Notes under the pieces: model-generated
Seen by the model: only the letters and a program-made list of their open reading frames with translations
Databases searched by the model: none
Told to the model about the DNA's origin: nothing
Program-made: the position numbers and the translations under genes
In this document: positions 1 to 52,063 of the stretch, piece by piece
How positions within the stretch are numbered: position 1 is the first letter of the stretch
How the letters are laid out: each line of letters opens with the position of its first letter
Virus record (IMG/VR): IMGVR_UViG_3300045988_076157
Location: 1 to 52,063 of that record
Source: a virus
Strand: one strand, 5' to 3'
DNA: 52,063 nt

Positions 1-42
1 AGGGAGGTGAGAAAATGAGTCAGCCCTACAGAAAAGGAAACT
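1..42. repeat. Terminal overlap: bases 1-42 are identical to 52022-52063 (circular closure of a 52,021-bp unit)
   Basis: Direct comparison of the two window ends. The repeat cuts through the RBS and first codons of ORF 15-128. Confidence 0.95.
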
Positions 43-128
43 CCTGGTACATCCGGTTAGACAACGGATACGAAATGGAGTTCCCAAGCTACGAAGAGGC
101 TTGGGAGTACTACGAAGAAAGGAACTGA
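15..128 (+). CDS. Small hypothetical protein (37 aa, MSQPYRKGNSWYIRLDNGYEMEFPSYEEAWEYYEERN)
   Basis: ATG at 15 lies 5 nt after AGGGAGGTGA. The ORF is below the track cutoff. It is driven across the circular junction by the consensus promoter at 51977-52005. Confidence 0.5.
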   Translation: MSQPYRKGNSWYIRLDNGYEMEFPSYEEAWEYYEERN

Positions 129-134
129 GGGAAA

Positions 135-152
135 AGCCCCCGAAAGGGGGCT
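135..152. other. GC hairpin AGCCCCC-GAAA-GGGGGCT
   Basis: 7-bp stem with a GAAA tetraloop just after ORF 15-128. There is no T-tract on the plus strand; a T-run exists only on the minus strand. Confidence 0.4.
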
Positions 153-178
153 CACCCTAAATCATAGGAGGAACTGAA

Positions 179-502
179 ATGAAGCTGAACAAGACTTACA
201 GCCTGAGAACAATGCTTGATGCTTTGACTTCTGCGAGCGATAACACCAAGAAGCTCGCTGAGCAGCTCAAGGCCGAAGGACGTCACAGTCAAATATTCAC
301 AGTCTACGAGCCGGAAGGAATGCTGAGCACTTCCCCCTTCGCCAGAGTTACTCTTACTCACAGGGTTAGCGACACTCGCTGGGAGGGATACATGGAGACC
401 GTCGCGAAGGAGAATGGTCCAAAGACCCCGGTTGCTGTAAATCGTAGCAAGTACGCTTTGATTGCAAATGAGGACTTCACTCAGTTCACCGTTCAGATGT
501 AA
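179..502 (+). CDS. Hypothetical protein (107 aa)
   Basis: ORF track entry with RBS AGGAGG 7 nt upstream of the ATG. Confidence 0.7.
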   Translation: MKLNKTYSLRTMLDALTSASDNTKKLAEQLKAEGRHSQIFTVYEPEGMLSTSPFARVTLTHRVSDTRWEGYMETVAKENGPKTPVAVNRSKYALIANEDFTQFTVQM

Positions 503-514
503 GGAGGTAACACC

Positions 515-1189
515 ATGAGAGAGTACACCGTCAAGAACAATGATTTCACCGAATTCGATATCAATCCTGACCTGACCTTAGACAAGATTGACCGTAATGG
601 CACTCACTACTACACCAATAACCGTTGCCCCAAGTGCGGCGGAGAGAAGTACATCTCCTACTACACCCATGTTGACGGCGGTGTTTGCTTCCTCTGCGGC
701 GGTACTGGTGTTCATCCCACCAAGGTGGTTGTACGGACTGAAGAGTACGCTGCCAAGCTGGACGCCAAGCGTCTGGAGAAAGCTCGCAAGACCGCCGGTG
801 CTCGGAATGCTGAGTACCTCCATCGTCAGGGCTTCAACGCCGATGGTATGACTTGGGTAGTTATGGGTGAGACCTATTCTCGCAAGGACGAGCTGAAGGC
901 CGCTGGTTGTAAGTGGAGTCCTGAGTTCGGCTGGCACTTTGACCACGAGACCGAGCAGTTTGATACCGCTGTGGTGACCATACGTACCATGATTCCGTAC
1001 TTTGAGGACGAGAATGGTCAGCCCTGCACTTCCGCTATCGGTCAGTATTCCATTGACGGTACTCTGTACTTCCTTCCCTTTGAATTTATACAGGACTATG
1101 TAAAGTCCCTCCGTGAACAGTACATCGCTGACCACGCTCCTAAGACCGAGCAAGGTGGAGCGAGAGGTCAAGCTCGTTCGTCGCGCTAA
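515..1189 (+). CDS. DnaJ-type zinc-finger protein (two CxxCxGxG motifs), apparent N-terminal part of a split gene
   Basis: RBS AAGGAGG. Motifs CPKCGGEK and CFLCGGTG. The frame ends in an unconserved-looking tail (GGARGQARSSR) that overlaps the next ORF. Confidence 0.7.
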   Translation: MREYTVKNNDFTEFDINPDLTLDKIDRNGTHYYTNNRCPKCGGEKYISYYTHVDGGVCFLCGGTGVHPTKVVVRTEEYAAKLDAKRLEKARKTAGARNAEYLHRQGFNADGMTWVVMGETYSRKDELKAAGCKWSPEFGWHFDHETEQFDTAVVTIRTMIPYFEDENGQPCTSAIGQYSIDGTLYFLPFEFIQDYVKSLREQYIADHAPKTEQGGARGQARSSR

Positions 1190-1382
1190 GTTCGACACCA
1201 TGTATGGAACGACCTTTGTGTATACCTTTATGGACTCCGAGGGTCATCAGTTCATTTGGAAGACTGGCTGCTACCTCGACCAGTCTGAGGGTAGTACACT
1301 CACCATCCGTGGTACGATTAAAGCACATTCCGAGTACCGGGGTGCACGGCAAACTGAACTCACCCGGTGCCGAGTCGCGTAA
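1155..1382 (+). CDS. C-terminal continuation of the 515 gene in the +1 frame (VEREVKLVRRAKFDTMYGTTFVYTFMDSEGHQFIWKTG...)
   Basis: Open frame from 1113 with no convincing RBS of its own. Removing G1154 would fuse it in frame to 515-1153. Confidence 0.45.
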   Translation: MEREVKLVRRAKFDTMYGTTFVYTFMDSEGHQFIWKTGCYLDQSEGSTLTIRGTIKAHSEYRGARQTELTRCRVA

Positions 1383-1492
1383 ATCTCGTTCTTCCGAATT
1401 CCTCTCATCCTATTTCGAGTCCGAGGGGAAGGGGATGGTAAACTACTACCCCCGATTTCGGAGGACACCTCGAGGATTTTAGACCAAAGAAA

Positions 1493-1525
1493 CTCCCCCG
1501 CCGTATGGCGGGGGAGTACTTTATT
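1493..1525. terminator. Bidirectional rho-independent terminator between convergent arms
   Basis: Stem CTCCCCCGCC / GGCGGGGGAG with loop GTAT. T-rich runs flank it on both strands. Confidence 0.7.
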
Positions 1526-1657
1526 GAACATCATGGGGTGGCAGGGGGACAATTCGGTGCTCCTCCTCGCTCCACATGAACATCTCCGTACCGGGCTGCA
1601 CCGTACAGACAGGAGCGTACTTGTTAGGTGATACCCTTACGAAGAGCTGTGGAGGGT

Positions 1658-2263
1658 TCAGCACAGAATCTTTCCTACATCCTTGCACTTTTCCTTGTAC
1701 CTCTCATGATATTCTTCCTGAAGCATACCAACATAGCCGAAGTCATAGTCAGCAGCTTTCAGCTCAATGCAGAGTCGTTCCAGATACTTCAGCTCCAAGT
1801 CCACGTCGCATACGAGGCAGCTGATTTCGTTGAAGTCAGCTACGCAACCCCAGTCAAGCAGCATTCTCGCGCTTTTCTCATACAGGGCTTTGGTATCCGT
1901 CTCCCACTCCTTGTACTGCTCCATGGCTCTCTGCACGGCCTGTTTTCTTACCGCAGGGGTGACGGCCATACGATTGTACTGGTACCAGTCGTAGGGGATG
2001 ATGTCAACCGGCTCCACGTCCTCATTGGGAAGCAGCATTCCATGATGGTTGATGTAGTACCGCTTGAGCTTGCGGTGCATACAGGACTCCTCCAGATACT
2101 GGTATTCGTGCATACGTTTGAACCCTCTCAGACCGAGAAAATCAAAGAGATCAGCCATGTCATTGTGGAACATAAGAGCCAAGACCTGACGGGCATTGAC
2201 GACGGTAAACAGCTCCTTGACATCTTTGGGGCTGTACTCCGCCAGAGAGAATTTACTGTTCAT
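1658..2263 (-). CDS. Hypothetical protein (201 aa), last gene of the minus-strand arm
   Basis: ORF track entry. RBS GAAGGAGG 6 nt upstream of the ATG. No family recognised. Confidence 0.75.
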   Translation of the reverse strand: MNSKFSLAEYSPKDVKELFTVVNARQVLALMFHNDMADLFDFLGLRGFKRMHEYQYLEESCMHRKLKRYYINHHGMLLPNEDVEPVDIIPYDWYQYNRMAVTPAVRKQAVQRAMEQYKEWETDTKALYEKSARMLLDWGCVADFNEISCLVCDVDLELKYLERLCIELKAADYDFGYVGMLQEEYHERYKEKCKDVGKILC

Positions 2264-2466
2264 GTTCGTCCTCCTTCTAGCTGACTCAACAGCAGGTCAA
2301 TCTTTTCATCCTGCTTAGCTAGATGACTGTGTATGTCATCAACCGCTGCTTGAACGGCTTTGCTCATGGTGCTTTGGTCAACGTTTTCTCCATAGTTGGC
2401 TAAACCAATAAAGAAGGAAATAATTGCCATAACATCTAGCAGGGAGATCTGACCGTCTGTTTTCAT
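2260..2466 (-). CDS. Small membrane protein: N-terminal TM plus C-terminal coiled coil (BhlA/UviB holin-like architecture, tentative)
   Basis: 68 aa with TM ISLLDVMAIISFFIGLANY. The start overlaps the upstream stop, suggesting translational coupling. Confidence 0.55.
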   Translation of the reverse strand: MKTDGQISLLDVMAIISFFIGLANYGENVDQSTMSKAVQAAVDDIHSHLAKQDEKIDLLLSQLEGGRT

Positions 2467-2885
2467 GCCAGCTTCACCGCACCAACACAGGTATGGTTTA
2501 CCGTGCCAGCCACACCGCTGATATCCAGGGTAATGAGAGGACGATTAACACAGCAGGTGTTGATGCACAGATCAGTCTCGATATGATCGGTGTATACCGT
2601 GCCAGCAGTTACAGTCTGCTGAGCGATAGCACAGGGAAGAGCCACACCATCCTTGTACAGCTGGATGATAACTACACCCGCAGCGGTGGGAGTGTACGTC
2701 ACGTCAGCAGACAGATGATACAGACCAGACCGGTTTACACGGATGCTGGCTGTGTTCAAGGTCAGGGAACAGCCACTATTTACAACAGGAGTTCCTTCTA
2801 GGTTCAGAGGGGTCAGAGCAGCGGTGAACGCCTGATCAGAGTCATTGTACACTCGAACACAGGACTTTGCATACTGGTTATTCAT
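2463..2885 (-). CDS. Hypothetical protein with a C1q/TNF-like (BclA C-terminal-like) sequence pattern, tentative
   Basis: Start trimmed to the ATG at 2885 (RBS AAAGGAGA). The segment RSGLYHLSADVTYTPTAAGVVIIQLYKDGVAL resembles C1q-type jelly-roll strands. Multiple Cys residues. Confidence 0.5.
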   Translation of the reverse strand: MNNQYAKSCVRVYNDSDQAFTAALTPLNLEGTPVVNSGCSLTLNTASIRVNRSGLYHLSADVTYTPTAAGVVIIQLYKDGVALPCAIAQQTVTAGTVYTDHIETDLCINTCCVNRPLITLDISGVAGTVNHTCVGAVKLA

Positions 2886-2910
2886 TGTTGTTCTCCTTTC
2901 ATAAATTACG

Positions 2911-2932
2911 GGGGAGGGCATATGCCCTCCCC
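2911..2932 (-). terminator. Perfect palindromic hairpin GGGGAGGGCATATGCCCTCCCC
   Basis: 22-bp palindrome between genes 2968-3660 and 2463-2885. On the minus strand it is followed by GTAATTTAT. Confidence 0.5.
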
Positions 2933-2967
2933 TGAGTCGGACATAGTTATATGTCAATCTTCAGTTG

Positions 2968-3660
2968 TTAGCAGCCGCAGCCGTTGCCGCAACCGTAGGA
3001 GCCATAACCATTCGCCGGCGTGTAGGGGCTGCAGGTGATGTAGCTCGGGGTGGGGAAGGGACGAACAGCGTTGATGATGGTCTGAGTCTGAGACAGATTA
3101 CCCAGCTGGAGCTGAGCAGCCTGAAGGTTGTCACGCAGCTCCTGGATGGTGTTCTGAGTCATCAGAGCTCGAGTGGCATCACCGTCTGCCTTGATGGCGT
3201 TGACGATGTCACAGGTGTTGCGAGCGTTCTCGTAACGAACGGCATCGATGTTGCGATTGGTTTCGCAGCAGCACTGCTGAGCGGCAAAACGACTTTCAGC
3301 GATGTTGCTGTTCACACCATTGAAGCCTTGGCACAGCTGGCTCTGCAGACCATTCATGCCCTGAAGCATGGCGGTGTTCTGAGCATAAAAGCCGTCACAC
3401 AGACCGTTCTGAATGCCACGGATGCCGTTCTCGAGACCCTGATTGTTCAGACCCTCATACAGTTCCGCACGAGTCAGAGCACCCTGAGCAGCTGCATTGT
3501 TGCCAAAGCCGAAGCCGCCACCGCCCCATGCCAGCAGGAAGAACAGGAAGAACACCCAAACCCAGGTGCCACCTGCACCGCCAAACATGCCATCGGAGTC
3601 ACGATTCTGGAGAGCCATGACATCAGCCACGGACATTCCGCTACCAGTTTCCATACCCAT
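2968..3660 (-). CDS. Membrane-anchored Gly/Asn/Gln/Cys-rich protein with C-terminal GYGSYGCGNGCGC
   Basis: RBS AAGGAGG. TM TWVWVFFLFFLLAWGGGG. Internal Cys pairs (LCDGF, LCQGF, QQCCCE, NTCD). No family recognised. Confidence 0.75.
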   Translation of the reverse strand: MGMETGSGMSVADVMALQNRDSDGMFGGAGGTWVWVFFLFFLLAWGGGGFGFGNNAAAQGALTRAELYEGLNNQGLENGIRGIQNGLCDGFYAQNTAMLQGMNGLQSQLCQGFNGVNSNIAESRFAAQQCCCETNRNIDAVRYENARNTCDIVNAIKADGDATRALMTQNTIQELRDNLQAAQLQLGNLSQTQTIINAVRPFPTPSYITCSPYTPANGYGSYGCGNGCGC

Positions 3661-3690
3661 TGTGAAATACCTCCTTGTTAGAATTTTATA

Positions 3691-3906
3691 TCAACCCATT
3701 GGAAATTGGGATTGAAACTGCGCCCAGGCCTGATCGAAATCAATTCCCCGCTGCTTACAGAGATTCATACAGGTCTGTTTGATCTCTTCAGGAGACTTAC
3801 CCTGGGCCATTTGCTGAGCCTGACGAAACATGGGGTTAGACCCAAACTGTTTGGTCATAAATGACATAGGGTTCATCATAGCACCCATCATCTGGAAGGG
3901 ATTCAT
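3691..3906 (-). CDS. Hypothetical Met/Gln-rich small protein (71 aa)
   Basis: RBS AAAGGAGG. The start overlaps the upstream stop. Confidence 0.7.
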   Translation of the reverse strand: MNPFQMMGAMMNPMSFMTKQFGSNPMFRQAQQMAQGKSPEEIKQTCMNLCKQRGIDFDQAWAQFQSQFPMG

Positions 3907-4367
3907 TGCTTACTGCCTCCTTTCAGTTTCTGCTCCAACTTGGCGATCTTATCATTGAATGCCTGTATCATAGCATTGAAGTCCTCTTCTCGGACATAAC
4001 CGGTCAAATCCACAGCCGGAGGGGGAGGAGTCTCAACAGGCTTTACCGCAGGGCTGTCAATGATGTATCTTTCAAAGATTATGTTTCCATCAAGACCGAG
4101 CTGCTTGGTGTAGATCTTACCGTGAGCTTTGTCTGGAAATACAAACAGAGATCCATCGAAGTCAATCATAGCAGCGTTAGCTTCCTGCTCATTAGACACT
4201 GGTCTACCCTTAAGAATAGGAGCAGCTGTTTGCTGCATGGCTGGCTGAGGAGGGAAGCTGCTCCCCATCTGGGGATATTGAGCTTCCAACATCTGGAGTC
4301 TCTGTTGTGTATTCTGTATTGCGGGATTGTTGTACGGATAGGGAGTCATTGGTGCCATAGGATACAT
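3903..4367 (-). CDS. Hypothetical protein with a Pro/Gln-rich N-terminus (154 aa)
   Basis: RBS CAGGAGG 8 nt upstream of the ATG. First gene after the regulated-looking promoter region 4402-4464. Confidence 0.75.
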   Translation of the reverse strand: MYPMAPMTPYPYNNPAIQNTQQRLQMLEAQYPQMGSSFPPQPAMQQTAAPILKGRPVSNEQEANAAMIDFDGSLFVFPDKAHGKIYTKQLGLDGNIIFERYIIDSPAVKPVETPPPPAVDLTGYVREEDFNAMIQAFNDKIAKLEQKLKGGSKQ

Positions 4368-4401
4368 AGAAATTACCTCCTGTCTGGTATATTCTACCTC
4401 T

Positions 4402-4464
4402 ATTATACCTCGTCTGAATTGGCAGGAGTATACTAAAAGTATTCGTCAAGAATACTAAAAGTAT
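4402..4464 (-). promoter_or_regulatory. Putative regulated promoter: TATAAT plus two 13-bp ATACTTTTAGTAT sites spaced 22 bp apart
   Basis: Minus strand reads TTGACGAATACTTTTAGTATACTCCTGCCAATTCAGACGAGGTATAAT. The repeat copies are at 4430-4442 and 4452-4464. There is no well-spaced -35 element. Confidence 0.4.
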
Positions 4465-4473
4465 AATTTTGGG

Positions 4474-4509
4474 CATAAAAAGAACACCACCCTGTATAGA
4501 GTGGTGTTC
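4474..4509 (-). terminator. Rho-independent terminator after the sigma-r4-like gene
   Basis: 9-bp stem GAACACCAC / GTGGTGTTC, followed by TTTTTATG on the minus strand. Confidence 0.65.
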
Positions 4510-4514
4510 CTTAT

Positions 4515-4745
4515 TTAGAAAAGTTTGGACAGCTTGGAGAGAGCTTTGACGTGTCTTTTCTTTATGGTGACCTCTGCATAACCGAGGGTATCACCGATGT
4601 AGCGGAAGTCCTTGCCTTTGAGGTAGTGGAGCCTCAATATCTCCTTGTCCTCATCCGATAGGGTGGATTCGTTCAACAGGTCATCGAAGCGTCTCACACT
4701 TGGGATAGCCTCAAGGCGTTTCCTTGTATCAAGGTGAGTGCTCAA
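4515..4745 (-). CDS. Stand-alone sigma-70 region-4-like HTH protein (putative transcription regulator)
   Basis: 76 aa. The segment LSDEDKEILRLHYLKGKDFRYIGDTLGYAEVTIKKRHVKALSKL fits the ECF/LuxR-type region 4 pattern. TTG start with RBS AAGGGGTG. Confidence 0.7.
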   Translation of the reverse strand: MSTHLDTRKRLEAIPSVRRFDDLLNESTLSDEDKEILRLHYLKGKDFRYIGDTLGYAEVTIKKRHVKALSKLSKLF

Positions 4746-4827
4746 TCAAAACACCCCTTACTTGTACCGGCCACAGGTGGGGCAGCGACTCTGTCCCTTA
4801 CCTGTACTCTTGCCTCCGATACCTGTT

Positions 4828-5244
4828 TTACCCGAGGGACTCGACTTCGTCACTGAGGCTCCCTTGCTCGGGCTGTATGTTCTGGTTCTCGTTCTTGTCA
4901 CTGTTACTGTTTGCTTCGCCATAGTTTACCTCCTCAGAATTGCCTTGGACGTATTTGGCACTCTCACCAGATTGGAAAACGTTGTTACCGCTGCCCTCTC
5001 CGGTGTCTTGCTCAACTGTCGTTGTAACCATTTCAGTCGTGGTCATGTGCTTCTCGTACTGCACAAATATGGTGCAGATAACGAGGTTGACCAATATGCT
5101 GATGATGAGAATCAACCGCAGCCAGAAGTCCTCGCGCCGCTTTGATTCCAGCATGGTCATCACGATGTGGTTGAGAGCTATGCTTTGGTCAAGGGCGTCT
5201 TCTTCAGTCTTCATGGTTTCCAAGTCCTTGATAGGAATGTCCAT
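4828..5244 (-). CDS. Membrane protein with a central TM and acidic/Asn-rich tail (XhlA-like architecture, tentative)
   Basis: Start trimmed to the ATG at 5244 (GGAG 9 nt upstream). TM FWLRLILIISILVNLVICTIF. Confidence 0.6.
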   Translation of the reverse strand: MDIPIKDLETMKTEEDALDQSIALNHIVMTMLESKRREDFWLRLILIISILVNLVICTIFVQYEKHMTTTEMVTTTVEQDTGEGSGNNVFQSGESAKYVQGNSEEVNYGEANSNSDKNENQNIQPEQGSLSDEVESLG

Positions 5245-5557
5245 GCATTTCAACTCCTGTCTGTTTGATATGGTTCAGAATCTCAATGAGTACAGCGTGC
5301 GTATTGTTGAGGTCGCTGAGATTGTGGAACAGCGTTTTAATCTGCTCTTCATGAGAGTTGACCAAGAGGGCGAGGCTTTGCTGGCTGTTCTTTATCTCTT
5401 TAACATCAGTTTTCAACTCTGCAATACCGGCTACTGCTTGATTGAGCTTTTGTACGACCTCGCCATCGGCTTTGGCACGGCTGTTCATACCAACAACAAA
5501 GGTTGCAATACCAATCACACAGGCAATGATACTACAGATGAACAAAGTTGTCTCCAT
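5204..5557 (-). CDS. N-terminally anchored coiled-coil membrane protein
   Basis: RBS AAAGGAGG. TM LFICSIIACVIGIATFVVG. Directly downstream of the consensus promoter 5591-5619. Confidence 0.65.
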   Translation of the reverse strand: METTLFICSIIACVIGIATFVVGMNSRAKADGEVVQKLNQAVAGIAELKTDVKEIKNSQQSLALLVNSHEEQIKTLFHNLSDLNNTHAVLIEILNHIKQTGVEMHGHSYQGLGNHED

Positions 5558-5590
5558 GGGTACTGTCCTCCTTTCTTCAGTTCTACTCCT

Positions 5591-5619
5591 ATTATATACC
5601 GAGAAATTGGAAAAGTAAA
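5591..5619 (-). promoter_or_regulatory. Consensus phage promoter TTTACT-17-TATAAT
   Basis: Minus strand reads GGCTTTACTTTTCCAATTTCTCGGTATATAATAGG. One of eight copies. Confidence 0.6.
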
Positions 5620-5622
5620 GCC

Positions 5623-6096
5623 TTATTTTAGCGGGGACATACCGCCGTCTGCGAGCTCAAAATATTGACCAATGAGTTCATGAGGAAGATATTGAAGGGT
5701 GATCTTTCCCCCAGAGGATTCACCCATGCGCTGACACAGGTACAGCTTGTTGTCTTCTGGATCGGTGTAATACAATCCATAAACGTATTCCATGCCCCTG
5801 GCTGCTGTGATTGGGTCATCTTTGGTTCCTGCATGTTCTACCTCGATAATCGTAAACAAAGCAGGAGTTACATCGGGGGACCAACTTTCTTGGGAAGTGT
5901 GGGATGTAACGACCTTATAGAGCCGCTTCGTTTTGGGGTAGTATACCCGATCATCTACCTTGTATTTCACCCCATCTGCACTCCAAGTAGGATACAGCAT
6001 GGGTGCTTTAGCTGCTTGCAGATCTGTCAGAAATCCAGCTGCTATGTCCATACTTGCACGAATTGCTTTTGCTTGTTCAAGAATGTCAGTTCTCAT
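5623..6096 (-). CDS. Tail-associated protein with a CBM5/12-like carbohydrate-binding motif (tentative)
   Basis: RBS GAGGAGG. YPTWSADGVKYKVDDRVYYPKTKRLYKVVTSHTSQESWSPD fits the W..Y..GD.V.Y.G..Y...H.S...W.P pattern. Confidence 0.5.
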   Translation of the reverse strand: MRTDILEQAKAIRASMDIAAGFLTDLQAAKAPMLYPTWSADGVKYKVDDRVYYPKTKRLYKVVTSHTSQESWSPDVTPALFTIIEVEHAGTKDDPITAARGMEYVYGLYYTDPEDNKLYLCQRMGESSGGKITLQYLPHELIGQYFELADGGMSPLK

Positions 6097-6334
6097 TTGA
6101 TTCCTCCTCTGTTTCCACCCCTAAAGTGTTCAGCGCAGCCCTGTATTGAGCGATCTCTTCCTGGGCGGTCAGGACTTCTTTGCCGTCCCGGTAGAACTTA
6201 CTTTCGCTGTACGTGTCTCCAATGCCCACCGGGCGGTCATGGAGCGCCACCGCACCGGGGAAATCCCCGGCGTTGGTCTCTCGCAGAACAATGACGTTGG
6301 TCACCGCGCCGCCTGTCACGATCGCGTATCTCAT
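6086..6334 (-). CDS. Small tail-region protein ending in the motif YRAALNTLGVETEE
   Basis: RBS GGAGGTGG. The C-terminal motif is shared with the 8537-8905 product. Lies in the GC-rich cassette. Confidence 0.65.
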   Translation of the reverse strand: MRYAIVTGGAVTNVIVLRETNAGDFPGAVALHDRPVGIGDTYSESKFYRDGKEVLTAQEEIAQYRAALNTLGVETEEESNEN

Positions 6335-7077
6335 GCCGCCACCTCCTTGTGCTGCCGGATAACCACAATGCCGTCGGCAGGTTCAACGTTATAGGAACCG
6401 CCGTTGCCGGAGTTGGGGACAGTGGCGGTCAGGTTATCGCCGCCGCCGGAAGCGTACAGGTCGCCGTCCGTCTCGCCGAATTCGCGGGTGGTAGTGCCCT
6501 GCCCCTTGCCACCCGTGGTGGCACTGGACGTGCCGTCGCCGCCGTCTGTGCCGCCTGCGGCTGAGCCGCAAACTCCGTTGCTGCCACCCGAAATATAGCC
6601 GCCGCCACCAGAGCCACCATCTCCGGAACGGCCAGTACCGCCCGTTCCCCTACCGGTTGTAGAGCCTTTTCCTCCCGCCGCCACTGTGCTGAATGCCGAC
6701 GTTGTGCCGCCATCTGTACCATCTGTAGCGGATGTGGAACCTCCCGTACTGCCGTTCTTCCCAGCTGCGCCGATTGTGATTTGATAGGCGGTGTTGGCCG
6801 CCAGAGTGATAGACCTTACCGTGGTGGTGTAGCCCGCACCACCGCCGCCACAGCGTGCAGAACCCTTTCCACCGCCAGCGCCCACCAGAAATACATCAAT
6901 CACCATGTCTTTCAATGGCGTGAACGTGCCGCTGGACAGAAACTTGATGCGCCAGTTGTCGCTGCCGTCGTCCAGCACCTGATACGTGCCGTCTCCACCC
7001 GTCCAGTTGAAATCCTTGCCGATGATGGGCGCGGAAATGGCGCTGCCGCCCACAAAAATACCCTCTGTCTGGATCAT
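6331..7077 (-). CDS. Glycine-rich fibre-associated protein (249 aa)
   Basis: Start set to the ATG at 7077, which overlaps the tail-fibre stop (ATGA). VFLVGAGGGKG...GGGGAGY and long G/T/S runs. Strongly GC-rich. Confidence 0.7.
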   Translation of the reverse strand: MIQTEGIFVGGSAISAPIIGKDFNWTGGDGTYQVLDDGSDNWRIKFLSSGTFTPLKDMVIDVFLVGAGGGKGSARCGGGGAGYTTTVRSITLAANTAYQITIGAAGKNGSTGGSTSATDGTDGGTTSAFSTVAAGGKGSTTGRGTGGTGRSGDGGSGGGGYISGGSNGVCGSAAGGTDGGDGTSSATTGGKGQGTTTREFGETDGDLYASGGGDNLTATVPNSGNGGSYNVEPADGIVVIRQHKEVAA

Positions 7078-8540
7078 ACCATCATCACCTCCACCGGAAT
7101 ATCGACCGCGGGCACAGCGCCCGCCGCCTTGACCGTCAGCGAACCCGCCGCCTGTGCCGTCACACGGGGCTGCGCCGCGCCCCACGCGGCGAACTGCTCG
7201 TCGGTGGCACTCTGGGCGATGCGCAGGCTGCCGTTGGCCGATGCTGTCACGCCAGAGACGGCCAGCGTCTGCACGCCATTGCTCCACCCCGCCGCCGTCA
7301 GCGTGGCGGCTTTTGACACAGACTTGTCGGCCTTTTTGTTCCACGTGTCCTTTTCTACGTCAGTAACGACTCGGTGCGTGGAATCTTCTGTTAGGTCACT
7401 CAGCTTCTCTGGAATATCATCAGGGGACGCATAGTCCACCCCAGCTTTGGCGGCAGTCACACCCCCGCTGCCATTGCCCTTGAGAATGCCGCTAGAGGTG
7501 ATCTTGGCCTGCTTTTTATCCAGAGCCGTTTGGACGGCTGTACTAACAGGTTTATCCTCGTCACTTGTGTTATCCACATTCCCAAGTCCAACCATAGCTT
7601 TAGTATAATCTCCCTCTTCGGGATTTACCGAGCCAGATCTTCCATTGAAAGAGGTTACTCCACCGCCTGCAATTCCCTGGGCTTGGTCTTTGTAGTATTT
7701 GGCATTGTTGCGATACGCGGGATCCGTAGAGGAAACAGGTTGACCTTTCCTCGTCCCCACAGCCCAAGCTTCTGCGTCTTCTGCATCATCTGCAGCATTC
7801 TCAGCAGCTTCTTGAGCCTGAGTCTTGGCTGTAGTTGCATTTGTGGCAGAATTAGAAGCATTTTGAGCCGAGGTATAAGCAGCCGTAGCAGAACTCTGCG
7901 CATTGGTCTCAGCAGCTTGAGCATCGGTCTTTGCTTGCTCCGCAGCTGTTTGAGCTTGTTCCGCCTCAGTTTTTGCAGATTGTGCAGATAACTTGGCCTG
8001 TTCTGCAGCTATAGCCCCATTTTGAGCAGCATGAGCCGCCGTGATAGCATCTTCGGCTGCTTGAATAGCTTGATCAGCTTTTGCTCCGCTCTCAATCGCT
8101 TTCTGAATCTGTTCCGCAATAATGTTGTAATAATCACTAGATATGATTGTGTCATCTGCATAAGCAGACTTCTCCACCAGAATCTGGAATACAAAAGTAG
8201 CCAATTTGGTAGGTTTGTCACTTGTACCACCATAGAGATCAACTTCAGCATCTACTACTCCTGCCACAGACAACACCTGAGCTGCTACAGGAATAGTAAC
8301 GACCCTGTTAGCGTATGATACAGCATCTCCATTTTCTGTACGGTCATACAGACCACCTGTCCCATCAGGTTTTCCAAATCTCATCATGGCGGTAGACCCT
8401 GTGGGAATGGTGTAAGGCTGTACCCCATCCCAGAGGGTTGCCTTTATGGTTCGACTGTTAGAGTCTCCCTGTGCCATATACAAGATAGGGGGAGTTACCG
8501 CATTGGAAAGATTCAAATCCACAGTATGTGTAATGCTCAC
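7074..8540 (-). CDS. Tail fibre / receptor-binding protein (BppU-like N-terminus, Ala/Gln coiled coil, fibre motifs)
   Basis: GTG start with RBS GAGGAGG. AEAWAVG and GLGNVDNTSDEDKPVS motifs are typical of phage fibres. The 3' third shifts to high GC. Confidence 0.8.
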   Translation of the reverse strand: MSITHTVDLNLSNAVTPPILYMAQGDSNSRTIKATLWDGVQPYTIPTGSTAMMRFGKPDGTGGLYDRTENGDAVSYANRVVTIPVAAQVLSVAGVVDAEVDLYGGTSDKPTKLATFVFQILVEKSAYADDTIISSDYYNIIAEQIQKAIESGAKADQAIQAAEDAITAAHAAQNGAIAAEQAKLSAQSAKTEAEQAQTAAEQAKTDAQAAETNAQSSATAAYTSAQNASNSATNATTAKTQAQEAAENAADDAEDAEAWAVGTRKGQPVSSTDPAYRNNAKYYKDQAQGIAGGGVTSFNGRSGSVNPEEGDYTKAMVGLGNVDNTSDEDKPVSTAVQTALDKKQAKITSSGILKGNGSGGVTAAKAGVDYASPDDIPEKLSDLTEDSTHRVVTDVEKDTWNKKADKSVSKAATLTAAGWSNGVQTLAVSGVTASANGSLRIAQSATDEQFAAWGAAQPRVTAQAAGSLTVKAAGAVPAVDIPVEVMMV

Positions 8541-8905
8541 CTAGTCACCTCCTCTGTGGTTATTCCCAAAAGTTCAAGAGCAGCTTTGTACTCAGCAGCT
8601 TCTGCTTTTGCTTCCTCCAGGGCCTGTTCATCACTATCTGTTAGGTAAGGACGTCTTAAAGATACCCGTATTGCATTCCCATCGGACACCTTTTCCACCC
8701 CAACCAATTCAGTGTAGTTGAGATAGACGATGGAACTTTCTCCTGCGGAATAGGTTATTTTCTTAATACTGTTTGAGTCCGAGAATATCTCTAGAGCCTC
8801 CTTCAAAGTTATACCCAGCAAGTCTGCATACAGGGTGCCTGAAGAAGCGAGTCCACAGAAAGAACAATCATAAGTATTGGCTTCATCCAAGATGATTTTT
8901 GGCAT
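8537..8905 (-). CDS. Hypothetical tail-region protein ending in the motif YKAALELLGITTEE
   Basis: RBS AAGGGGGTG. 122 aa. Confidence 0.7.
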   Translation of the reverse strand: MPKIILDEANTYDCSFCGLASSGTLYADLLGITLKEALEIFSDSNSIKKITYSAGESSIVYLNYTELVGVEKVSDGNAIRVSLRRPYLTDSDEQALEEAKAEAAEYKAALELLGITTEEVTR

Positions 8906-8917
8906 AGTTTCACCCCC

Positions 8918-10633
8918 TTAATATCGTACATACCCATTGGAAAGGTATAGAGACTCGCCTTTCAAGTTGATTCCCGCAATTGCACTAACAATGTTCACTA
9001 CCAACTTATCAATAGTAGCACTACCAGCAAGAAGTTTGTTTGCTTCTATGATATCTGCAAAATAACCGTTGATTGTGCTATTGCAAGTTGTTGTGGCAAC
9101 GCTTCCACTTGTCAGATGTCGGTTGACAATTGCATCTGTAGCAATGTTTCCACCATCAACAGCATAGCTTCCGATCTTATCGTTAGTGACCGAACCATCG
9201 TAAATCTTGGAACTGGTTACAGCACCACCGGCCAGACAGTCTGTAGTTACTGATCCCGCTTTAATTGATTCTGCAATAACAGCACCCGCTTTGATAGTCC
9301 CGGTAATATTGGCTCCATTCACATATAGAGTATCAGCGCTAATGAATTTGCCAACGATAGAGCCATCTTGGGTAATGGCTGTTTCATAGGTCTGTCCTCC
9401 ATTTGAAGAAAAGCCAAGACCCCCAGAATTCCATCGCCAAATCTTGGTAGTGGTAGTCAGCTCGGGGGTATCCATTATGAGGATTTCTGTTGGTTGACCC
9501 TCATCATTGCGCTTGAAGATAACATACCCGCCACCTCCCCCGGTAATCCATGCGGTGGCATTCATGATTGCCTTTTGCATGTCAGAACTAGTGGGCATGG
9601 ACTGTATTTCTGTAGTTTGACCTGCTATGGTGTCCGCAATGCTGGTACGAATGTCTCCGATCTCTACAGAGGTGTATCTATCCAACAGTACATCATAGGT
9701 AGTTCTTACGACTTTGGCCTTTGTACTTACTCCAAGTTTAACGAAAACCACGGTAACTTCATCACAGAGGTTTACAGGTTCATCCAACTGATCAAAGGAC
9801 ACCTCTAGAGAGACCTTGGGAACCCCAACCTTGTTGTCTGTGATGTAATACTGAGCAGCGGTTCTCAGCTGATCTTCCGTAGGAGCCTCATCAAAGTTAC
9901 TCGAGAGGTCCAGGGAGAGAACTCTTACGAAGTCAAAGGTACCGGTTACATCAATGACTTTCTCAGGGAGCTGCACTACAGATTCCCCGTTTGTCCAATA
10001 GGGATAAACCTTAGTGTATACAGCAGCACAATTATGGTCTTGTTCCAAAGAGGTCAAGTTCTTGCCATATCGTATCGTGACCCCTTTGTCAGAACCTCTG
10101 TTCTTCCAAAGCTTCACAATAAAACGATCAAACTCATACTCTCCACCATACACGTCAAGTACACTTCCCCGTACACCCCCGAGGAGGGATCTTGCAGAGA
10201 TTGGTGTTATACACTTCAAGTTTGCTGTACTGGTTTTATCGGTCCGATAGATGAACCCCGCATTGCTAGGTATGGAAGTGCTTTGCATTTTCTGAAATAC
10301 CTCAGATAATCCGGAAGCGCTGAACGGGGGAATTGCTACACCAGACAGATCATAGCTGATGTGCTGAGCATACACGGTTACAAACCCGTTCAGAGGTTTG
10401 GTTATGCGGTAGATTCGGAAAGGCTGGGGCTTCTTGTTGGGATTGGGCTTGGCTAGAATGATTCCTCTGTCAGAGAGAGAACCATAATGAATACCTGTGA
10501 CAGGATAGGTCATTGCAAGCTCAAACCCCCCATTTCTCTCTTCCTCAACTACACAGGAGCCTGCATCATTGAGTACTCCGATACCATTGTCGGAAAAGAT
10601 TCTTTCTTGAGAATCATAAAGAATAGGTTTCAT
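8918..10633 (-). CDS. Tail-associated lysin-type baseplate protein (Tal; phage minor structural protein N-terminal / Prophage_tail-like)
   Basis: MKPILYDSQERIFSDNGIGVLNDA...NGGFELAMTYP is the classic N-terminus of this family. The ATG at 10633 overlaps the Dit stop. Confidence 0.85.
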   Translation of the reverse strand: MKPILYDSQERIFSDNGIGVLNDAGSCVVEEERNGGFELAMTYPVTGIHYGSLSDRGIILAKPNPNKKPQPFRIYRITKPLNGFVTVYAQHISYDLSGVAIPPFSASGLSEVFQKMQSTSIPSNAGFIYRTDKTSTANLKCITPISARSLLGGVRGSVLDVYGGEYEFDRFIVKLWKNRGSDKGVTIRYGKNLTSLEQDHNCAAVYTKVYPYWTNGESVVQLPEKVIDVTGTFDFVRVLSLDLSSNFDEAPTEDQLRTAAQYYITDNKVGVPKVSLEVSFDQLDEPVNLCDEVTVVFVKLGVSTKAKVVRTTYDVLLDRYTSVEIGDIRTSIADTIAGQTTEIQSMPTSSDMQKAIMNATAWITGGGGGYVIFKRNDEGQPTEILIMDTPELTTTTKIWRWNSGGLGFSSNGGQTYETAITQDGSIVGKFISADTLYVNGANITGTIKAGAVIAESIKAGSVTTDCLAGGAVTSSKIYDGSVTNDKIGSYAVDGGNIATDAIVNRHLTSGSVATTTCNSTINGYFADIIEANKLLAGSATIDKLVVNIVSAIAGINLKGESLYLSNGYVRY

Positions 10634-11328
10634 AATTTCCACCACCTTGGAGTGATGTTAACTTTTGTTATGTTCCCTGTCCAAGATATTTGGGTTTTAC
10701 CCGCTTTGAGAGAAGGGAACTCCATCGCTGAAATGTTTTTATTCTGGTATCCTGTAGAATCATATGCATTTTGTGTATCACTATCAATAAAGAGAACCCC
10801 ATTTGGGCTAGCCAGAATTGATACAGTCACGTCTCCTACAGTCAATTCAGCAGGTCCTTGTCCTATCACTTCAATTAGAGGCAATGCGGTGTATCCAGTG
10901 GGATTGAGCATCCAAGAGTTTTGAGAGACTTCAAGAACAGATTGTCCTGAGAAAAGAAACGATTGGGGTTGACAATCAAAAGATACTTTAGTTTCATGGT
11001 AGCAGTCTCGATAGTTTTCTATCTCATCAACGGAAGCAACCCTTGCCATACGATAGACTTCAGGGAACCTGGAGTCAACCAGTCGGTAATACCCATCTTG
11101 CTTTAGCCAGGAAAACACTTGATCATCTGAAGTGTTCTCAGGCAACCAATACAGTGTGTACTGATCGGTGTAGCTATCATACACTTTCTCATCTTCAAGA
11201 ATTGAACCCTGTTTCCCTGGTACTGTTTTGGTGGTTATACGGCGGGAGGGAAGCTTCCGGCCGTAGTATTCAGGGAGTATGATTCCCAGAGCATGGGAAG
11301 TCACTCCAGCAAATTCTATCATGTCCAT
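10630..11328 (-). CDS. Distal tail protein (Dit, Sipho_tail-like)
   Basis: Position between TMP and Tal, 232 aa, RBS GGAGGG. Confidence 0.75.
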   Translation of the reverse strand: MDMIEFAGVTSHALGIILPEYYGRKLPSRRITTKTVPGKQGSILEDEKVYDSYTDQYTLYWLPENTSDDQVFSWLKQDGYYRLVDSRFPEVYRMARVASVDEIENYRDCYHETKVSFDCQPQSFLFSGQSVLEVSQNSWMLNPTGYTALPLIEVIGQGPAELTVGDVTVSILASPNGVLFIDSDTQNAYDSTGYQNKNISAMEFPSLKAGKTQISWTGNITKVNITPRWWKL

Positions 11329-13640
11329 ACAGCTTCCCTCCTGTCTGCAATGTGTTGAATCTCATAAGCAATGGCTTGTGCCAACTGCTTCTCATCAGAG
11401 TATTTAGCTCCTTCAATGTTAATATTCACCGTGCCAAACATTGAAGATCCCGCTCTGTTCTCGTTTTGCTCCTTAGTGAGGATGGCCTCGCCCTGATGAA
11501 CCCTTACATTCATGTCGCGAGGAACATAATCCAAACCAGAAGCATAAGAACCTCTAACTCCACTTGTGGCATCGCTGTATCCTTCCTTGGCAGCCCCGAA
11601 AAGGCTTTTGATCTTTTGAACAACACCGTCAATCCACCCGGTGATCTTGTTCCAGATCGACTTCAGTCCTTCCCACAAACCATTGAAGATATCTTTACCG
11701 ATCTGTAGCATTTGCTTGGGGAGACCTTTCAAAAAGTCAATTGCTTTGTTAAACCATTCCTTGAACTTTCCGGGGAGGTTCTTCAAACCATCTACAATGG
11801 CTGTGAGGAATTTTGAAATTGTTTCCTTTGCTTTGTTATATGTGTCAACCCCCCACTGTACAATCTTACTATAGGATTCAACCAGCCAATCCCAAATACG
11901 ACCAGGGAGTTCAGAAAACCAAGTACCGATATCGGATATCAACTGAGGGATTGCTGTAGTTAGGTAACTCCAGGTCTCCTCTACCCAAGAAACAACTTTG
12001 CCGACTGCATACCCCAACCAATAAGCGATCTTTTCGGGCAACTCAGAGAACCAGTTTACAACACTATCGATTACTTGACCGATCTTATCGGGGAGCTCTT
12101 TAAAGAAGTTGACAATGTCGTCAATTGCTTGGCCAATCCAATCAACAACTGATTGAAATACCTCTTTGATACCATCCCACAGGTCTATCCAAAACTGACG
12201 GAATTGATCACAATTATTCCACAAAGATACAAATGCCAGTATTAACGCAGCTATCGCCATAACAAGGAGAAGAATTGGATTGGCCGCCATTACGGCATTT
12301 AAGGCAGTCATAACAGCGCTCAGGATAGGGATAATTTTTATCGCTGCGTTTATCATTGTGATGAGTTTACCCAGAACTACCAATAGAGGACCAACCGCTG
12401 CTGCGATTTCAAGTATGGTTACCAGGGCGGACTTTTGTTCCTCGGACAGTCCATCCAGCCAACCGATAGCTTTTTGAAGAAGACTGTTAAGAGAGTCTAC
12501 TAAAGGGATAAGCAGCTCCCCAAACGATGCTGCAAGGTTGACCGCGCTGTTCTTCAGCATTGCCAGCTTAGACTCCGTGGTCTCATAGCGGGTGTTTGCC
12601 TCATTTACCAGAGCAGTATTCTCTTGCCATGCATTGTTAGCAGTATCAATCGAGTCTGCAAGCAGGTCAGAAGCCAAACCCAGAGACTTCAACATATTGG
12701 ACTGACGGATACCAGTCAAACCGAGGTTATCAAGTACCAATACAGCGGACTCGCCGCTCTCGTCCAATTTACCCAGGCCTGTGATAAAAGACTGGATAGC
12801 CGTTATGGGAGAAGTTTCCCAAGCGGTTGCAAACTCTTTGGAAGTCATGCCGGAGACTCTGGCAAACTCAGCCAGCTTTTCTCCCTCATTCGCTACGGCT
12901 TTTTCAATCTCATTAAAGGTCTGTGTCATAGCAGTGCCACCAGCCTCGGCCTCGATACCAACAGAAGACATAGCCGTAGCCAGAGCCATCAACTCAGCTT
13001 CCGTAAGACCAGCCAGTTTACCACCAGCAGCCAATCTATTGGTCATAGCCACAATCTCAGACTCAGTGGTAGCAAAATTGTTACCCAAATCAACGATTGT
13101 TGCACCAAACCGAGAGACGTCCTCGCTGGAGGTGCCCATGATGTTCATCACTCGTGCAATAGAAGTAGCTGCCTCTTCCGAGCTCAGGTTAGTAGCATCA
13201 CCCAGCATTACCATGGTCTTGGTAAACTGTAACAGACTGTCCGTTCCTCTGACACCCAGCTGACCAGCCACTTCCATAACACCGGCGATTTCAGAGGCCG
13301 ACTGAGGCATGGTACTACTCATCTCTTTGATACCATCGCTTAGAGCAGCGAACTCTTCTTCCGTGGCATCCACGGTCTTACGAACACCGGTAAATGCGGA
13401 CTCAAAGTCGACCGCTGCTTTCGTAGCTACCGTTCCCAATCCAGCAAGAGGAACAGTAACGTTCTTGGTCAAGGTCTTACCAGCAGAGGTGAACGCAGAA
13501 CCAAGTCCTGTTAATTTATCTGTTACAGTTGCTCCTTCCCTCTTAAATACATTCAGCTGAGATAGAGCACCCTTAATTCCATCTTTAAAGCTGGTTGTAT
13601 CAAGCAGAAGATAGCCAACTGCACTTCCGAGATTTATCAA
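11319..13640 (-). CDS. Tail tape measure protein (TP901-family core)
   Basis: 773 aa. Core segment ...AGVMEVAGQLGV...FATTESEIVAMTNRLAAGGKLAGL... and a hydrophobic central segment. TTG start with RBS AAGGGGGTG. Confidence 0.9.
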   Translation of the reverse strand: MINLGSAVGYLLLDTTSFKDGIKGALSQLNVFKREGATVTDKLTGLGSAFTSAGKTLTKNVTVPLAGLGTVATKAAVDFESAFTGVRKTVDATEEEFAALSDGIKEMSSTMPQSASEIAGVMEVAGQLGVRGTDSLLQFTKTMVMLGDATNLSSEEAATSIARVMNIMGTSSEDVSRFGATIVDLGNNFATTESEIVAMTNRLAAGGKLAGLTEAELMALATAMSSVGIEAEAGGTAMTQTFNEIEKAVANEGEKLAEFARVSGMTSKEFATAWETSPITAIQSFITGLGKLDESGESAVLVLDNLGLTGIRQSNMLKSLGLASDLLADSIDTANNAWQENTALVNEANTRYETTESKLAMLKNSAVNLAASFGELLIPLVDSLNSLLQKAIGWLDGLSEEQKSALVTILEIAAAVGPLLVVLGKLITMINAAIKIIPILSAVMTALNAVMAANPILLLVMAIAALILAFVSLWNNCDQFRQFWIDLWDGIKEVFQSVVDWIGQAIDDIVNFFKELPDKIGQVIDSVVNWFSELPEKIAYWLGYAVGKVVSWVEETWSYLTTAIPQLISDIGTWFSELPGRIWDWLVESYSKIVQWGVDTYNKAKETISKFLTAIVDGLKNLPGKFKEWFNKAIDFLKGLPKQMLQIGKDIFNGLWEGLKSIWNKITGWIDGVVQKIKSLFGAAKEGYSDATSGVRGSYASGLDYVPRDMNVRVHQGEAILTKEQNENRAGSSMFGTVNINIEGAKYSDEKQLAQAIAYEIQHIADRREAVWT

Positions 13641-13652
13641 GGTTTCACCCCC

Positions 13653-13925
13653 TTACGTGTATTGAGAGTAGAGGTCACTGAACGAACGGTACTTTGTACG
13701 GAACACAGGCTCCTCTTCCGAGTCTATCTTGTTCATAATGTATGCACAAGCTTCATCAAAGCAGTAGGCCGTGTACTCATCCAGAGCACCCATCAATTCA
13801 GAGGGTCTCACCTTGTACCGTTGAGCGATACCGAGAATTCTCAGTATGTCACGACTCCCCACGAAAGGGCTGGAGTGCCTTGATACCCTGCTGGGTGTAG
13901 TTGAAGATGAACATGTACTGCTCAT
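13653..13925 (-). CDS. Frameshift extension of the tail chaperone (T-like part), in the +1 frame relative to 13849-14250
   Basis: Overlapping ORF with no start signal of its own. It ends 13 nt before the TMP start. The frame offset was computed from coordinates (14250-13925=325, remainder 1). Confidence 0.55.
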   Translation of the reverse strand: MSSTCSSSTTPSRVSRHSSPFVGSRDILRILGIAQRYKVRPSELMGALDEYTAYCFDEACAYIMNKIDSEEEPVFRTKYRSFSDLYSQYT

Positions 13926-14250
13926 CAGTCAGTTCCACGCCAGCGTCCTGAATCTGTTTGTAGGTCGGCTCAACGAACGCAGCCTCGCACAGAACGTCAA
14001 CGACGCTCAATACATCTTGCATAACAGACTCGTTGGCTGCATCCACGCCACCCTTAATGAACAGAGAATTAGCCGTAGTCAACAGAGCGTTGGGAATCTT
14101 GCCGGACTTGGCGAGAGCCATCATAGAGGGTCTACGCAGCCGAGCTACGAAGGGCTGACCCTCGGCAAAAGACGGGAGCTGTACGATAGCACCCCGGCCA
14201 TACTCCTGAAGAGAGTCCAGAGGGGTAATGTCCAGAGAGGTAATGTCCAT
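13849..14250 (-). CDS. Tail assembly chaperone (G-like)
   Basis: 133 aa, between the major tail protein and TMP. RBS AAGGAGG. Confidence 0.75.
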   Translation of the reverse strand: MDITSLDITPLDSLQEYGRGAIVQLPSFAEGQPFVARLRRPSMMALAKSGKIPNALLTTANSLFIKGGVDAANESVMQDVLSVVDVLCEAAFVEPTYKQIQDAGVELTDEQYMFIFNYTQQGIKALQPFRGES

Positions 14251-14264
14251 AGAAATATACCTCC

Positions 14265-14864
14265 TTAACCCGCAGCCTTGGGCAGCTCATCGGGACCGAT
14301 GTAACTGATTTTGTAGGGAGCCTGACCATCGGCCGGAGCAGAGTTGATGGTGTACTCGGGGGCGCGGAAAGCACCGTCCTGAGAGTTGAGCTGGATGGGA
14401 GTACCCTGACAATTCGGATACGCAATTTTCTCGTACCCGGTCAGAATGCCCGCAGCATTGTAGATGGCGGAATAGGCGTTGATGGTAACGACCTTGCCCT
14501 TCTCCGTGGAGCCAGCCACAGGAGGAGTATAAGAGCTCACGCCGAAGCCCTTATCCTCGTCACCCTCAGCGGTATGCTCAGCGGTGGTCCAGTACTTGAC
14601 CGTTCCACCCTGAAGAATCTTGACCTGCTCGGGATTGAAGACGTTATCAGTCAGAACGATGGTGTTGCCAGTGATGGTAGTGACTGTGGGCTTCTGAGCA
14701 ATCAGACGACCCTTGACCACCAGCTTTACGGCGTCCTGAGTATCGGCCTGAACAGTTACCTGAATCTGGGAGGCTGTATCCAGAATGAGCTCATTGGTGC
14801 CGTCGTCCAGAGTTACCAGAGCGACATCAATAGTGGGGATTTCATTGCCCTTTTTGATAGCCAT
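14265..14864 (-). CDS. Major tail protein
   Basis: 199 aa, RBS AAGGAGG, placed upstream of the chaperone/TMP pair. No sheath gene is present, consistent with a non-contractile tail. Confidence 0.75.
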   Translation of the reverse strand: MAIKKGNEIPTIDVALVTLDDGTNELILDTASQIQVTVQADTQDAVKLVVKGRLIAQKPTVTTITGNTIVLTDNVFNPEQVKILQGGTVKYWTTAEHTAEGDEDKGFGVSSYTPPVAGSTEKGKVVTINAYSAIYNAAGILTGYEKIAYPNCQGTPIQLNSQDGAFRAPEYTINSAPADGQAPYKISYIGPDELPKAAG

Positions 14865-14875
14865 ATTGTACCTCC

Positions 14876-15238
14876 TTAATTGTTGTAGTATTTACGATAA
14901 TTAACGTACCGTGTTGATACCATGTGACCCTTGACAGAGTCATCATAGAAGGAAGGTGTCCGGTAGTGCATAGACTTCACCATCGGAAACAATTCTTTCA
15001 TAGCAGTTTCAACAGAGTCGACATAAGTCTCCAGAGTTGTAAACTGGTCTTTCGGTACATAACACAGTACGTCATACAGGTTTTGTGTGGTGCTGAATCC
15101 TTGGAACTGAGTTGTACCCTCATCCCGAAGAACCAGATAGGGCTTAGTGCATTCGCCCTGATGCTGTGCAGGGGTGTACACATCAAACCCCTTGCTCTTC
15201 AAATGCTTGAAGATGTCTTTGTAGCGCGTATTTTCCAT
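14876..15238 (-). CDS. Tail terminator / tail completion protein (DUF3168-like, tentative)
   Basis: 120 aa, position-based, TAATG coupling to the upstream gene. Confidence 0.5.
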   Translation of the reverse strand: MENTRYKDIFKHLKSKGFDVYTPAQHQGECTKPYLVLRDEGTTQFQGFSTTQNLYDVLCYVPKDQFTTLETYVDSVETAMKELFPMVKSMHYRTPSFYDDSVKGHMVSTRYVNYRKYYNN

Positions 15239-15609
15239 TACAGCTTACCCAACCTTTCAAGGAGTCGCTGGAATCCCGGCATTATCTCATTGTTACCAAC
15301 ATAGTTGATTGTTGGGTCAATGATTGCGAACCGTTTCTCATGTGCCAGCTCCAACCAAATACCGTAATCAACACCGTGAGCCAGAGATAACTCATATCCC
15401 TTCTCAACCTTGTAAGAGGAGCCTGTAAGACGCTGTCGTGCGTGTCCGGTACGGTCTGTCCATGGGCGGTGCTGCTTGGCATAGTTCTGGAGCTTGAGAG
15501 CAGAGGTCTGAGCATACGCCGAAATAGCGGCATCCGACTTGCTCTCAAATTTCTCCAGTCCTTTGACGAGGTCAGAGATGTCCAGGTTGAAGCCAAATCC
15601 ATTAGGCAC
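15238..15609 (-). CDS. HK97 gp10-like neck/tail component (tentative)
   Basis: Start trimmed to the GTG at 15609 (RBS GGAGGAGG). QNYAKQHRPWTDRTGHARQRLTG resembles the gp10-family motif. Confidence 0.55.
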   Translation of the reverse strand: MPNGFGFNLDISDLVKGLEKFESKSDAAISAYAQTSALKLQNYAKQHRPWTDRTGHARQRLTGSSYKVEKGYELSLAHGVDYGIWLELAHEKRFAIIDPTINYVGNNEIMPGFQRLLERLGKL

Positions 15610-15973
15610 CTTCTTGAACCTCCTCCAAGTAAACCTCACAGACAATACCCGACTCAGACACGTCCTTGATTTCACCGATGTTGTACTTTTTACCCCCGAT
15701 AGAGCATGTGTACTCGGTATCAATCATATCGACAGCTTCACGCAGACACAAAATCATGGGAGCTGCTTTGGAACGAATAACTGCGCCGTCGGCGGCGGAC
15801 TTTTTCAGGTAGGAAACGTTCTCGTGATAAATCCCCTTGAACGTTACTGTGGATACGGCCACACCGTTGGGCTCCCCGAAGTCGTTCTTACCTTCCTTGT
15901 CAAACACAAACCATTGACCTTGGGTATTGATGCACCGCCGAACTTTATTCAGCTGGAAATTGGAAGCATACAT
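15602..15973 (-). CDS. Head closure / head-tail adaptor protein (tentative)
   Basis: 123 aa, position-based. Confidence 0.5.
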   Translation of the reverse strand: MYASNFQLNKVRRCINTQGQWFVFDKEGKNDFGEPNGVAVSTVTFKGIYHENVSYLKKSAADGAVIRSKAAPMILCLREAVDMIDTEYTCSIGGKKYNIGEIKDVSESGIVCEVYLEEVQEGA

Positions 15974-16231
15974 TTAGAACGCCCCTTTCAGAATACCCGA
16001 GTTGTTGGGTCTGTACTTGGCAGCCAGCCGCCGGAAGTACTTGGAGCTGTCCGCAGCACTCAGCCCGGACACCTGCAAAGTAGTATCTTCAGCCTTGATG
16101 AGCAAACACTGATACGCCGTCAGGTCGTAATTGCCACCGTTCTCCCGCAGATAGAAGTCAAGCTGCTCATCCGTGAAGAAAGGGATGTCTGCTTCTCGCA
16201 GTACAATCTTCAGGTCTTCAATGTTACTCAT
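15974..16231 (-). CDS. Head-tail connector protein (gp6-like, tentative)
   Basis: 85 aa, position-based. Confidence 0.5.
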   Translation of the reverse strand: MSNIEDLKIVLREADIPFFTDEQLDFYLRENGGNYDLTAYQCLLIKAEDTTLQVSGLSAADSSKYFRRLAAKYRPNNSGILKGAF

Positions 16232-16240
16232 ACAGTTACC

Positions 16241-16615
16241 TCAGCTTTCCCGGTGCCGCTTGATGAGAAGCCGCAGCTCTTTCTTGGAACGAATACCGTC
16301 ATGGTCGATACCCAGCTGGTCGGCATAGTCGCAGAGCTCTTCGAAACCCAGCTCACTCAGAGGGATTTCGGAATAGTCAACAGGCTCGTCGTCCTCTTCT
16401 TCATCCTCCAGCTCGTCATCTTCCAGACCATCCTCTTCGTCCTGAGCAGAATCATCGAGGTGGGGCATTTCCGGAGCCGGGGGGTAGTTATCTACCCCCA
16501 GCTCGGAAGTGACCGCTTCGTCCTCGAGAGGACGGAATCCTGCGGATTTATACATACACTCGTATGCACCGCGAGAGACCATCAGGGTAGTTACCCCATT
16601 CGTGATGCGAAGCAT
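16241..16615 (-). CDS. Acidic protein with a Rho_N/SAP-like C-terminal helix-extended-helix motif
   Basis: Start trimmed to the ATG at 16615 (RBS AAGGAGGTG). C-terminus LSELGFEELCDYADQLGIDHDGIRSKKELRLLIKRH. Confidence 0.55.
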   Translation of the reverse strand: MLRITNGVTTLMVSRGAYECMYKSAGFRPLEDEAVTSELGVDNYPPAPEMPHLDDSAQDEEDGLEDDELEDEEEDDEPVDYSEIPLSELGFEELCDYADQLGIDHDGIRSKKELRLLIKRHRES

Positions 16616-16629
16616 ACGGTCACACCTCC

Positions 16630-17670
16630 TTAAGACGCGATGACGTCCAGGATGTACACGCTGTCCGCAGACTCGAAGGAGGGCAGACAAATCATGGTGA
16701 CCTTGGTCTCCACGTTCACGGGGTCGGTCTTCTGGACAGTGGTAACAGCCACGCCAGTGTCAGTGATAGACACGTTGGCGGCACCAGTACCCATCAGGTC
16801 GGACTCCTCGGGAGTGGTACCGAACCACGTATTACCCAGAGTACCCTCGGGGAACAGGACGACGGTGTCATCGGGTACAAACTGAGTAGCCGTACCGGCA
16901 TCGTTCTTGTAACGCTTGCCGTAGACGATGAGCTCCAGACCCAGCTCATCCATCAGGTACTGACTCAGGCGGGCATCGGACAGGGCAGAGACCTGACCGT
17001 TGGACAGGACAAAGATGGACTTGATGATTTTCTCGTTAACACGCAGATAACCCCACGTCTTACGGGTGCAGACACCACGAGTGGGACGCACACCAGTGTC
17101 ATCCTCAATCTTGTCCATGGCCTTACGCATATCCTCAATGGGGTCAGAAGTCGTGGTGCTCCAGGAAGTAGTCACCTCGGACTTGTGATCACTGGGGATA
17201 CCGTAGTCGTAGTTGTACGCCTGACCGTTGGCAGTGATAGCGATGGCACCAGTGGTCAGAGCCATCATTCTCATCTGCTCACGGCGGGCACGAGCGCCCT
17301 CCAGCAGATGCATCTCGTCGGCGAACACACGATTCATGACGGCATCGATGTACGCCTGATTGCCGGTCTCCATGACCATGTTCAACTGCTGACGCAGCTC
17401 TTCGTCGATGTAGGTGCTCTCCTTGAAGAAGGGCATCTCAGCAGACAGCTTGTCGAAGCCGATACGCGGACGAGGCACCGCGCCGACATCGAATGCGGAG
17501 GGCTTCAGCACGACGGGCAGACCGTTGGCGCCCTTAATCCAGTCGAGCTTCAGACCCAGCTTCTTGTCAGCGGGGAACAGTTCCTCGCCCAGATAGGGAG
17601 GCATGTCCTGACGGTGCTCTTCCCAGTAGGAAGTCAGCTCCGGGGCTTTGACGAGATCAAAAATAGTCAT
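16630..17670 (-). CDS. Major capsid protein (Phage_cap_E-like)
   Basis: 346 aa. The N-terminus ...YWEEHRQDMPPYLGEELFPADKKLGLKLDWIKG... is typical of E-family capsids. Follows the scaffold gene. Confidence 0.9.
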   Translation of the reverse strand: MTIFDLVKAPELTSYWEEHRQDMPPYLGEELFPADKKLGLKLDWIKGANGLPVVLKPSAFDVGAVPRPRIGFDKLSAEMPFFKESTYIDEELRQQLNMVMETGNQAYIDAVMNRVFADEMHLLEGARARREQMRMMALTTGAIAITANGQAYNYDYGIPSDHKSEVTTSWSTTTSDPIEDMRKAMDKIEDDTGVRPTRGVCTRKTWGYLRVNEKIIKSIFVLSNGQVSALSDARLSQYLMDELGLELIVYGKRYKNDAGTATQFVPDDTVVLFPEGTLGNTWFGTTPEESDLMGTGAANVSITDTGVAVTTVQKTDPVNVETKVTMICLPSFESADSVYILDVIAS

Positions 17671-17692
17671 CTTGTAGTTCTCCTTTCTTTGA

Positions 17693-18091
17693 TTACTTCA
17701 GGAAGGTGATGTTCTTCATCTCACTCTTCCGGGTCGCCGTGATGAGCGCGGCGGTGGTGGTGTCCAGCTTGTTCAGGTCAACGAAGCCCCAAATCAGCAG
17801 GGTGCCGTTGTTGTCACCGTTGGTAACGTCAACGTCATGCAGCAGAACGCCAGTAGCGGCCTTGCCATCGTTGCCAGCAGAGGTGGCGTCCTTGGCCTGT
17901 ACGAAAGCCGTTTCACGAGCGGTCAGGTCACCGCTCAGGGGAGTGCCCGCAGGGACAATCTTCTTGCCGTCGCGGGTGATAGAGTAAGCGTCATCGACCA
18001 CGATACTGACAGACATCTGGTTCTGAACGTTGAACAGAATCTGTACAGGAGCCGCTCCGGTGACTTTGGTAATGCCGGTGTTGTTGAGCAT
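17693..18091 (-). CDS. Capsid accessory / decoration-like protein (DUF2190-like, tentative)
   Basis: 132 aa between scaffold and capsid. Contains the motif GVLLHDVDVTNGDNNGTLLIWGFV. Confidence 0.5.
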   Translation of the reverse strand: MLNNTGITKVTGAAPVQILFNVQNQMSVSIVVDDAYSITRDGKKIVPAGTPLSGDLTARETAFVQAKDATSAGNDGKAATGVLLHDVDVTNGDNNGTLLIWGFVDLNKLDTTTAALITATRKSEMKNITFLK

Positions 18092-18106
18092 TTTGTTTCC
18101 TCCTTA

Positions 18107-18784
18107 TCAGTTTTTGAAATAGCTGCTCTTACCGCCGGAGGTCTTGTGTGCCTTTGCGAGTCTGGCACCCAAACCCTCTTCATCGGTGGATTTACGATTG
18201 GAACCTCTGGTGGAACCACCTGTTCCAGTGTTCTTCTGGGTCTCACCAAACATGGTGGGATACTTGGTCTTCAGCTCTTCCAGCACCTTGGTGATGGGCT
18301 TTTCCTCCGTCACCTTGGGAGCCGCCAGCGTAATGATGTCATCAACGCAGTCGGGATTTACCCCGGCCGACAGTGCAGCGACCTTCATTTCCAGCTGAGT
18401 TGCCTTGGCATTGGCTTCGTCACGAGCAGCCTCCACAGCCTTTTTCGCTTCCGCATCCAACTGTTGCTGGGTCTTACCCGCGTCGAGAGTCTTCTTGATG
18501 GTAGCCATCTGAGTTTTGAAGTCCTTGTCGTCCTTGTACTCCAAACCCAGCTCTTTCAGGATAGCCTGTCTTGCAGTACGCTTCTCATTTGCCATCATAG
18601 CATTGAGTTGCTCCTGTGTATAGGACTTTCCCTCTTGCTGCTGATTGTTCTGATTGCCCTGAGTATTCTGCTGACTGCCTTCACCGCCACCGGAATTACC
18701 CTGGGAGCCGCCGTCGCCACCTTCTCCACCCTCAGCAAAGAACTGTAGACCAATGTGCTTGAGACTCATAGATTCCTGTTTCAT
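18107..18784 (-). CDS. Capsid scaffolding protein (DUF4355-like)
   Basis: LQFFAEGG N-terminal motif, Gln/Gly-rich linker and coiled-coil body. RBS AAGGAGG. Confidence 0.8.
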   Translation of the reverse strand: MKQESMSLKHIGLQFFAEGGEGGDGGSQGNSGGGEGSQQNTQGNQNNQQQEGKSYTQEQLNAMMANEKRTARQAILKELGLEYKDDKDFKTQMATIKKTLDAGKTQQQLDAEAKKAVEAARDEANAKATQLEMKVAALSAGVNPDCVDDIITLAAPKVTEEKPITKVLEELKTKYPTMFGETQKNTGTGGSTRGSNRKSTDEEGLGARLAKAHKTSGGKSSYFKN

Positions 18785-18811
18785 AGTGATTCCTCCTTGT
18801 AATACCCATGC

Positions 18812-19213
18812 TCACCGTGCATGGTAACGGTAATCCAGTTGATGAATTTCACCCTCAATCTGGTAAAGGGCACCATCAAGCTGTTTTGCGAGCTCAGCAC
18901 GCATACAGCTCAATTTACTATCAATCTTGCCAATTCTGTAGGCAAGCTTCATGGGGACAGGTTTGTTCATGGCGAAGAACTTTGCCCTCTTGAGGTACAG
19001 TTCCTTGGCTTCGGAAAGAACTTCCTTGGTAAACTGGTCATCCACCTGTACGATGGACTCCTTACCACAGCAGGGGCAGGTCAGAACCGTCATTGTGATG
19101 TCCCGGCCTTTCTCATTCAGCAGAAATGTGGCATGCACAACCTTCTCGGAAATGTTGCCGGAGACCTTGACCATGGCGTGACACAAATCACACCGTGTAG
19201 CGTTTATTTTCAT
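18812..19213 (-). CDS. Zinc-ribbon protein of unknown function with its own promoter
   Basis: Contains CDLC...CPCC. Directly downstream of the consensus promoter 19257-19285. Confidence 0.65.
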   Translation of the reverse strand: MKINATRCDLCHAMVKVSGNISEKVVHATFLLNEKGRDITMTVLTCPCCGKESIVQVDDQFTKEVLSEAKELYLKRAKFFAMNKPVPMKLAYRIGKIDSKLSCMRAELAKQLDGALYQIEGEIHQLDYRYHAR

Positions 19214-19256
19214 ACCGTCCTCCAGAAAAGAATACTAATAGTATAGTTCTGCCACA

Positions 19257-19285
19257 ATTATACTCTTAGTTATCGAAAAAGTAAA
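19257..19285 (-). promoter_or_regulatory. Consensus phage promoter TTTACT-17-TATAAT
   Basis: Minus strand reads GGGCTTTACTTTTTCGATAACTAAGAGTATAATTGTGG. Confidence 0.6.
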
Positions 19286-19310
19286 GCCCTCCTGTGGGAA
19301 AAGGAGGGCT
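19275..19310 (-). terminator. Terminator after the ARH gene, whose T-tract merges into the next -35 element
   Basis: Stem AGCCCTCC / GGAGGGCT, followed on the minus strand by TTACTTTTT. Confidence 0.55.
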
Positions 19311-19337
19311 TTTCAGAGTTATAATTCTCTCAGAGAC

Positions 19338-20180
19338 TCAGTTATATACCAGCCACACGGCCACATGAGAAAGCTCGCCAGAAATGGACTTCTCGAGCTT
19401 CTCGAGCCACTCCGAGGGGATGGCAGGGTAACCATATAGGGCACCGGCGAGACCACCGGAGAGGGCTGCTATCGTGTCAGCGTCGCCACCGTCATTCACG
19501 GCACCGAGGATGGCCTCCCGGAAACCGCTCGTATTCTTAACCCAGTACAGGGCATTGCTCAGAGTATTTATCACGTGACCAGTAGGCTCCATGTGAGCGC
19601 AAGGGGGAATAGGACGGTCATCCAGCATGTTGTTCACTGCCTGATAATACTTGGCAATAGCTTCATCGCACACTTTATTGGTGTGGGTGAGCTTAGACTG
19701 CTCCCGTGCCAGATTGAAGTCTTTGGCAAGGCAGGGTACCAGACACCGCATCAAACCACCATTACCATAGTCCTGACGTCCGCGTTTGCGCTGTCTCTCA
19801 ATATTCCGATGACCCCAGGACTCCCACCTGTGTCCTCTGTTTCCAGAGATGGCTGCATGACAGGTACTTCCCACATCAATAGGACCAGAGTCCAGCCAGT
19901 TCTCAAAGTTCTTGGCAATCTGAGCCATACGACCACTGAAGGTCAGTCTTTCCATCATGCCTCTTGCCACACACAGCATCATCTGAGTGTCATCCGTGAC
20001 TTTACCCGGCTTGATTCCCAGCCAGCCACCACCGATGATGTCAGTCACCTGACCATACTGCTTCTTGATGGCCTTGGCGGTCATGAACTCCGTAGAGGCA
20101 CCCATAGCGTCACCGATAGCAAACCCAAACAGGGCACCCATTATCTTGTCAACTCTCTTCTCATTCATGCTCATACTCAA
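19338..20180 (-). CDS. ADP-ribosylglycohydrolase (ARH/DraG family)
   Basis: N-terminal GALFGFAIGDAMGASTEF and C-terminal GGDADTIAALSGGLAGALYGYPAIPSEW are family signatures. TTG start with RBS GGAGGG. Confidence 0.9.
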   Translation of the reverse strand: MSMSMNEKRVDKIMGALFGFAIGDAMGASTEFMTAKAIKKQYGQVTDIIGGGWLGIKPGKVTDDTQMMLCVARGMMERLTFSGRMAQIAKNFENWLDSGPIDVGSTCHAAISGNRGHRWESWGHRNIERQRKRGRQDYGNGGLMRCLVPCLAKDFNLAREQSKLTHTNKVCDEAIAKYYQAVNNMLDDRPIPPCAHMEPTGHVINTLSNALYWVKNTSGFREAILGAVNDGGDADTIAALSGGLAGALYGYPAIPSEWLEKLEKSISGELSHVAVWLVYN

Positions 20181-20358
20181 TACAGCTCCCTCCTACCAGC
20201 ACTTCCAGTTCTTTGACACGAAACTTACTGCACCGGGATGTGTTACCCCAGATTTCGTTGTCGTTGAATCTGTTCTTACAGTCCTTGCATATCAAGTCCT
20301 TGTTAGAGATACGCATGGTACTCTGTGCCTCAGACTCTATACGTTTTTTCATGCTCAT
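20161..20358 (-). CDS. Small Cys-containing protein (65 aa) leading the ARH cassette
   Basis: Start trimmed to the ATG at 20358 (RBS AGGAGG 7 nt upstream). Overlaps the ARH start by 20 nt. Confidence 0.5.
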   Translation of the reverse strand: MSMKKRIESEAQSTMRISNKDLICKDCKNRFNDNEIWGNTSRCSKFRVKELEVLVGGSCIEYEHE

Positions 20359-20411
20359 AGTACAGCCTCCTACATAACAGATTAGACAGGTCTCTTCCAC
20401 CCGTCAACCCT

Positions 20412-20440
20412 ATTATAACTCCGTTCCTTGAAAAAGTAAA
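20412..20440 (-). promoter_or_regulatory. Consensus phage promoter TTTACT-17-TATAAT
   Basis: Minus strand reads GTACTTTACTTTTTCAAGGAACGGAGTTATAATAGGG. Sits immediately after the MuF-ART stop. Confidence 0.6.
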
Positions 20441-20448
20441 GTACTATT

Positions 20449-22047
20449 TTACAATTCTGGCAAAATTTCCATGAACACACGGATTATAGAGCTTCTGTGG
20501 CCGTCGGATTCCTCAATTTTGTTGATGCGCACTCTCGTACCCGCGTTGAGTAGTGTTTCACCCTCGCCAGTACCGAATGTAGAAATGGACATTATGGAGG
20601 AAGCTTGTGTGCCCTTGGGAGCGTAGAAAACAACCTCGACGTCCCCTCCAAACCCCTTATTCCAATCGGAAGATGTGCTCGTAAAGCCTGTATAAGTTCC
20701 AATAGTTCCCTGGAACATGTCATTCAGAGCCTGAGTAGACATGTTCTCCAGCTTAGTCATGTTCTCAAAGAAGTCACCGTCCATAAAGCCCGCCAAGTCT
20801 CCGAAGTTGGTACCTCTACGCAGTACCAAATCCTTCTCCAGAGAAGCTTTCTTCAGTGCAGATTGACACCGCTGTATATCGCCAGTGTACCAGTCACCAT
20901 ATTTATTGTCAGCAGCCTTTTTGCCCTCCCTTGCAGCGGTACGCAACCAACCATTCATCTTTGTATAGTCACTTCCTGTGTATTTTTTCAAGGAGGTCTT
21001 TTCTGCATCGGTAAAGTTCTCAAAGGCCGACTCTTCCATTTCCAGCATTCCTGACGTAGTTTGACGTTCAAACAGACTTATCCATTCCTTAGAGGAAGGA
21101 ATTTTCTGTACGTTGGTACCGGACTGTACATTGTTCTTGACTTCGGAGGCGATACCTCCCATACTCTCAATCCACTTATCCAAGGACGGGTCAGCTTTAC
21201 CCTCAACCCAGTCAGCTAACTGGTCGGCAATTTCAGTCATACTCTGCGGAATGTATGCCTCAAAGGTACACATGCCGTTAGGGTGGTCAAGAGGGAGACT
21301 GTCTTTAGGAAAGTGTTTACCATCTCGCTCCATACAGACTTCACAAGTACGATTGCCACCAGCAGACAGCCAAATGTAATCCTCAACGAAGGGATTGTTC
21401 TTGGTAGTCCGTACAAAAGCCTGTTGATAGGCGTGAGACACCATCGTACGAGCTAACCGCTGTGCATTGTAGTCTACCTTCTTGGCCGCGCCGGGGTACA
21501 CCTTAGACCAGTCCCAGTCTTTTCTTGCTTCAGGATTTAGATACTTCTCTAAATCCTTGGCTATATCATAGGCGCTCTTGTTCTCTGCTATGCCTTGTGC
21601 TATGATTGTATTTATGTTATACTGAGTCTTCATATGAGTTTTCCAAATGGCACGACTCAAACTCCACTTGCCCTCATAGAGTTGACCGGTGGATACCATT
21701 TTTACAATATCCGCTGGTACAAACCCATAAGCTCCTTGAATACCAAGACCCAGTTTGTTTACAAAGTTAGCATTATCGTCTACAACAGCTTGAGCTGCTG
21801 CTTTCATGTTACTCTTGATTTCTCCATTGAGGGACATCTCTGCTTTCTTTAGTTCTTTGTTGATTTCCTTTTGGAGATCCTCAAGGTATTGTTTGTAAAG
21901 CGGAGAAGAGGGTGTCTTAGGCAGATTCTTAGCTTTCTTAGCAACAGCCTTAGAAGCGTTTTTGTAGATGTCTACAATATGTTTCTGCTGTTGTTGAGTC
22001 AGCTTAACTCTCTCCTGTTCTGCTATATTCAAGCTGAATTTTGCCAT
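20449..22047 (-). CDS. Minor head protein (Phage_Mu_F / SPP1 gp7-like) fused to a C-terminal ADP-ribosyltransferase toxin domain
   Basis: MuF motif ...NRTCEVCMERDGKHFPKDSLPLDHPNGMCTFEAYIP. C-terminal R-S-E ART triad: YTGSDYTKMNGWLR, LVLRRG, GFTSTS and GEGETLL (ExE). Confidence 0.9.
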   Translation of the reverse strand: MAKFSLNIAEQERVKLTQQQQKHIVDIYKNASKAVAKKAKNLPKTPSSPLYKQYLEDLQKEINKELKKAEMSLNGEIKSNMKAAAQAVVDDNANFVNKLGLGIQGAYGFVPADIVKMVSTGQLYEGKWSLSRAIWKTHMKTQYNINTIIAQGIAENKSAYDIAKDLEKYLNPEARKDWDWSKVYPGAAKKVDYNAQRLARTMVSHAYQQAFVRTTKNNPFVEDYIWLSAGGNRTCEVCMERDGKHFPKDSLPLDHPNGMCTFEAYIPQSMTEIADQLADWVEGKADPSLDKWIESMGGIASEVKNNVQSGTNVQKIPSSKEWISLFERQTTSGMLEMEESAFENFTDAEKTSLKKYTGSDYTKMNGWLRTAAREGKKAADNKYGDWYTGDIQRCQSALKKASLEKDLVLRRGTNFGDLAGFMDGDFFENMTKLENMSTQALNDMFQGTIGTYTGFTSTSSDWNKGFGGDVEVVFYAPKGTQASSIMSISTFGTGEGETLLNAGTRVRINKIEESDGHRSSIIRVFMEILPEL

Positions 22048-22063
22048 AAGACACCCTCCTCAA

Positions 22064-23257
22064 TCACTTGGTCCCTTTTACCAGGAACGCTTCGGGATAC
22101 GTTTTCTGTACTTCCTTCAAGTATGCATCTGCATTGGCCTTAACGCTGAATGCGCCAAGTTGAATTCTGTAGATAGTGTTGCTCGTGACAGGCTTCACCA
22201 TTTCCTTGAAGGCGACGCCCAGGTAGTTACAGATACCCTTGGCAATGGTCTCACCGATGAGCTCGGTATTGTTAATGATCCACTGTGCCACTTCTGGCTC
22301 ATCATGGAAATCAACCTCAACATACGCCGTAGGAGCTGCGGGGGTCTTCACCTCAAAGAGGTTCGGATTGGCCTTGATGTTCTCGCTCTTGCCAGGGGTG
22401 AGAGGAGCTAGCACATCAAAGATGGCTTTGGCTGCTTTGTAACCCTCGCTGCTCTTGTCCATCTTGTAACAGAAGAGCCGGGTACCACTGGTTTTACCGT
22501 TGAAAGCGTTGGTATGGATAGGAACATGCAGATTTGCCTTAAAAGCATCGGAGGCTTTACAACGATTTGCCATAGTGTCATACTGACCGACCATGACCTT
22601 TACGCCACTCCGCTCCAGTGCTGTTTTGCAGGCCGCTGCAATCTTACCACACTGTACGTCCTCTGTCGTGTTTCCCACAGCGTAGGTATTGCGCCGCTGG
22701 TCAGAGGGGGACAAATACACTCTCTTTTCCATAGATTCCTCCCCTTCATAAGGTGGGTGGAAAATAGCCCATGTTCCGCTGGTGGGCATATTCCGCTTTT
22801 TATAACCAATGCCCTCAAAAGCACCGGTTCCGGCCGTGGACAACTTGGCTTTCTCAACTGTAGAGAAAACCATATTGTTACCCTCAAGCGTGATGAAGGT
22901 CGTTCCGCTGAACTTTTCATAGATGAAGAACACATGCTGATACATCCAGCGGTTTTCCTTCTTGTTGTACTCACAGTAGAAAGCAATGTCGCCTTTCTGA
23001 GCTTTGCTGTTGTCCTTAAGACGCCAGCCTTTAGCAGTGAGCCATTCACCGAGGGCACGACACCAAGCGGGATTGGAACACCCATCTAATAGATAGGGCT
23101 TTCCACTCAATCGATCAGCATACCATACGGTATACCCACAGTATGCTGCTCCGATAGCATTCCAGTACTTGTTTACTGTAGTGTTGTTTCCAGAACCAGT
23201 TTCTTGTTCACCTGCCAGCTTCTCTACAGGAGCCAGCATTTGAGATACAGTCTTCAT
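22064..23257 (-). CDS. Endolysin: CHAP-like peptidase + Amidase_3 (N-acetylmuramoyl-L-alanine amidase) + SPOR domain
   Basis: CHAP signatures YCGYTVWY, QHVFFIY and LEGNN. Amidase_3 block ...LHVPIHTNAFNG...VEVDFHD. C-terminal IYRIQLGAFSVKANADAYLKEV matches the SPOR pattern. Confidence 0.85.
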   Translation of the reverse strand: MKTVSQMLAPVEKLAGEQETGSGNNTTVNKYWNAIGAAYCGYTVWYADRLSGKPYLLDGCSNPAWCRALGEWLTAKGWRLKDNSKAQKGDIAFYCEYNKKENRWMYQHVFFIYEKFSGTTFITLEGNNMVFSTVEKAKLSTAGTGAFEGIGYKKRNMPTSGTWAIFHPPYEGEESMEKRVYLSPSDQRRNTYAVGNTTEDVQCGKIAAACKTALERSGVKVMVGQYDTMANRCKASDAFKANLHVPIHTNAFNGKTSGTRLFCYKMDKSSEGYKAAKAIFDVLAPLTPGKSENIKANPNLFEVKTPAAPTAYVEVDFHDEPEVAQWIINNTELIGETIAKGICNYLGVAFKEMVKPVTSNTIYRIQLGAFSVKANADAYLKEVQKTYPEAFLVKGTK

Positions 23258-23280
23258 ACTGTATCACCTCCTTATTGGAG

Positions 23281-23499
23281 TCAGGAATTGGGAGTTTCTT
23301 CATTACTGTCAACAGCATCCTGAATCTTCTGGCTCTGAGTGCCGAAGTAGAATGCGATGATAACAGCATAGATCGTCATGAAGTCCTGGCTGATCTTGCC
23401 CACAGTAGACATGTAGGCAAAGACACCAGTCAGCACAACAGTCACGATACTCTTCACCGAGACCAAATTCGCCAAACGTTTCTTCATCAGTTCGTTCAT
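23281..23499 (-). CDS. Holin-like protein (two TM segments)
   Basis: 72 aa, RBS AAGGAGG, immediately upstream of the endolysin. Confidence 0.6.
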   Translation of the reverse strand: MNELMKKRLANLVSVKSIVTVVLTGVFAYMSTVGKISQDFMTIYAVIIAFYFGTQSQKIQDAVDSNEETPNS

Positions 23500-23501
23500 A
23501 G

Positions 23502-23726
23502 TTAATCCTCCTTAGACTTTATTTTTATGCCAAACAACAGAGCTAATTCTGCTGTCCAAGCCGCAAACCAACCCACAATCAGAGTATCAGGCACAACATG
23601 ATCAAAAGACGAGATCACAAGTACAGCAATACAAAACCAGGTCAAATTTATGACCGAAATTATGGTGAATTTAGTCCTGGTTTTGAGCTTGCGTTTTTTC
23701 TCCACTCTGGATCCCTTGGTCTCCAT
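23502..23726 (-). CDS. Second holin/antiholin-like membrane protein (two TM segments)
   Basis: Basic N-terminus then two TM segments. Start uncertain (ATG at 23726 with GAGGGTG upstream, or TTG at 23750). Overlaps the portal 3' end. Confidence 0.5.
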   Translation of the reverse strand: METKGSRVEKKRKLKTRTKFTIISVINLTWFCIAVLVISSFDHVVPDTLIVGWFAAWTAELALLFGIKIKSKED

Positions 23727-25272
23727 TCTCTTCACCCTCATTTTCTTCAAGATTCTGCTGATTCTGCTTATCCTCCATCCCTTCGCTAGTCAATTCCATA
23801 AAGGCATCCTCCAAAATCTGGCGCTCAAGGGCAATCTGCCGCAGCTCCTCATCAGCCTCTTCATCTGTCAGGTTGCGCCATTTCTTCATGTAGGCTTTCT
23901 TGGACATCGTCTGAGCATTGACTTCAGCCAAATCCACTTGTTTCTCCTCGGACTCATCTTCAGGGAGAGGATACTGATTGTCTACTCGGATGGTATAGTC
24001 CACATCAGGTAACTTCTCTTCAATGTACTTGGCACCGGCTTCAGGATACAGACGAGCACCCTCGATAATACACCGAACCATCAGCTCCAGTGCAGGACGC
24101 CACACCAGCATCTTGTCTTCGCAGCGGACAATCAGGTCCCAATAGATGGCCTTGAGAGTCTTACCGGAAGATACAACACCCCTCAGAGCCTCAGGACTGA
24201 CATTGGGGACGGCACACTGTTCATGAGTCATGCTCTTGATACGGTCAAGGGTCGTACCCAGAGCCGCGCTGTAGCTCATCGGAGAATCCAGAACGCCTAC
24301 CTGTGCTGAACGGTCTGTGGCCTGATTCTGGTCGGATGCGATATCCCAGAAAGCACCCGCAGAAATACTCAAGCCCTTAGTACTCTCAGGGGAGGCATCC
24401 ACCGTGTACCGGATAGGATTCATACCCTTGCGCTCTGCATCCATATCAGCAGCAGCCAACTTACTGTACCACGCCTCATACTCACTGAGCAGCTCAACCT
24501 CGGACATACCAATAAGGTCGCCAGTCAGACCGTCGTTGACGATAACGCAAGCGGGGATGAACTCAAACAGAGTGGCAGTCGGCTCAGACAGAGTCTCAAT
24601 GAGTTCGCCCATGCCATTGTAGATTTCCTCAGAGTACCAGCACACACCGTTCTCCAGCCAGTACTTCTTCTTGTAAATACGCTGGTCTTGCTTGGACTTC
24701 TCGTCGTTGATGCCATAGAAAGCTACGATTTTGGTGAGCTTGTTGTAATCCTGAGGGTCAACGTCATACACAAACTCAAGGCTCGGAAGGAAACTGACCT
24801 GCATACCCTCCTCGGTGTTGACATTGAACATCAGGGCTACCCGCTTACCGATGAAGCAGTCCTTTGCAGCCTGAACCAGTGCGGGACGGAAGTTGTTTTC
24901 CTTCAGCACACTATCCACCAGCTCCTGATAGATGGTGGCTGCTTCCTTGGCCTTTTCTCTCTGCTCTTTGGTATCACCCAAATCCACATCTACAAACAGG
25001 TCAGGGGACTTGGAGAACAGAAAACGTGCTTCTTTGTCTATCAAGGCTCTTGTGATTTTGTACCGCAGGTCTGCCGGGGTGTAGTCCTTTGTACTCTCAA
25101 CAGGGTACTGGACACCTTTCTCGTAGGTATCATACAGCTGTATGATTTTATACATATCCCGCAGAACGGCGGAACCATACATGCCCTCCAGCTCGGCCTT
25201 GATAAGCGAGGAGGGGACATTCAACAGGCGGGACACCTCTATTGAGACATCCCTGTTTACGCTTGCTGCCAT
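23671..25272 (-). CDS. Portal protein (SPP1 gp6-like)
   Basis: 533 aa, follows TerL with start/stop overlap. Family-typical N-terminus ...LRDMYKIIQLYDTYEKG...LRYKITRALIDKEARFLF. Acidic C-terminal tail. Confidence 0.9.
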   Translation of the reverse strand: MAASVNRDVSIEVSRLLNVPSSLIKAELEGMYGSAVLRDMYKIIQLYDTYEKGVQYPVESTKDYTPADLRYKITRALIDKEARFLFSKSPDLFVDVDLGDTKEQREKAKEAATIYQELVDSVLKENNFRPALVQAAKDCFIGKRVALMFNVNTEEGMQVSFLPSLEFVYDVDPQDYNKLTKIVAFYGINDEKSKQDQRIYKKKYWLENGVCWYSEEIYNGMGELIETLSEPTATLFEFIPACVIVNDGLTGDLIGMSEVELLSEYEAWYSKLAAADMDAERKGMNPIRYTVDASPESTKGLSISAGAFWDIASDQNQATDRSAQVGVLDSPMSYSAALGTTLDRIKSMTHEQCAVPNVSPEALRGVVSSGKTLKAIYWDLIVRCEDKMLVWRPALELMVRCIIEGARLYPEAGAKYIEEKLPDVDYTIRVDNQYPLPEDESEEKQVDLAEVNAQTMSKKAYMKKWRNLTDEEADEELRQIALERQILEDAFMELTSEGMEDKQNQQNLEENEGEENGDQGIQSGEKTQAQNQD

Positions 25273-26549
25273 TATGATTCTCCTTTCCGACTATTTCTGG
25301 GCAGATACTTGATATCTGCGACCTCATACACGTCCAGAGCATACCAGATAGCCGAGAAGGTATGAGGGTCTATATTAAACTCGTCATAGACGAGATTGCC
25401 TTGGTTGTCCTTGGCATAGGTCAGAGTACGAAGTTCTCGTATTGTGTTGGGACAGTTGGGACTACAGATGATACGCCGGAAACGCTTGACCTTCCTTGTA
25501 TTCGCCAGTCTTGAGCCCGCCCATTTGTGGCACCCACGCATCCTGAAACCGGATTGACGATAAAAGGCGATGGCCTTGGGGTCTTCACAGTCGGCGATAA
25601 TTTGTACCTTGTCCAATCCATCCTTTTTGAGCTCCTTTTCCGTCTTGTCGTCTGTCATCTTGTTCTTGTAATACTCATAATAGATGTACAGAACCTTGGC
25701 TGAATCGTCCACAGCACACTTGATTACAGCATTGTAAGACTCTTCAAAACCGAAGTCCATACCACAGAATCGGAATTTCTCAGGGATACTCTTAACCGCT
25801 GCAATCACATCAGCATGACTCTTGGCAACCTCAAACTGAGGCAGTACCTGTCTGCCATTCAGACCGAACCTACCAAGACGAGCCACCCTATACAGGTCAG
25901 GGTCATACTCCCTCATCTCATTCAGAGTGTCTATGTAGGATTGAGGGAGGAACAGGTTGTCATCGGCAACGCTGTGGTGATAATAGACCCCGTTCTTGAC
26001 GATGGTACGCCGCTTGTACAGCAGCTCGTCGTCTAAGACAACATGTTCCCGCCCCTCTTCGTCTACGCGCTTGAAGAAGTGAGTATAGACCCAGTTTTCC
26101 GTACCTACGGGATTGGTACTCATGATGAAGTGCAGAGGCAATGTGGGATGACGCAGACGACCGAGGAGCTCCTTGTAACCGTCGTACTTGATTTCTGAGC
26201 ACTCCTCAAGCCATACAATCGTCACGCCGTTGATAGACTTCAACTTGCTGGGCTTATCCATTCCCTTGAAGATGATTTTGCTACCATTGGGGAACCGTAT
26301 ACCGAGGGGAGATGTGGTGCAGCGAACTTTTTTCGCGCTCTGACCAATCAAATCCAGCTCATCAAGGATTTCCACCAGCAGGTCGTAGCAGGACTCTCTC
26401 AGGGTATCATACACCTCACGCACAACCAGCACCTTGCGCTTCTCCATAAGACACTTGAAAATGATTTTACAAGCGATGTGGTAAGACTTGGACGAGCCAT
26501 ATCCCCCTACAAGGAGATATTTACTGTAATCCCAGTCTACCAATCCCAA
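25272..26549 (-). CDS. terL: Terminase large subunit (PBSX / Terminase_3-type), N-terminus disrupted
   Basis: Walker [12 protein letters not shown] and nuclease-domain length. As drawn it starts at a TTG with no RBS. The true ATG and RBS lie in another frame at 26593. Confidence 0.85.
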
Positions 26550-26593
26550 AGAAAGTTTTCAAATCTGGGATTCACTTCTTTGGTGATATTCAT
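26537..26593 (-). CDS. 18-codon [21 protein letters not shown] = displaced N-terminus of TerL
   Basis: Strong RBS GGAAGGGGGTGG 5 nt upstream of the ATG at 26593. The frame is broken by a 14-nt segment bounded by TGGGATT direct repeats. Confidence 0.5.
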
Positions 26594-26623
26594 GAGACCA
26601 CCCCCTTCCTTATTATATAGGTG

Positions 26624-27208
26624 TCAGAAACTCTCTCCAGAGAGCAGTCTTTTCAGCAGCTGTTCCTTGACTTCTTCAACTGTACCTCGATACTGCGCTT
26701 CACGTTGCTCCATGTCTTTCAGAGCTCTCATAAGACGTCTATTTTCCGCAGCCAAAACCATGTTCTGTTCTTTGAGAGACACAACCAGCTCCTTCTTCAG
26801 AAAACTTGCCTTATTCTGTTGAAGTTGTTCATACCCAGAAAGAACCAGCTCAATGGCCTCAGCCCTATACCGAGATTCAGAATTGATATAGTAACCGTGT
26901 TGCCGTATGGAGGGGAGAACCTCGTCAAATACCCAAGCCTCAAATTTTGTGGCTTCGGGTAGCTTGCTGCGAATAATTAGACGATATACGTCCCCTTCCT
27001 GGATGTACCGGAGATTCTGTACACCGCCTTCAGTCTTGGTAGGGATTAGTTCAGTTTCTCTGCGAATGTGACGCTTAAGAGCTTGTTTTACGTCAGAATA
27101 CCCGAGAGCACGAGCTACATCAATCCCACACATCAAGATTTTGCCATCACGCTCCGCAAAATGAACTTCTCCAAAGAGAGAATTCGTACGAGAGATAATT
27201 GTGTTCAT
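26624..27208 (-). CDS. Bro-N domain protein (antirepressor-like) with a C-terminal coiled coil
   Basis: FGEVHFAERDGKILMCGIDVARALGY...GGVQNLRYIQEGDVYRLIIRSKLPEATKFEAWVFDEVLPSIRQHGYY matches the Bro-N pattern. Start trimmed to the ATG at 27208. Confidence 0.85.
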   Translation of the reverse strand: MNTIISRTNSLFGEVHFAERDGKILMCGIDVARALGYSDVKQALKRHIRRETELIPTKTEGGVQNLRYIQEGDVYRLIIRSKLPEATKFEAWVFDEVLPSIRQHGYYINSESRYRAEAIELVLSGYEQLQQNKASFLKKELVVSLKEQNMVLAAENRRLMRALKDMEQREAQYRGTVEEVKEQLLKRLLSGESF

Positions 27209-27231
27209 GTAAGTTTTCCTTTCATCTATAT

Positions 27232-27261
27232 AAAGGGGGGGTTGAAACGACCCCCCCCTTT
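27232..27261 (-). terminator. G7/C8 hairpin terminator between terS and the Bro-N gene
   Basis: Minus strand reads GGGGGGGG-TCGTTTCAA-CCCCCCC followed by TTTATAT. Confidence 0.6.
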
Positions 27262-27285
27262 CCAAGTACAAGGGAGGAATTCCTC

Positions 27286-27984
27286 TCAGTCGTCTTTCGC
27301 TTTTGCTCGGACTACGTTGATTGTGATAGAGTCATCTCCATCACCCTCTTCAAGCAGCTTTTTCTTCATGTTGAACTCATCCAGACGCAGCTTCATCTCT
27401 CGGCTCATTTTGTCAATTTCAGCACGTTCCTTGGAAGTTACCCATTTGGCACCATAGGCACAGTCAAGGACATGCCTTGCACCGCCCTGACCGTCTCGAT
27501 CATACAAGCGGCTCTCAACATACTCCTCAATACGCTGCCTTGCGTCGTTCAAGACGCGCGCAAAAGTTAGTGTATCATCCGTGTCACAACGCATTTCATC
27601 AAGGATTACATCGATAGCGCCTCCTCTGTACTGCATCATTGTTACAGTAGATAACCCCAAGGCTCTTGCGAAGCCAGAGACCGTGTATGGGCGAACTTGT
27701 ACTCTTACAGGCTTTCCGTTCTCACCCATAACAATCTCACCGTTCTTGTTGAACGTGTAGCCCATACAGCTCTCGAAGTATGCATCGCACTTAGCCTTCA
27801 AATCCTCTACCGACAAAAATAAAGGTCGCTGTCCATTATCCTTGGCAGCACTTGGTCTAAGGGGGAGCCAGATACCTCTGAAGTCTATCTTCACATGCCG
27901 TTCATCAACCCATAGGCTGCGTACAACCGGGTGTTTGGGAGCATCGATCACTACTTTATGAATAAGCTTCGCACTGCCAGTCAC
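27286..27984 (-). CDS. terS: Terminase small subunit (Terminase_2-like)
   Basis: KCDAYFESC...RPYTVSGFARALGLSTVTMMQY...ARQRIEEYVESRL fits the TerS HTH pattern. First gene of the minus-strand arm. GTG start. Confidence 0.7.
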   Translation of the reverse strand: MTGSAKLIHKVVIDAPKHPVVRSLWVDERHVKIDFRGIWLPLRPSAAKDNGQRPLFLSVEDLKAKCDAYFESCMGYTFNKNGEIVMGENGKPVRVQVRPYTVSGFARALGLSTVTMMQYRGGAIDVILDEMRCDTDDTLTFARVLNDARQRIEEYVESRLYDRDGQGGARHVLDCAYGAKWVTSKERAEIDKMSREMKLRLDEFNMKKKLLEEGDGDDSITINVVRAKAKDD

Positions 27985-28013
27985 GTCTATTCCTCACTTT
28001 CCAGTATCCGGGG

Positions 28014-28196
28014 CGATTACTATCCGTATACCCCCGAGAACTCCAAGTATTTTCACACTCTTATCATACTACTTTTCTTGAAAAAAGTAAAGCTTTTACC
28101 GGCAGAAGTTACATTTTTAGCTAAAATTTTCTCTTAAAGAAACTCTTCGACTAAAAATACCTCTCGAGAAGAAACTTTCGATTACTATCCGTATAC
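28014..28196. repeat. 18-bp perfect direct repeat CGATTACTATCCGTATAC (28014-28031 and 28179-28196) bracketing the terS promoter
   Basis: Exact match read from the sequence. One copy is in the terS leader and the other lies upstream of the promoter. Confidence 0.85.
28064..28092 (-). promoter_or_regulatory. Consensus phage promoter TTTACT-17-TATGAT driving terS
   Basis: Minus strand reads GCTTTACTTTTTTCAAGAAAAGTAGTATGATAAG. Confidence 0.6.
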
Positions 28197-28231
28197 TCCC
28201 CAATAAAGTTTCTCCTAAAGAAAATTTACCA
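28131..28231. repeat. Three copies of TCTCnnnAAGAAA(C/A)T... upstream of the terS promoter
   Basis: TCTCTTAAAGAAACTCTTCGA (28131), TCTCGAGAAGAAACTTTCGA (28162) and TCTCCTAAAGAAAATTTACCA (28211). Confidence 0.6.
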
Positions 28232-28240
28232 AGATTGGGG

Positions 28241-28703
28241 TTTCATCTTAAAATTAGGCGGAATTCCTTGGTTTTCGCCTAATTTCATCTTAAAATTAGG
28301 CGGAATTTTACAAGTTACAAGTTGTTGGTATTTTCCAATACTTTACTCCGTGAAGTAAAGCAAAATTAGGCGAAATCACCCCAAGCAAGTCGTGGTTTCA
28401 AACAAGTTTGCATCTGGCCTAATTTTACACCTTCCTACTTCATTATAGAGAAAAATTTATAAAATAATAGAATAGAGAGAGTATAAAAATGCATATATAA
28501 TAATATCGCCGGAAAATTAGGCGGCCGCAAACCCCACATATTACACGATTTTCACGCCTAATTTACCTATTTTCACTTTTCCCCGTGAAGTAAAAGCCAA
28601 GGATTTTCCGATTTTTCACCCCTTAAAAGCCCGATTTCCGCCTAATTTTCTCCATAATGCGCCTATTTTTCATTTCCCCGTCGAGTAAAAGCCATGATTT
28701 TAC
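28241..28703. repeat. Iteron-like array: at least 7 exact and 2 degenerate AAATTAGGCG sites in both orientations, plus 25-bp and ~36-bp longer repeats
   Basis: Plus orientation at 28251, 28293, 28363 and 28514. Reverse orientation at 28276, 28555 and 28639. Degenerate copies at 28416 and 28660. 25-bp direct repeat at 28241-28265 and 28283-28307. CCGT(G/C)(A/G)AGTAAA(A)G occurs three times (28348, 28583, 28678). Confidence 0.85.
28441..28510. other. Very AT-rich tract in the centre of the iteron array (candidate DNA-unwinding element)
   Basis: CATTATAGAGAAAAATTTATAAAATAATAGAATAGAGAGAGTATAAAAATGCATATATAATAATAT. Confidence 0.45.
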
Positions 28704-28764
28704 AAGCCCAACCCTGTACCCCAAAAATCGCGAAAAAATTTTTTACAAAATTTTGAAAAACCCC

Positions 28765-28793
28765 TTTACTTTTGAGAAAATCGGAGTTATAAT
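28765..28793 (+). promoter_or_regulatory. Consensus phage promoter TTTACT-17-TATAAT (early arm)
   Basis: CCCCTTTACTTTTGAGAAAATCGGAGTTATAATATACCTGTAAGT. Confidence 0.6.
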
Positions 28794-28801
28794 ATACCTG
28801 T

Positions 28802-28902
28802 AAGTTGAACTTACGTGGAGGATAAAACAGACGCTCCTGAGCAAGACCTTTCTGCGGGAAAGTGAGTCAGGAAGCTGCGAAAGGCGAACCTCAGTTCAAC
28901 TT
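28802..28902 (+). other. Structured ~150-nt 5' leader of the first early gene (nested helices)
   Basis: 10-bp pairing AAGTTGAACT (28802) / AGTTCAACTT (28893). It encloses TCCTGA/TCAGGA and CTTTC/GAAAG helices. A competing local hairpin GTAAG-TTGAA-CTTAC sits at 28800-28814. Confidence 0.3.
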
Positions 28903-28950
28903 CACCCCATACCACTTCTAAACAGTTCGAATCTGAAAGGAGACCACACT

Positions 28951-29370
28951 ATGTCTACTACCCGCCGTACCATCGCCAACAGTGTTGACCTGTCCATGAG
29001 AGTCCTCAAGCGCAGATACGAGGACATCGTCGCTTATGGCGAAAACACTACCAACGACCTTCGTATTGCGTACAACATCTACAACCAGATTATGAACATG
29101 TACCGTCTTCTGCGTACAGTTCCTGCATACTCCGACGACCCCGGAGCTGCCGCCCTCAGTTGTGCAGTGAACGAGGCCGTGGAGAAGAACATCCAGGAGA
29201 TTGAGAACATCTTATTCCGCTTCTATGGTATACGCTACTACTACGCAATGGGATATTATGGATGGTATCACGCTGTTGATGAGTCTCTCATTCCCAGATA
29301 CCAGCAGCCGGAGCTCATTCGTAACTTCCCCTGTTCCATCTGCTTCCCTACCAAGGAGGACAATGACTAA
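28951..29370 (+). CDS. Hypothetical early protein (139 aa)
   Basis: RBS AAAGGAGA. First ORF after the early promoter. Confidence 0.7.
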   Translation: MSTTRRTIANSVDLSMRVLKRRYEDIVAYGENTTNDLRIAYNIYNQIMNMYRLLRTVPAYSDDPGAAALSCAVNEAVEKNIQEIENILFRFYGIRYYYAMGYYGWYHAVDESLIPRYQQPELIRNFPCSICFPTKEDND

Positions 29371-29486
29371 TGGACACCACTACTCTCATCTTTGTGATCA
29401 TTGGTGCCGCTACCATGGCCTGTTTGCTCGGTAAACTCATCGCATACTTGGACAATCCCCGCCGGAGAGGAGGTGACCGTACTTGA
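29370..29486 (+). CDS. Small single-TM peptide (38 aa, MDTTTLIFVIIGAATMACLLGKLIAYLDNPRRRGGDRT)
   Basis: Below the track cutoff. RBS AAGGAGGA 9 nt upstream. Its stop overlaps the next start (TTGA). Confidence 0.45.
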   Translation: MDTTTLIFVIIGAATMACLLGKLIAYLDNPRRRGGDRT

Positions 29487-29695
29487 GCACCATATTCCCC
29501 ACAGCTCCGTGTAAGGACTGTCCTCACCGCTCCGTCAAGTGTCACTCTACTTGTCAGTCCTACAAGGACTACATAATCCAAAAGCAGAAGCACACCGTCA
29601 TGAAAGCAGCGTCCTCACCCGACGTGAGTACTGCTGCCTCGAGCAAATTCCTCTCATCCTATTTCGCCCGCAAATCTCGGGGCGGGATAAAGTAA
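29483..29695 (+). CDS. Cys-rich small protein (CKDCPHRSVKCHSTC)
   Basis: TTG start after GGAGAGGAGGTGA. Contains one copy of the 21-bp repeat also found at 1397-1417. Confidence 0.55.
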   Translation: MSTIFPTAPCKDCPHRSVKCHSTCQSYKDYIIQKQKHTVMKAASSPDVSTAASSKFLSSYFARKSRGGIK

Positions 29696-29750
29696 CACTC
29701 CCTCTCTAAAACAGCACCTCGGCCATTTTAACTTGAAAGGATCGTGCCCT

Positions 29751-30032
29751 ATGGATTTTGAACCGATCACCCGTCAAGAATTTGACATCCTATCCTCACC
29801 CCGAAAATACTGCACGCCGCACAGTGTAAAACGACACCTGGAGGACTTCTTGAGCCTCAACTGTTTCGCAGCGAGAGTAACTATTTCTCCTGGAGAGTAC
29901 AAGAACACAGCGTCACTGAGATCATCACTCAGTTCAGCCGTCCAACGATACTATCGCCAGACCATACAGGTGCTCCTCGTCCAGAACGAGGTGTATCTGA
30001 TCAACACGGGATACAAGGAGGAGGCACAATGA
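29751..30032 (+). CDS. Hypothetical protein, tandem paralogue 1
   Basis: ATG at 29751. Shares ...DFL..C.AA+V...LINT with the next gene. Confidence 0.65.
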   Translation: MDFEPITRQEFDILSSPRKYCTPHSVKRHLEDFLSLNCFAARVTISPGEYKNTASLRSSLSSAVQRYYRQTIQVLLVQNEVYLINTGYKEEAQ

Positions 30033-30319
30033 AGTTTACAGATTTCTGTACCGACATAACACAACTACCCAAGCAGAACTACGCACAGCCTCGTCCGTAC
30101 AACTGGACTGATCTGAAGCGGGAGTTGAAGGACTTTCTTAACATAGGGTGTTATGCCGCCAAGGTATCTGAATTTTCTCAACGAGACATCCGATCTGCTA
30201 GAAGAAGCATCGAAAGTTGTGCCAAGAGATTCAATTTCCCTATCCGTGCTGTACACATCAATGGTGAGTTGTGGCTCATCAATACATCAAAGGAGGACAA
30301 CAAACATGCAGATTCTTGA
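30029..30319 (+). CDS. Hypothetical protein, tandem paralogue 2
   Basis: RBS GGAGGAGG. Paralogue of 29751-30032. Confidence 0.7.
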   Translation: MKFTDFCTDITQLPKQNYAQPRPYNWTDLKRELKDFLNIGCYAAKVSEFSQRDIRSARRSIESCAKRFNFPIRAVHINGELWLINTSKEDNKHADS

Positions 30320-30641
30320 GAACATCCAGACCCTGTCGGACTTTCTGACCAAGGAGACCTATCTTATCCTTGAAAACAGATTCCGTAACAAGCCCAGACC
30401 CATCCGTCGCACTGTGTACAAGGTCAGCACCGACATCGTCAAGTACAATAACTTCAGGCTCCCACGCCTCGGTAACGAAACAGTCGTAGCATTCTACGAT
30501 GAGGGTAATGACATTGAGCCGATCATGTTCGTGTCTGACAACTTCTATACCCTGTACCACACCAGGTCCCTGTGGAAGACCATCCAAGAGGACTGTAAGA
30601 TGGCTTACGACCTCAACCACATCCAGCTCATTGATTTTTAA
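30306..30641 (+). CDS. Hypothetical protein (111 aa)
   Basis: ATG at 30306 after AAGGAGGACAACAAAC. Confidence 0.65.
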   Translation: MQILENIQTLSDFLTKETYLILENRFRNKPRPIRRTVYKVSTDIVKYNNFRLPRLGNETVVAFYDEGNDIEPIMFVSDNFYTLYHTRSLWKTIQEDCKMAYDLNHIQLIDF

Positions 30642-30655
30642 GGAAGACAACAAAC

Positions 30656-30964
30656 ATGAAAGCTAAACAGTATGCAAGCGAGTACGTCGCCAAGCTCAAT
30701 CACTCCAAGACCGAAGAAGAAATCAGCCACATCACCGTGGAGTTGCTCATCCAGCTGATGAAGGAGGGTGAAGACCTCAAGCAGAAACGACACGTAAAGT
30801 TCGACAAGGGATTCATCCCTATCTGCAAGGAGCTCAATCAGAAGTGGAACGTCATTGCTGACCTCGTTGAGAAAGAGATGGGTATGGAGGTTCTTAGACC
30901 TAACGCATACAGAGACTTCCTGTTCCTGAAAGTACCCGGTATGGAGGAAGCATGGAGAAAGTGA
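30656..30964 (+). CDS. Hypothetical protein (102 aa)
   Basis: ATG after AAGGAAGACAACAAAC. Confidence 0.7.
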   Translation: MKAKQYASEYVAKLNHSKTEEEISHITVELLIQLMKEGEDLKQKRHVKFDKGFIPICKELNQKWNVIADLVEKEMGMEVLRPNAYRDFLFLKVPGMEEAWRK

Positions 30965-31140
30965 GTGAATCCACCCTGCTGAGATATGGGTCGGTGCTGA
31001 AGAGTAACAACTTCACCACCTCCAGAGGGTTCTACACTCTCCGCATCATCAGTTACGAGGGCCAGTTGTATTTCCACAAGATGAAAGACGGAAATCTGGT
31101 TGAGCTCATCAACCTTATAGAAATGGAGAAACGAGTATGA
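30952..31140 (+). CDS. Hypothetical protein (62 aa)
   Basis: ORF track entry. Start ambiguous (ATG at 30952 or GTG at 30961). Confidence 0.55.
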   Translation: MEKVSESTLLRYGSVLKSNNFTTSRGFYTLRIISYEGQLYFHKMKDGNLVELINLIEMEKRV

Positions 31141-31382
31141 TGACTATAAACATCGGTTACAACAACTTTGTTAACTCAGAGCATGTTGTGGCTATCGTCA
31201 GCCCTGAATCTGCACCCATCAAGCGCATGGTGCAGGAGGCCAAGGACTCTGGTCGTTGTGTTGACGCTACATATGGTCGCCGGACAAGAGCTGTCCTCGT
31301 CATGACCAACGGATCCATTGTGCTGTCGGCTATTCAACCTGCAACCATCATTGATCGTAATGCCCCGAAGGAGGTGGAGTGA
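31137..31382 (+). CDS. remA: RemA/YlzA-family (DUF370) DNA-binding regulator homologue
   Basis: INIGYNNFV...[55 protein letters not shown] aligns closely with B. subtilis RemA (INIGFGN...[34 protein letters not shown]...LSAVQPET). Confidence 0.9.
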   Translation: [81 protein letters not shown]

Positions 31383-31456
31383 TGGTGATAGAAGCCTTGC
31401 TCATTTATGGTATGCTCTTTATGTCAGCAGTATGCATTATTCTAATCTGGAGATAG
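31382..31456 (+). CDS. Possible 24-aa hydrophobic peptide (MVIEALLIYGMLFMSAVCIILIWR)
   Basis: TGATG overlap with the remA stop. GGAGGTGGAG upstream. Below the track cutoff. Confidence 0.3.
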   Translation: MVIEALLIYGMLFMSAVCIILIWR

Positions 31457-31467
31457 GGGGACAAGAA

Positions 31468-31671
31468 ATGGACGCAATCAATGCGTACATCAATACTTAT
31501 CTGGAAGCAGAAAAGCTTGTCAGAGACGTAACTGAAACATTAGGGCTTGACGCGGAACTAATGATGGCGAAAGCGAAGAGACTGGCACGGGAAACAGACC
31601 TTTCAACTGTGGAGGCTCTTCATTTCGTAGTCGGTCAAGTTGCCGGTGGGAAATACAAGGAGGACAAGTGA
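31468..31671 (+). CDS. Hypothetical protein (67 aa) ending YKEDK
   Basis: ATG at 31468, within track ORF 31318-31671. Confidence 0.6.
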   Translation: MDAINAYINTYLEAEKLVRDVTETLGLDAELMMAKAKRLARETDLSTVEALHFVVGQVAGGKYKEDK

Positions 31672-31862
31672 TGAAGCCTATTGCTTTTGATAAGCGTATA
31701 TGTGTCTGTGGAGGAACAAGATTCCACATGATGCCCAAGAAGTTCCTCAACGGTCAAACCGCTGTTGGATTATACTGTTCTGAGTGTGGGCAGTGGCAGA
31801 AGTGGATGAACAAGAGAGACCGTAGTAGATTTGAAGCTCTACAGTATAAGGAGGACAAGTGA
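31671..31862 (+). CDS. Zinc-ribbon protein (CVCGG...CSECG) ending YKEDK
   Basis: ATG after AAGGAGGACAAGTG. Start overlaps the upstream stop (TGATG). Confidence 0.65.
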   Translation: MKPIAFDKRICVCGGTRFHMMPKKFLNGQTAVGLYCSECGQWQKWMNKRDRSRFEALQYKEDK

Positions 31863-32143
31863 TGAAAGAGTATATTGATCGGGCGAAGTACAGAGAAAGG
31901 TTAAGCAACCTCGAAAGCTGGTGCCAAGACCTTAGAAAGCCAGGGCTGACACAAGCGTTGCAGATGTTCGACGAAATCCCCACAGCTGATGTAACAGAGG
32001 TGATACCCTGCAGAGAGTGCATTCACTATGAGCTAGGTGTTTGCCTGAAAATCTACTCAGATGGCAACGCGCACCCAGAGGCGTGGCAGAGCCGCAGGCC
32101 GGAGGACTTCTGCTCCTATGGGGAGAGAAAGGAGGCAGAGTAA
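31862..32143 (+). CDS. Small protein with the CxxCxH[YW] motif (PCRECIHYE ... FCSYG)
   Basis: Identical junction cassette AAGGAGGACAAGTGATGAA. 93 aa. Confidence 0.65.
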   Translation: MKEYIDRAKYRERLSNLESWCQDLRKPGLTQALQMFDEIPTADVTEVIPCRECIHYELGVCLKIYSDGNAHPEAWQSRRPEDFCSYGERKEAE

Positions 32144-32466
32144 TGGATGCCGTGAGGTTTTTGGAAGAACGAAAGAGAATGTTCAAGAATGGAAAACCTA
32201 TACCAAACCTTGACGTTGATATCACTTACGATTCCGAGATGGCAGTTAAGTTCGTCGAATCATGGTCTGCCGCACACCCTCGCAAGACGCGGCAGAGCGT
32301 GTTTCTGGAGCAGTTCCCAAACATCGAGCTTGACAGAAATGGAATAATTAACATTTCACCATGCAGAGTGGACCCGAAACAATATTCATCCAACGGCAAG
32401 AACTGCTGTAAATTTCAGGCTTGCAGTGACTGCCGCCGCGAGTTTTGGAGTCAGGAGGTAGAGTGA
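32143..32466 (+). CDS. Hypothetical Cys-containing protein (107 aa)
   Basis: TAATG coupling. RBS AAAGGAGG. Confidence 0.65.
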   Translation: MDAVRFLEERKRMFKNGKPIPNLDVDITYDSEMAVKFVESWSAAHPRKTRQSVFLEQFPNIELDRNGIINISPCRVDPKQYSSNGKNCCKFQACSDCRREFWSQEVE

Positions 32467-32540
32467 ATGACAACTTCGGTAGAGCTATGGCTTGTCCAAA
32501 CTGCGGCACGAAGATGGACGGAGGAAAGGAGTGAGTTTGT

Positions 32541-32750
32541 GTGACCCGTGGGGAATATATGAGACAGGCTCGGAAACGTGCAGGTCTGACCATTAAACAG
32601 CTTGGTCGTTTATCAGGAGTGGGCTACTCTACAGTCAGTGAGTTGGAAAGAGGTATAAGAAATGACTGTAGAATATCCACCCTGGAGTTACTCGCAGACA
32701 CATTGAGAATCAGCATAGATGAATACATAGGACATACAAGGAGGAAATGA
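32541..32750 (+). CDS. XRE-family helix-turn-helix protein (Cro/CI-type)
   Basis: RKRAGLTIKQLGRLSGVGYSTVSELERG is a canonical HTH_3 pattern. Confidence 0.8.
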   Translation: MTRGEYMRQARKRAGLTIKQLGRLSGVGYSTVSELERGIRNDCRISTLELLADTLRISIDEYIGHTRRK

Positions 32751-32752
32751 TA

Positions 32753-33121
32753 ATGATTAACCGGTTTACTTCCCAGATTCATGCTCTGATGAAAGAGCTG
32801 TGCGTTCCCATGAGAAACAAAGGGTATGACTACATCTTCAAAGCAGTAGAGATCCTGCTTGAGAATCCCAAAATTAGACTGTCTCTTACCAAGGAAGGTG
32901 GAGTGTATGAGCAAGTGGCTACCTACTATGGAGTACGAAACAATACCGTGGAACGCTGTATCCGCACATGCGTAGAAGCTGTGTATCTTGTTGCACCTAC
33001 TGAAACAATTCAGAAAGTGATTGGAGGAAACTTCAACGATTATACCGGCAAAATTACAAACGGTGACTTCTTGTATGCGTTGCGAAATGAGGTGCTGATC
33101 AGAGGAGGTGGTGCTTTGTGA
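32753..33121 (+). CDS. Spo0A C-terminal (effector, DNA-binding) domain-only protein
   Basis: CVPMRNKGYDYIFKAVEILL...LTKEGGVYEQVATYYGVRNNTVERCIRTCVEAVY...GKITNGDFLYAL parallels Spo0A GVPAHIKGYLYLREAI...[32 protein letters not shown]...KPTNSEFIA. There is no receiver domain. Confidence 0.85.
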   Translation: MINRFTSQIHALMKELCVPMRNKGYDYIFKAVEILLENPKIRLSLTKEGGVYEQVATYYGVRNNTVERCIRTCVEAVYLVAPTETIQKVIGGNFNDYTGKITNGDFLYALRNEVLIRGGGAL

Positions 33122-33172
33122 TACAGACGCCTGATTTATCTGACTTGAAGAAACGTCTGTCTGAGTAAAGAT

Positions 33173-33214
33173 GCCCCTGATGGGAGAAATCCTGTCAGGG
33201 GCTTATTCTATTTT
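33173..33214 (+). terminator. Rho-independent terminator ending the first early operon
   Basis: Stem GCCCCTGA / TCAGGGGC followed by TTATTCTATTTT. Confidence 0.7.
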
Positions 33215-33342
33215 GTATAAAATTTCTTAAAGTTCTTGATTTTTCCTCCAAATGCCAAAATTTGATAACTTCTAGTTTGGGTAAAAGACTCAAAAGCCTT
33301 AAATCCTACAGAATCGCTAACTTATTCTTGTAAAACTACAAC

Positions 33343-33371
33343 TTTACTTTTGTAAAAAGACGAGTTATAGT
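33343..33371 (+). promoter_or_regulatory. Consensus phage promoter TTTACT-17-TATAGT
   Basis: CAACTTTACTTTTGTAAAAAGACGAGTTATAGTATGCTTGTAAGT. Confidence 0.6.
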
Positions 33372-33417
33372 ATGCTTGTAAGTTAAAAGTACACCGAACT
33401 TCAAGGAGGATACAGAT

Positions 33418-33567
33418 ATGACATTCAAGCAGATAATCAAAGCCATTTCCGAGGGTACTCCTGTGGATGAGATCTGTGGTATGATTGATAATTCTTTTGG
33501 ACTTGGAAAGATTTCTTGGTCTGATCATGAGATGCTCTATAATTTGATAGCTCGTTTGGCTGACTGA
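33418..33567 (+). CDS. Small hypothetical protein (49 aa, MTFKQIIKAISEGTPVDEICGMIDNSFGLGKISWSDHEMLYNLIARLAD)
   Basis: Below the track cutoff. RBS AAGGAGGA 8 nt upstream. Confidence 0.5.
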   Translation: MTFKQIIKAISEGTPVDEICGMIDNSFGLGKISWSDHEMLYNLIARLAD

Positions 33568-33587
33568 TTTCAAGGAGGATTACAAAT

Positions 33588-33956
33588 ATGGTTACGATTT
33601 ACAAGGATAAACGCACTGGTAAGATGTATGCTCTGAACAGGATGATCACAATGGGCAACAAGGTGAACCTGGTTCAGATGGGTGGCAAGGAGAACAAGTT
33701 TGTTTCTGAGAGCACCCTCAAGCGTTGGTACAGCAAGTGGGATGAGGTTAACATGGTTGTTGAACTCAAAGCCTTTACTGGCATGATCATCGGTTGGTTC
33801 AAGGTCGAAGATGAGACGAAGGATACCATCGGTTTCTGGACCAAGTCAAACAAGTACCTGACATTTGACAAAGTGTCTGATGCTCAGCTGAACGCCAAGA
33901 ATCCCAAGTTCGCTAACCACATCGGGATGACCCTGGGTTATCCCACTGTATTTTGA
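33588..33956 (+). CDS. Hypothetical protein. Its C-terminal half is paralogous to the N-terminal domain of 43457-43885.
   Basis: RBS AAGGAGGA. Shares the K.FTG...G.F.V....K.T...FD+....Q.N....AN pattern. Confidence 0.7.
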   Translation: MVTIYKDKRTGKMYALNRMITMGNKVNLVQMGGKENKFVSESTLKRWYSKWDEVNMVVELKAFTGMIIGWFKVEDETKDTIGFWTKSNKYLTFDKVSDAQLNAKNPKFANHIGMTLGYPTVF

Positions 33957-33969
33957 GGAGGACAAGACA

Positions 33970-34623
33970 ATGACTGACATGAACAAGATCACCGACAAGA
34001 TCCAGAAGTTGCTCAATCTGGCGGGCAACAATCCTAACGAGGAGGAGGCTCAGGCCGCTCTCCTCAAGGCTCAAGAGCTCATGGCTCAGTACAACCTCGA
34101 CAGGGAGTCTTTGGGTGACAAGGAGAAAATCAAGTACTCCTTCGAAATCTCCAATGTCAAGGCCAATCCCAGAGCAAGACGATTGCTCAGCATCATCGCT
34201 GAGGCTTTCGCTTGTAATCCCCTGATCTCCGCAGATCACAAGTGCGGCTTCTTTGGCCGAGAGGACAATGCCAAAGCTGCCAAGGAATGTATGCAGTTTA
34301 TTCACCGTACGATGGAGCGTGGCATGAACCGTGTGTGCAAAGAGCACGGTCTTAAGTCTACAGCTGTTGCAGGTGCTTCTGATATCTACAACGGTTATGC
34401 AGCCGGATTCCTGTCCGGTCTTAAGGAGGTTGTAGATGCTCAGACTGTGGCCTTGGCTGTGGTTGTAACTCAGGATGTGAAGGACGCCTATGCTGCCCGT
34501 TTCCCCAATCTGGGTACATTCAAGGGCAAGACTACTACATGGAATCATGCGTACAAGGACGCCTATCAGTCCGGTGTAACAGATGGACGTTCCGCCATGG
34601 GGAAGAGATCCTTGAAGGCATAA
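33970..34623 (+). CDS. DUF2786-type protein (N-terminal KIQKLLNLA...NEEEAQAALLKAQELM motif)
   Basis: Characteristic N-terminal helix pair of DUF2786 proteins, common in phage and plasmid replication regions. Confidence 0.7.
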   Translation: MTDMNKITDKIQKLLNLAGNNPNEEEAQAALLKAQELMAQYNLDRESLGDKEKIKYSFEISNVKANPRARRLLSIIAEAFACNPLISADHKCGFFGREDNAKAAKECMQFIHRTMERGMNRVCKEHGLKSTAVAGASDIYNGYAAGFLSGLKEVVDAQTVALAVVVTQDVKDAYAARFPNLGTFKGKTTTWNHAYKDAYQSGVTDGRSAMGKRSLKA

Positions 34624-34766
34624 ATGAAAAGGTGTGAAAAGGGTAGGACGGAGCAAGGATAACACCGAGAATCGAAGGAATCCTTGTTCTGTTCACCCGA
34701 ATTTGTGACTTTCTTTTTTCCGTCCGAAGGAGTATACTTGGATTATACCGATTGGAGGTTTTTGCT

Positions 34767-35363
34767 ATGGATTATCAATTTTCTGTCAAAACAATGTCTG
34801 AGTCCCAGCGCATGTTGGCTCTCACAAAAGCCCTTATCATGAGTGGAGTCAGTTTGGATGTGTTTCCTTTGGCGTGGCTCAACGGCACCGATTTCTATCG
34901 TGCTCCCGCATCTAAGCACTTTCATGCTGCCTATTCTGGAGGCCTGTTTGAGCACAGCCTGAATGTAACAGTGAAGTTACTTCAGTTCACCGAAGCCGGT
35001 CTGTGTTCTCCCTGGGGTAGACCCGAAAGCCCCATCATTATTGGTATGCTTCATGACACCACAAAGATCAACCGTTACAAAGCGTACCAGGACATGAACA
35101 CAGTCACTCAGGAAATGGAGACCTTCTACCAGGACAATCCTGAGTATGAGAATCTCGGCGGTCACGGTAACGATTCTGTTCTCAAGCTCAAGAAGGTCAT
35201 GGATCTCATTGAAGAAGAGGAACTGTGTATCAGGTACCACATGGGCGCTTATGAGACAGAGGATTGGGACGGCTTTGATAAAGCTATTCGGAAGTTCCCA
35301 AATGTGCTCTTCACCCACACAGCTGACATGTATGCTTCTAAGTGCATGGAGGTGACTCCATGA
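34767..35363 (+). CDS. HD-domain phosphohydrolase
   Basis: HFHAAYSGGLFEHSL ... MLHDTTK ... GHGNDS fits the HD-superfamily metal-binding pattern. ATG at 34767 after GGAGG. Confidence 0.7.
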   Translation: MDYQFSVKTMSESQRMLALTKALIMSGVSLDVFPLAWLNGTDFYRAPASKHFHAAYSGGLFEHSLNVTVKLLQFTEAGLCSPWGRPESPIIIGMLHDTTKINRYKAYQDMNTVTQEMETFYQDNPEYENLGGHGNDSVLKLKKVMDLIEEEELCIRYHMGAYETEDWDGFDKAIRKFPNVLFTHTADMYASKCMEVTP

Positions 35364-36376
35364 GGAACAAGCCTAAGGATGTTCCATACTGTGGTGTGAG
35401 AAAGGACAGAATTCTCAAAGGAGAGCCTGTGGTAGATCCTGAGATACTCCGGTATCTGTATCAGTTTATTGTAAGACGATACAAGATCCATCTGCGGAAA
35501 GATGTTCAGGGTTTGCCTTCTCCTTGGACAAAGGATCCTGTATTACAAGAATACAGGTTCACCAACGTGAGACGAGAACATGACAGAGAAACCAAGTGGC
35601 TGATCAAGAACATTACAAGCAACCCTGATCTGTCCTATCCAAACAAACTCTTGAACTGTATCTTGTTCCGGTTATACAACAAACATGAGACTTCTGAACT
35701 GATCTCTCAACCTATTCCTTTTGATAAGTATAAGTCTTCAGGGGGGTGGGATCCTGAGTGGTATCGTGCTCTGTTTGAAGCTGCCCAAGCAGAAGATTCT
35801 CACAGGGTGTTCTTCACTGGAGCATTCATTACTGGAGGACTGAAGCGAGCACTGAAATGGTATCTACCCAAGGATGATCCTAAAAACAGCATGGAAATGA
35901 GAATGTTGTGGTTTATGAAAGTCCTCATAGACGATAATGTTGTCAGCAAGATCAAGTCTGCAGTTAACCAAAAAGAGGTGTTCAAAACTCTATGCAGCTA
36001 TGACGGACTTGGGGAGCTTCTGTCTTATCAGATCTTTGTAGATATGACTTACATAGAAGAGTTTCCTTTCAGCGAAAATGAGTTTACTGTAGCAGGTCCT
36101 GGTTGTAAGATAGGACTGAGATTTCTGTTTAAAGACACAGATGGTATGACCCCAGAAGAATGTTTGTTCTGGTTGAGAGATAACCTTGAGTCTATCTTCA
36201 AAAACAAGACCAAGGGGAAATTCAGCTGCGAAGCTCTCTTTACAGATTTGCCTGAGTATGATCGCTGTTTTAATGTCATGAGCTTGGAGAACTGTTTCTG
36301 TGAGTTGAGTAAATATGTGAGAGCTACTAAAGGAACAGGCAGACCCAGAAAGAGATACAAGGAGGTACATGAATGA
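35360..36376 (+). CDS. Helical DNA base-hypermodification-type protein (resembles the 5-hm-pyrimidine DNA kinase helical domain / aGPT-pyrophosphorylase group, tentative)
   Basis: The string PWTKDPVLQEYRFTNVRREHDRETKWL and the later GLGELLSYQIFVDMTY...FTVAGPGCKIGLRFLF recall that group. No P-loop. ATGA overlap with the HD gene. Confidence 0.4.
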   Translation: MRNKPKDVPYCGVRKDRILKGEPVVDPEILRYLYQFIVRRYKIHLRKDVQGLPSPWTKDPVLQEYRFTNVRREHDRETKWLIKNITSNPDLSYPNKLLNCILFRLYNKHETSELISQPIPFDKYKSSGGWDPEWYRALFEAAQAEDSHRVFFTGAFITGGLKRALKWYLPKDDPKNSMEMRMLWFMKVLIDDNVVSKIKSAVNQKEVFKTLCSYDGLGELLSYQIFVDMTYIEEFPFSENEFTVAGPGCKIGLRFLFKDTDGMTPEECLFWLRDNLESIFKNKTKGKFSCEALFTDLPEYDRCFNVMSLENCFCELSKYVRATKGTGRPRKRYKEVHE

Positions 36377-36963
36377 AAACAAGAAATGAGATGAGACGAG
36401 ACAGAACCTTAGCTTGGTTGGTAGTGATTTGCATAATTTTGGTTGCGATTTCAGGAGTAAGTTTGGCGTGCTCTCTTTGGGAAAGCCATAAGAACAATCA
36501 GCCTTTAGATAGAGAGTCTAAGACTGTGTATTCTGAAATAGGAACTCCTCTACGAATTGTCCCCCCTCCCAAGATCATTCTCAGCCCTGATACATCTACT
36601 CCTCAAGCTCCAGAATACGATTATGACTATGTATGTCGTGTAGTTATGGCTGAGACCGGCGGAGAATATAATGAAGATCTGACTCTGGCCGTCTGTCAGG
36701 CTATTATGAATGCGGCTACAGAAAACGATTGGACTCCTGAGGAAGTCTGTATCAATTACAAGTACACAGGACCTCATGACTATGTGAGTGATTTCATACA
36801 AGATATCTGTGACAGAATCTTCCTCTATGGAGAAGTCTATGAGGACTCAGGGAATGCCCAAGTTTTCTACAACCCTTCATATGGACATAGCAGCTATCAT
36901 GAGAGTCAAATCTTTGTGTGTGAGATTGGTGGAGTTCGTTTCTTTGAAAGGGTGGCTGTATGA
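36373..36963 (+). CDS. Membrane-anchored SleB/CwlJ-family cell wall hydrolase (Hydrolase_2)
   Basis: N-terminal TM LAWLVVICIILVAISGVSLA. Catalytic-domain pattern VCRVVMAETGGE...LAVCQAIMNA...QVFYNPS...EIGGVRFF parallels SleB (ARLVYSEARGE...VAAVVLNR...FYNP...IGNHVF). Confidence 0.7.
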   Translation: MKTRNEMRRDRTLAWLVVICIILVAISGVSLACSLWESHKNNQPLDRESKTVYSEIGTPLRIVPPPKIILSPDTSTPQAPEYDYDYVCRVVMAETGGEYNEDLTLAVCQAIMNAATENDWTPEEVCINYKYTGPHDYVSDFIQDICDRIFLYGEVYEDSGNAQVFYNPSYGHSSYHESQIFVCEIGGVRFFERVAV

Positions 36964-37781
36964 TACCTGTATTTGTTCCATCCTACAAGCGTCCCAAGGC
37001 TACCTTACTTGTTCGTTCACTGAACTGGGACTTTCCTCTGTATGTATTTGTACGCAAAGAGGAACTTGAGGACTATTCTTGGATAAAGAAACGTCCTAAT
37101 ACCAAGCTGATAACTTTGAAAAATGTACACGACATCGGTGAGACTCGAGCAGCAATGTTACGATATGCTTCAGTACATGGCATCCCTCGGGTGTTCATGT
37201 TGGATGATGACGTTACACGATTAGATCTGTCCGTATGGGACGAGGAGCGCCGGGTAGTGCGTGCCTCTGGTACGGTACGAGGGTGTCCTGAAAACTGGCA
37301 GGTCGTTCTTGCAGAGTGGGAAAGCTTGTGGGGAGATGAAGCCCTATTTGGTGCTTCTTACAGACCATTCAGTTGGAGCATAAAGAAAAATGCACTCAAT
37401 ACCAATCGGCGTGTTCAACTTCAACAAGCTGTAGGTGTGAATGTGGAGCGCATTGTAGCTGAGGGACTCCGATACTACAGCAATAAAGATGTAGGCAATG
37501 AAGACCTGTTCTTACAACTAGAATGCTATCAACAGGGACTTGAGTGTGTACAGACTCCGATGATACAGTATGATTGTCCCGCTATGGGTGCTGGGAAAGG
37601 AGGCTGTAATGCTTCCGAACTTGGCTCAATTGCTGAGAAGCAACATCGACGCGTGAGGAAATTCCTGAAGGCTTGTGGTAATGACCCCGCAGTCCGTGTA
37701 TCAACTACTCGAAGTGGAGTAGAAAGCATAAAGTTCAACTGGAAAGTGATTGACAAATTGATGGGAGGATCCTATGAGTAA
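36960..37781 (+). CDS. GT-A-like glycosyltransferase (TET/JBP-associated TAGT-like, tentative)
   Basis: IPVFVPSYKRP N-terminus and MLDDDV (DxD) motif. Embedded among nucleotide-modification genes. Confidence 0.45.
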   Translation: MIPVFVPSYKRPKATLLVRSLNWDFPLYVFVRKEELEDYSWIKKRPNTKLITLKNVHDIGETRAAMLRYASVHGIPRVFMLDDDVTRLDLSVWDEERRVVRASGTVRGCPENWQVVLAEWESLWGDEALFGASYRPFSWSIKKNALNTNRRVQLQQAVGVNVERIVAEGLRYYSNKDVGNEDLFLQLECYQQGLECVQTPMIQYDCPAMGAGKGGCNASELGSIAEKQHRRVRKFLKACGNDPAVRVSTTRSGVESIKFNWKVIDKLMGGSYE

Positions 37782-38250
37782 CAAAAGTTGGTTAGATATG
37801 GCCGAAATGTATGCGAAACAGCACAGTGGCTGTAACAAGGTGGCTGTGGGTTGTGCTATTGTATCTTTGACTAGCAACAACGTCTTGGCTTTTGGAGCTA
37901 ACAAAGCCATGCCTGATCTGTGCAAATCCCCCAGGGGTTGTTTGAGGGTTGAGCTGTATGGAGACGACAGCAAGAACCACCGGAACTCTGGTGATTGCCG
38001 AGCTATTCATAGTGAGATTGATGCAATTGCTTCTGCAGCTCGCTATGGGATTTCCTTGAATCGATCCGTGGCATATGTTACACGTTATCCCTGCGAGAGC
38101 TGTGCCAAAGCTTTGATCCAGGCTGGCATCTATGAGGTGTACTATGGAGGTACAGCTGAGATCAGTGATTACACCAGAGCGCTCTTTGAACGATACAATG
38201 TAAGATGTTACCATGTCACAGATTGGCGTGAGGATCTGTCTGACCGATAA
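37774..38250 (+). CDS. dCMP deaminase (ComEB/cytidine-deoxycytidylate deaminase family)
   Basis: Zinc motifs HSEIDAI (HxE) and PCESCAKAL (PCxxC). Confidence 0.85.
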   Translation: MSNKSWLDMAEMYAKQHSGCNKVAVGCAIVSLTSNNVLAFGANKAMPDLCKSPRGCLRVELYGDDSKNHRNSGDCRAIHSEIDAIASAARYGISLNRSVAYVTRYPCESCAKALIQAGIYEVYYGGTAEISDYTRALFERYNVRCYHVTDWREDLSDR

Positions 38251-38262
38251 GGAGGGTTGATT

Positions 38263-38766
38263 ATGGAATACGTTGGGTTGAGTCAAGCTCAGTTGGACAT
38301 TTTGGCAAAGGCTAGAAGCACATACGGTGCTACTGCACAGATCCTTGTATCTAATGAGGAACTCTGTGAGCTGGCTGCGGTGTGTGCTAAGTTCCCTCGC
38401 TATGAGTCTCCTGAGAAAGCTAGGGAGGAGCTCTATGACCGAGCTGTGGATGAGGTAGCAGATGTGATTATCGTTTTGGATCACATCGTGAGCATCTTCG
38501 ATATCAAAGCTGAAGACATGAGAACTCGTATTTCCGGGAAGATTGGTCGTCTGGCCTATTGGCTGAGTCAATCTGAGTCTATGGAAGAGACTACTCTCTA
38601 TCGAGACATACCTTCTACTGATCCAAATCAACTGTCCCTGTTTGATAACCTTGGTTGTCCTTGCGTTGGCTGTAGTTACTACAAGAACTTCCTGGAACTG
38701 AAGATCGGGGGGAAGTGCTATGAATGCCGAGGGACTGGCAAAAACTTCAATCCAAGGGAGGACTAA
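38263..38766 (+). CDS. MazG-like nucleotide pyrophosphohydrolase with a C-terminal Cys cluster
   Basis: LVSNEELCELAAV...DEVADVIIVLDHI fits the MazG EExxE/D...ADV pattern. C-terminus CPCVGC...CYECRGTG. Confidence 0.7.
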   Translation: MEYVGLSQAQLDILAKARSTYGATAQILVSNEELCELAAVCAKFPRYESPEKAREELYDRAVDEVADVIIVLDHIVSIFDIKAEDMRTRISGKIGRLAYWLSQSESMEETTLYRDIPSTDPNQLSLFDNLGCPCVGCSYYKNFLELKIGGKCYECRGTGKNFNPRED

Positions 38767-38769
38767 TCC

Positions 38770-40707
38770 ATGCCCATGACATTGAGCGAGTTCAATCGCT
38801 TGATAGGACAAGACTCATACGTCCGCTGCATGGATAAGAAGCGGCTGGACACAGCTATCGTAAATGAAGCTGCTGCTGACGCTCATCTCTTCTCTGGAGG
38901 TCAGATTGGCTGGTGGGTTCGAACTGGTTACATAGTCGTTGACATTGACCAAGGCAAGGAAGAAGCTCTAAAAGTCATCAAGGCTCTTGGTCTTAAGACC
39001 CTGATGGCCAAGACTCCCAAGGGACTTCACCTGTACTTCAAATGTGACAAGGAGTACCCTCAGAAAGTCGGTATGGTTTTGCCTTGCGGATTGAAGTGCG
39101 ATTTCCGGTGTGCCAACAAAGGTTATGTGATTCTCCCCTGGGGTTCAGAAAATCGTTCCTTCAACAAGTGCAGACAAATTGCGGAGCTGTCTCCTGAATG
39201 GACGCCTATGGTTAACCGAAAGGAGACTTTGCTCGGACTCAAAGATGGAGATGGTCGTAACGCTACCCTGTTTGCTCATCTTATGGCCTACAAGAACAGA
39301 GGCGCTGACGATGAACAAATTGATCAGATAGCTAGAGTCATAAACAAGTACATCTTTGATGAGCCTATGGAGGACTCTGAGCTTGAGCGGATCATAGAGA
39401 ACACCAAGAACTATGAAGCTGCCAAACAGTTTGACAATCCTTATCTGCTCTATAATGGCAAAGGCATACCAAACGGTGTGAATTATAGAGCAATCTGTGA
39501 CTCGTTTGTAAACCGTGGGGATATCTTTGTACTTGGAGGAGAGTGCTATCAGTACAAAGACGGTGTGTATTCTGAGGCTAGTAGTTATGTTCGCAACGCC
39601 ATTAAGGACATGATTGTTGTAGACAACTTGATTACTCAGACTCGGATCATGGAGGCATATCGTCTCATAACTGATGACACTCGCTTGCAGCGGACAGCTC
39701 TTGAACTCAACCGTGACAAGAATCTCATCAATTTTCAGAACGGTGTATGGGATATCGACAAGAAGGAGCTCCTCCCCCATGATAGCAAGTATCTTCAGAC
39801 TCTTCAAATCCCCCATTCCATTGGGGAGTATGTTCCTTTCAAGGAGACTAAACTGTTTGATTTCTTCCAGAAAACCAAGCTTCCCAAGGAAGATGTCAAG
39901 ATGTTGCTCAAATACATGGCCTATTGCTTGACGCTGGACTATGGTTTGAAGACTTTCATGATTCTCTGCGGACAATCCAATACCGGTAAATCCGTCTTGA
40001 TTAGGTTCTTTGAGACTCTTGTGGGTAAACAAAACGTGTCCTCTCTGAGCATGCACGAGCTGAATATGCGATTTTATCCAGCTCAGCTGTATAACCGCTT
40101 GCTCAACTCTTGCGCAGATAACTCGTCCTTGCCTCTGTCCTCTATCGAGAACTTGAAAAAGATCACCGGTGGCGACCAAATTATGCATGAACGGAAAGGC
40201 AAGGAGCCCTTCTTCTTTGTACCGTTTTGTAAGTTGATTTTCTCATTCAACCAGTTACCCTTACAGCTGGAAGAAAAATCCAACGCATTCTACAAGCGTA
40301 TGAGGATTCTGTTCATGAATAGGGAACTGTTTTTGAACAACGAGTATGTCAATGATCTTTGTAGCGAGGAAAGCGTATCCCAAGTCATTCCCTATCTGTT
40401 ACGGTTACTTCCTCTGAAGGAGATTCCTAGAACAAGTATGAGTGACAGATACGTGGAAGCTCTTAGACAAGACAGTGATAGCATTCATGCATTTGTATTT
40501 AACTATTGCGAGCTTGGAAACGACTGTATTGTGGAGAAGAATGCTCTATATGAAGCATACTGCCGGTTTTGTATTGATACTGGAAGAGAAAGCCATAAAA
40601 AGCATGCCTTTGCTCGTAACATGAGGGCACGAGGCTTCAAGGATCTACGGGATAGCAAATCCCGAGATTACGTTTGGTCTGGCATTGCTTTGAAGAAAGG
40701 AGTGTGA
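38770..40707 (+). CDS. Primase-helicase (Prim-Pol domain + D5_N + P4/D5-type SF3 helicase)
   Basis: Prim-Pol segment YIVVDIDQGKEE...KTPKGLHLYF. P-loop MILCGQSNTGKS. 645 aa. Confidence 0.9.
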   Translation: MPMTLSEFNRLIGQDSYVRCMDKKRLDTAIVNEAAADAHLFSGGQIGWWVRTGYIVVDIDQGKEEALKVIKALGLKTLMAKTPKGLHLYFKCDKEYPQKVGMVLPCGLKCDFRCANKGYVILPWGSENRSFNKCRQIAELSPEWTPMVNRKETLLGLKDGDGRNATLFAHLMAYKNRGADDEQIDQIARVINKYIFDEPMEDSELERIIENTKNYEAAKQFDNPYLLYNGKGIPNGVNYRAICDSFVNRGDIFVLGGECYQYKDGVYSEASSYVRNAIKDMIVVDNLITQTRIMEAYRLITDDTRLQRTALELNRDKNLINFQNGVWDIDKKELLPHDSKYLQTLQIPHSIGEYVPFKETKLFDFFQKTKLPKEDVKMLLKYMAYCLTLDYGLKTFMILCGQSNTGKSVLIRFFETLVGKQNVSSLSMHELNMRFYPAQLYNRLLNSCADNSSLPLSSIENLKKITGGDQIMHERKGKEPFFFVPFCKLIFSFNQLPLQLEEKSNAFYKRMRILFMNRELFLNNEYVNDLCSEESVSQVIPYLLRLLPLKEIPRTSMSDRYVEALRQDSDSIHAFVFNYCELGNDCIVEKNALYEAYCRFCIDTGRESHKKHAFARNMRARGFKDLRDSKSRDYVWSGIALKKGV

Positions 40708-40709
40708 AC

Positions 40710-40919
40710 ATGGAAAAAAGACCTGTCCCCGGATTTGAAGGAAGATATGAGATAGACGCTCAAGGCTCTGTGTACAATATCAAAGGGCACCCGATCAAGC
40801 CTGTACGCACTCCGTATGGGGATGTTGTTGATCTTTGTGCATATGGACAACGAGAGCTACTTCTCATAAACGATATTCTCAAGGAGGTGTTTGACATTGC
40901 CCCAGGTAAAGGTTGTTGA
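40710..40919 (+). CDS. Small NUMOD4-motif protein
   Basis: VPGFEGRYEIDAQGSVYNIKG matches the NUMOD4 pattern. No nuclease domain follows it. Confidence 0.6.
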   Translation: MEKRPVPGFEGRYEIDAQGSVYNIKGHPIKPVRTPYGDVVDLCAYGQRELLLINDILKEVFDIAPGKGC

Positions 40920-41220
40920 TGCATACAGAATAGCCATTAAAACATTGGAGGAATTGCCAGCGAAAAGCTTGAAAAGCAAATCCGGTCAGCGAGTAAATAC
41001 ACATGAGGTGGCTGCTATTCTTCGCACAGTCTTACACTGGTGTCATCCAGAGTTGACAACTCAGGATATTCAAAAGGTGACTCGTTGCGAGAACTGCGAG
41101 CACTATCACAGATACAAGAAGAAGGGTGAGTCCTTCAGACCTCAAGTTGTGTATATGTGCAGTCTCACCAAGACTCGTCGTTCACCAGACTTCTTCTGTA
41201 AGGACGGGGTTGAGAAATGA
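40891..41220 (+). CDS. Small protein with the CxxCxH[YW] motif (RCENCEHYH ... FFCKDG)
   Basis: ORF track entry. Start uncertain (TTG). Confidence 0.55.
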   Translation: MTLPQVKVVDAYRIAIKTLEELPAKSLKSKSGQRVNTHEVAAILRTVLHWCHPELTTQDIQKVTRCENCEHYHRYKKKGESFRPQVVYMCSLTKTRRSPDFFCKDGVEK

Positions 41221-41579
41221 AGCAGCAGATTGGTTATGTAGGAGATCCAAAAGAGCCTATTTCTGATGAGTCTGTGGTGTTCACTGCTATGTACAACTTG
41301 CTGTATGAAAAAAGTCAAGAAGAGCCGAACAAAGGAATCATCGTGTATGGAGGAGACTCAAATCGACGAAAAGTTCGTTGGTCTAAAGTACTTCAGATGG
41401 CACACATGCTTGAAGACTTCTTCATAATGCGTCGTCAACGGTGCGGGAAAGAAATTTGCCAAAACTGTAAACACTGGGAGTCCATATCTGTGGTGTCTCC
41501 TTGGATGGGTGAGTGTAAGAAATACATAAAGCGGATGCATGCTTTAGAGTGCTGTAAACGGTGGAAGGAATCCTCATGA
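41217..41579 (+). CDS. Small protein with the CxxCxH[YW] motif (ICQNCKHWE ... ECCKRW)
   Basis: ATGA coupling to both neighbouring genes. Confidence 0.65.
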   Translation: MKQQIGYVGDPKEPISDESVVFTAMYNLLYEKSQEEPNKGIIVYGGDSNRRKVRWSKVLQMAHMLEDFFIMRRQRCGKEICQNCKHWESISVVSPWMGECKKYIKRMHALECCKRWKESS

Positions 41580-43282
41580 GTTATCAATATGCTACAATTG
41601 ACATTGAGACCACAGGTCTAAACCGTTACAAGGACTCTATCACATGGATTGGCGTGGGCTTGGCAAAGACTATTGACGATGACTTGTCAAAAATCTTGAT
41701 TTATGATGGCACATCAAAAACAGATATGCAGAAGTTCCGCAACGTTATGCGGCATGTGAGAGAAGCCAAAGCCAAGACCGTGTTTCAGAACGGAAAATTC
41801 GATACTCTGTTCATCGAGCATGCGTTGGGATTAAAAATCCCTATTCATGAAGACACCATGCTTATGGGTACAGCCTATGATCTCGTGGCCGAACACGGTT
41901 TGAAGAAAATGGCTCAAGCATACCTTGGTGTGCCTAACTGGGACATCTCTAAGAAGGAGAAACTTGGAGGTGGCCGAGAAACTGTTGTACCATATCTGAA
42001 ATGTGACGTCAAATACACCTGGCAGCTCTTTCAGTATCTGTGTACTCACATGAACTCTCAACAGATGAAGATCTATACTGATCTGTTGCGTCCCGCTTAC
42101 AGGGCATACCGTGATATTGAACGGAATGGTCTATACCTTGATCTGGGTGCTTTGAAGTCTGTACAGAAAAAGTATGGCGATGAGGAGAAACGGCTTGCTA
42201 AAGAGCTCAAAGCCCATCATGACATCAACTGGAATAGCTCCGCTCAAGTTGCTCATGCGTTGTTTGATCTAGAGGGATTGCCTGTACTGTACAAAACAAA
42301 CAAAGGCGCTCCCTCTACCGCAGCAGACGTGTTAAAAGAGCTGTCCATGAAGGGTTATGAAGTCCCAAAGCTATTGCTTCAATACAAAGACGCATCTACC
42401 CGAAACAAGATGTTCTTGAACAGATGGGAGAAGGATTGTTATGATAGCCGAATACATCCCAATTTCAATCTCACCAACGTGGTATCAGGTCGGACCAGTT
42501 GCAATAACCCAAATCTCCAGCAGGTTCCCCGAACAAAGGACATTAGAGGACTGTTTGCAGGTGCTCCTGGTATGATACTCTTTGAAGCGGATTATTCCCA
42601 GCTGGAGCTGAGGATAGCTGCTCATTATGCCAGAGAAAAGACCATGCTGGATATCTATTACAACAATGGCGACATACACACAGAAACTGCAAAATTATTC
42701 ACGAATGGTCGTGAGCCCACGAAAGAAGAACGTGGCAAAGCCAAGGCAGTAAATTTTGGCTTCTTGTATGGTATGCAAGCCAAGAAGTTCGTGAAATATG
42801 CTCTGGACAACTATGGACAAGTGTTTACTCAACATGAAGCTGAACACATCCGAGATCTGTTCTTTGCCAAGTATTCTAGACTTTTACCCTGGCACAAAGA
42901 ACAGGAGTCCCTCTGTGAGATGCAGGGTGGTGTAGGTAATATGTTCGGCCGGTTCCGTCGTCTGCCTCTTATTTACTCAGGGAACAAGTGGGAACGCGCC
43001 AGTGCTGCCCGTCGTGCCATCAATACGCCGGTTCAAGGCTCCGGCTCGGATCTTCTTATCTCAGCGGTGACTCAGATCAACAAGGAGCTCAAGGGAATTG
43101 CTTGGGTCGGAGCCACTGTTCACGATTCAATTATAGGAGAATGCCGAGAAGAAGACAAGGATTTTGTGGATGAAACCATTCGCCGTATAATGAAACACCC
43201 AAAAGTTCTAGATGATTTTGGGGTTGAGCTCAGAGTGACTTTGGACGTAGACATTGGCTGGGGTCCATGGGGAACTCATTAA
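41576..43282 (+). CDS. DNA polymerase I family (family A) with a 3'-5' exonuclease domain
   Basis: Exonuclease motif ATIDIETTGL. Polymerase motifs RTSCNNPNLQQVPR, KAVNFGFLYGM and VHDSII. Confidence 0.9.
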   Translation: MSYQYATIDIETTGLNRYKDSITWIGVGLAKTIDDDLSKILIYDGTSKTDMQKFRNVMRHVREAKAKTVFQNGKFDTLFIEHALGLKIPIHEDTMLMGTAYDLVAEHGLKKMAQAYLGVPNWDISKKEKLGGGRETVVPYLKCDVKYTWQLFQYLCTHMNSQQMKIYTDLLRPAYRAYRDIERNGLYLDLGALKSVQKKYGDEEKRLAKELKAHHDINWNSSAQVAHALFDLEGLPVLYKTNKGAPSTAADVLKELSMKGYEVPKLLLQYKDASTRNKMFLNRWEKDCYDSRIHPNFNLTNVVSGRTSCNNPNLQQVPRTKDIRGLFAGAPGMILFEADYSQLELRIAAHYAREKTMLDIYYNNGDIHTETAKLFTNGREPTKEERGKAKAVNFGFLYGMQAKKFVKYALDNYGQVFTQHEAEHIRDLFFAKYSRLLPWHKEQESLCEMQGGVGNMFGRFRRLPLIYSGNKWERASAARRAINTPVQGSGSDLLISAVTQINKELKGIAWVGATVHDSIIGECREEDKDFVDETIRRIMKHPKVLDDFGVELRVTLDVDIGWGPWGTH

Positions 43283-43346
43283 AATACTGAGAAAACGGTT
43301 GAAAAACCAAGCAAAGAGTAGATAAGGTCTCTAAGACAAGGAAATT

Positions 43347-43364
43347 TTGATCAAATTGATCAAA
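43347..43364. promoter_or_regulatory. Tandem palindromic sites TTGATCAAA x2 abutting the -35 of the 43373 promoter
   Basis: TTTTGATCAAATTGATCAAAAATAGGGCTTTACT. Confidence 0.4.
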
Positions 43365-43372
43365 AATAGGGC

Positions 43373-43401
43373 TTTACTTTTGTCTCAGAATAGGTTATGA
43401 T
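43373..43401 (+). promoter_or_regulatory. Consensus phage promoter TTTACT-17-TATGAT
   Basis: GGGCTTTACTTTTGTCTCAGAATAGGTTATGATTCTATCTGTAAA. Confidence 0.55.
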
Positions 43402-43456
43402 TCTATCTGTAAAAAGAAGTTAAAACTGCTTCAAAACAATTTAGGAGGATACAACA

Positions 43457-43885
43457 ATGATCGAAGTCAAGAAGGGCGAAACTGTTATCGTCAAGGGCTT
43501 TACCGGTATCAAGCTGGGCGTGTTCGAGGTTTCCAAGGCGGACAAGAAGACTGTTACCGTCATGAAGAGAAACGGTGACGAGATGATCTTTGACCGCAAG
43601 ACTGGCAAGCAGATCAACGTGGAGGAAGGCAAGGAGAAGTATGCCAACTCCCTCATGGAGGATGATGGCAGCTATGTTGCTCCCTCTGCCTCTAAGAAGT
43701 CTAAGAAAGCCTCCAAGCCTGCGACCAAGAAGGCCAAGCCCGAGCCTGAAGACGATGACGAAGATGAGGACGAAGATGAGGAAGAGGAAGTCAAGCCTGT
43801 GAAGAAGGCAAAGAAGTCTGCCAAGAAGACCAAGAAGGTCACTGAGGAAGACGACGATGACGACTTTGAGGACATGGATGACTGA
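43457..43885 (+). CDS. Small-domain protein with alternating Lys-rich and Asp/Glu-rich C-terminal tail (ends DDDDDFEDMDD)
   Basis: RBS AGGAGGA. The tail block KKAKPEPEDDDEDEDEDEE is shared with the 46067-46738 product. Confidence 0.75.
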   Translation: MIEVKKGETVIVKGFTGIKLGVFEVSKADKKTVTVMKRNGDEMIFDRKTGKQINVEEGKEKYANSLMEDDGSYVAPSASKKSKKASKPATKKAKPEPEDDDEDEDEDEEEEVKPVKKAKKSAKKTKKVTEEDDDDDFEDMDD

Positions 43886-43892
43886 TCTCATC

Positions 43893-43909
43893 CGGGGGCA
43901 TTGCCCCCG
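43893..43909 (+). other. GC hairpin CGGGGGC-ATT-GCCCCCG after the acidic-tail gene (no T-tract)
   Basis: 7-bp stem read from the sequence. Confidence 0.4.
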
Positions 43910-44091
43910 CCTCTAATGCAGCTCAAGACTGGTGGGAAAGCCTTTACTGGCGAGTAACTCGGTGTACACCACTCAAAAGTGTACCTCGCTTGAACGGTGA
44001 CAAGCCCGTGTAAATGCAGAGTCAAGGAAAAGCTCAGTAGGAAGAGCATCTGAGGGAGGCCGACTATCCCCGGTGGCTGGCCTCCCTACAC

Positions 44092-44167
44092 GGGACATTA
44101 GCTCAGTTGGTAGAGCATCTGGCTCATAACCGGGTGGCCACGGGTTCAAGTCCCTTATGTCCCACCA
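44092..44167 (+). tRNA. tRNA with anticodon CAU (elongator Met, or Ile2 if lysidine-modified), CCA encoded
   Basis: Manual cloverleaf: acceptor GGGACAT/ATGTCCC, D-arm GCTC-AGTTGGTA-GAGC, anticodon loop CTCATAA (CAT at 44125-44127), T-loop TTCAAGT, 3' ACCA. One C-T mismatch in the T-stem. The G1-C72 pair argues against an initiator tRNA. Confidence 0.85.
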
Positions 44168-44311
44168 CCCGTGCGTGCGCTTCACGGGTTCATTTATGCG
44201 CCTCTTTCCTATAAGCTGACTGGCATAAGAGAGTTCAGAGAAATCTGAGAGTGCAGCTCACTCCCCCAAGGAACGTGCTAGTGTTTGAGACTAGATGCAA
44301 GGAGTGCCCCA

Positions 44312-45307
44312 GTGCAATTCTGGCAGCCTATACAAACTGAGGAGGTGAAAACTCTGTATATCAGCTATTCGCGCATGTCCACATATCTGAAATGCCCCTA
44401 CCAACACTGGCTTCGGTATGTACGACGGCTGGAGAAACGATCCCCTGAAAGACCGTTGTATTTTGGTACAGACTTCCATAAGTTGCTTGAGCTCCGCAAT
44501 GACCCGGAAGCACTGAAAGAAGCCAAGCAGGTCATCAAGGACACCTATTATGAACTCCCAGCCTCACAGCAGGGAATCCTAGGAGAAAACTACATCGAAG
44601 ATCTGTTTACAATCTTCAAGGACTATCGACGGTTGTATAAAGATGTACGTCAACCTCAAGTGACCGAGAAAGAGTTTGAACTGGAAGTTGGAAGATCCAA
44701 CGGTGAACCCATTGTTTTTGTAGGGAAGATTGATGAACTGTATCTCATGAAGAGACAAGGAGTCAAGTACATTACTATTGGTGAACACAAAACGTTTTCC
44801 AATAAGCCCAGCGCCGATCTATTGGTAATGAATACTCAAAAGTGTTTGTATGCCAAAGCGGCGTATCTTTTGAAGGGTGTATTACCCGACAAGGTAAAGT
44901 GGGACTACATCAAGTCTACTCCAGCAGCTGAGCCTATTTGGCTTGAAAAAACCAAAAGATTCAGTGAAGCAGCTTCTACCAAGATAACACCCATGAGTTG
45001 GAGGAGAGCCTGTAAAAAGCGAGATATCCTTGATCCGGAGATTCTTCATAAGGGAGACCGATACAAGGACAATGTTTCTGAATTTTTCTTCCAGGTTGAT
45101 CTTCCTATTGACCCTAAAATGGTGGATGTTATCTGGGATGGGTATCTATACACAGCTCAAAACATAATCCGTTGCGGATCTGACAACAAGACTCATAATG
45201 TTACCCGAGATTGTTCTTGGTGTAGTTACCATGATATTTGCTATGCTGAGATGACCGGAGGAGATGTTGAGTACACCATTGCAAAAGACTTTGTAGAAAA
45301 GGAGTGA
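44312..45307 (+). CDS. PD-(D/E)XK exonuclease, Cas4/AddB-like with a four-Cys (Fe-S-type) cluster
   Basis: Motifs GKIDEL...GEHKT (D...ExK) and QKCLYAKAAY (QxxxY). Cys in YLKCPY plus CSWCSYHDIC. GTG at 44312 after AAGGAG. Confidence 0.8.
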   Translation: MQFWQPIQTEEVKTLYISYSRMSTYLKCPYQHWLRYVRRLEKRSPERPLYFGTDFHKLLELRNDPEALKEAKQVIKDTYYELPASQQGILGENYIEDLFTIFKDYRRLYKDVRQPQVTEKEFELEVGRSNGEPIVFVGKIDELYLMKRQGVKYITIGEHKTFSNKPSADLLVMNTQKCLYAKAAYLLKGVLPDKVKWDYIKSTPAAEPIWLEKTKRFSEAASTKITPMSWRRACKKRDILDPEILHKGDRYKDNVSEFFFQVDLPIDPKMVDVIWDGYLYTAQNIIRCGSDNKTHNVTRDCSWCSYHDICYAEMTGGDVEYTIAKDFVEKE

Positions 45308-45311
45308 CATC

Positions 45312-46049
45312 ATGGGTCTATTAGACTCTGCCGTTGACATCCAAGAACTCGGTCAACGGAATTTTTGGGTGCTGTATGGTAAATCCAACAGCGGAAAGAC
45401 CTACATAGCATCCACCTTTCCCAAGCCACTTCTGTATGTACAGATTGGTGATGACGGCTCTAACACGATTGCTCATGTAGAAGGTATCAAGGCTATTTCT
45501 ATTGAGAACGTGGAACAGTTCAAAACCCTCTGCGAAGAGCTCAAGAAAGACAAGAAGTACAAAACCATTGCTGTTGATACTTTTTCACTGGTTGTGAATG
45601 AGTGGGTACAGCAAAAAGTTACCACCAAGGGCAAGAAAATGACTCAGCAGCTCTGGGGTGATCTGAAAACCGAGCAGGAAGAGCTGATCAAGGCTCTCCA
45701 TCGGTTAGCAAAGAAACACATTGTAGTGGCTACCTGCCACGAAAGCATGGATGCTATCGAAGGCATGGAAGATGAGATTACTCCGGACATCCGGCCGTCT
45801 GTTTCTAAGGGTGCCCGCACATATCTTGAGGGTATGGCCAATTATGGGATTCATACAACCAAGATTGTCAAGGAAATTACCAAGGGGAATGAGACCAAAG
45901 AAGTTGTCAAGTATGCCGCTGATATTGGTCCCAATCCTTACTACTGGACGAAACTCCAGATTGATCCGAGCATCAAAGTTCCCAAGCGCATAATCAATCC
46001 GACCTATGACAAGTTCATGGAAGTCATCGGTTCGGTTGACAATAACTAG
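45312..46049 (+). CDS. Sak4-like / AAA_24 RecA-fold recombination ATPase
   Basis: Walker A LYGKSNSGKT, Walker B IAVDTF, and position next to the nuclease and the DUF669 gene. Confidence 0.8.
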   Translation: MGLLDSAVDIQELGQRNFWVLYGKSNSGKTYIASTFPKPLLYVQIGDDGSNTIAHVEGIKAISIENVEQFKTLCEELKKDKKYKTIAVDTFSLVVNEWVQQKVTTKGKKMTQQLWGDLKTEQEELIKALHRLAKKHIVVATCHESMDAIEGMEDEITPDIRPSVSKGARTYLEGMANYGIHTTKIVKEITKGNETKEVVKYAADIGPNPYYWTKLQIDPSIKVPKRIINPTYDKFMEVIGSVDNN

Positions 46050-46066
46050 ATCTTGGAGGTATTACA

Positions 46067-46738
46067 ATGAGCAGAAGAATGAAAGTCGATATGACCAACG
46101 TGGAGAGTTACACCCGTTGTCCCGAGGGTCAGTTCCCTGCCAAGCTGGTCAAACTGGAAGAATGCACCATTCAGGGTTCCGGCGACGACGGTCTGAAGGC
46201 AAAGTTTGAAGTCACTGGTGGTTCTGGCAAGGGCAGCAACGTCTTTGAGACCTTCTCTCTGGGTGAGAAAGCTCTGTGGAAGCTGAAGATGATGCTGGAG
46301 GCCATGGGCATGAAGGCCACCGGCAAGATGACTTTGGATCTGGACAAGCTGGAAGGCAAGTCCGTCGGTATCGAAGTCGTTCATGATGAGTTCAATGGTC
46401 GGAAAACTGCAAAGATCGCCCAGTACCTCAAGCTGAGTGAGCTGGAAGACACTGAGGCTGATGAAGACGACGAAGATGAGGATGATGACGATGAGGATGA
46501 GGAGCCGGTAAAGAAGCCTGCAAAGAAAGCTCCTGCCAAGAAGTCCAAAAAGCAGCCTGAGCCGGATGAGGACGAGGATGAGGATGATGACGAAGATGAG
46601 GACGAAGACGAGGAAAAGTCTGCCCCCAAGAAGTCTTCTAAGAAAGCTCCTGCAAAGGCTGCCAAAAAGTCTTCCAAGAAGGCAAAGCCTGAACCCGAGG
46701 ACGATGATGAGGACGACTGGGAGGACGATGAGGACTGA
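46067..46738 (+). CDS. DUF669-family (SSB-like) protein with a long alternating acidic/basic tail ending DDWEDDED
   Basis: N-terminal domain CPEGQFPAKLVKLEE...KAKFEVTGG...FSLGEKALWKLKMMLEAMG fits DUF669. The tail has three acidic and two Lys-rich blocks. Confidence 0.75.
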   Translation: MSRRMKVDMTNVESYTRCPEGQFPAKLVKLEECTIQGSGDDGLKAKFEVTGGSGKGSNVFETFSLGEKALWKLKMMLEAMGMKATGKMTLDLDKLEGKSVGIEVVHDEFNGRKTAKIAQYLKLSELEDTEADEDDEDEDDDDEDEEPVKKPAKKAPAKKSKKQPEPDEDEDEDDDEDEDEDEEKSAPKKSSKKAPAKAAKKSSKKAKPEPEDDDEDDWEDDED

Positions 46739-46757
46739 TGTCCTCTGATTCTCATAC

Positions 46758-46779
46758 GGGGGAGGGGCAACCCTCCCCC
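46758..46779 (+). other. 9-bp GC hairpin GGGGGAGGG-GCAA-CCCTCCCCC (no T-tract)
   Basis: Read from the sequence, just after the 46067-46738 stop. Confidence 0.45.
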
Positions 46780-46794
46780 AGATAGGAGATGATT

Positions 46795-47733
46795 ATGCTA
46801 TATGACTACAGCATTCCAGGAGACTGCAAAGAGCTAAGAAGATCTATTTTCACAGAGCTGATGACTCCCGATACAAAAACTGGATACATGGACGGGGAAG
46901 ACTATCAACTCATGAGACCATACGCAAAGGAACGAGCACTTGATCTTGAATCCTGTCTATGGCTGGCCTTTCTGTATGGTATTTCCTACTCATGTACAAC
47001 CACAATGCGGTTTCTTGAAGAATTCCCCACTATTGCAGATGTAACTCCTAAACGAGTCAACGCATTTTGGAAAGACAAGAAAGAATCCCTTTGGTTTAAT
47101 CCCGACAAGAAGTACCTCAAAAACAACGATCAAGTTATACCGGCCATTCGGTCTATCTGTGAATTGTCCCATAAAAACTTGAGTGACTACCTTTGCCCAT
47201 TGTTAGAGCAAGGATTTGATGTTACATACAAGGAAATTACCAAGCGTTGGCGTTTCTTTGGTCCCCATGGAGCATACTTGTTCTTTGATGCCCTGTACGG
47301 TATGCAACCAAGCTGGTATTCTGATCCTGAACACCTGGATTGGAAAAACTGTGGTCAAACTGTTGTGGAAGGTATGGCTCATCTACTTTGTGATGATGAA
47401 GCTATACAAACCAAACAATACAACCTGGAACGATACAATCGAATGCTGGATAAACTGGCCAACAGATTCCATAAACCTAAGATTGTCTTGGAGTCCAATC
47501 TTTGTTTCTTCCGCAAGCTGTTCAAGGGTTCCCGATATTTGGGCTATTATGCAGACCGCAACCTGATGGAGTGTCATGCTACAGCTGACATACTGAGGGA
47601 AGATTGTGGAATAGATGTTTGGAAACTGCGCAAAAAGACTACTCAGGATGATCTACGTGGAGAGATACATGGTTGGGACGCCATACGCAAAGAAAGGTTG
47701 AAATTGTTTTTGACTACAGGAGCTCTATCATGA
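46795..47733 (+). CDS. Helical protein, second candidate DNA base-hypermodification enzyme (aGPT-pyrophosphorylase / glycosylase-like, tentative)
   Basis: WRFFGPHGAYLFFDALYGM...NCGQTVVEGMAHLL resembles the G.G.f.a.q...D..y...GPG...G pattern also present in 35360-36376. ATGA-coupled to the P-loop kinase. Confidence 0.35.
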   Translation: MLYDYSIPGDCKELRRSIFTELMTPDTKTGYMDGEDYQLMRPYAKERALDLESCLWLAFLYGISYSCTTTMRFLEEFPTIADVTPKRVNAFWKDKKESLWFNPDKKYLKNNDQVIPAIRSICELSHKNLSDYLCPLLEQGFDVTYKEITKRWRFFGPHGAYLFFDALYGMQPSWYSDPEHLDWKNCGQTVVEGMAHLLCDDEAIQTKQYNLERYNRMLDKLANRFHKPKIVLESNLCFFRKLFKGSRYLGYYADRNLMECHATADILREDCGIDVWKLRKKTTQDDLRGEIHGWDAIRKERLKLFLTTGALS

Positions 47734-48320
47734 GACTTCTTATCAATATCCGAGGATGCAATGGTGCTGGTAAATCTACCATCCCCATGTCTATGCTAGA
47801 TGATCCAGAGATGTTTATTGAAGAGCTCAAGTACAGTGATGGCAAAAGGATCGGTGCATTCACTGTATTCCCATCCTATGGTTGGGTTGCTCTAGGAACC
47901 TATTTCAACAAGACCGGAGGGCTTGATGGTATTCGCAACATGGAATGTACCAAGACCACCCTCTATGCAGCCTTGGGTCTCTACCCTGACTATGATATCC
48001 TCATGGAAGGGATCCTCTGTAGTACAGTGTTCTCTAGCTATTCTGACCTGTTTCACGAGATAGAGAATCAGACCGGCAGACAGATAATGATTCTATCCCT
48101 TCTTCCGCCCCTCGAGGTCTGTCTAGAGCGCATTCAAACTCGGAATGGAGGTAAACCCATTAAAGAAGACCTCGTGGCAGGAAAGCGAAGTTCTGTGGCA
48201 AGGAGCCACGAAAAGTTCAAGCAAGAAGGATTCACATGTATAAAGGTAGACTCTTCCCGAGTCCCTAGAGAAAGAATGCTCAAAGCATTTCTTCAAACTG
48301 TGGAAAAACATCGGAGGTAA
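47730..48320 (+). CDS. P-loop kinase (nucleotide or DNA 5-hydroxymethyl-pyrimidine kinase candidate)
   Basis: Walker A GCNGAGKST near the N-terminus, 196 aa. Context between hypermodification-type genes. Confidence 0.6.
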   Translation: MRLLINIRGCNGAGKSTIPMSMLDDPEMFIEELKYSDGKRIGAFTVFPSYGWVALGTYFNKTGGLDGIRNMECTKTTLYAALGLYPDYDILMEGILCSTVFSSYSDLFHEIENQTGRQIMILSLLPPLEVCLERIQTRNGGKPIKEDLVAGKRSSVARSHEKFKQEGFTCIKVDSSRVPRERMLKAFLQTVEKHRR

Positions 48321-48322
48321 CT

Positions 48323-48658
48323 ATGGACCAGAAAATGGAAATTCATCAGCATCTCTGTGAGAAGATGCATGACCTGTATGAGCGTAAAAACGCTGACTAT
48401 GGGGATAGCTTTGCTCAGCTCCGCAAGCGATATCCAAACTTCGTGTGTATGCGGCTGTTTGACAAGTTAAACCGACTTGACACCATCATCCAGCCGGGGT
48501 ATGAGTGTAAGGTGTCTGACGAGAAGATTGAGGACACCCTGATGGATATTGCCAACTATGCGATCATGGAGCTGACTGAACGCATCGCTGACAGAAATCC
48601 CCCTATATCTGCAAGCAACCTGTATGCAACTTCTATTGATGCAAAGGAGGTACACTAA
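48323..48658 (+). CDS. DUF1599 (nucleotide modification associated domain 1, MazG-related) protein
   Basis: KNADYGDSF...MRLFDKLNRLDTI...EDTLMDIANYAIM fits the DUF1599 pattern. Confidence 0.7.
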   Translation: MDQKMEIHQHLCEKMHDLYERKNADYGDSFAQLRKRYPNFVCMRLFDKLNRLDTIIQPGYECKVSDEKIEDTLMDIANYAIMELTERIADRNPPISASNLYATSIDAKEVH

Positions 48659-48659
48659 C

Positions 48660-49388
48660 ATGTCTGTATTCATTTTCAATGCACAAACGGTAAATGATGC
48701 TTGGGAGCAGGCATTCGGCGCTCTGGCGATCCAGGCTTCTGAGGGCTTTGCTGACACTTCCCGTGATGGCGGAGTGGTTGGTGAGATCACTGATGCTGTT
48801 TTCTGTATCAAGGATCCTACTCGCAACATTGTGACCAGTCCGATCCGAAAGATGCCCTTGCGCTATGCTGTCGGAGAGTTGGCTTGGTATCTGTCCGGTT
48901 CCAACAAGGTCTCTGATATCAGTCGGTTTGCTAAGAAGTGGGTTGACATCTCTGATGATGGTGAAACCAATAACTCTGCTTATGGGTATCGTATCTTCAC
49001 CAAGTTTGGGTTTGATCAGTGGGAGTATGTGAAGTCTCTCCTGATGAAAGACCCCAATTCTCGTCAGGCAGTCATTCACATCAAGAATGCTGATGATACA
49101 CCCACCAAGGACACTCCCTGCACGGTGTATCTCCAGTTCTTCATCCGCGATGGCAAGTTGAATCTGTCGGTACATATGCGATCCAACGATATTTGGATGG
49201 GTGTGCCTTATGACATGTTCAGCTTTTGCTTCCTGCAGATGAAGATGGCTATGGAGTTAGGTGTTGAGATCGGTGAATACCACCACTACGCTGGGTCTCT
49301 GCACATGTATGCTCGAGATTGGGAGACTGCTCAGAAAACTGTGGGTAGTTGTTCCTGCAAGAAGCTCAAGCGTGAAGGAGTGAACTGA
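48660..49388 (+). CDS. ThyA-fold deoxypyrimidylate C5-(hydroxy)methylase, T4 gp42-like, Asp at the base-specificity position
   Basis: Catalytic Cys154 in TPCTVYLQF. MRSNDIWMGVPYDMF aligns ungapped with E. coli [15 protein letters not shown], so N177 corresponds to Asp185 (GAC at 49212-49214). NSAYGY, DPNSRQ and GSLHMY strings resemble T4 dCMP hydroxymethylase. Confidence 0.8.
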   Translation: MSVFIFNAQTVNDAWEQAFGALAIQASEGFADTSRDGGVVGEITDAVFCIKDPTRNIVTSPIRKMPLRYAVGELAWYLSGSNKVSDISRFAKKWVDISDDGETNNSAYGYRIFTKFGFDQWEYVKSLLMKDPNSRQAVIHIKNADDTPTKDTPCTVYLQFFIRDGKLNLSVHMRSNDIWMGVPYDMFSFCFLQMKMAMELGVEIGEYHHYAGSLHMYARDWETAQKTVGSCSCKKLKREGVN

Positions 49389-49762
49389 TGTCATACAACA
49401 GGGTCACCAAAGGACCTGAGCTCATCAAGGTGATGGTCAAAATTCTTGATGAGAATAAGGACGTTCTGGTATGGGATCACTTCTGCTATGCTCCGAAAGA
49501 CCTGTACCTCAAGTTCCTGGAAAACCGAGGTATTGAGAGATTTGAACTGGCAGAGTACCTTCAGCGGTGGTGCCTGTTAGACTTCAATTGCGACTTACCT
49601 ATGACCAGAGCTCAGGACATGACTGTGCTCAAAGAACTGATAATGGACAAATACTCCAAGATCTTCCCGTATCTGTCTCGCCCCAGCACTACAGACAGAC
49701 AGGGTTGGTGTAGAGTTTGGTTGTCCGAACATATGGAAAGAGAAATGAGGAAAAAGAAATGA
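49388..49762 (+). CDS. Hypothetical protein (124 aa)
   Basis: ORF track entry, coupled to both neighbours. Confidence 0.65.
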   Translation: MSYNRVTKGPELIKVMVKILDENKDVLVWDHFCYAPKDLYLKFLENRGIERFELAEYLQRWCLLDFNCDLPMTRAQDMTVLKELIMDKYSKIFPYLSRPSTTDRQGWCRVWLSEHMEREMRKKK

Positions 49763-50145
49763 TTGATAAGACTACTTATGATGAGGATACTTTGTTCCCC
49801 CAGATTGCCGCAGTGGACTTTGACGGTCTGCTTGTAGAAAACAAGTTCCCGGAGATCGGTGAGATCCGTCAGCCCATGTTTGATGCTGTAAAGCAACTTC
49901 AGCAGAATGGTTGGAAGATCATTCTGTGGAGCTGTCGTACTGACGAGATGTTGGCCGAGGCTGTTGCTTTCTGCACGAATCATGGTCTTGTTCCTGATGC
50001 CGTGAATGAAAATCTCAAGGAAGTACAGAAGTATTTCGGTGGAGATACTCGTAAAGTATTTGCCAACATCTATCTGGATGACCGGAGTGCGAACTACCGG
50101 AGCGACCTTGGAGTATTCGCAACTATCCCGCCGGAGACTCTGTAG
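49759..50145 (+). CDS. HAD-superfamily phosphatase (nucleotidase-like)
   Basis: AAVDFDGLL (DxD nucleophile motif) near the N-terminus. 128 aa. Confidence 0.6.
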   Translation: MIDKTTYDEDTLFPQIAAVDFDGLLVENKFPEIGEIRQPMFDAVKQLQQNGWKIILWSCRTDEMLAEAVAFCTNHGLVPDAVNENLKEVQKYFGGDTRKVFANIYLDDRSANYRSDLGVFATIPPETL

Positions 50146-50147
50146 CT

Positions 50148-50522
50148 ATGAAGGAGAGTAATTTTCAGAGCAGGGCACTCCAGTACCTCAACTCCATACC
50201 GGGGTGCAGGGCTGAGAACGTTTCCGGGAACGCTATGCAGTCCGGTAGACCGGACATCAATGGTTGCTTCTTGGGTCGTGCATTTAAGTTGGAGCTTAAA
50301 GTCCCTGACCACAAGAATGTAACCAGCAAAAAGCAGGAACTTGAGCTCCGTAAATGGGCTACCGTAGGTTGCTCCATTGGAGTCCTTTATTCCATGGCTG
50401 CCCTAAAAGACTGGGTAGGGACAATGCAGCATCTTTGTAAAGAGGGGTACTGGACTGGAGAGCCTTGGGTAGTGACCAAGAGAGAAGAGGAGCATGGTTG
50501 TGAATCTTGGTTCTGGGTCTAA
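50148..50522 (+). CDS. VRR-NUC domain nuclease
   Basis: ESNFQSRALQYL...GRPDINGCFLGRAFKLELK...KKQELELRKW fits the VRR-NUC D...ExK...Q pattern. Classic pairing with a downstream SNF2 helicase. Confidence 0.75.
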   Translation: MKESNFQSRALQYLNSIPGCRAENVSGNAMQSGRPDINGCFLGRAFKLELKVPDHKNVTSKKQELELRKWATVGCSIGVLYSMAALKDWVGTMQHLCKEGYWTGEPWVVTKREEEHGCESWFWV

Positions 50523-51924
50523 ATTCATATTCAAGACGAAGCCTTGGGCACATCAGCTCAAGGCTCTTGAATATATGTATCCTCGGGATGCTGCTGCTCT
50601 GTATACCAAACCGGGCAGCGGCAAGACCAAAATCATGATTGACCTCATTGTCAACCGAGGGTTCAAGCGTGTATTAGTAGTAGCTCCTAAAAAGCCATGT
50701 GAAGTGTGGAAGCCTCAGATACAGCTACACTCTGACATCCCGCCGGAAAACATACATGAATTGTATTCTCTCAGCGGGAAGAAGAAAGCTGAGCTGCTAA
50801 AGACTTTCAAGACTGTACAACCGGGCGAGGGCTGCTCCATCTTCATCTGTAACTATGACTCCGTCTGGCAAAAACCTGTTGATAAAGTCTGGTTCTACAA
50901 GAAGCTGGGAATTGACTGTGTTATCTGCGATGAGAGTCACCGCATCAAGTCTCCATCAAGCAAGTGTTCCTGTTTTCTTGCTCGTCTCGGAAAGGTTGTT
51001 CCGCATCGGTATCTGCTGACCGGTACACCGCTGGCTGAAAATCCTATGGATGTGTATGCACAGTACAGATTCCTCGACCGGTCTATCTATGGTACCAACT
51101 ACCGAGCATTCTGCGAGCAGTACCAGAATGTTGACATCAACCTGAGTGCTCGTGTCGGCTTTCCAATTCTGGACAAGAAGCAGCCTTACAAAAACCTTGA
51201 TGACCTCAAAGATAAGATGTTCAGCTGTGCTTTCTACATGAAATCCACAGTAAAGCTCCCAAAAACGACCAGAATGGTTGTCAAGATATCCATGCCCGCC
51301 GGATTGGAATACTTGTACAAGGAGCTTGATAAAGAAGGTGCCCTGGAGATGGAAGAAGGTTTCTTGACCGTGAACAATGCTCTGTCCATGGTTATACGGA
51401 AACAGCAAGTAACAAGTGGGTATCTCCCTCTGGAACGAGATGATGGTACAACCGAGCTCAAGCGTATCAGTACATATAGGCGTACATTTTTATACAAGTT
51501 CCTCAAGCAGTTGCCAGAGTCTGAGCCGGTTGTAATCTTTGCGAAGTTCCAAAAAGACCTGTACTCTATCCGCAAGGTCACAGAACGCCTTGGTTGCGGA
51601 TATTCAGAAGTATCTGGCCGGGAAAATACCCTCAGGGACTGGAAGTCTGGAAAGACCCGAGTTCTGGGTGTACAGTATACAGCAGGGTCAGAGAGTATTG
51701 ACCTCACTCGTGCTCATCTCTGTATATTCTACACCCTTGACCACTCTTTGGGGAAATATGAGCAAGCGCGGGCACGAGTACATAGACCTGGTCAAGAAAG
51801 CCCATGCATCTACTACCACTTCACCGCTGTGATGTCTTCTGGTAGAACGGTTGACCAAGACATTGTTCAGTGCTGGAAAGACAAGAAAAATTATATAGAC
51901 CTTATCATGAGAGGAGCCTTGTAA
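50494..51924 (+). CDS. SNF2-family DEAD/H helicase
   Basis: PGSGKT, VICDESHRIK and LLTGTPLAENPMDVY motifs, plus the C-terminal helicase motif HRPGQ. Start is ATG at 50494 or GTG at 50500. Confidence 0.9.
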   Translation: MVVNLGSGSKFIFKTKPWAHQLKALEYMYPRDAAALYTKPGSGKTKIMIDLIVNRGFKRVLVVAPKKPCEVWKPQIQLHSDIPPENIHELYSLSGKKKAELLKTFKTVQPGEGCSIFICNYDSVWQKPVDKVWFYKKLGIDCVICDESHRIKSPSSKCSCFLARLGKVVPHRYLLTGTPLAENPMDVYAQYRFLDRSIYGTNYRAFCEQYQNVDINLSARVGFPILDKKQPYKNLDDLKDKMFSCAFYMKSTVKLPKTTRMVVKISMPAGLEYLYKELDKEGALEMEEGFLTVNNALSMVIRKQQVTSGYLPLERDDGTTELKRISTYRRTFLYKFLKQLPESEPVVIFAKFQKDLYSIRKVTERLGCGYSEVSGRENTLRDWKSGKTRVLGVQYTAGSESIDLTRAHLCIFYTLDHSLGKYEQARARVHRPGQESPCIYYHFTAVMSSGRTVDQDIVQCWKDKKNYIDLIMRGAL

Positions 51925-51946
51925 ATACAGGGTTCCTCTTTGTTTT
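51914..51946 (+). terminator. Probable terminator overlapping the SNF2 stop codon
   Basis: 8-bp stem (two G-U pairs) GAGCCTTG / CAGGGTTC with loop TAAATA, followed by CTCTTTGTTTT. Confidence 0.45.
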
Positions 51947-51976
51947 GAAAATTTTCAAGAAATTTTGTAAAAAGTA

Positions 51977-52005
51977 CTTTACTTTTCCAAAAGATAGAGT
52001 TATAA
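51977..52005 (+). promoter_or_regulatory. Consensus phage promoter TTTACT-17-TATAAT reading across the circular junction
   Basis: GTACTTTACTTTTCCAAAAGATAGAGTTATAATAGGCTTGTAAGG, followed by RBS AGGGAGGTG and the ATG equivalent to position 15. Confidence 0.6.
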
Positions 52006-52021
52006 TAGGCTTGTAAGGTTG

Positions 52022-52063
52022 AGGGAGGTGAGAAAATGAGTCAGCCCTACAGAAAAGGAAACT
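52022..52063. repeat. Second copy of the 42-bp terminal overlap
   Basis: Identical to bases 1-42. Confidence 0.95.

Follow-up and report, generated by a model that had tools for sequence, protein, structure and literature searches.

A viral gene block predicted to encode 5-HMUDK/AADT-type DNA hypermodification, with a hydroxymethylase of cytosine signature

The gene block at positions 46795-49388 of a viral sequence from IMG/VR (record IMGVR_UViG_3300045988_076157, positions 1-52,063; the whole stretch of 52,063 nt is referred to here as the window) is predicted from sequence, family membership and fold to be the core of a DNA-hypermodification pathway of the 5-HMUDK/AADT type. This pathway is a known route to hypermodified thymines, conferring restriction-enzyme resistance on phage DNA, and its enzymes are being mined for sequencing and biotechnology. 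In every characterised example it is fed by a dUMP hydroxymethylase, while the hydroxymethylase of the window's clade has a cytosine signature. Because the enzyme that would supply the substrate of the kinase and of the amino-acid (or amine):DNA transferase (AADT) looks cytosine-specific, this operon would depart from every characterised case in its supply route or else in its target base. In the best reading, which has about an even chance of being correct, hydroxymethyl-dC (hm-dC) nucleotides would be deaminated to give DNA containing 5-hmU, which would then be phosphorylated and aminoacylated. The evidence leans towards 5-hmU being modified by the usual chemistry but supplied by an unusual route.

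The features of the window that are related to modification are listed in Table 1. The reading frame of the first gene in the block, which encodes a helical protein, begins at 46789 or 46795 and ends at 47733 (314 or 312 aa). The ATG at 46795 is the preferred start, with AGGAG 6 nt upstream and with homologues starting at the equivalent residue. The stop codon (TGA, 47731-47733) overlaps the ATG of the kinase gene at 47730 (ATGA); the DUF1599 gene follows the end of the kinase gene at 48320 after a gap of 2 nt, and the ThyA homologue starts 1 nt after DUF1599, at an ATG with AAGGAGG upstream (48660) rather than at 48624. The gene order given in the preliminary description was thus borne out from the sequence, and Pfam assignments agreed on the kinase (PF18748), DUF1599 (PF07659) and the ThyA-like gene (Thymidylat_synt). 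In the hairpin region upstream of the block, the segment 46736-46800 has a minimum free energy of -27 kcal/mol (z = -2.44 against shuffled sequences), and no T-run was found 3' of the stem.

Table 1. Features of the window related to DNA modification.
Feature	Position	Strand	Basis or context
HD-type phosphohydrolase, ATGA-coupled to the HMUDK_hel gene	34752..35363	+	phrog_28876
Stand-alone HMUDK_hel / aGPT-Pplase clade 1, homologue of M6 gp55	35360..36376	+	PF18723
DNA glycosyltransferase of the TAGT type, which may glycosylate 5-hmC or remaining 5-hmU in DNA	36960..37781	+	PF20691
dCMP-deaminase-family enzyme, candidate 5-hm-dC-nucleotide deaminase giving 5-hm-dU nucleotides	37774..38250	+	PF00383
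MazG-like NTP pyrophosphohydrolase candidate	38257..38766	+	phrog_2245
GC-rich hairpin, 9-bp stem GGGGGAGGG/CCCUCCCCC	46758..46779	+	directly 5' of the AADT ribosome-binding site
Predicted AADT, an amino-acid (or amine):DNA transferase of the family once called aGPT-Pplase clade 2	46795..47733	+	homology, fold, motif
5-Hydroxymethylpyrimidine DNA kinase (5-HMUDK family), kinase domain only (predicted)	47730..48320	+	PF18748
DUF1599 / 'nucleotide modification associated domain 1' (Nmad1)	48323..48658	+	PF07659, phrog_1485
Thymidylate-synthase homologue with dCMP-hydroxymethylase signature, predicted 5-hm-dCMP maker	48660..49388	+	PF00303

The AADT-kinase pair, the hydroxymethylase, the deaminase and the MazG-like gene are conserved in related IMG/VR contigs, across which AADT identity drops to 28%. 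The clade consists of gut phages of roughly 50 kb; it is known from at least 19 independent viral contigs and, at the protein level, from hundreds of clusters. The DUF1599 gene (PF07659 at 4.2e-10, 40.3 bits against a cutoff of 25; phrog_1485 at 1.5e-23) lies in a variable accessory slot of the operon, outside its core: related contigs have in its place a TAGT-like glycosyltransferase, a radical-SAM/SPASM protein, methyltransferases, a Tmk/dNK-like kinase or DUF2284. Neither the MazG-like protein of the window nor any PDB chain showed detectable similarity to the DUF1599 protein.

The helical protein is predicted to be a divergent AADT on the basis of transitive profile homology, fold and catalytic motif. 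As regards the PF18724 (ADDT) model, membership of the family rests on transitive homology. The protein itself did not match PF18724 even at E up to 10, while its close homologues match at 1e-5 to 5e-9 and 62 of 95 diverse relatives match, the best at 1.1e-22. Homologues with 50-65% identity to the protein pass the cutoff of 26.2 bits with 27-37 bits, and one that is 79% identical (P0004) falls just short of it with 25.7. The protein matches phrog_3271 at 9.7e-14, so that this analysis gives a predicted function to PHROG 3271 ('unknown function'), a family missed by current Pfam and NCBIfam models.

The AlphaFold2 (AF2) model of the AADT candidate (pLDDT 95.4) is all-helical. Among the 350,542 PDB chains against which both helical models of the window were searched, its top three matches were 8z2n/8z2m (probability 1.0, TM 0.51-0.57), followed by HhH glycosylases. 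These entries (PDB 8Z2M, 8Z2N) are PaMx11 gp46/PUGT, a 5-PmdU glycinyltransferase, which is the best structural match of both helical proteins and shares with the AADT candidate an all-helical fold of two bundles, related to that of HhH glycosylases, and a catalytic Cys with a Glu four residues upstream, although identity is only about 11%. BFVD entries named 'Amino acid:DNA transferase' matched the model with TMq 0.69-0.84 and E down to 1.6e-8. The predicted catalytic motif is E235-S236-N-L-C239 (numbered from the ATG at 46789), with the same spacing as E243-T244-x-x-C247 of PUGT. An essential catalytic Cys and a nearby essential Glu are described for M6 gp51 and ViI gp247, as for PUGT E243/C247; in PUGT, thymine O4 is bound through a metal held by the Glu and the Thr, and the window AADT conserves these two positions. 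E235 and C239 are invariant among 32 close homologues, and C239 is kept in at least 90% of the 95 diverse relatives. The AADT profile places E..LC on ETVLC of PDB 25qc, itself an AADT, in an aligned stretch identical to M6 gp51. In LysYB1, the nearest cultured relative, the motif reads G-K-L-C and the Glu is missing. The AADT gene adjoins the 5-HMUDK kinase gene in LysYB1 and in nearly all related IMG/VR loci covering the site; in one related locus (L034) a TAGT-like gene lies between them. Together, the profile homology, the PUGT-like fold and the motif support the earlier suggestion of a glycosylase-like transferase of 'pyrophosphorylase type'.

The kinase is a P-loop protein of 196 aa with the Walker A motif GCNGAGKST. 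It matched PF18748 (HMUDK_HMUD1) at 7.3e-24, with 84.8 bits against a cutoff of 27 over profile positions 21-178 of 196, and scored only 18 bits on the generic AAA_33 model and only 1.4e-3 on phrog_761 ('thymidylate kinase'). Its identity is 46.7% to the SP-10 kinase region (over 98%), 47% to the kinase of LysYB1 and about 39% to M6-like kinases. SP10 gp186 is a 5-hmdU DNA kinase by experiment, and its kinase domain alone is active on 5-hmdU DNA (PMC8989533). The Pfam match and the identity to the SP10 kinase region agree with the DNA 5-hmdU-type kinase that had been proposed for this gene. SP10, one of the 5-hmU Bacillus phages, uses gp186 in an alpha-glutamylthymidine pathway, and neither SP10 nor the window has PLP or radical-SAM tailoring genes. 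In gp186 the kinase is fused to a C-terminal helical domain (PF18723), whereas in the window 11 kb lies between the genes of the two, and it is the AADT gene to which the kinase gene is coupled.

The second helical protein of the window (HMUDK_hel, 35360-36376) matched PF18723 at 6.5e-68 (229.6 bits against a cutoff of 25), M6 gp55 matched its profile at 1.5e-21, and it has the invariant motif E310-N-C-F-C314-E. Its AF2 model (pLDDT 90.4) also had 8z2n/8z2m as best PDB matches (probability 0.99-0.90, TM 0.39-0.45), the next match having a probability of 0.07 or lower. The preliminary description saw a shared 'G.G...D..y...GPG..G' core and suggested that the two helical proteins are divergent members of one group. 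By sequence, the core did not rise above chance: BLASTP between the two proteins gave nothing significant, and hhalign of shallow profiles gave an E of 0.57. With a deep profile the similarity was marginal at best (E 0.09 over 215 collinear columns); that alignment pairs the motifs originally pointed out, and also E-S-N-L-C with E-N-C-F-C. In the BFVD search with the AADT model, HMUDK_hel and Pplase1 proteins matched weakly (E 0.96 and 8.7). The common grouping finds its support in the shared best match of both predicted folds to PUGT, by which a relationship holds at the fold level, and in the literature the two families are classed as clades 1 and 2 of aGPT-Pplase.

The ThyA homologue (Thymidylat_synt at 2.2e-27, 96.3 bits) had its best PDB sequence match in the CMP hydroxymethylase MilA (1.1e-33), with thymidylate synthases at 9e-22 or worse, and is 28% identical to T4 gp42. 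By the residue criteria used here for hydroxymethylase type, Asp at the ThyA N177 position denotes cytosine specificity and an acidic residue at L143 denotes a hydroxymethyl rather than a methyl product (PMC13326640). The homologue has Asp at N177 (VPYDMFSF, aligned to LPFNIASY of E. coli ThyA and FRNDYAWQ of T4 gp42) and Asp at L143, three residues before the catalytic Cys at the Cys146 position (K-D-T-P-C; S-D-F-M-C in T4), and it keeps D169. The register of L143 was set relative to the Cys, as MAFFT puts a one-column gap there in some runs. The same three residues were found in 19 of 19 related viral contigs. The enzyme thus looks cytosine-specific, like T4 gp42 and as previously noted. A 5-hydroxy-dCMP synthase of the RB69 gp48 type, which needs Asn for D169 (PMC13326640), was rejected because the homologue reads M-R-S-N-D with D169 retained. 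The dUMP hydroxymethylases of the SPO1, M6 and ViI type have Asn at N177, as seen in M6 gp58, a ViI-like phage and LysYB1, where the window enzyme has Asp. All known or inferred 5-hmU phage hydroxymethylases examined combine this Asn with a one-residue insertion and 'NRS' before the motif, while those of the window clade have Asp and 'MRS', as do T4 gp42 and Enterococcus phage nattely. No second thymidylate synthase or hydroxymethylase was found among all plus-strand genes from 33 kb to the end and 10 selected ORFs of 1-33 kb.

T4 and nattely share with the window the Asp at N177, the Asp at L143, the retained D169 and a DNA glycosyltransferase in the genome; in nattely the hydroxymethylase gene is one gene away from an annotated beta-glucosyltransferase. 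They differ in that no annotated 5-HMUDK or AADT was found in their gene clusters examined, and both were absent, by organism name, from 406 phage records matching the window kinase. The window's own candidate glycosyltransferase matched PF20691 (TAGT) at 2.7e-13 and phrog_842 ('beta-glucosyl-HMC-alpha-glucosyltransferase') at 1.7e-13.

The deaminase matched PF00383 at 6.6e-17 and MafB19-deam at 4.6e-15, and was found in every related contig reaching far enough. Phage deaminases encoded beside D177-type thymidylate synthase homologues prefer 5m/5hm-dCTP, and in vivo seven candidates led to 5-hmdU in DNA (bioRxiv 10.1101/2024.12.05.627091). Human DCTD is described in PMC10305735 as deaminating 5hmdCMP. 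The selectivity of phage deaminases for 5mC/5hmC is polyphyletic and without defined determinant residues (bioRxiv 10.1101/2024.12.05.627091), so the specificity of the window enzyme cannot be read from its sequence. The neighborhood resembles that of the mSCD phages (e.g. the Xp12 group), with a deaminase, a D177-type thymidylate synthase homologue, a MazG/PRA-PH-like gene and PolA, but the characterised mSCD enzymes serve 5mC phages by converting 5m-dCTP to dTTP (bioRxiv 10.1101/2024.12.05.627091). A modified-cytosine-selective deaminase feeding a 5-HMUDK/AADT pathway has not been described.

Among known systems, Pseudomonas phage M6 has these families in common with the window: AADT (gp51), 5-HMUDK (gp54), clade-1 helical protein (gp55), hydroxymethylase (gp58), HD hydrolase (gp59) and dCMP deaminase (gp65). 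In M6, gp51 is a glycine:DNA transferase, gp58 is a dUMP hydroxymethylase and the product of the cluster is 5-NedU. The two AADTs share the catalytic motif E-[ST]-x-L-C, but are too divergent for direct profile detection. M6 also differs in the Asn of its hydroxymethylase at N177 (dUMP type, against the dCMP-type Asp of the window) and in having a PLP decarboxylase and radical-SAM tailoring, which the window lacks, while TAGT and DUF1599 are extra in the window. Acinetobacter phage SH-Ab 15599, which makes alpha-dapT with a 5-HMUDK and a diamine DNA transferase, has a minimal post-replicative pathway of two enzymes, a kinase and a transferase of the Pplase2 family; upstream are a dCMP deaminase and a hydroxymethylase (PMC13458397). 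It differs from the window in its dUMP hydroxymethylase, its dedicated dTTPase/dUTPase and its transferase that takes diamines.

The combination of a hydroxymethylase of dCMP-specific signature with a kinase near the verified 5-hmdU DNA kinases is the reason why a supply route through the deaminase is proposed. The ThyA homologue would make a 5-hydroxymethyl-pyrimidine deoxynucleotide for incorporation by the phage polymerase. Its product in this phage would be 5-hm-dCMP, and the deaminase would turn part of the 5-hm-dC nucleotide pool into 5-hm-dU nucleotides, so that 5-hmU would enter the DNA, where the kinase and AADT would use it as substrate. After replication the kinase would act on the DNA and phosphorylate the base at its hydroxymethyl group; the AADT would flip the phosphorylated base out, Cys239 would attack C6, and loss of the phosphate would create an exocyclic methylene, to which a free amino acid or amine would add. 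Since the window lacks PLP, radical-SAM and flavin tailoring enzymes, the end product is probably a plain adduct of an amino acid or amine, like those of SP10, PhiW-14 or SH-Ab 15599. 5-hmC is probably present in the phage DNA as well, and the TAGT glycosyltransferase may use it as a substrate. The genome may be doubly hypermodified, with the dCMP hydroxymethylase and hm-dC deaminase feeding both glycosylated 5-hmC and aminoacylated thymine. If the deaminase does act on hm-dC, this would be a new pre-replicative route, probably with both pyrimidines modified in one genome.

Canonical 5-hmU phages also have a dCMP deaminase, which there simply makes dUMP; this stands against the best reading, and conservation of the gene is no proof of a role on hm-dC. 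Also counted against that reading were the polyphyletic selectivity of such deaminases, the lack of an obvious dNMP kinase in the window, the AADT score below the Pfam ADDT threshold and the LysYB1 motif without Glu.

In one alternative the target of the kinase and AADT in DNA would be 5-hmC, supplied by the dCMP hydroxymethylase; the kinase would make 5-phosphomethyl-dC, to which the AADT would add an amino acid or amine, while the deaminase would serve host thymidylate synthesis only, by making dUMP. An amino-acid- or amine-modified cytosine would result, a class of base undescribed so far; if true, this would be a new base chemistry and a potential enzymatic handle to label 5-hmC. The Cys-at-C6 mechanism is chemically feasible on cytosine: DNA C5-methyltransferases and dCMP hydroxymethylase also attack C6 of cytosine with a Cys. 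It would fit this alternative that the sole hydroxymethylase found, here and in the 19 related contigs, has the dCMP signature, that the AADT clade is far from the characterised AADTs (no direct Pfam match, low identity to PUGT), and that a TAGT glycosyltransferase, of a family linked to 5-hmC, is encoded in the same genome. However, the kinase is 47% identical to those of LysYB1, which has a dUMP-signature hydroxymethylase, and of SP10, which is experimentally 5-hmU-based; the AADT keeps the Glu and Ser that match the ligands of the PUGT metal at thymine O4; M6, which has a matching gene set, modifies thymine; and there is precedent for phage deaminases that convert hm-dC to hm-dU nucleotides (bioRxiv 10.1101/2024.12.05.627091). 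Direct modification of cytosine is thus unlikely, and was judged less likely than the deaminase route.

It is also conceivable, and quite unlikely, that the pathway is fully canonical as in M6 and SP10, with the deaminase making dUMP and the ThyA homologue hydroxymethylating dUMP despite its Asp, so that the signature misleads here. The parts list is as in M6, the kinase is near verified 5-HMUDKs, and the nearest cultured homologue of the hydroxymethylase (Agathobaculum phage, 60% identity) is annotated as 'deoxyuridylate hydroxymethyltransferase', an automatic label on a protein that also has Asp. Against this, N177D in thymidylate synthase and D179N in T4 dCMP hydroxymethylase flip substrate preference in both directions (PMC13326640), and the motif contexts ('NRS' with insertion against 'MRS') and the MilA match set the window enzyme apart from the 5-hmU type. 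Very improbable, finally, is a locus without post-replicative base chemistry, in which an ordinary hm-dNMP kinase (the P-loop protein) would stand beside a helical protein that is DNA-binding or glycosylase-like but has no catalytic role. T4-type 5-hmC phages need a dNMP kinase, and no other was found among the scanned genes of the window, for hm-dCMP or for hm-dUMP; some relatives, though, have a separate Tmk/dNK-like kinase beside the hydroxymethylase in addition to the 5-HMUDK-type one. The kinase scores far higher on the 5-hmdU DNA kinase model than on AAA_33 or phrog_761, and the coupled AADT-fold protein has, across hundreds of homologues, an invariant Cys and, in its close clade, an invariant Glu.

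The MazG-like candidate matched phrog_2245 ('nucleoside triphosphate pyrophosphohydrolase') at 3.2e-11 and, weakly, B. subtilis YpjD (2gta, E 0.03), and it always adjoins the deaminase gene, a pairing conserved in the related contigs. The HD-type phosphohydrolase (phrog_28876, 'metal-dependent phosphohydrolase', 2e-23; weak PF01966 HD match, 0.017) possibly depletes a nucleotide pool. Its gene overlaps the HMUDK_hel gene at 35360-35363. In M6 the HD hydrolase gene (gp59) adjoins that of the hydroxymethylase.

The genes at the right end of the window very probably encode a post-replicative system in which a kinase and a transferase hypermodify a DNA base. They lie in the right arm (about 30 kb to the end), a plus-strand replication and nucleotide-metabolism module. 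The window itself is a complete metagenomic contig of 52,063 bp, as the product of the helical gene is on record from a single JGI contig of this length. The preliminary description had read the order as a helical protein, an ATGA-coupled P-loop kinase, DUF1599 2 nt further on and a ThyA-like gene, and the ORF coordinates bore this out, with the kinase ATG (47730) overlapping the stop codon of the transferase (AADT, amino acid:DNA transferase) gene as ATGA. For the first gene, ATG 46795 is a better candidate start than 46789, because the last base of an AGGAG lies 6 nt before it and the homologues start at the equivalent residue. The assignment of the third product to DUF1599 was confirmed by a Pfam match. 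The hairpin ahead of the operon (z = -2.44 versus shuffled sequences) might serve in RNA stability or processing, or might weakly terminate transcription between the DUF669 gene and the modification operon. The DUF669 protein (46067-46738) is encoded directly upstream of AADT, a position kept in relatives, and is one of two proteins (the other at 43457-43885) with long, strongly charged Asp/Glu/Lys-rich C-terminal tails. A single tRNA-Met (CAT; 44092-44167) lies between the gene for the acidic-tail protein and an exonuclease gene, and is overlapped by spurious minus-strand ORFs at 43888-44185.

Features of the modification genes in the window and of their counterparts in related viral contigs
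Feature	Coordinates	Strand	Remarks
Hairpin, GC-rich, 9-bp stem	46758-46779	+	directly upstream of AADT ribosome-binding site; no T-run after
AADT ORF	ATG 46789 or 46795 to TGA 47733	+	ORF reading
P-loop kinase, 196 aa	ATG 47730, end 48320	+	contains GCNGAGKST
DUF1599	48323-48658	+	start 2 nt past kinase stop
ThyA homologue (hydroxymethylase)	ATG 48660, end 49388	+	1 nt past DUF1599 stop; AAGGAGG upstream
Second helical protein (HMUDK_hel)	35360-36376	+	
TAGT-type glycosyltransferase	36960-37781	+	
dCMP-deaminase-family gene	37774-38250	+	
LysYB1 AADT homologue M3_0048	L001 8902-10821		30% identity; fused to a C-terminal domain of ~300 aa without assigned function
Variable-cassette site	L006 11527-11991		related contig
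Variable-cassette sites	L007 2642-3304, 3308-3796		related contig
Variable-cassette site	L009 11824-12327		related contig
Variable-cassette site	L010 11460-13992		related contig
Variable-cassette site	L012 11456-12923		related contig
Variable-cassette sites	L024, L028 and L031		related contigs; between kinase and deaminase

The kinase matched the Pfam family '5-hmdU DNA kinase' (PF18748) with 84.8 bits (cutoff 27). It was 46.7% identical to the kinase region of Bacillus phage SP-10 across 98% of its length, 47% identical to the kinase of Lysinibacillus phage LysYB1 and ~39% identical to M6-like kinases, while a PDB sequence search returned nothing informative. SP10 gp186, the SP10 kinase domain alone and M6 gp54 each phosphorylate 5-hmdU in DNA (PMC8989533). 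The PF18748 match and the homology to the SP-10 and M6-like enzymes point to a kinase of the DNA 5-hmdU type, as had been suggested. PHROG 800, encountered with both the kinase and the HMUDK_hel protein, is labelled 'terminase small subunit' and actually represents the fused 5-HMUDK kinase and helical domain; the same wrong label is found on many GenBank records, including those of M6 gp54 and the SP-10 kinase.

The 314-aa helical protein encoded ahead of the kinase had no match of its own in Pfam, NCBIfam or PDB sequences, and the profile of its close homologues gave nothing usable in family and PDB sequence searches. Its sole family match was PHROG 3271, of 'unknown function'. It had hundreds of metagenomic homologues, several of them slightly above the threshold of PF18724 ('ADDT, amino acid:DNA transferase', formerly aGPT-Pplase2). 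An exhaustive profile search recovered 418 cluster representatives of the family; among diverse members, 62 of 95 matched PF18724 (best 1.1e-22) and 7 of 95 matched aGPT-Pplase3. The three best PDB matches of the AF2 model (pLDDT 95.4) were to PaMx11 gp46, or PUGT (8z2n and 8z2m, the only AADT crystal structures recovered in the PDB fold search; prob 1.0, TM 0.51-0.57), followed by HhH DNA glycosylases. The predicted catalytic motif, E235-S-N-L-C239, has a Glu four residues before the Cys; among close-clade members neither residue varied, and family-wide the Cys was nearly invariant. In PUGT the motif is E243-T244-x-x-C247, where E243 and T244 hold a metal that touches thymine O4. In the PDB search the deep AADT profile placed the motif over the 'ETVLC' of a PDB AADT, a weak match (E 0.78), and this stretch is identical in M6 gp51. 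Because of the PF18724-matching homologues, the PUGT fold of the model and the conserved E-S-N-L-C motif, the protein was filed as a putative divergent AADT, and the same evidence favors the pyrophosphorylase-type transferase that had been proposed. Detectable homologues occurred in only two of 50,697 phage records, both from Lysinibacillus phages. The LysYB1 homologue reads G-K-L-C at this position, without the Glu; the equivalent Glu is reported to be essential in M6 gp51 and ViI gp247.

The second helical protein matched PF18723 ('HMUDK_hel', formerly aGPT-Pplase1) with 229.6 bits, which places it in clade 1, the clade 1-3 assignments following Lee et al. (PMC8989533, PMC5889632) and the Pfam names. 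M6 gp55 is a homologue (1.5e-21 against its profile), and was dispensable for the kinase and glycine-transfer steps in vitro (Lee et al.). The preliminary description had placed the two helical proteins in one group on the basis of a common motif. The grouping held at the level of fold: the top three PDB matches of the HMUDK_hel model (AF2, pLDDT 90.4) were also to PUGT (prob 0.99-0.90), with the next match at prob <=0.07, so that both proteins are predicted from their models to share the PUGT/AADT fold. A PDB search with the HMUDK_hel profile returned nothing informative. The common motif, taken alone, was not beyond chance. BLASTP of the two proteins against each other and hhalign of their shallow profiles gave no significant similarity, and the deep AADT profile aligned with the HMUDK_hel profile at E 0.09 over 215 collinear columns, pairing the previously noticed motifs (FFGPHGAYLFFD with DGLGELLSYQIFVD, and CGQTVVEG with GPGCKIG) as well as AADT E-S-N-L-C with the invariant E-N-C-F-C of HMUDK_hel. 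Given these values, only a shared fold is claimed, not homology at the sequence level. HMUDK_hel keeps an invariant E310-N-C-F-C314-E (IEHTLCEF in M6 gp55) that hhalign aligned with the catalytic E-x-x-x-C of AADT, and, though named 'kinase helical domain', the protein may modify bases in its own right by a Cys-dependent mechanism. Between the HMUDK_hel and TAGT genes, within this first modification block, a gene ATGA-coupled to both neighbors (36373-36963) encodes a 196-aa protein that had no match in Pfam and begins with a hydrophobic segment near its N-terminus.

The ThyA homologue was compared at diagnostic positions of the TS family taken from PMC13326640. The catalytic Cys was present, and three residues ahead of it was an Asp, at the L143 position, where an acidic residue is diagnostic of a hydroxymethyl product as opposed to a methyl one (PMC13326640). 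D169 was kept, and N177, the cytosine-specificity position, was replaced by Asp, as in T4 gp42 and MilA. The best PDB sequence match was MilA, a CMP hydroxymethylase (1.1e-33), with thymidylate synthases at 9e-22 or worse. In the comparison phages known or inferred to use 5-hmU, namely M6 (gp58), LysYB1 of the Spounavirinae and a ViI-like Salmonella phage, the enzyme carries Asn, together with one inserted residue and 'NRS' ahead of the motif. The related IMG/VR loci with a copy of the gene numbered 19, and every one had the Asp signature. The Asp at N177 and the MilA match indicate that the hydroxymethylase is probably of the cytosine type, in line with its earlier description as cytosine-specific in appearance. 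A 5-hydroxy-dCMP synthase of the RB69 type was ruled out because D169 is kept, and an ordinary thymidylate synthase was ruled out by the acidic L143 position, the Asp at N177 and scores far under the cutoffs of the NCBIfam TS equivalogs. No second TS-family or hydroxymethylase gene and no dNMP kinase was found in the window, which was scanned gene by gene from 33 kb to the end and in 10 chosen left-arm ORFs; the left arm beyond these looks structural. Two genes are found downstream of the hydroxymethylase in all relatives: one for a conserved 124-aa protein without family match (49388-49762) and one for a BT0820-family HAD phosphatase (49759-50145; NCBIfam 1.2e-25, under cutoff), which could strip a canonical dNMP in the manner of a dTMPase.

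The post-replicative chemistry envisaged for these genes is an established pathway (PMC8989533, PMC11472151). The kinase would phosphorylate the hydroxymethyl group of the base within DNA, and AADT would flip the phosphorylated base out; Cys239 would add at C6, the phosphate would depart with formation of an exocyclic methylene, and an amino acid or amine would add to the latter. PLP, radical-SAM and flavin enzymes are absent from the window, so by analogy with SP10, PhiW-14 and SH-Ab 15599 the final base is expected to be a simple adduct. Three lines of evidence favor 5-hmU as the modified base: verified 5-hmdU kinases are close relatives of the kinase, the residues matching the PUGT O4-metal ligands are conserved, and the gene set (AADT, kinase, clade-1 protein, hydroxymethylase, HD hydrolase and deaminase) matches that of M6. 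To reconcile this evidence with a dCMP-type hydroxymethylase, the dCMP-deaminase-family enzyme is proposed to act on 5-hm-dC nucleotides. Direct precedent exists: phage enzymes of this family encoded beside D177-type TS homologues are selective for 5m-/5hm-dCTP, occur in a neighborhood of MazG/PRA-PH-like and PolA genes, as here, and in seven candidate cases gave 5-hmdU in DNA in vivo; no sequence determinants of the selectivity are reported, and the trait is polyphyletic (bioRxiv 10.1101/2024.12.05.627091). Human DCTD is described in PMC10305735 as deaminating 5hmdCMP. The DNA would also carry 5-hmC, as a substrate for the TAGT-type glycosyltransferase. The chances of the full model, in which a dCMP-type hydroxymethylase and a deaminase supply 5-hmU to the kinase and AADT, appear to be about even.

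Taking the hydroxymethylase signature at face value, the kinase and AADT might instead act on 5-hmC, which would be new chemistry; this is unlikely, as the relatives of the kinase and the parallel with M6 oppose it. That the hydroxymethylase uses dUMP in spite of its Asp is slightly less likely still; reciprocal mutagenesis at N177 and D179 speaks against it, as does the clean division into Asn and Asp types among the hydroxymethylases compared here. That the kinase is an ordinary dNMP kinase is very improbable in view of its family scores, its coupling within the operon and the separate Tmk/dNK-like kinases carried by relatives.

The kinase and AADT belong to known families, and the module as a whole is predicted to operate in the manner of the M6, SP10 and SH-Ab 15599 systems. 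It differs from these in that its hydroxymethylase is of the cytosine type, its kinase is apart from the usual helical domain and coupled to AADT, and its AADT belongs to a divergent subfamily missed by current curated models. In the literature searched, neither a 5-HMUDK/AADT pathway supplied by a dCMP hydroxymethylase nor phage DNA with amino-acid-modified cytosines was described.

Related viral contigs, with AADT identity down to 28%, kept the sequence of AADT, kinase, variable slot and hydroxymethylase. They also kept a dCMP-deaminase-family gene with a MazG-like gene after it, a pair that lies directly downstream of the kinase in one sub-clade. Because of this conservation, the combination of a cytosine-type hydroxymethylase and a 5-HMUDK/AADT module is a stable one and not an accident of a single genome. 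The slot between kinase and hydroxymethylase, occupied by DUF1599 in the window, or in some relatives the one between kinase and deaminase, contained a TAGT-like glycosyltransferase, a radical-SAM/SPASM protein, an FkbM or a class I methyltransferase, a Tmk/dNK-like kinase or DUF2284 in the related contigs. DUF1599 is read as occupying an accessory or tailoring position outside the core, and the variable contents of the cassette suggest that members of a single phage clade differ in the final base they make. The DUF1599 protein had no similarity to the MazG-like protein of the window, and PDB searches with either returned nothing informative. The ThyA homologue shared 60% identity with its counterpart in Agathobaculum phage AB434P2, and for PolA the identity was 56% with a rodent-gut virus and 36% with Clostridium perfringens phages; from these nearest cultured relatives, the hosts are probably gut Firmicutes (Clostridia). 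The left arm consists chiefly of minus-strand structural and packaging genes, and encodes, on the minus strand, a BRO-N domain protein (26624-27271) and a GP3_package small-terminase-like protein (27286-27984).

Follow-up and report, generated by a model that had tools for sequence, protein, structure and literature searches.

A phage locus that may build a hypermodified cytosine with a kinase and amino-acid:DNA transferases so far known only from thymine hypermodification

Described pyrimidine hypermodifications and the content of the locus

Hypermodifications protect phage DNA from restriction enzymes and Cas nucleases, and their study has yielded enzymes for epigenomic tools; 5-HMUDK, for instance, is sold for hmU mapping. 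The known cytosine hypermodifications are mostly glycosylations, together with carbamoylation and carboxymethyl-derived forms, and to our knowledge all known pathways that employ a kinase and amino-acid:DNA transferases (AADTs) decorate thymine.

Thymidine hypermodification is encoded in the clusters of M6, ViI, SP10, PhiW-14 and PaMx11, which combine a dUMP hydroxymethylase with 5-HMUDK, aGPT-Pplase/AADT and tailoring enzymes. The one 5-HMUDK assayed on both bases phosphorylates hmU, not hmC, in DNA (PMC6457204), and Pplase1 of ViI is reported to put serine on 5-phosphomethyl-dU (PMC11472151). AADTs attack C6 through a cysteine in the manner of DNMTs, and their contacts to DNA are mainly with the backbone (PMC11472151). 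On the cytosine side, T4 gp42 (EC 2.1.2.8; ~246 aa, gene 42 CDS, L007 10480-11220) produces hm-dCMP in T-even phages, and in the Firmicutes siphoviruses VPE25 and VFW (Andrewesvirinae) an Asp-type synthase adjoins nucleotide-pool and glycosyltransferase genes, the glycosyltransferase of VPE25 being T4 beta-GT-like. The DNA of VPE25 resists bisulfite conversion (PMC4999554) and is experimentally cytosine-modified. Phosphorylation of hmC by such a kinase has been suggested solely for phage TET/5mYOX clusters with a P-loop kinase and an aGPT-Pplase (Burke et al. 2021), and the kinase- and AADT-linked 5mYOX dioxygenases were later classed as T-dioxygenases; in the literature on an hmC DNA kinase or on AADT action on cytosine, only an untested suggestion was found.

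The window, which is the whole stretch of 52,063 nucleotides that was analysed (IMG/VR record IMGVR_UViG_3300045988_076157), carries the following genes related to these systems:

34752..35363, + strand: HD-domain metal-dependent phosphohydrolase (PHROG 28876 'metal-dependent phosphohydrolase', E 2e-23)
35342..36376, + strand: aGPT-Pplase1-type transferase, Pfam 'HMUDK_hel' (PF18723, E 7e-68)
36960..37781, + strand: DNA glycosyltransferase of the TET-associated (TAGT) family (PF20691, E 3e-13)
37774..38250, + strand: dCMP deaminase (PF00383, E 7e-17; PHROG 174, E 1e-28)
38257..38766, + strand: MazG-like nucleoside triphosphate pyrophosphohydrolase (PHROG 2245, E 3e-11, the sole support)
46789..47733, + strand: predicted amino-acid:DNA transferase (AADT, formerly aGPT-Pplase; Pfam matches of homologues, fold)
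47673..48320, + strand: P-loop kinase of the 5-hmdU DNA kinase family (PF18748 HMUDK_HMUD1, E 6e-24, 85 bits against a cutoff of 27)
48323..48658, + strand: DUF1599 / Nmad1, 'nucleotide modification associated domain 1' (PF07659, E 4e-10)
48660..49388, + strand: thymidylate-synthase-fold enzyme, predicted dCMP hydroxymethylase or 5-hm-dCMP synthase (PF00303, residues, tree); key residues Glu73, Ser106, Tyr108, Arg135, Asp151, Cys154, Thr155, Arg174, Ser175, Asp177, Asp185, His215 and Tyr217
49388..49762, + strand: conserved 124-aa protein (directly 3' of the synthase in all relatives, 39-100% identity)
49717..50145, + strand: HAD-like phosphatase, probable start ~49759 (PHROG 24386, PHROG 1238)

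The T-even pathway is resembled in that the window also has a dCMP deaminase, NTP pyrophosphohydrolases, which are predicted candidates for the dCTPase, and a DNA glycosyltransferase. However, this glycosyltransferase is TAGT-type and not T4 alpha- or beta-GT, a gp1-like dNMP kinase is absent in the window, and T-even phages lack the 5-HMUDK-family kinase and the two amino-acid:DNA transferases that are present here. The T4-like logic read into the locus by the first-pass annotation was retained for the hydroxymethylase but only in part for the later steps, given the DNA-kinase family, the two transferases and the lack of a thymidylate-kinase-type dNMP kinase; the P-loop kinase that it had placed in this scheme is present, but belongs to PF18748 and is not a T4 gp1-like nucleotide kinase. 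Its DUF1599 neighbour, HAD neighbour, deaminase and glycosyltransferase were all recovered with the families listed above, and its MazG call with the PHROG match only. The two transferase genes of the same system, 46789-47733 and 35342-36376, had been overlooked.

The thymidine hypermodification clusters share more with the window: a kinase of the same Pfam family (33-47% identity), a Pplase1 (37% to the ViI-like phage protein), an AADT with the PaMx11 gp46 fold, a dCMP deaminase, a nearby family-A polymerase and, in relatives of the window, a variable slot for radical SAM, methyltransferase and glycosyltransferase genes. Every characterised cluster of this kind has an Asn-type (uracil) hydroxymethylase, whereas that of the window is Asp-type (cytosine), and therefore the hypermodified base would be a different one. 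The synthases of VPE25 and VFW are 41-47% identical to that of the window, with 41% recorded for VPE25; in the 16.6-kb VPE25 region no match to the window kinase, AADT or Pplase1 and no deaminase was detected. In the TET/5mYOX clusters a dioxygenase forms the hydroxymethyl group on DNA, whereas here a thymidylate synthase (TS) homologue would form it before replication.

The synthase and its predicted substrate

The open reading frame at 48660-49388 encodes 242 aa, as do the closest homologues, which are 97% identical. In two contigs with one of the closest homologues the called gene starts 1 base past the DUF1599 stop, which is the spacing that a start at 48660 would give here. Translation therefore probably begins at 48660 and not at the ATG further upstream (48624). 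Profile and fold both place the protein in the thymidylate synthase superfamily (ThyA fold): it matches PF00303 (Thymidylat_synt) with E 2e-27 and 96 bits against a cutoff of 24.3, and Foldseek gives a probability of 1.0 to MilA and to many ThyA structures. The AlphaFold model is of moderate confidence (pLDDT 74). The CMP hydroxymethylase MilA is the best solved relative (sequence E 1e-33; fold E 2e-16, 35-36% identity), and the fold matches include the dCMP hydroxylase of phage HY126. No second TS homologue is present in the window. More than 1800 homologues reach an E value of 1e-20 or lower; of the top 120, many are located on ~50-kb contigs and all contain the motif RS[NK]D[IL]WMGVPYD. The closest cultured synthase is that of Agathobaculum phage AB434P2 (60% identity), but its genome is partial and kinase, Pplase and deaminase were not found in it, so it is uninformative on the pathway. 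The closest phage record labels its homologue 'deoxyuridylate hydroxymethyltransferase', a label without experimental backing.

MAFFT aligns PCTVYLQFFIRDGKLNLSVHMRSNDIWMGVPYDMFSF to a 37-residue stretch of E. coli ThyA with zero relative gaps, which agrees with the ungapped alignment from the catalytic Cys onward that had been claimed from the letters. Asp185 (GAC, 49212-49214) falls in the column of ThyA Asn177, as claimed, and of T4 gp42 Asp179, and the register at Asp185 is identical in the HMMER alignments to the solved ThyA and MilA structures. The ThyA residues Cys146 (catalytic), Glu58, Arg166, Asp169, His207 and Tyr209 correspond to Cys154 (TGC, 49119-49121), Glu73, Arg174, Asp177, His215 and Tyr217, while the positions of ThyA L143 and H147 are occupied by the acidic Asp151 and by Thr155. 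The strings NSAYGY, KDPNSRQ, MRSND and GSLHMY, which had been likened to the T4 enzyme, are all present. Identity to T4 gp42 is only ~26-30%; at all 18 positions checked, however, the two proteins agree in kind, the T4/synthase pairs being E60/E73, S94/S106, Y96/Y108, R123/R135, D145/D151, C148/C154, T149/T155, D171/D177, D179/D185, H216/H215 and Y218/Y217. They have the same fold, and both lack the ThyA-like C-terminal tail that closes over the folate: 25 residues follow Tyr217 in the synthase, whereas 55 follow Tyr209 in E. coli ThyA.

Asp at the N177 position is associated with cytosine recognition (PMC8670742, PMC13326640, PMC5175136), and in viromes the Asp/Asn split follows cytosine modification (PMC8670742). 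More generally, Asn or Asp at ThyA 177 sets the pyrimidine, while hydroxymethylases are recognised by an acidic residue at L143 and 5-hydroxy-dCMP synthases by D169N (PMC13326640). The T4 dCH signature, Asp145 and Ser94, serves water activation (PMC6400193) and is matched by the acidic Asp151 in the L143 column and by Ser106, which is conserved; both favour hydroxymethylation over methylation. Likewise, a 5-hydroxy-dCMP product is disfavoured because Asp177 is kept at the D169 position. Ser/Arg versus Ala/Lys decides between deoxy and ribo specificity (PMC5175136). Ser175 and Arg135 occupy the relevant sites (TS-167 Ser, TS-126 Arg), and for this reason the synthase is predicted to be specific for dCMP and not for CMP. 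MilA, which serves mildiomycin biosynthesis and not DNA modification, likewise has Asp in the columns of L143 and N177, but carries the ribose-favouring Ala176 and Lys133.

The same division is seen in the tree, which splits cleanly into an Asp clade and an Asn clade; the synthase groups in the former with T4 gp42 and Enterococcus phage VPE25 and is separated there from the Asn-type dUMP hydroxymethylases found in M6, ViI-like and SP10-like phages. These enzymes and that of LuckyBarnes have N147/N177, and all reference dUMP hydroxymethylases combine Asn at 147 and 177 with a one-residue insertion before N177. The Asp is found at the Asp185 column in 148 of the 150 best representatives of 50%-identity clusters. 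Taken together, the residues and the tree, the latter having been suggested as a check, indicate that the product of 48660-49388 is very probably a dCMP hydroxymethylase, which supports the earlier proposal that an Asp-type ThyA-fold enzyme uses dCMP and leads to C5-modified cytosine.

Other identities were considered and are disfavoured. A canonical dTMP-forming ThyA needs Asn177, His147 and the hydrophobic Leu143 and Trp83, where the synthase has Asp185, Thr155, Asp151 and Ile97; the D169N signature of 5-hydroxy-dCMP synthases (RB69 gp48 / DLP3 gp80 type) is absent; and the dUMP hydroxymethylases of the SPO1/M6/ViI/SP10 type do not agree with Asp185, Thr155 and the Asp clade.

Kinase, transferase and nucleotide-pool genes

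The profile match of the P-loop kinase places it in the 5-hmdU DNA kinase family and not in a nucleotide-kinase family. Its true start is probably the ATG at ~47730, and its Walker A motif is GCNGAGKS. Identity is 38% to the kinase of M6, 33% to that of ViI-like phages and 47% to those of the SP10-like Bacillus phages Nachito and Goe26; these SP10-like kinases pair with Asn-type synthases, an observation that speaks against action of the kinase and transferases on hmC.

The AADT at 46789-47733 has no Pfam match of its own, but its homologues with 51-65% identity match PF18724 'Amino acid:DNA transferase' (E 5e-9 to 8e-6). The top three PDB folds for its AlphaFold model (pLDDT 94.6) are PaMx11 gp46/PUGT, a 5-PmdU glycinyltransferase, with probability 0.98-0.99 and TM 0.48-0.55 at weak E values of 0.1-0.3, followed by helix-hairpin-helix glycosylases. 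The protein thus combines an all-alpha glycosylase-like fold with a conserved cysteine, and Cys239, which is invariant in the family, is the probable counterpart of the catalytic Cys. A profile-profile comparison of the 314-aa AADT family with the Pplase1 family gave a probability of only 2.4%, and therefore the family call is based on the Pfam matches of homologues and the fold search; sequence searches of the PDB with Pplase1, AADT, kinase and the AADT profile returned nothing useful. Reading the base preference of the kinase or the AADT from residues was abandoned, as PaMx11 gp46 contacts mainly the backbone and identity is 10-12%.

AADT and kinase form a two-gene cassette, jointly present or absent in 23 relatives, which lies directly upstream of DUF1599 and the synthase; the whole stretch is part of a module that interrupts a conserved replication backbone. 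Relatives carry radical SAM/SPASM, methyltransferase and glycosyltransferase tailoring genes in the slot that separates kinase and synthase. DUF1599 keeps its position directly upstream of the synthase in most relatives and is replaced in one of them (L010) by a small thymidylate-kinase-like gene; it may be a nucleotide-level helper, possibly a pyrophosphatase. No fusion of DUF1599 to an Asp-type synthase was found among the 150 representatives. For the 124-aa protein downstream of the synthase the family searches gave no match. The HAD-like phosphatase that follows, whose PDB relative 2obb (E 2e-18) is a hypothetical protein, has a functional link to the synthase; the two domains are also known as a natural fusion (P0241). 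In Bacillus phage Nachito a 38% identical HAD homologue directly follows an Asn-type synthase, and this companionship is an observation against a reading tied to cytosine.

In the second group of genes, Pplase1 shares 36-39% identity, across 97% of its length, with Ackermannviridae proteins that include one annotated as Pplase1. Wherever the locus of a relative extends over the site, Pplase1 is there, and the same holds for the dCMP deaminase. The invariant cysteines are conserved in both transferases, AADT and Pplase1. The TAGT gene also matches PHROG 842 'beta-glucosyl-HMC-alpha-glucosyltransferase' (E 2e-13) and is optional among relatives; a natural fusion of TAGT with an Asp-type synthase is known (P0263). 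The MazG-like protein, for which a Pfam search gave no match, is a candidate dCTPase, and the HD phosphohydrolase may sanitise the nucleotide pool. Whether the HD gene is part of the system is uncertain, because a homologue is present in bajarodcaudo virus 5, a backbone relative without the modification module. Co-occurrence of AADT and kinase, and the location of Pplase1 beside glycosyltransferase and deaminase, argue for a post-replicative hypermodification gene set that accompanies a cytosine-specific synthase.

Possible routes to the modified base

By analogy with T4 gp42, Cys154 would attack C6 of dCMP while Asp185 would read the N3/N4 edge of cytosine; the one-carbon unit would come from methylene-tetrahydrofolate, and water activated by Asp151 and Ser106 would trap the exocyclic methylene and yield 5-hydroxymethyl-dCMP, not 5-methyl-dCMP. 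The MazG-like, DUF1599 and HD pyrophosphohydrolases and the deaminase would reshape the nucleotide pool, hm-dCMP would be phosphorylated by a kinase other than any identified in the window, and the family-A polymerase would insert hmC into DNA. After replication the hydroxymethyl group could serve as a handle, and family membership suggests its uses: the TAGT-type glycosyltransferase may attach a sugar, the 5-HMUDK-family kinase may phosphorylate the hydroxymethyl group, and the two amino-acid:DNA transferases may swap the phosphate for an amino acid or a similar nucleophile.

The virion DNA is likely to carry an hmC-derived cytosine, as predicted from the synthase sequence. The PHROG and TAGT matches, and the fusion of TAGT with an Asp-type synthase, point to hmC being kept in DNA; AADT and kinase directly upstream, and the tailoring slot of the relatives, suggest that kinase and transferases act in the synthase pathway; and the hmC route is chemically plausible, because AADTs attack C6 in the DNMT-like manner and contact mainly the backbone. 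It is with modest confidence that we regard hmC in DNA, which is then glycosylated and/or phosphorylated and substituted, as the best explanation overall. That the kinase and the transferases act on hmC is proposed tentatively. More tentative still is the full scheme of an hmC counterpart of thymidine hypermodification, in which an Asp-type synthase, an HMUDK-family kinase and amino-acid substitution by AADT/Pplase1 are complemented in some genomes by glycosylation, methylation or radical SAM rearrangement, and which would be widespread among the abundant Lachnospiraceae-type phages of the gut and would appear again in Microbacterium cluster EA phages and other lineages.

The alternatives differ in the base on which the kinase and transferases would act. 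In T-even phages and in animals, dCMP deaminases also act on dCMP with a substituent at C5, and the deaminase of the window could turn part or all of the hm-dCMP into hm-dUMP, with hmU as the substrate of kinase and AADT; with partial deamination, one hydroxymethylase would give DNA with both glycosylated hmC and hypermodified T. This detour agrees with the universal presence of the deaminase in the phage group, within the Pplase1-TAGT-deaminase-MazG cluster, with the restriction of every biochemically characterised 5-HMUDK or AADT pathway to hmU, with the rejection of hmC by the assayed 5-HMUDK and with the 47% identity to SP10-like kinases and the HAD partner shared with an SP10-like phage. 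The deaminase, however, is not diagnostic, since T4 carries a dCMP deaminase and keeps hmC. Firmicutes phages commonly have Asn-type dUMP hydroxymethylases, and a deaminase with such an enzyme would suffice directly, whereas the Asp is kept in nearly all representatives; Microbacterium phage BouleyBill combines Asp-type synthase, kinase and Pplase in a complete genome in which no deaminase was found; and TAGT with its synthase fusion points to persistence of hmC in DNA. The detour is considered unlikely. Of the products named in the early caveat, 5-mC is argued against by Asp151 and Ser106, but deamination to 5-hmU stays a live rival, and the main one. Less probable again is a plain T4-like scheme, in which the P-loop kinase would be a dNMP kinase, TAGT would glycosylate and the AADT-like proteins would be unrelated or inactive. 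No thymidylate-kinase-type dNMP kinase was found in the window, although such genes are often fused or adjacent to Asp-type synthases, and an hm-dCMP kinase is in this sense 'missing'; the TAGT match supports glycosylation, and VPE25 is a Firmicutes precedent for hmC with a glucosyltransferase. On the other hand, the characterised PF18748 members act on DNA, the kinase and the AADT gene come and go together, and relatives without the kinase still have the synthase, so that the kinase seems unneeded for the triphosphate. Moreover, two transferases with invariant cysteines are conserved, and TAGT is missing in several relatives that keep kinase, AADT and Pplase1.

The remaining alternatives concern the synthase itself. 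If it were a dUMP hydroxymethylase despite its Asp, the locus would be a standard thymidine hypermodification cluster, and the context of 5-HMUDK, AADT, Pplase1 and deaminase is exactly that of M6-, ViI- and SP10-type clusters; the label on the closest phage record also fits. We hold this to be highly improbable: Asp at N177 and Thr at H147 are as in T4 gp42, whereas the reference dUMP enzymes have Asn at both, the D179N variant of T4 gp42 no longer binds dCMP and forms hardly any 5hm-dCMP, and replacing Asn by Asp is known to shift the preference of TS from dUMP to dCMP (PMC8670742, PMC6400193). Least probable of all is another C5-cytosine product, namely 5-methyl-dCMP (XP12-type), 5-hydroxy-dCMP (RB69-type) or hm-CMP (MilA-type). 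The fold is common to all these enzymes, and MilA and the HY126 dCMP hydroxylase are among the matches, but Asp151 and Ser106 argue against methylation, Asp177 is kept where 5-hydroxy-dCMP synthases carry Asn, and Ser175 and Arg135 stand where MilA and BcmA carry Ala and Lys.

If the kinase and transferases do act on hmC, the products would be a new class of DNA bases, aminoacyl- or amino-alkyl-methylcytosines, and the kinase an hmC-specific DNA kinase useful for 5hmC labelling; the deamination route, if true, would be a new way to supply hmU. The modification, if real, may be common in the gut virome, and DNA that carries it may skew sequencing libraries as well as predictions of host range.

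The combination of an Asp-type synthase with Pplase1 recurs in unrelated phages. Among IMG/VR Pplase1 loci, 11 of the 43 with a synthase within 10 kb are Asp-type, and these loci include a third Asp-type lineage (L089), in whose 21 kb there is no deaminase. A home-made kinase HMM found few kinases in the IMG/VR loci, even in Asn-type clusters, and its counts were not used. In five relatives (L018, L019, L036-L038) and the L089 lineage Pplase1 is kept with no P-loop kinase in the ~20 kb examined, with which an obligatory kinase step fits poorly. A search for literature on DNA modification in Microbacterium cluster EA phages returned nothing; culture collections already include Microbacterium phages whose genes follow this logic. 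The kinase of BouleyBill is a P-loop nucleotide kinase 3, and in its relative Cheeto1, whose synthase is 80% identical, a TAGT-like glycosyltransferase is found instead.

Substrate and product of the synthase

The synthase gene, ORF 48660-49388 (+), encodes 242 amino acids, and its product, which matches Pfam Thymidylat_synt (E 2e-27) and four PHROG 'thymidylate synthase' families, is the single thymidylate synthase homologue within the window. An alternative ATG at 48624 lies upstream and overlaps the preceding gene; the start is likely at 48660, because the nearest homologues (97% identity) are also 242 amino acids long and, on two contigs with a 97% homologue, the called gene starts 1 base past the DUF1599 stop. 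Among solved structures, the CMP hydroxymethylase MilA comes closest both in sequence and in predicted fold; the AlphaFold model is of moderate quality (pLDDT 74).

The Asp/Asn residue rule is textbook knowledge, and it has been used on metagenomes before. At position 177 (E. coli ThyA numbering) Asn goes with uracil and Asp with cytosine (PMC8670742; PMC13326640; PMC5175136), and this split tracks cytosine modification in viromes (PMC8670742). Position 143 is acidic in hydroxymethylases and hydrophobic in methylases (PMC13326640), and in T4 dCH the substrate water is activated by Asp145 and Ser94, the D145N mutant being dead (PMC6400193). The recently found flavin-dependent 5-hydroxy-dCMP synthases have Asn in place of Asp169 (PMC13326640). 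Ser167 and Arg126 mark deoxyribose-specific enzymes, whereas Ala and Lys take these positions in MilA and BcmA (PMC5175136).

In the synthase, the diagnostic residues are, in its own numbering, Asp185, Asp151, Ser106, Asp177, Ser175 and Arg135. The first-pass annotation had placed an Asp opposite ThyA Asn177, free of gaps from the catalytic Cys onward, and both points were borne out. The MAFFT alignment has no relative gap against E. coli ThyA between the catalytic Cys and the specificity site, Asp185 aligns with ThyA Asn177 and T4 gp42 Asp179, the register is unchanged in HMMER alignments to solved structures, and the codons agree (GAC, 49212-49214, for residue 185; TGC, 49119-49121, for Cys154). 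The protein agrees in kind with T4 gp42 at 18 of the 18 positions examined. The likeness to gp42 is seen in Thr155, which follows the catalytic Cys, and in the small hydrophobic Ile97, where ThyA carries Trp83; the C-terminal tail of ThyA is absent from both proteins.

The Asp motif is present in all 120 closest homologues (the best 120 of more than 1800), and of the 150 top-ranking 50%-identity cluster representatives (40-83% identity) 148 have the Asp and 143 the full D/C/T/R/D/D signature. A neighbour-joining tree sets a clean Asn clade apart from an Asp clade that holds the window synthase, Agathobaculum phage AB434P2 (60% identity), VPE25, T4 gp42 and Microbacterium phages. The DNA of VPE25 and VFW is bisulfite-resistant, i.e. 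cytosine-modified (PMC4999554). Unlike the window synthase, the dUMP hydroxymethylases compared (M6, a ViI-like phage, the SP10-like Nachito and Goe26, and LuckyBarnes) have Asn at 147 and 177, and all except Goe26 have a one-residue insertion before 177. The gp42-like positions, the surveys and the tree back the cytosine-type enzyme proposed earlier, and the predicted product is very probably 5-hydroxymethyl-dCMP. The window enzyme belongs to a known kind, VPE25 being a precedent for Asp-type synthases among Firmicutes siphoviruses.

Four other products were considered, namely 5-methyl-dCMP, 5-hydroxy-dCMP, hm-CMP and hm-dUMP, and each fails a tested signature. The closest cultured homologue, that of AB434P2 (L001/L012 3838-4500; RSCDLWYGFPYD), is annotated 'deoxyuridylate hydroxymethyltransferase' yet has the Asp-type signature; the substrate in that annotation is probably wrong.

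Two clusters of candidate modification genes

Two genes upstream of the synthase overlap each other:

46789-47733 (+), candidate amino-acid:DNA transferase (AADT), previously without annotation
47673-48320 (+), P-loop kinase of the 5-hmdU DNA kinase family (PF18748, E 6e-24)

The P-loop kinase of the first-pass annotation is present, but it belongs to the 5-hmdU DNA kinase family, so that the T4-like scheme built on it had to be revised. Its identity to other phage kinases is 47% for SP10-like Bacillus phages, 38% for M6 and 33% for ViI-like phages. No thymidylate-kinase-type dNMP kinase was found within the window. The neighbouring product is identified as a predicted AADT by the Pfam family of its homologues (51-65% identical, matching PF18724, 'Amino acid:DNA transferase'), by its modelled fold and by a cysteine invariant in its family. 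The three best PDB fold matches of the model (pLDDT 94.6) are PaMx11 gp46, followed by helix-hairpin-helix glycosylases; gp46 is a 5-phosphomethyl-dU glycinyltransferase whose family has a catalytic cysteine (PMC11472151). The nearby DUF669 protein (46067-46738, +) ends in a long, strongly charged low-complexity stretch rich in Asp, Glu and Lys (~46450-46738), and this tail is conserved in relatives.

A second cluster is located 12 kb upstream:

34752-35363 (+), HD hydrolase
35342-36376 (+), aGPT-Pplase1 transferase (PF18723, E 7e-68)
36960-37781 (+), TAGT-family glycosyltransferase, also matching a beta-glucosyl-HMC alpha-glucosyltransferase PHROG
37774-38250 (+), dCMP deaminase
38257-38766 (+), MazG-like pyrophosphohydrolase

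Over its full length the Pplase1 shares 36-39% identity with an Ackermannviridae protein that carries the annotation Pplase1 in one of its copies. Between it and the glycosyltransferase, 36373-36963 (+) encodes a 196-aa protein that has a hydrophobic segment at its N-terminus, matches PHROG 18750 and is only faintly similar to cell-wall hydrolases (Pfam Hydrolase_2, E 0.17). Its 63% match is in the relative L018 only, with 27-30% matches in L026, L027 and L040, and the gene is probably an unrelated insertion. Just upstream of the HD and Pplase1 genes, a protein of DUF2786 + DUF7168 architecture is encoded (33970-34623, +); the same architecture occurs near Pplase or synthase genes in Microbacterium phages (L015 3067-3804; L013 2119-2850), which may be coincidence or may mark a conserved partner.

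The base on which the kinase and transferases act

The best explanation is that the dCMP hydroxymethylase would supply hmC to DNA, where it would then be decorated at the DNA level by the TAGT. That the kinase and transferases also act on hmC in DNA is a tentative reading, to which we give somewhat less than an even chance. In its favour, the only hydroxymethylase in the window is of the cytosine type, and the pairing of an Asp-type synthase with kinase/Pplase genes recurs, by gene content, in unrelated phages. In the Microbacterium phage BouleyBill (L015/L017) the Asp-type synthase is accompanied by a P-loop nucleotide kinase 3 and a Pplase, and a profile search of its complete genome found no deaminase; Lucky3 is of the same gene content. 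In Cheeto1 (L013), whose synthase is 80% identical to that of BouleyBill, a TAGT-like glycosyltransferase replaces the kinase and Pplase, a swap which suggests that both decorations act on the same DNA base; both of these cluster-EA-type phages carry thymidylate kinase and MazG. Ilzat resembles Cheeto1 in pairing this synthase with a glycosyltransferase. Pplase1 has a synthase within 10 kb at 43 IMG/VR loci, and at 11 of these the synthase is Asp-type. In one lineage, L089, Pplase1 is followed in turn by a methyltransferase, a dUTPase-like gene, an unknown gene and the synthase, and no deaminase is present in its 21 kb. Pplase1 proteins ~40% identical to that of the window occur alongside both Asp-type and Asn-type synthases. 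The contacts of the solved AADT are chiefly to the DNA backbone, and its attack at C6 resembles that of a DNMT (PMC11472151), which makes a switch of base chemically plausible.

On the other hand, hmU is the starting base in all characterised pathways with these kinases and transferases (including PMC11472151), and the sole kinase tested on both substrates did not phosphorylate hmC in DNA (PMC6457204). Also against action on hmC are the close relationship of the window kinase to SP10-like kinases, the universal dCMP deaminase of this phage group and a HAD partner common to an Asn-type cluster. It is possible, though rather unlikely, that hm-dCMP is deaminated to hm-dUMP and feeds ordinary thymidine hypermodification, perhaps with both pyrimidines modified in DNA. 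The plain T4-like scheme, in which the kinase works on the nucleotide, we hold to be quite improbable. A dUMP hydroxymethylase in spite of the Asp is very doubtful, given Asp185, the placement in the Asp clade and the two Asn residues of the reference dUMP enzymes, and any other C5-cytosine product is hardly credible against the signatures of Asp151/Ser106, Asp177 and Ser175/Arg135. Six loci (L018, L019, L036, L037, L038 and L089) have Pplase1 and an Asp-type synthase, no AADT-kinase cassette, and no other Walker-A kinase in roughly 20 kb each. They count against action on hmC and fit none of the pathway models; if Pplase1 does need a phosphorylated substrate, their kinase is either elsewhere or not required.

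We found no description in the literature of a pre-replicative cytosine-type synthase coupled to kinase/AADT machinery, the nearest precedent being an untested suggestion for TET-containing contigs (Burke et al. 2021). The 5mYOX dioxygenases linked to kinase and AADT are now classed as T-dioxygenases. The interest of the coupling hinges on its chemistry, which should be quick to test, since cultured Microbacterium phages share the same gene logic; no paper was found on the DNA chemistry of BouleyBill/Cheeto1-type phages.

Relatives, variable slot and host

The window phage belongs to a very abundant uncultured group: more than 1800 synthase homologues reach at least E 1e-20, and contigs of ~50-55 kb carry many of the top 120. 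Its replication genes recur in a relative from rodent faeces, bajarodcaudo virus 5 (L014; polymerase 56% identical), from which the AADT-kinase-DUF1599-synthase-HAD block is missing in its entirety, and this marks the block as an inserted module. A comparison of 23 IMG/VR relatives has synthase, deaminase and Pplase1 in every locus covering their sites, whereas the TAGT is optional, and AADT and kinase are both present or both absent. The slot between the kinase (or DUF669 gene) and DUF1599/synthase holds differing tailoring genes (L009 8685-9662; L019 15916-16890; L010 8571-9383; L032 about 16775): radical SAM/SPASM, SAM methyltransferase with a small dNMP kinase, or TAGT-like glycosyltransferase. 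Several different end products are therefore suggested within one phage group. Partners are also linked to the synthase by natural fusions among metagenomic proteins of the Asp clade: TAGT-synthase (P0263), synthase-HAD (P0241, whose HAD domain is a homologue of window 49717-50145) and synthase-thymidylate-kinase-like proteins (P0248, P0251, P0290, P0309).

The sole match in the reference genome collection, the 53.6-kb contig L119, comes from the bin of a Candidatus Avilachnospira MAG (Lachnospiraceae), a weak hint to the host. This binning, a polymerase that shares 36% identity with its counterparts in Clostridium perfringens phages and a Spo0A-domain gene point to a host among the Clostridia. 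The last of these (32747-33121, +; 124 aa) encodes a Spo0A C-terminal DNA-binding domain (PF08769, E 9e-20), with a 182-aa version in the relative L010, and such a Spo0A-like effector carried by a phage could disturb the way the host controls sporulation. In some relatives the family-A polymerase match extends over ~2.1 kb rather than the usual 1.7 kb, or covers residues 4-400 only (L029 10001-12118; L037, L038), which suggests an insertion such as an intein or homing endonuclease. A single tRNA-Met (CAT) is located at 44092-44167 (+), between the polymerase and PD-(D/E)XK nuclease genes.
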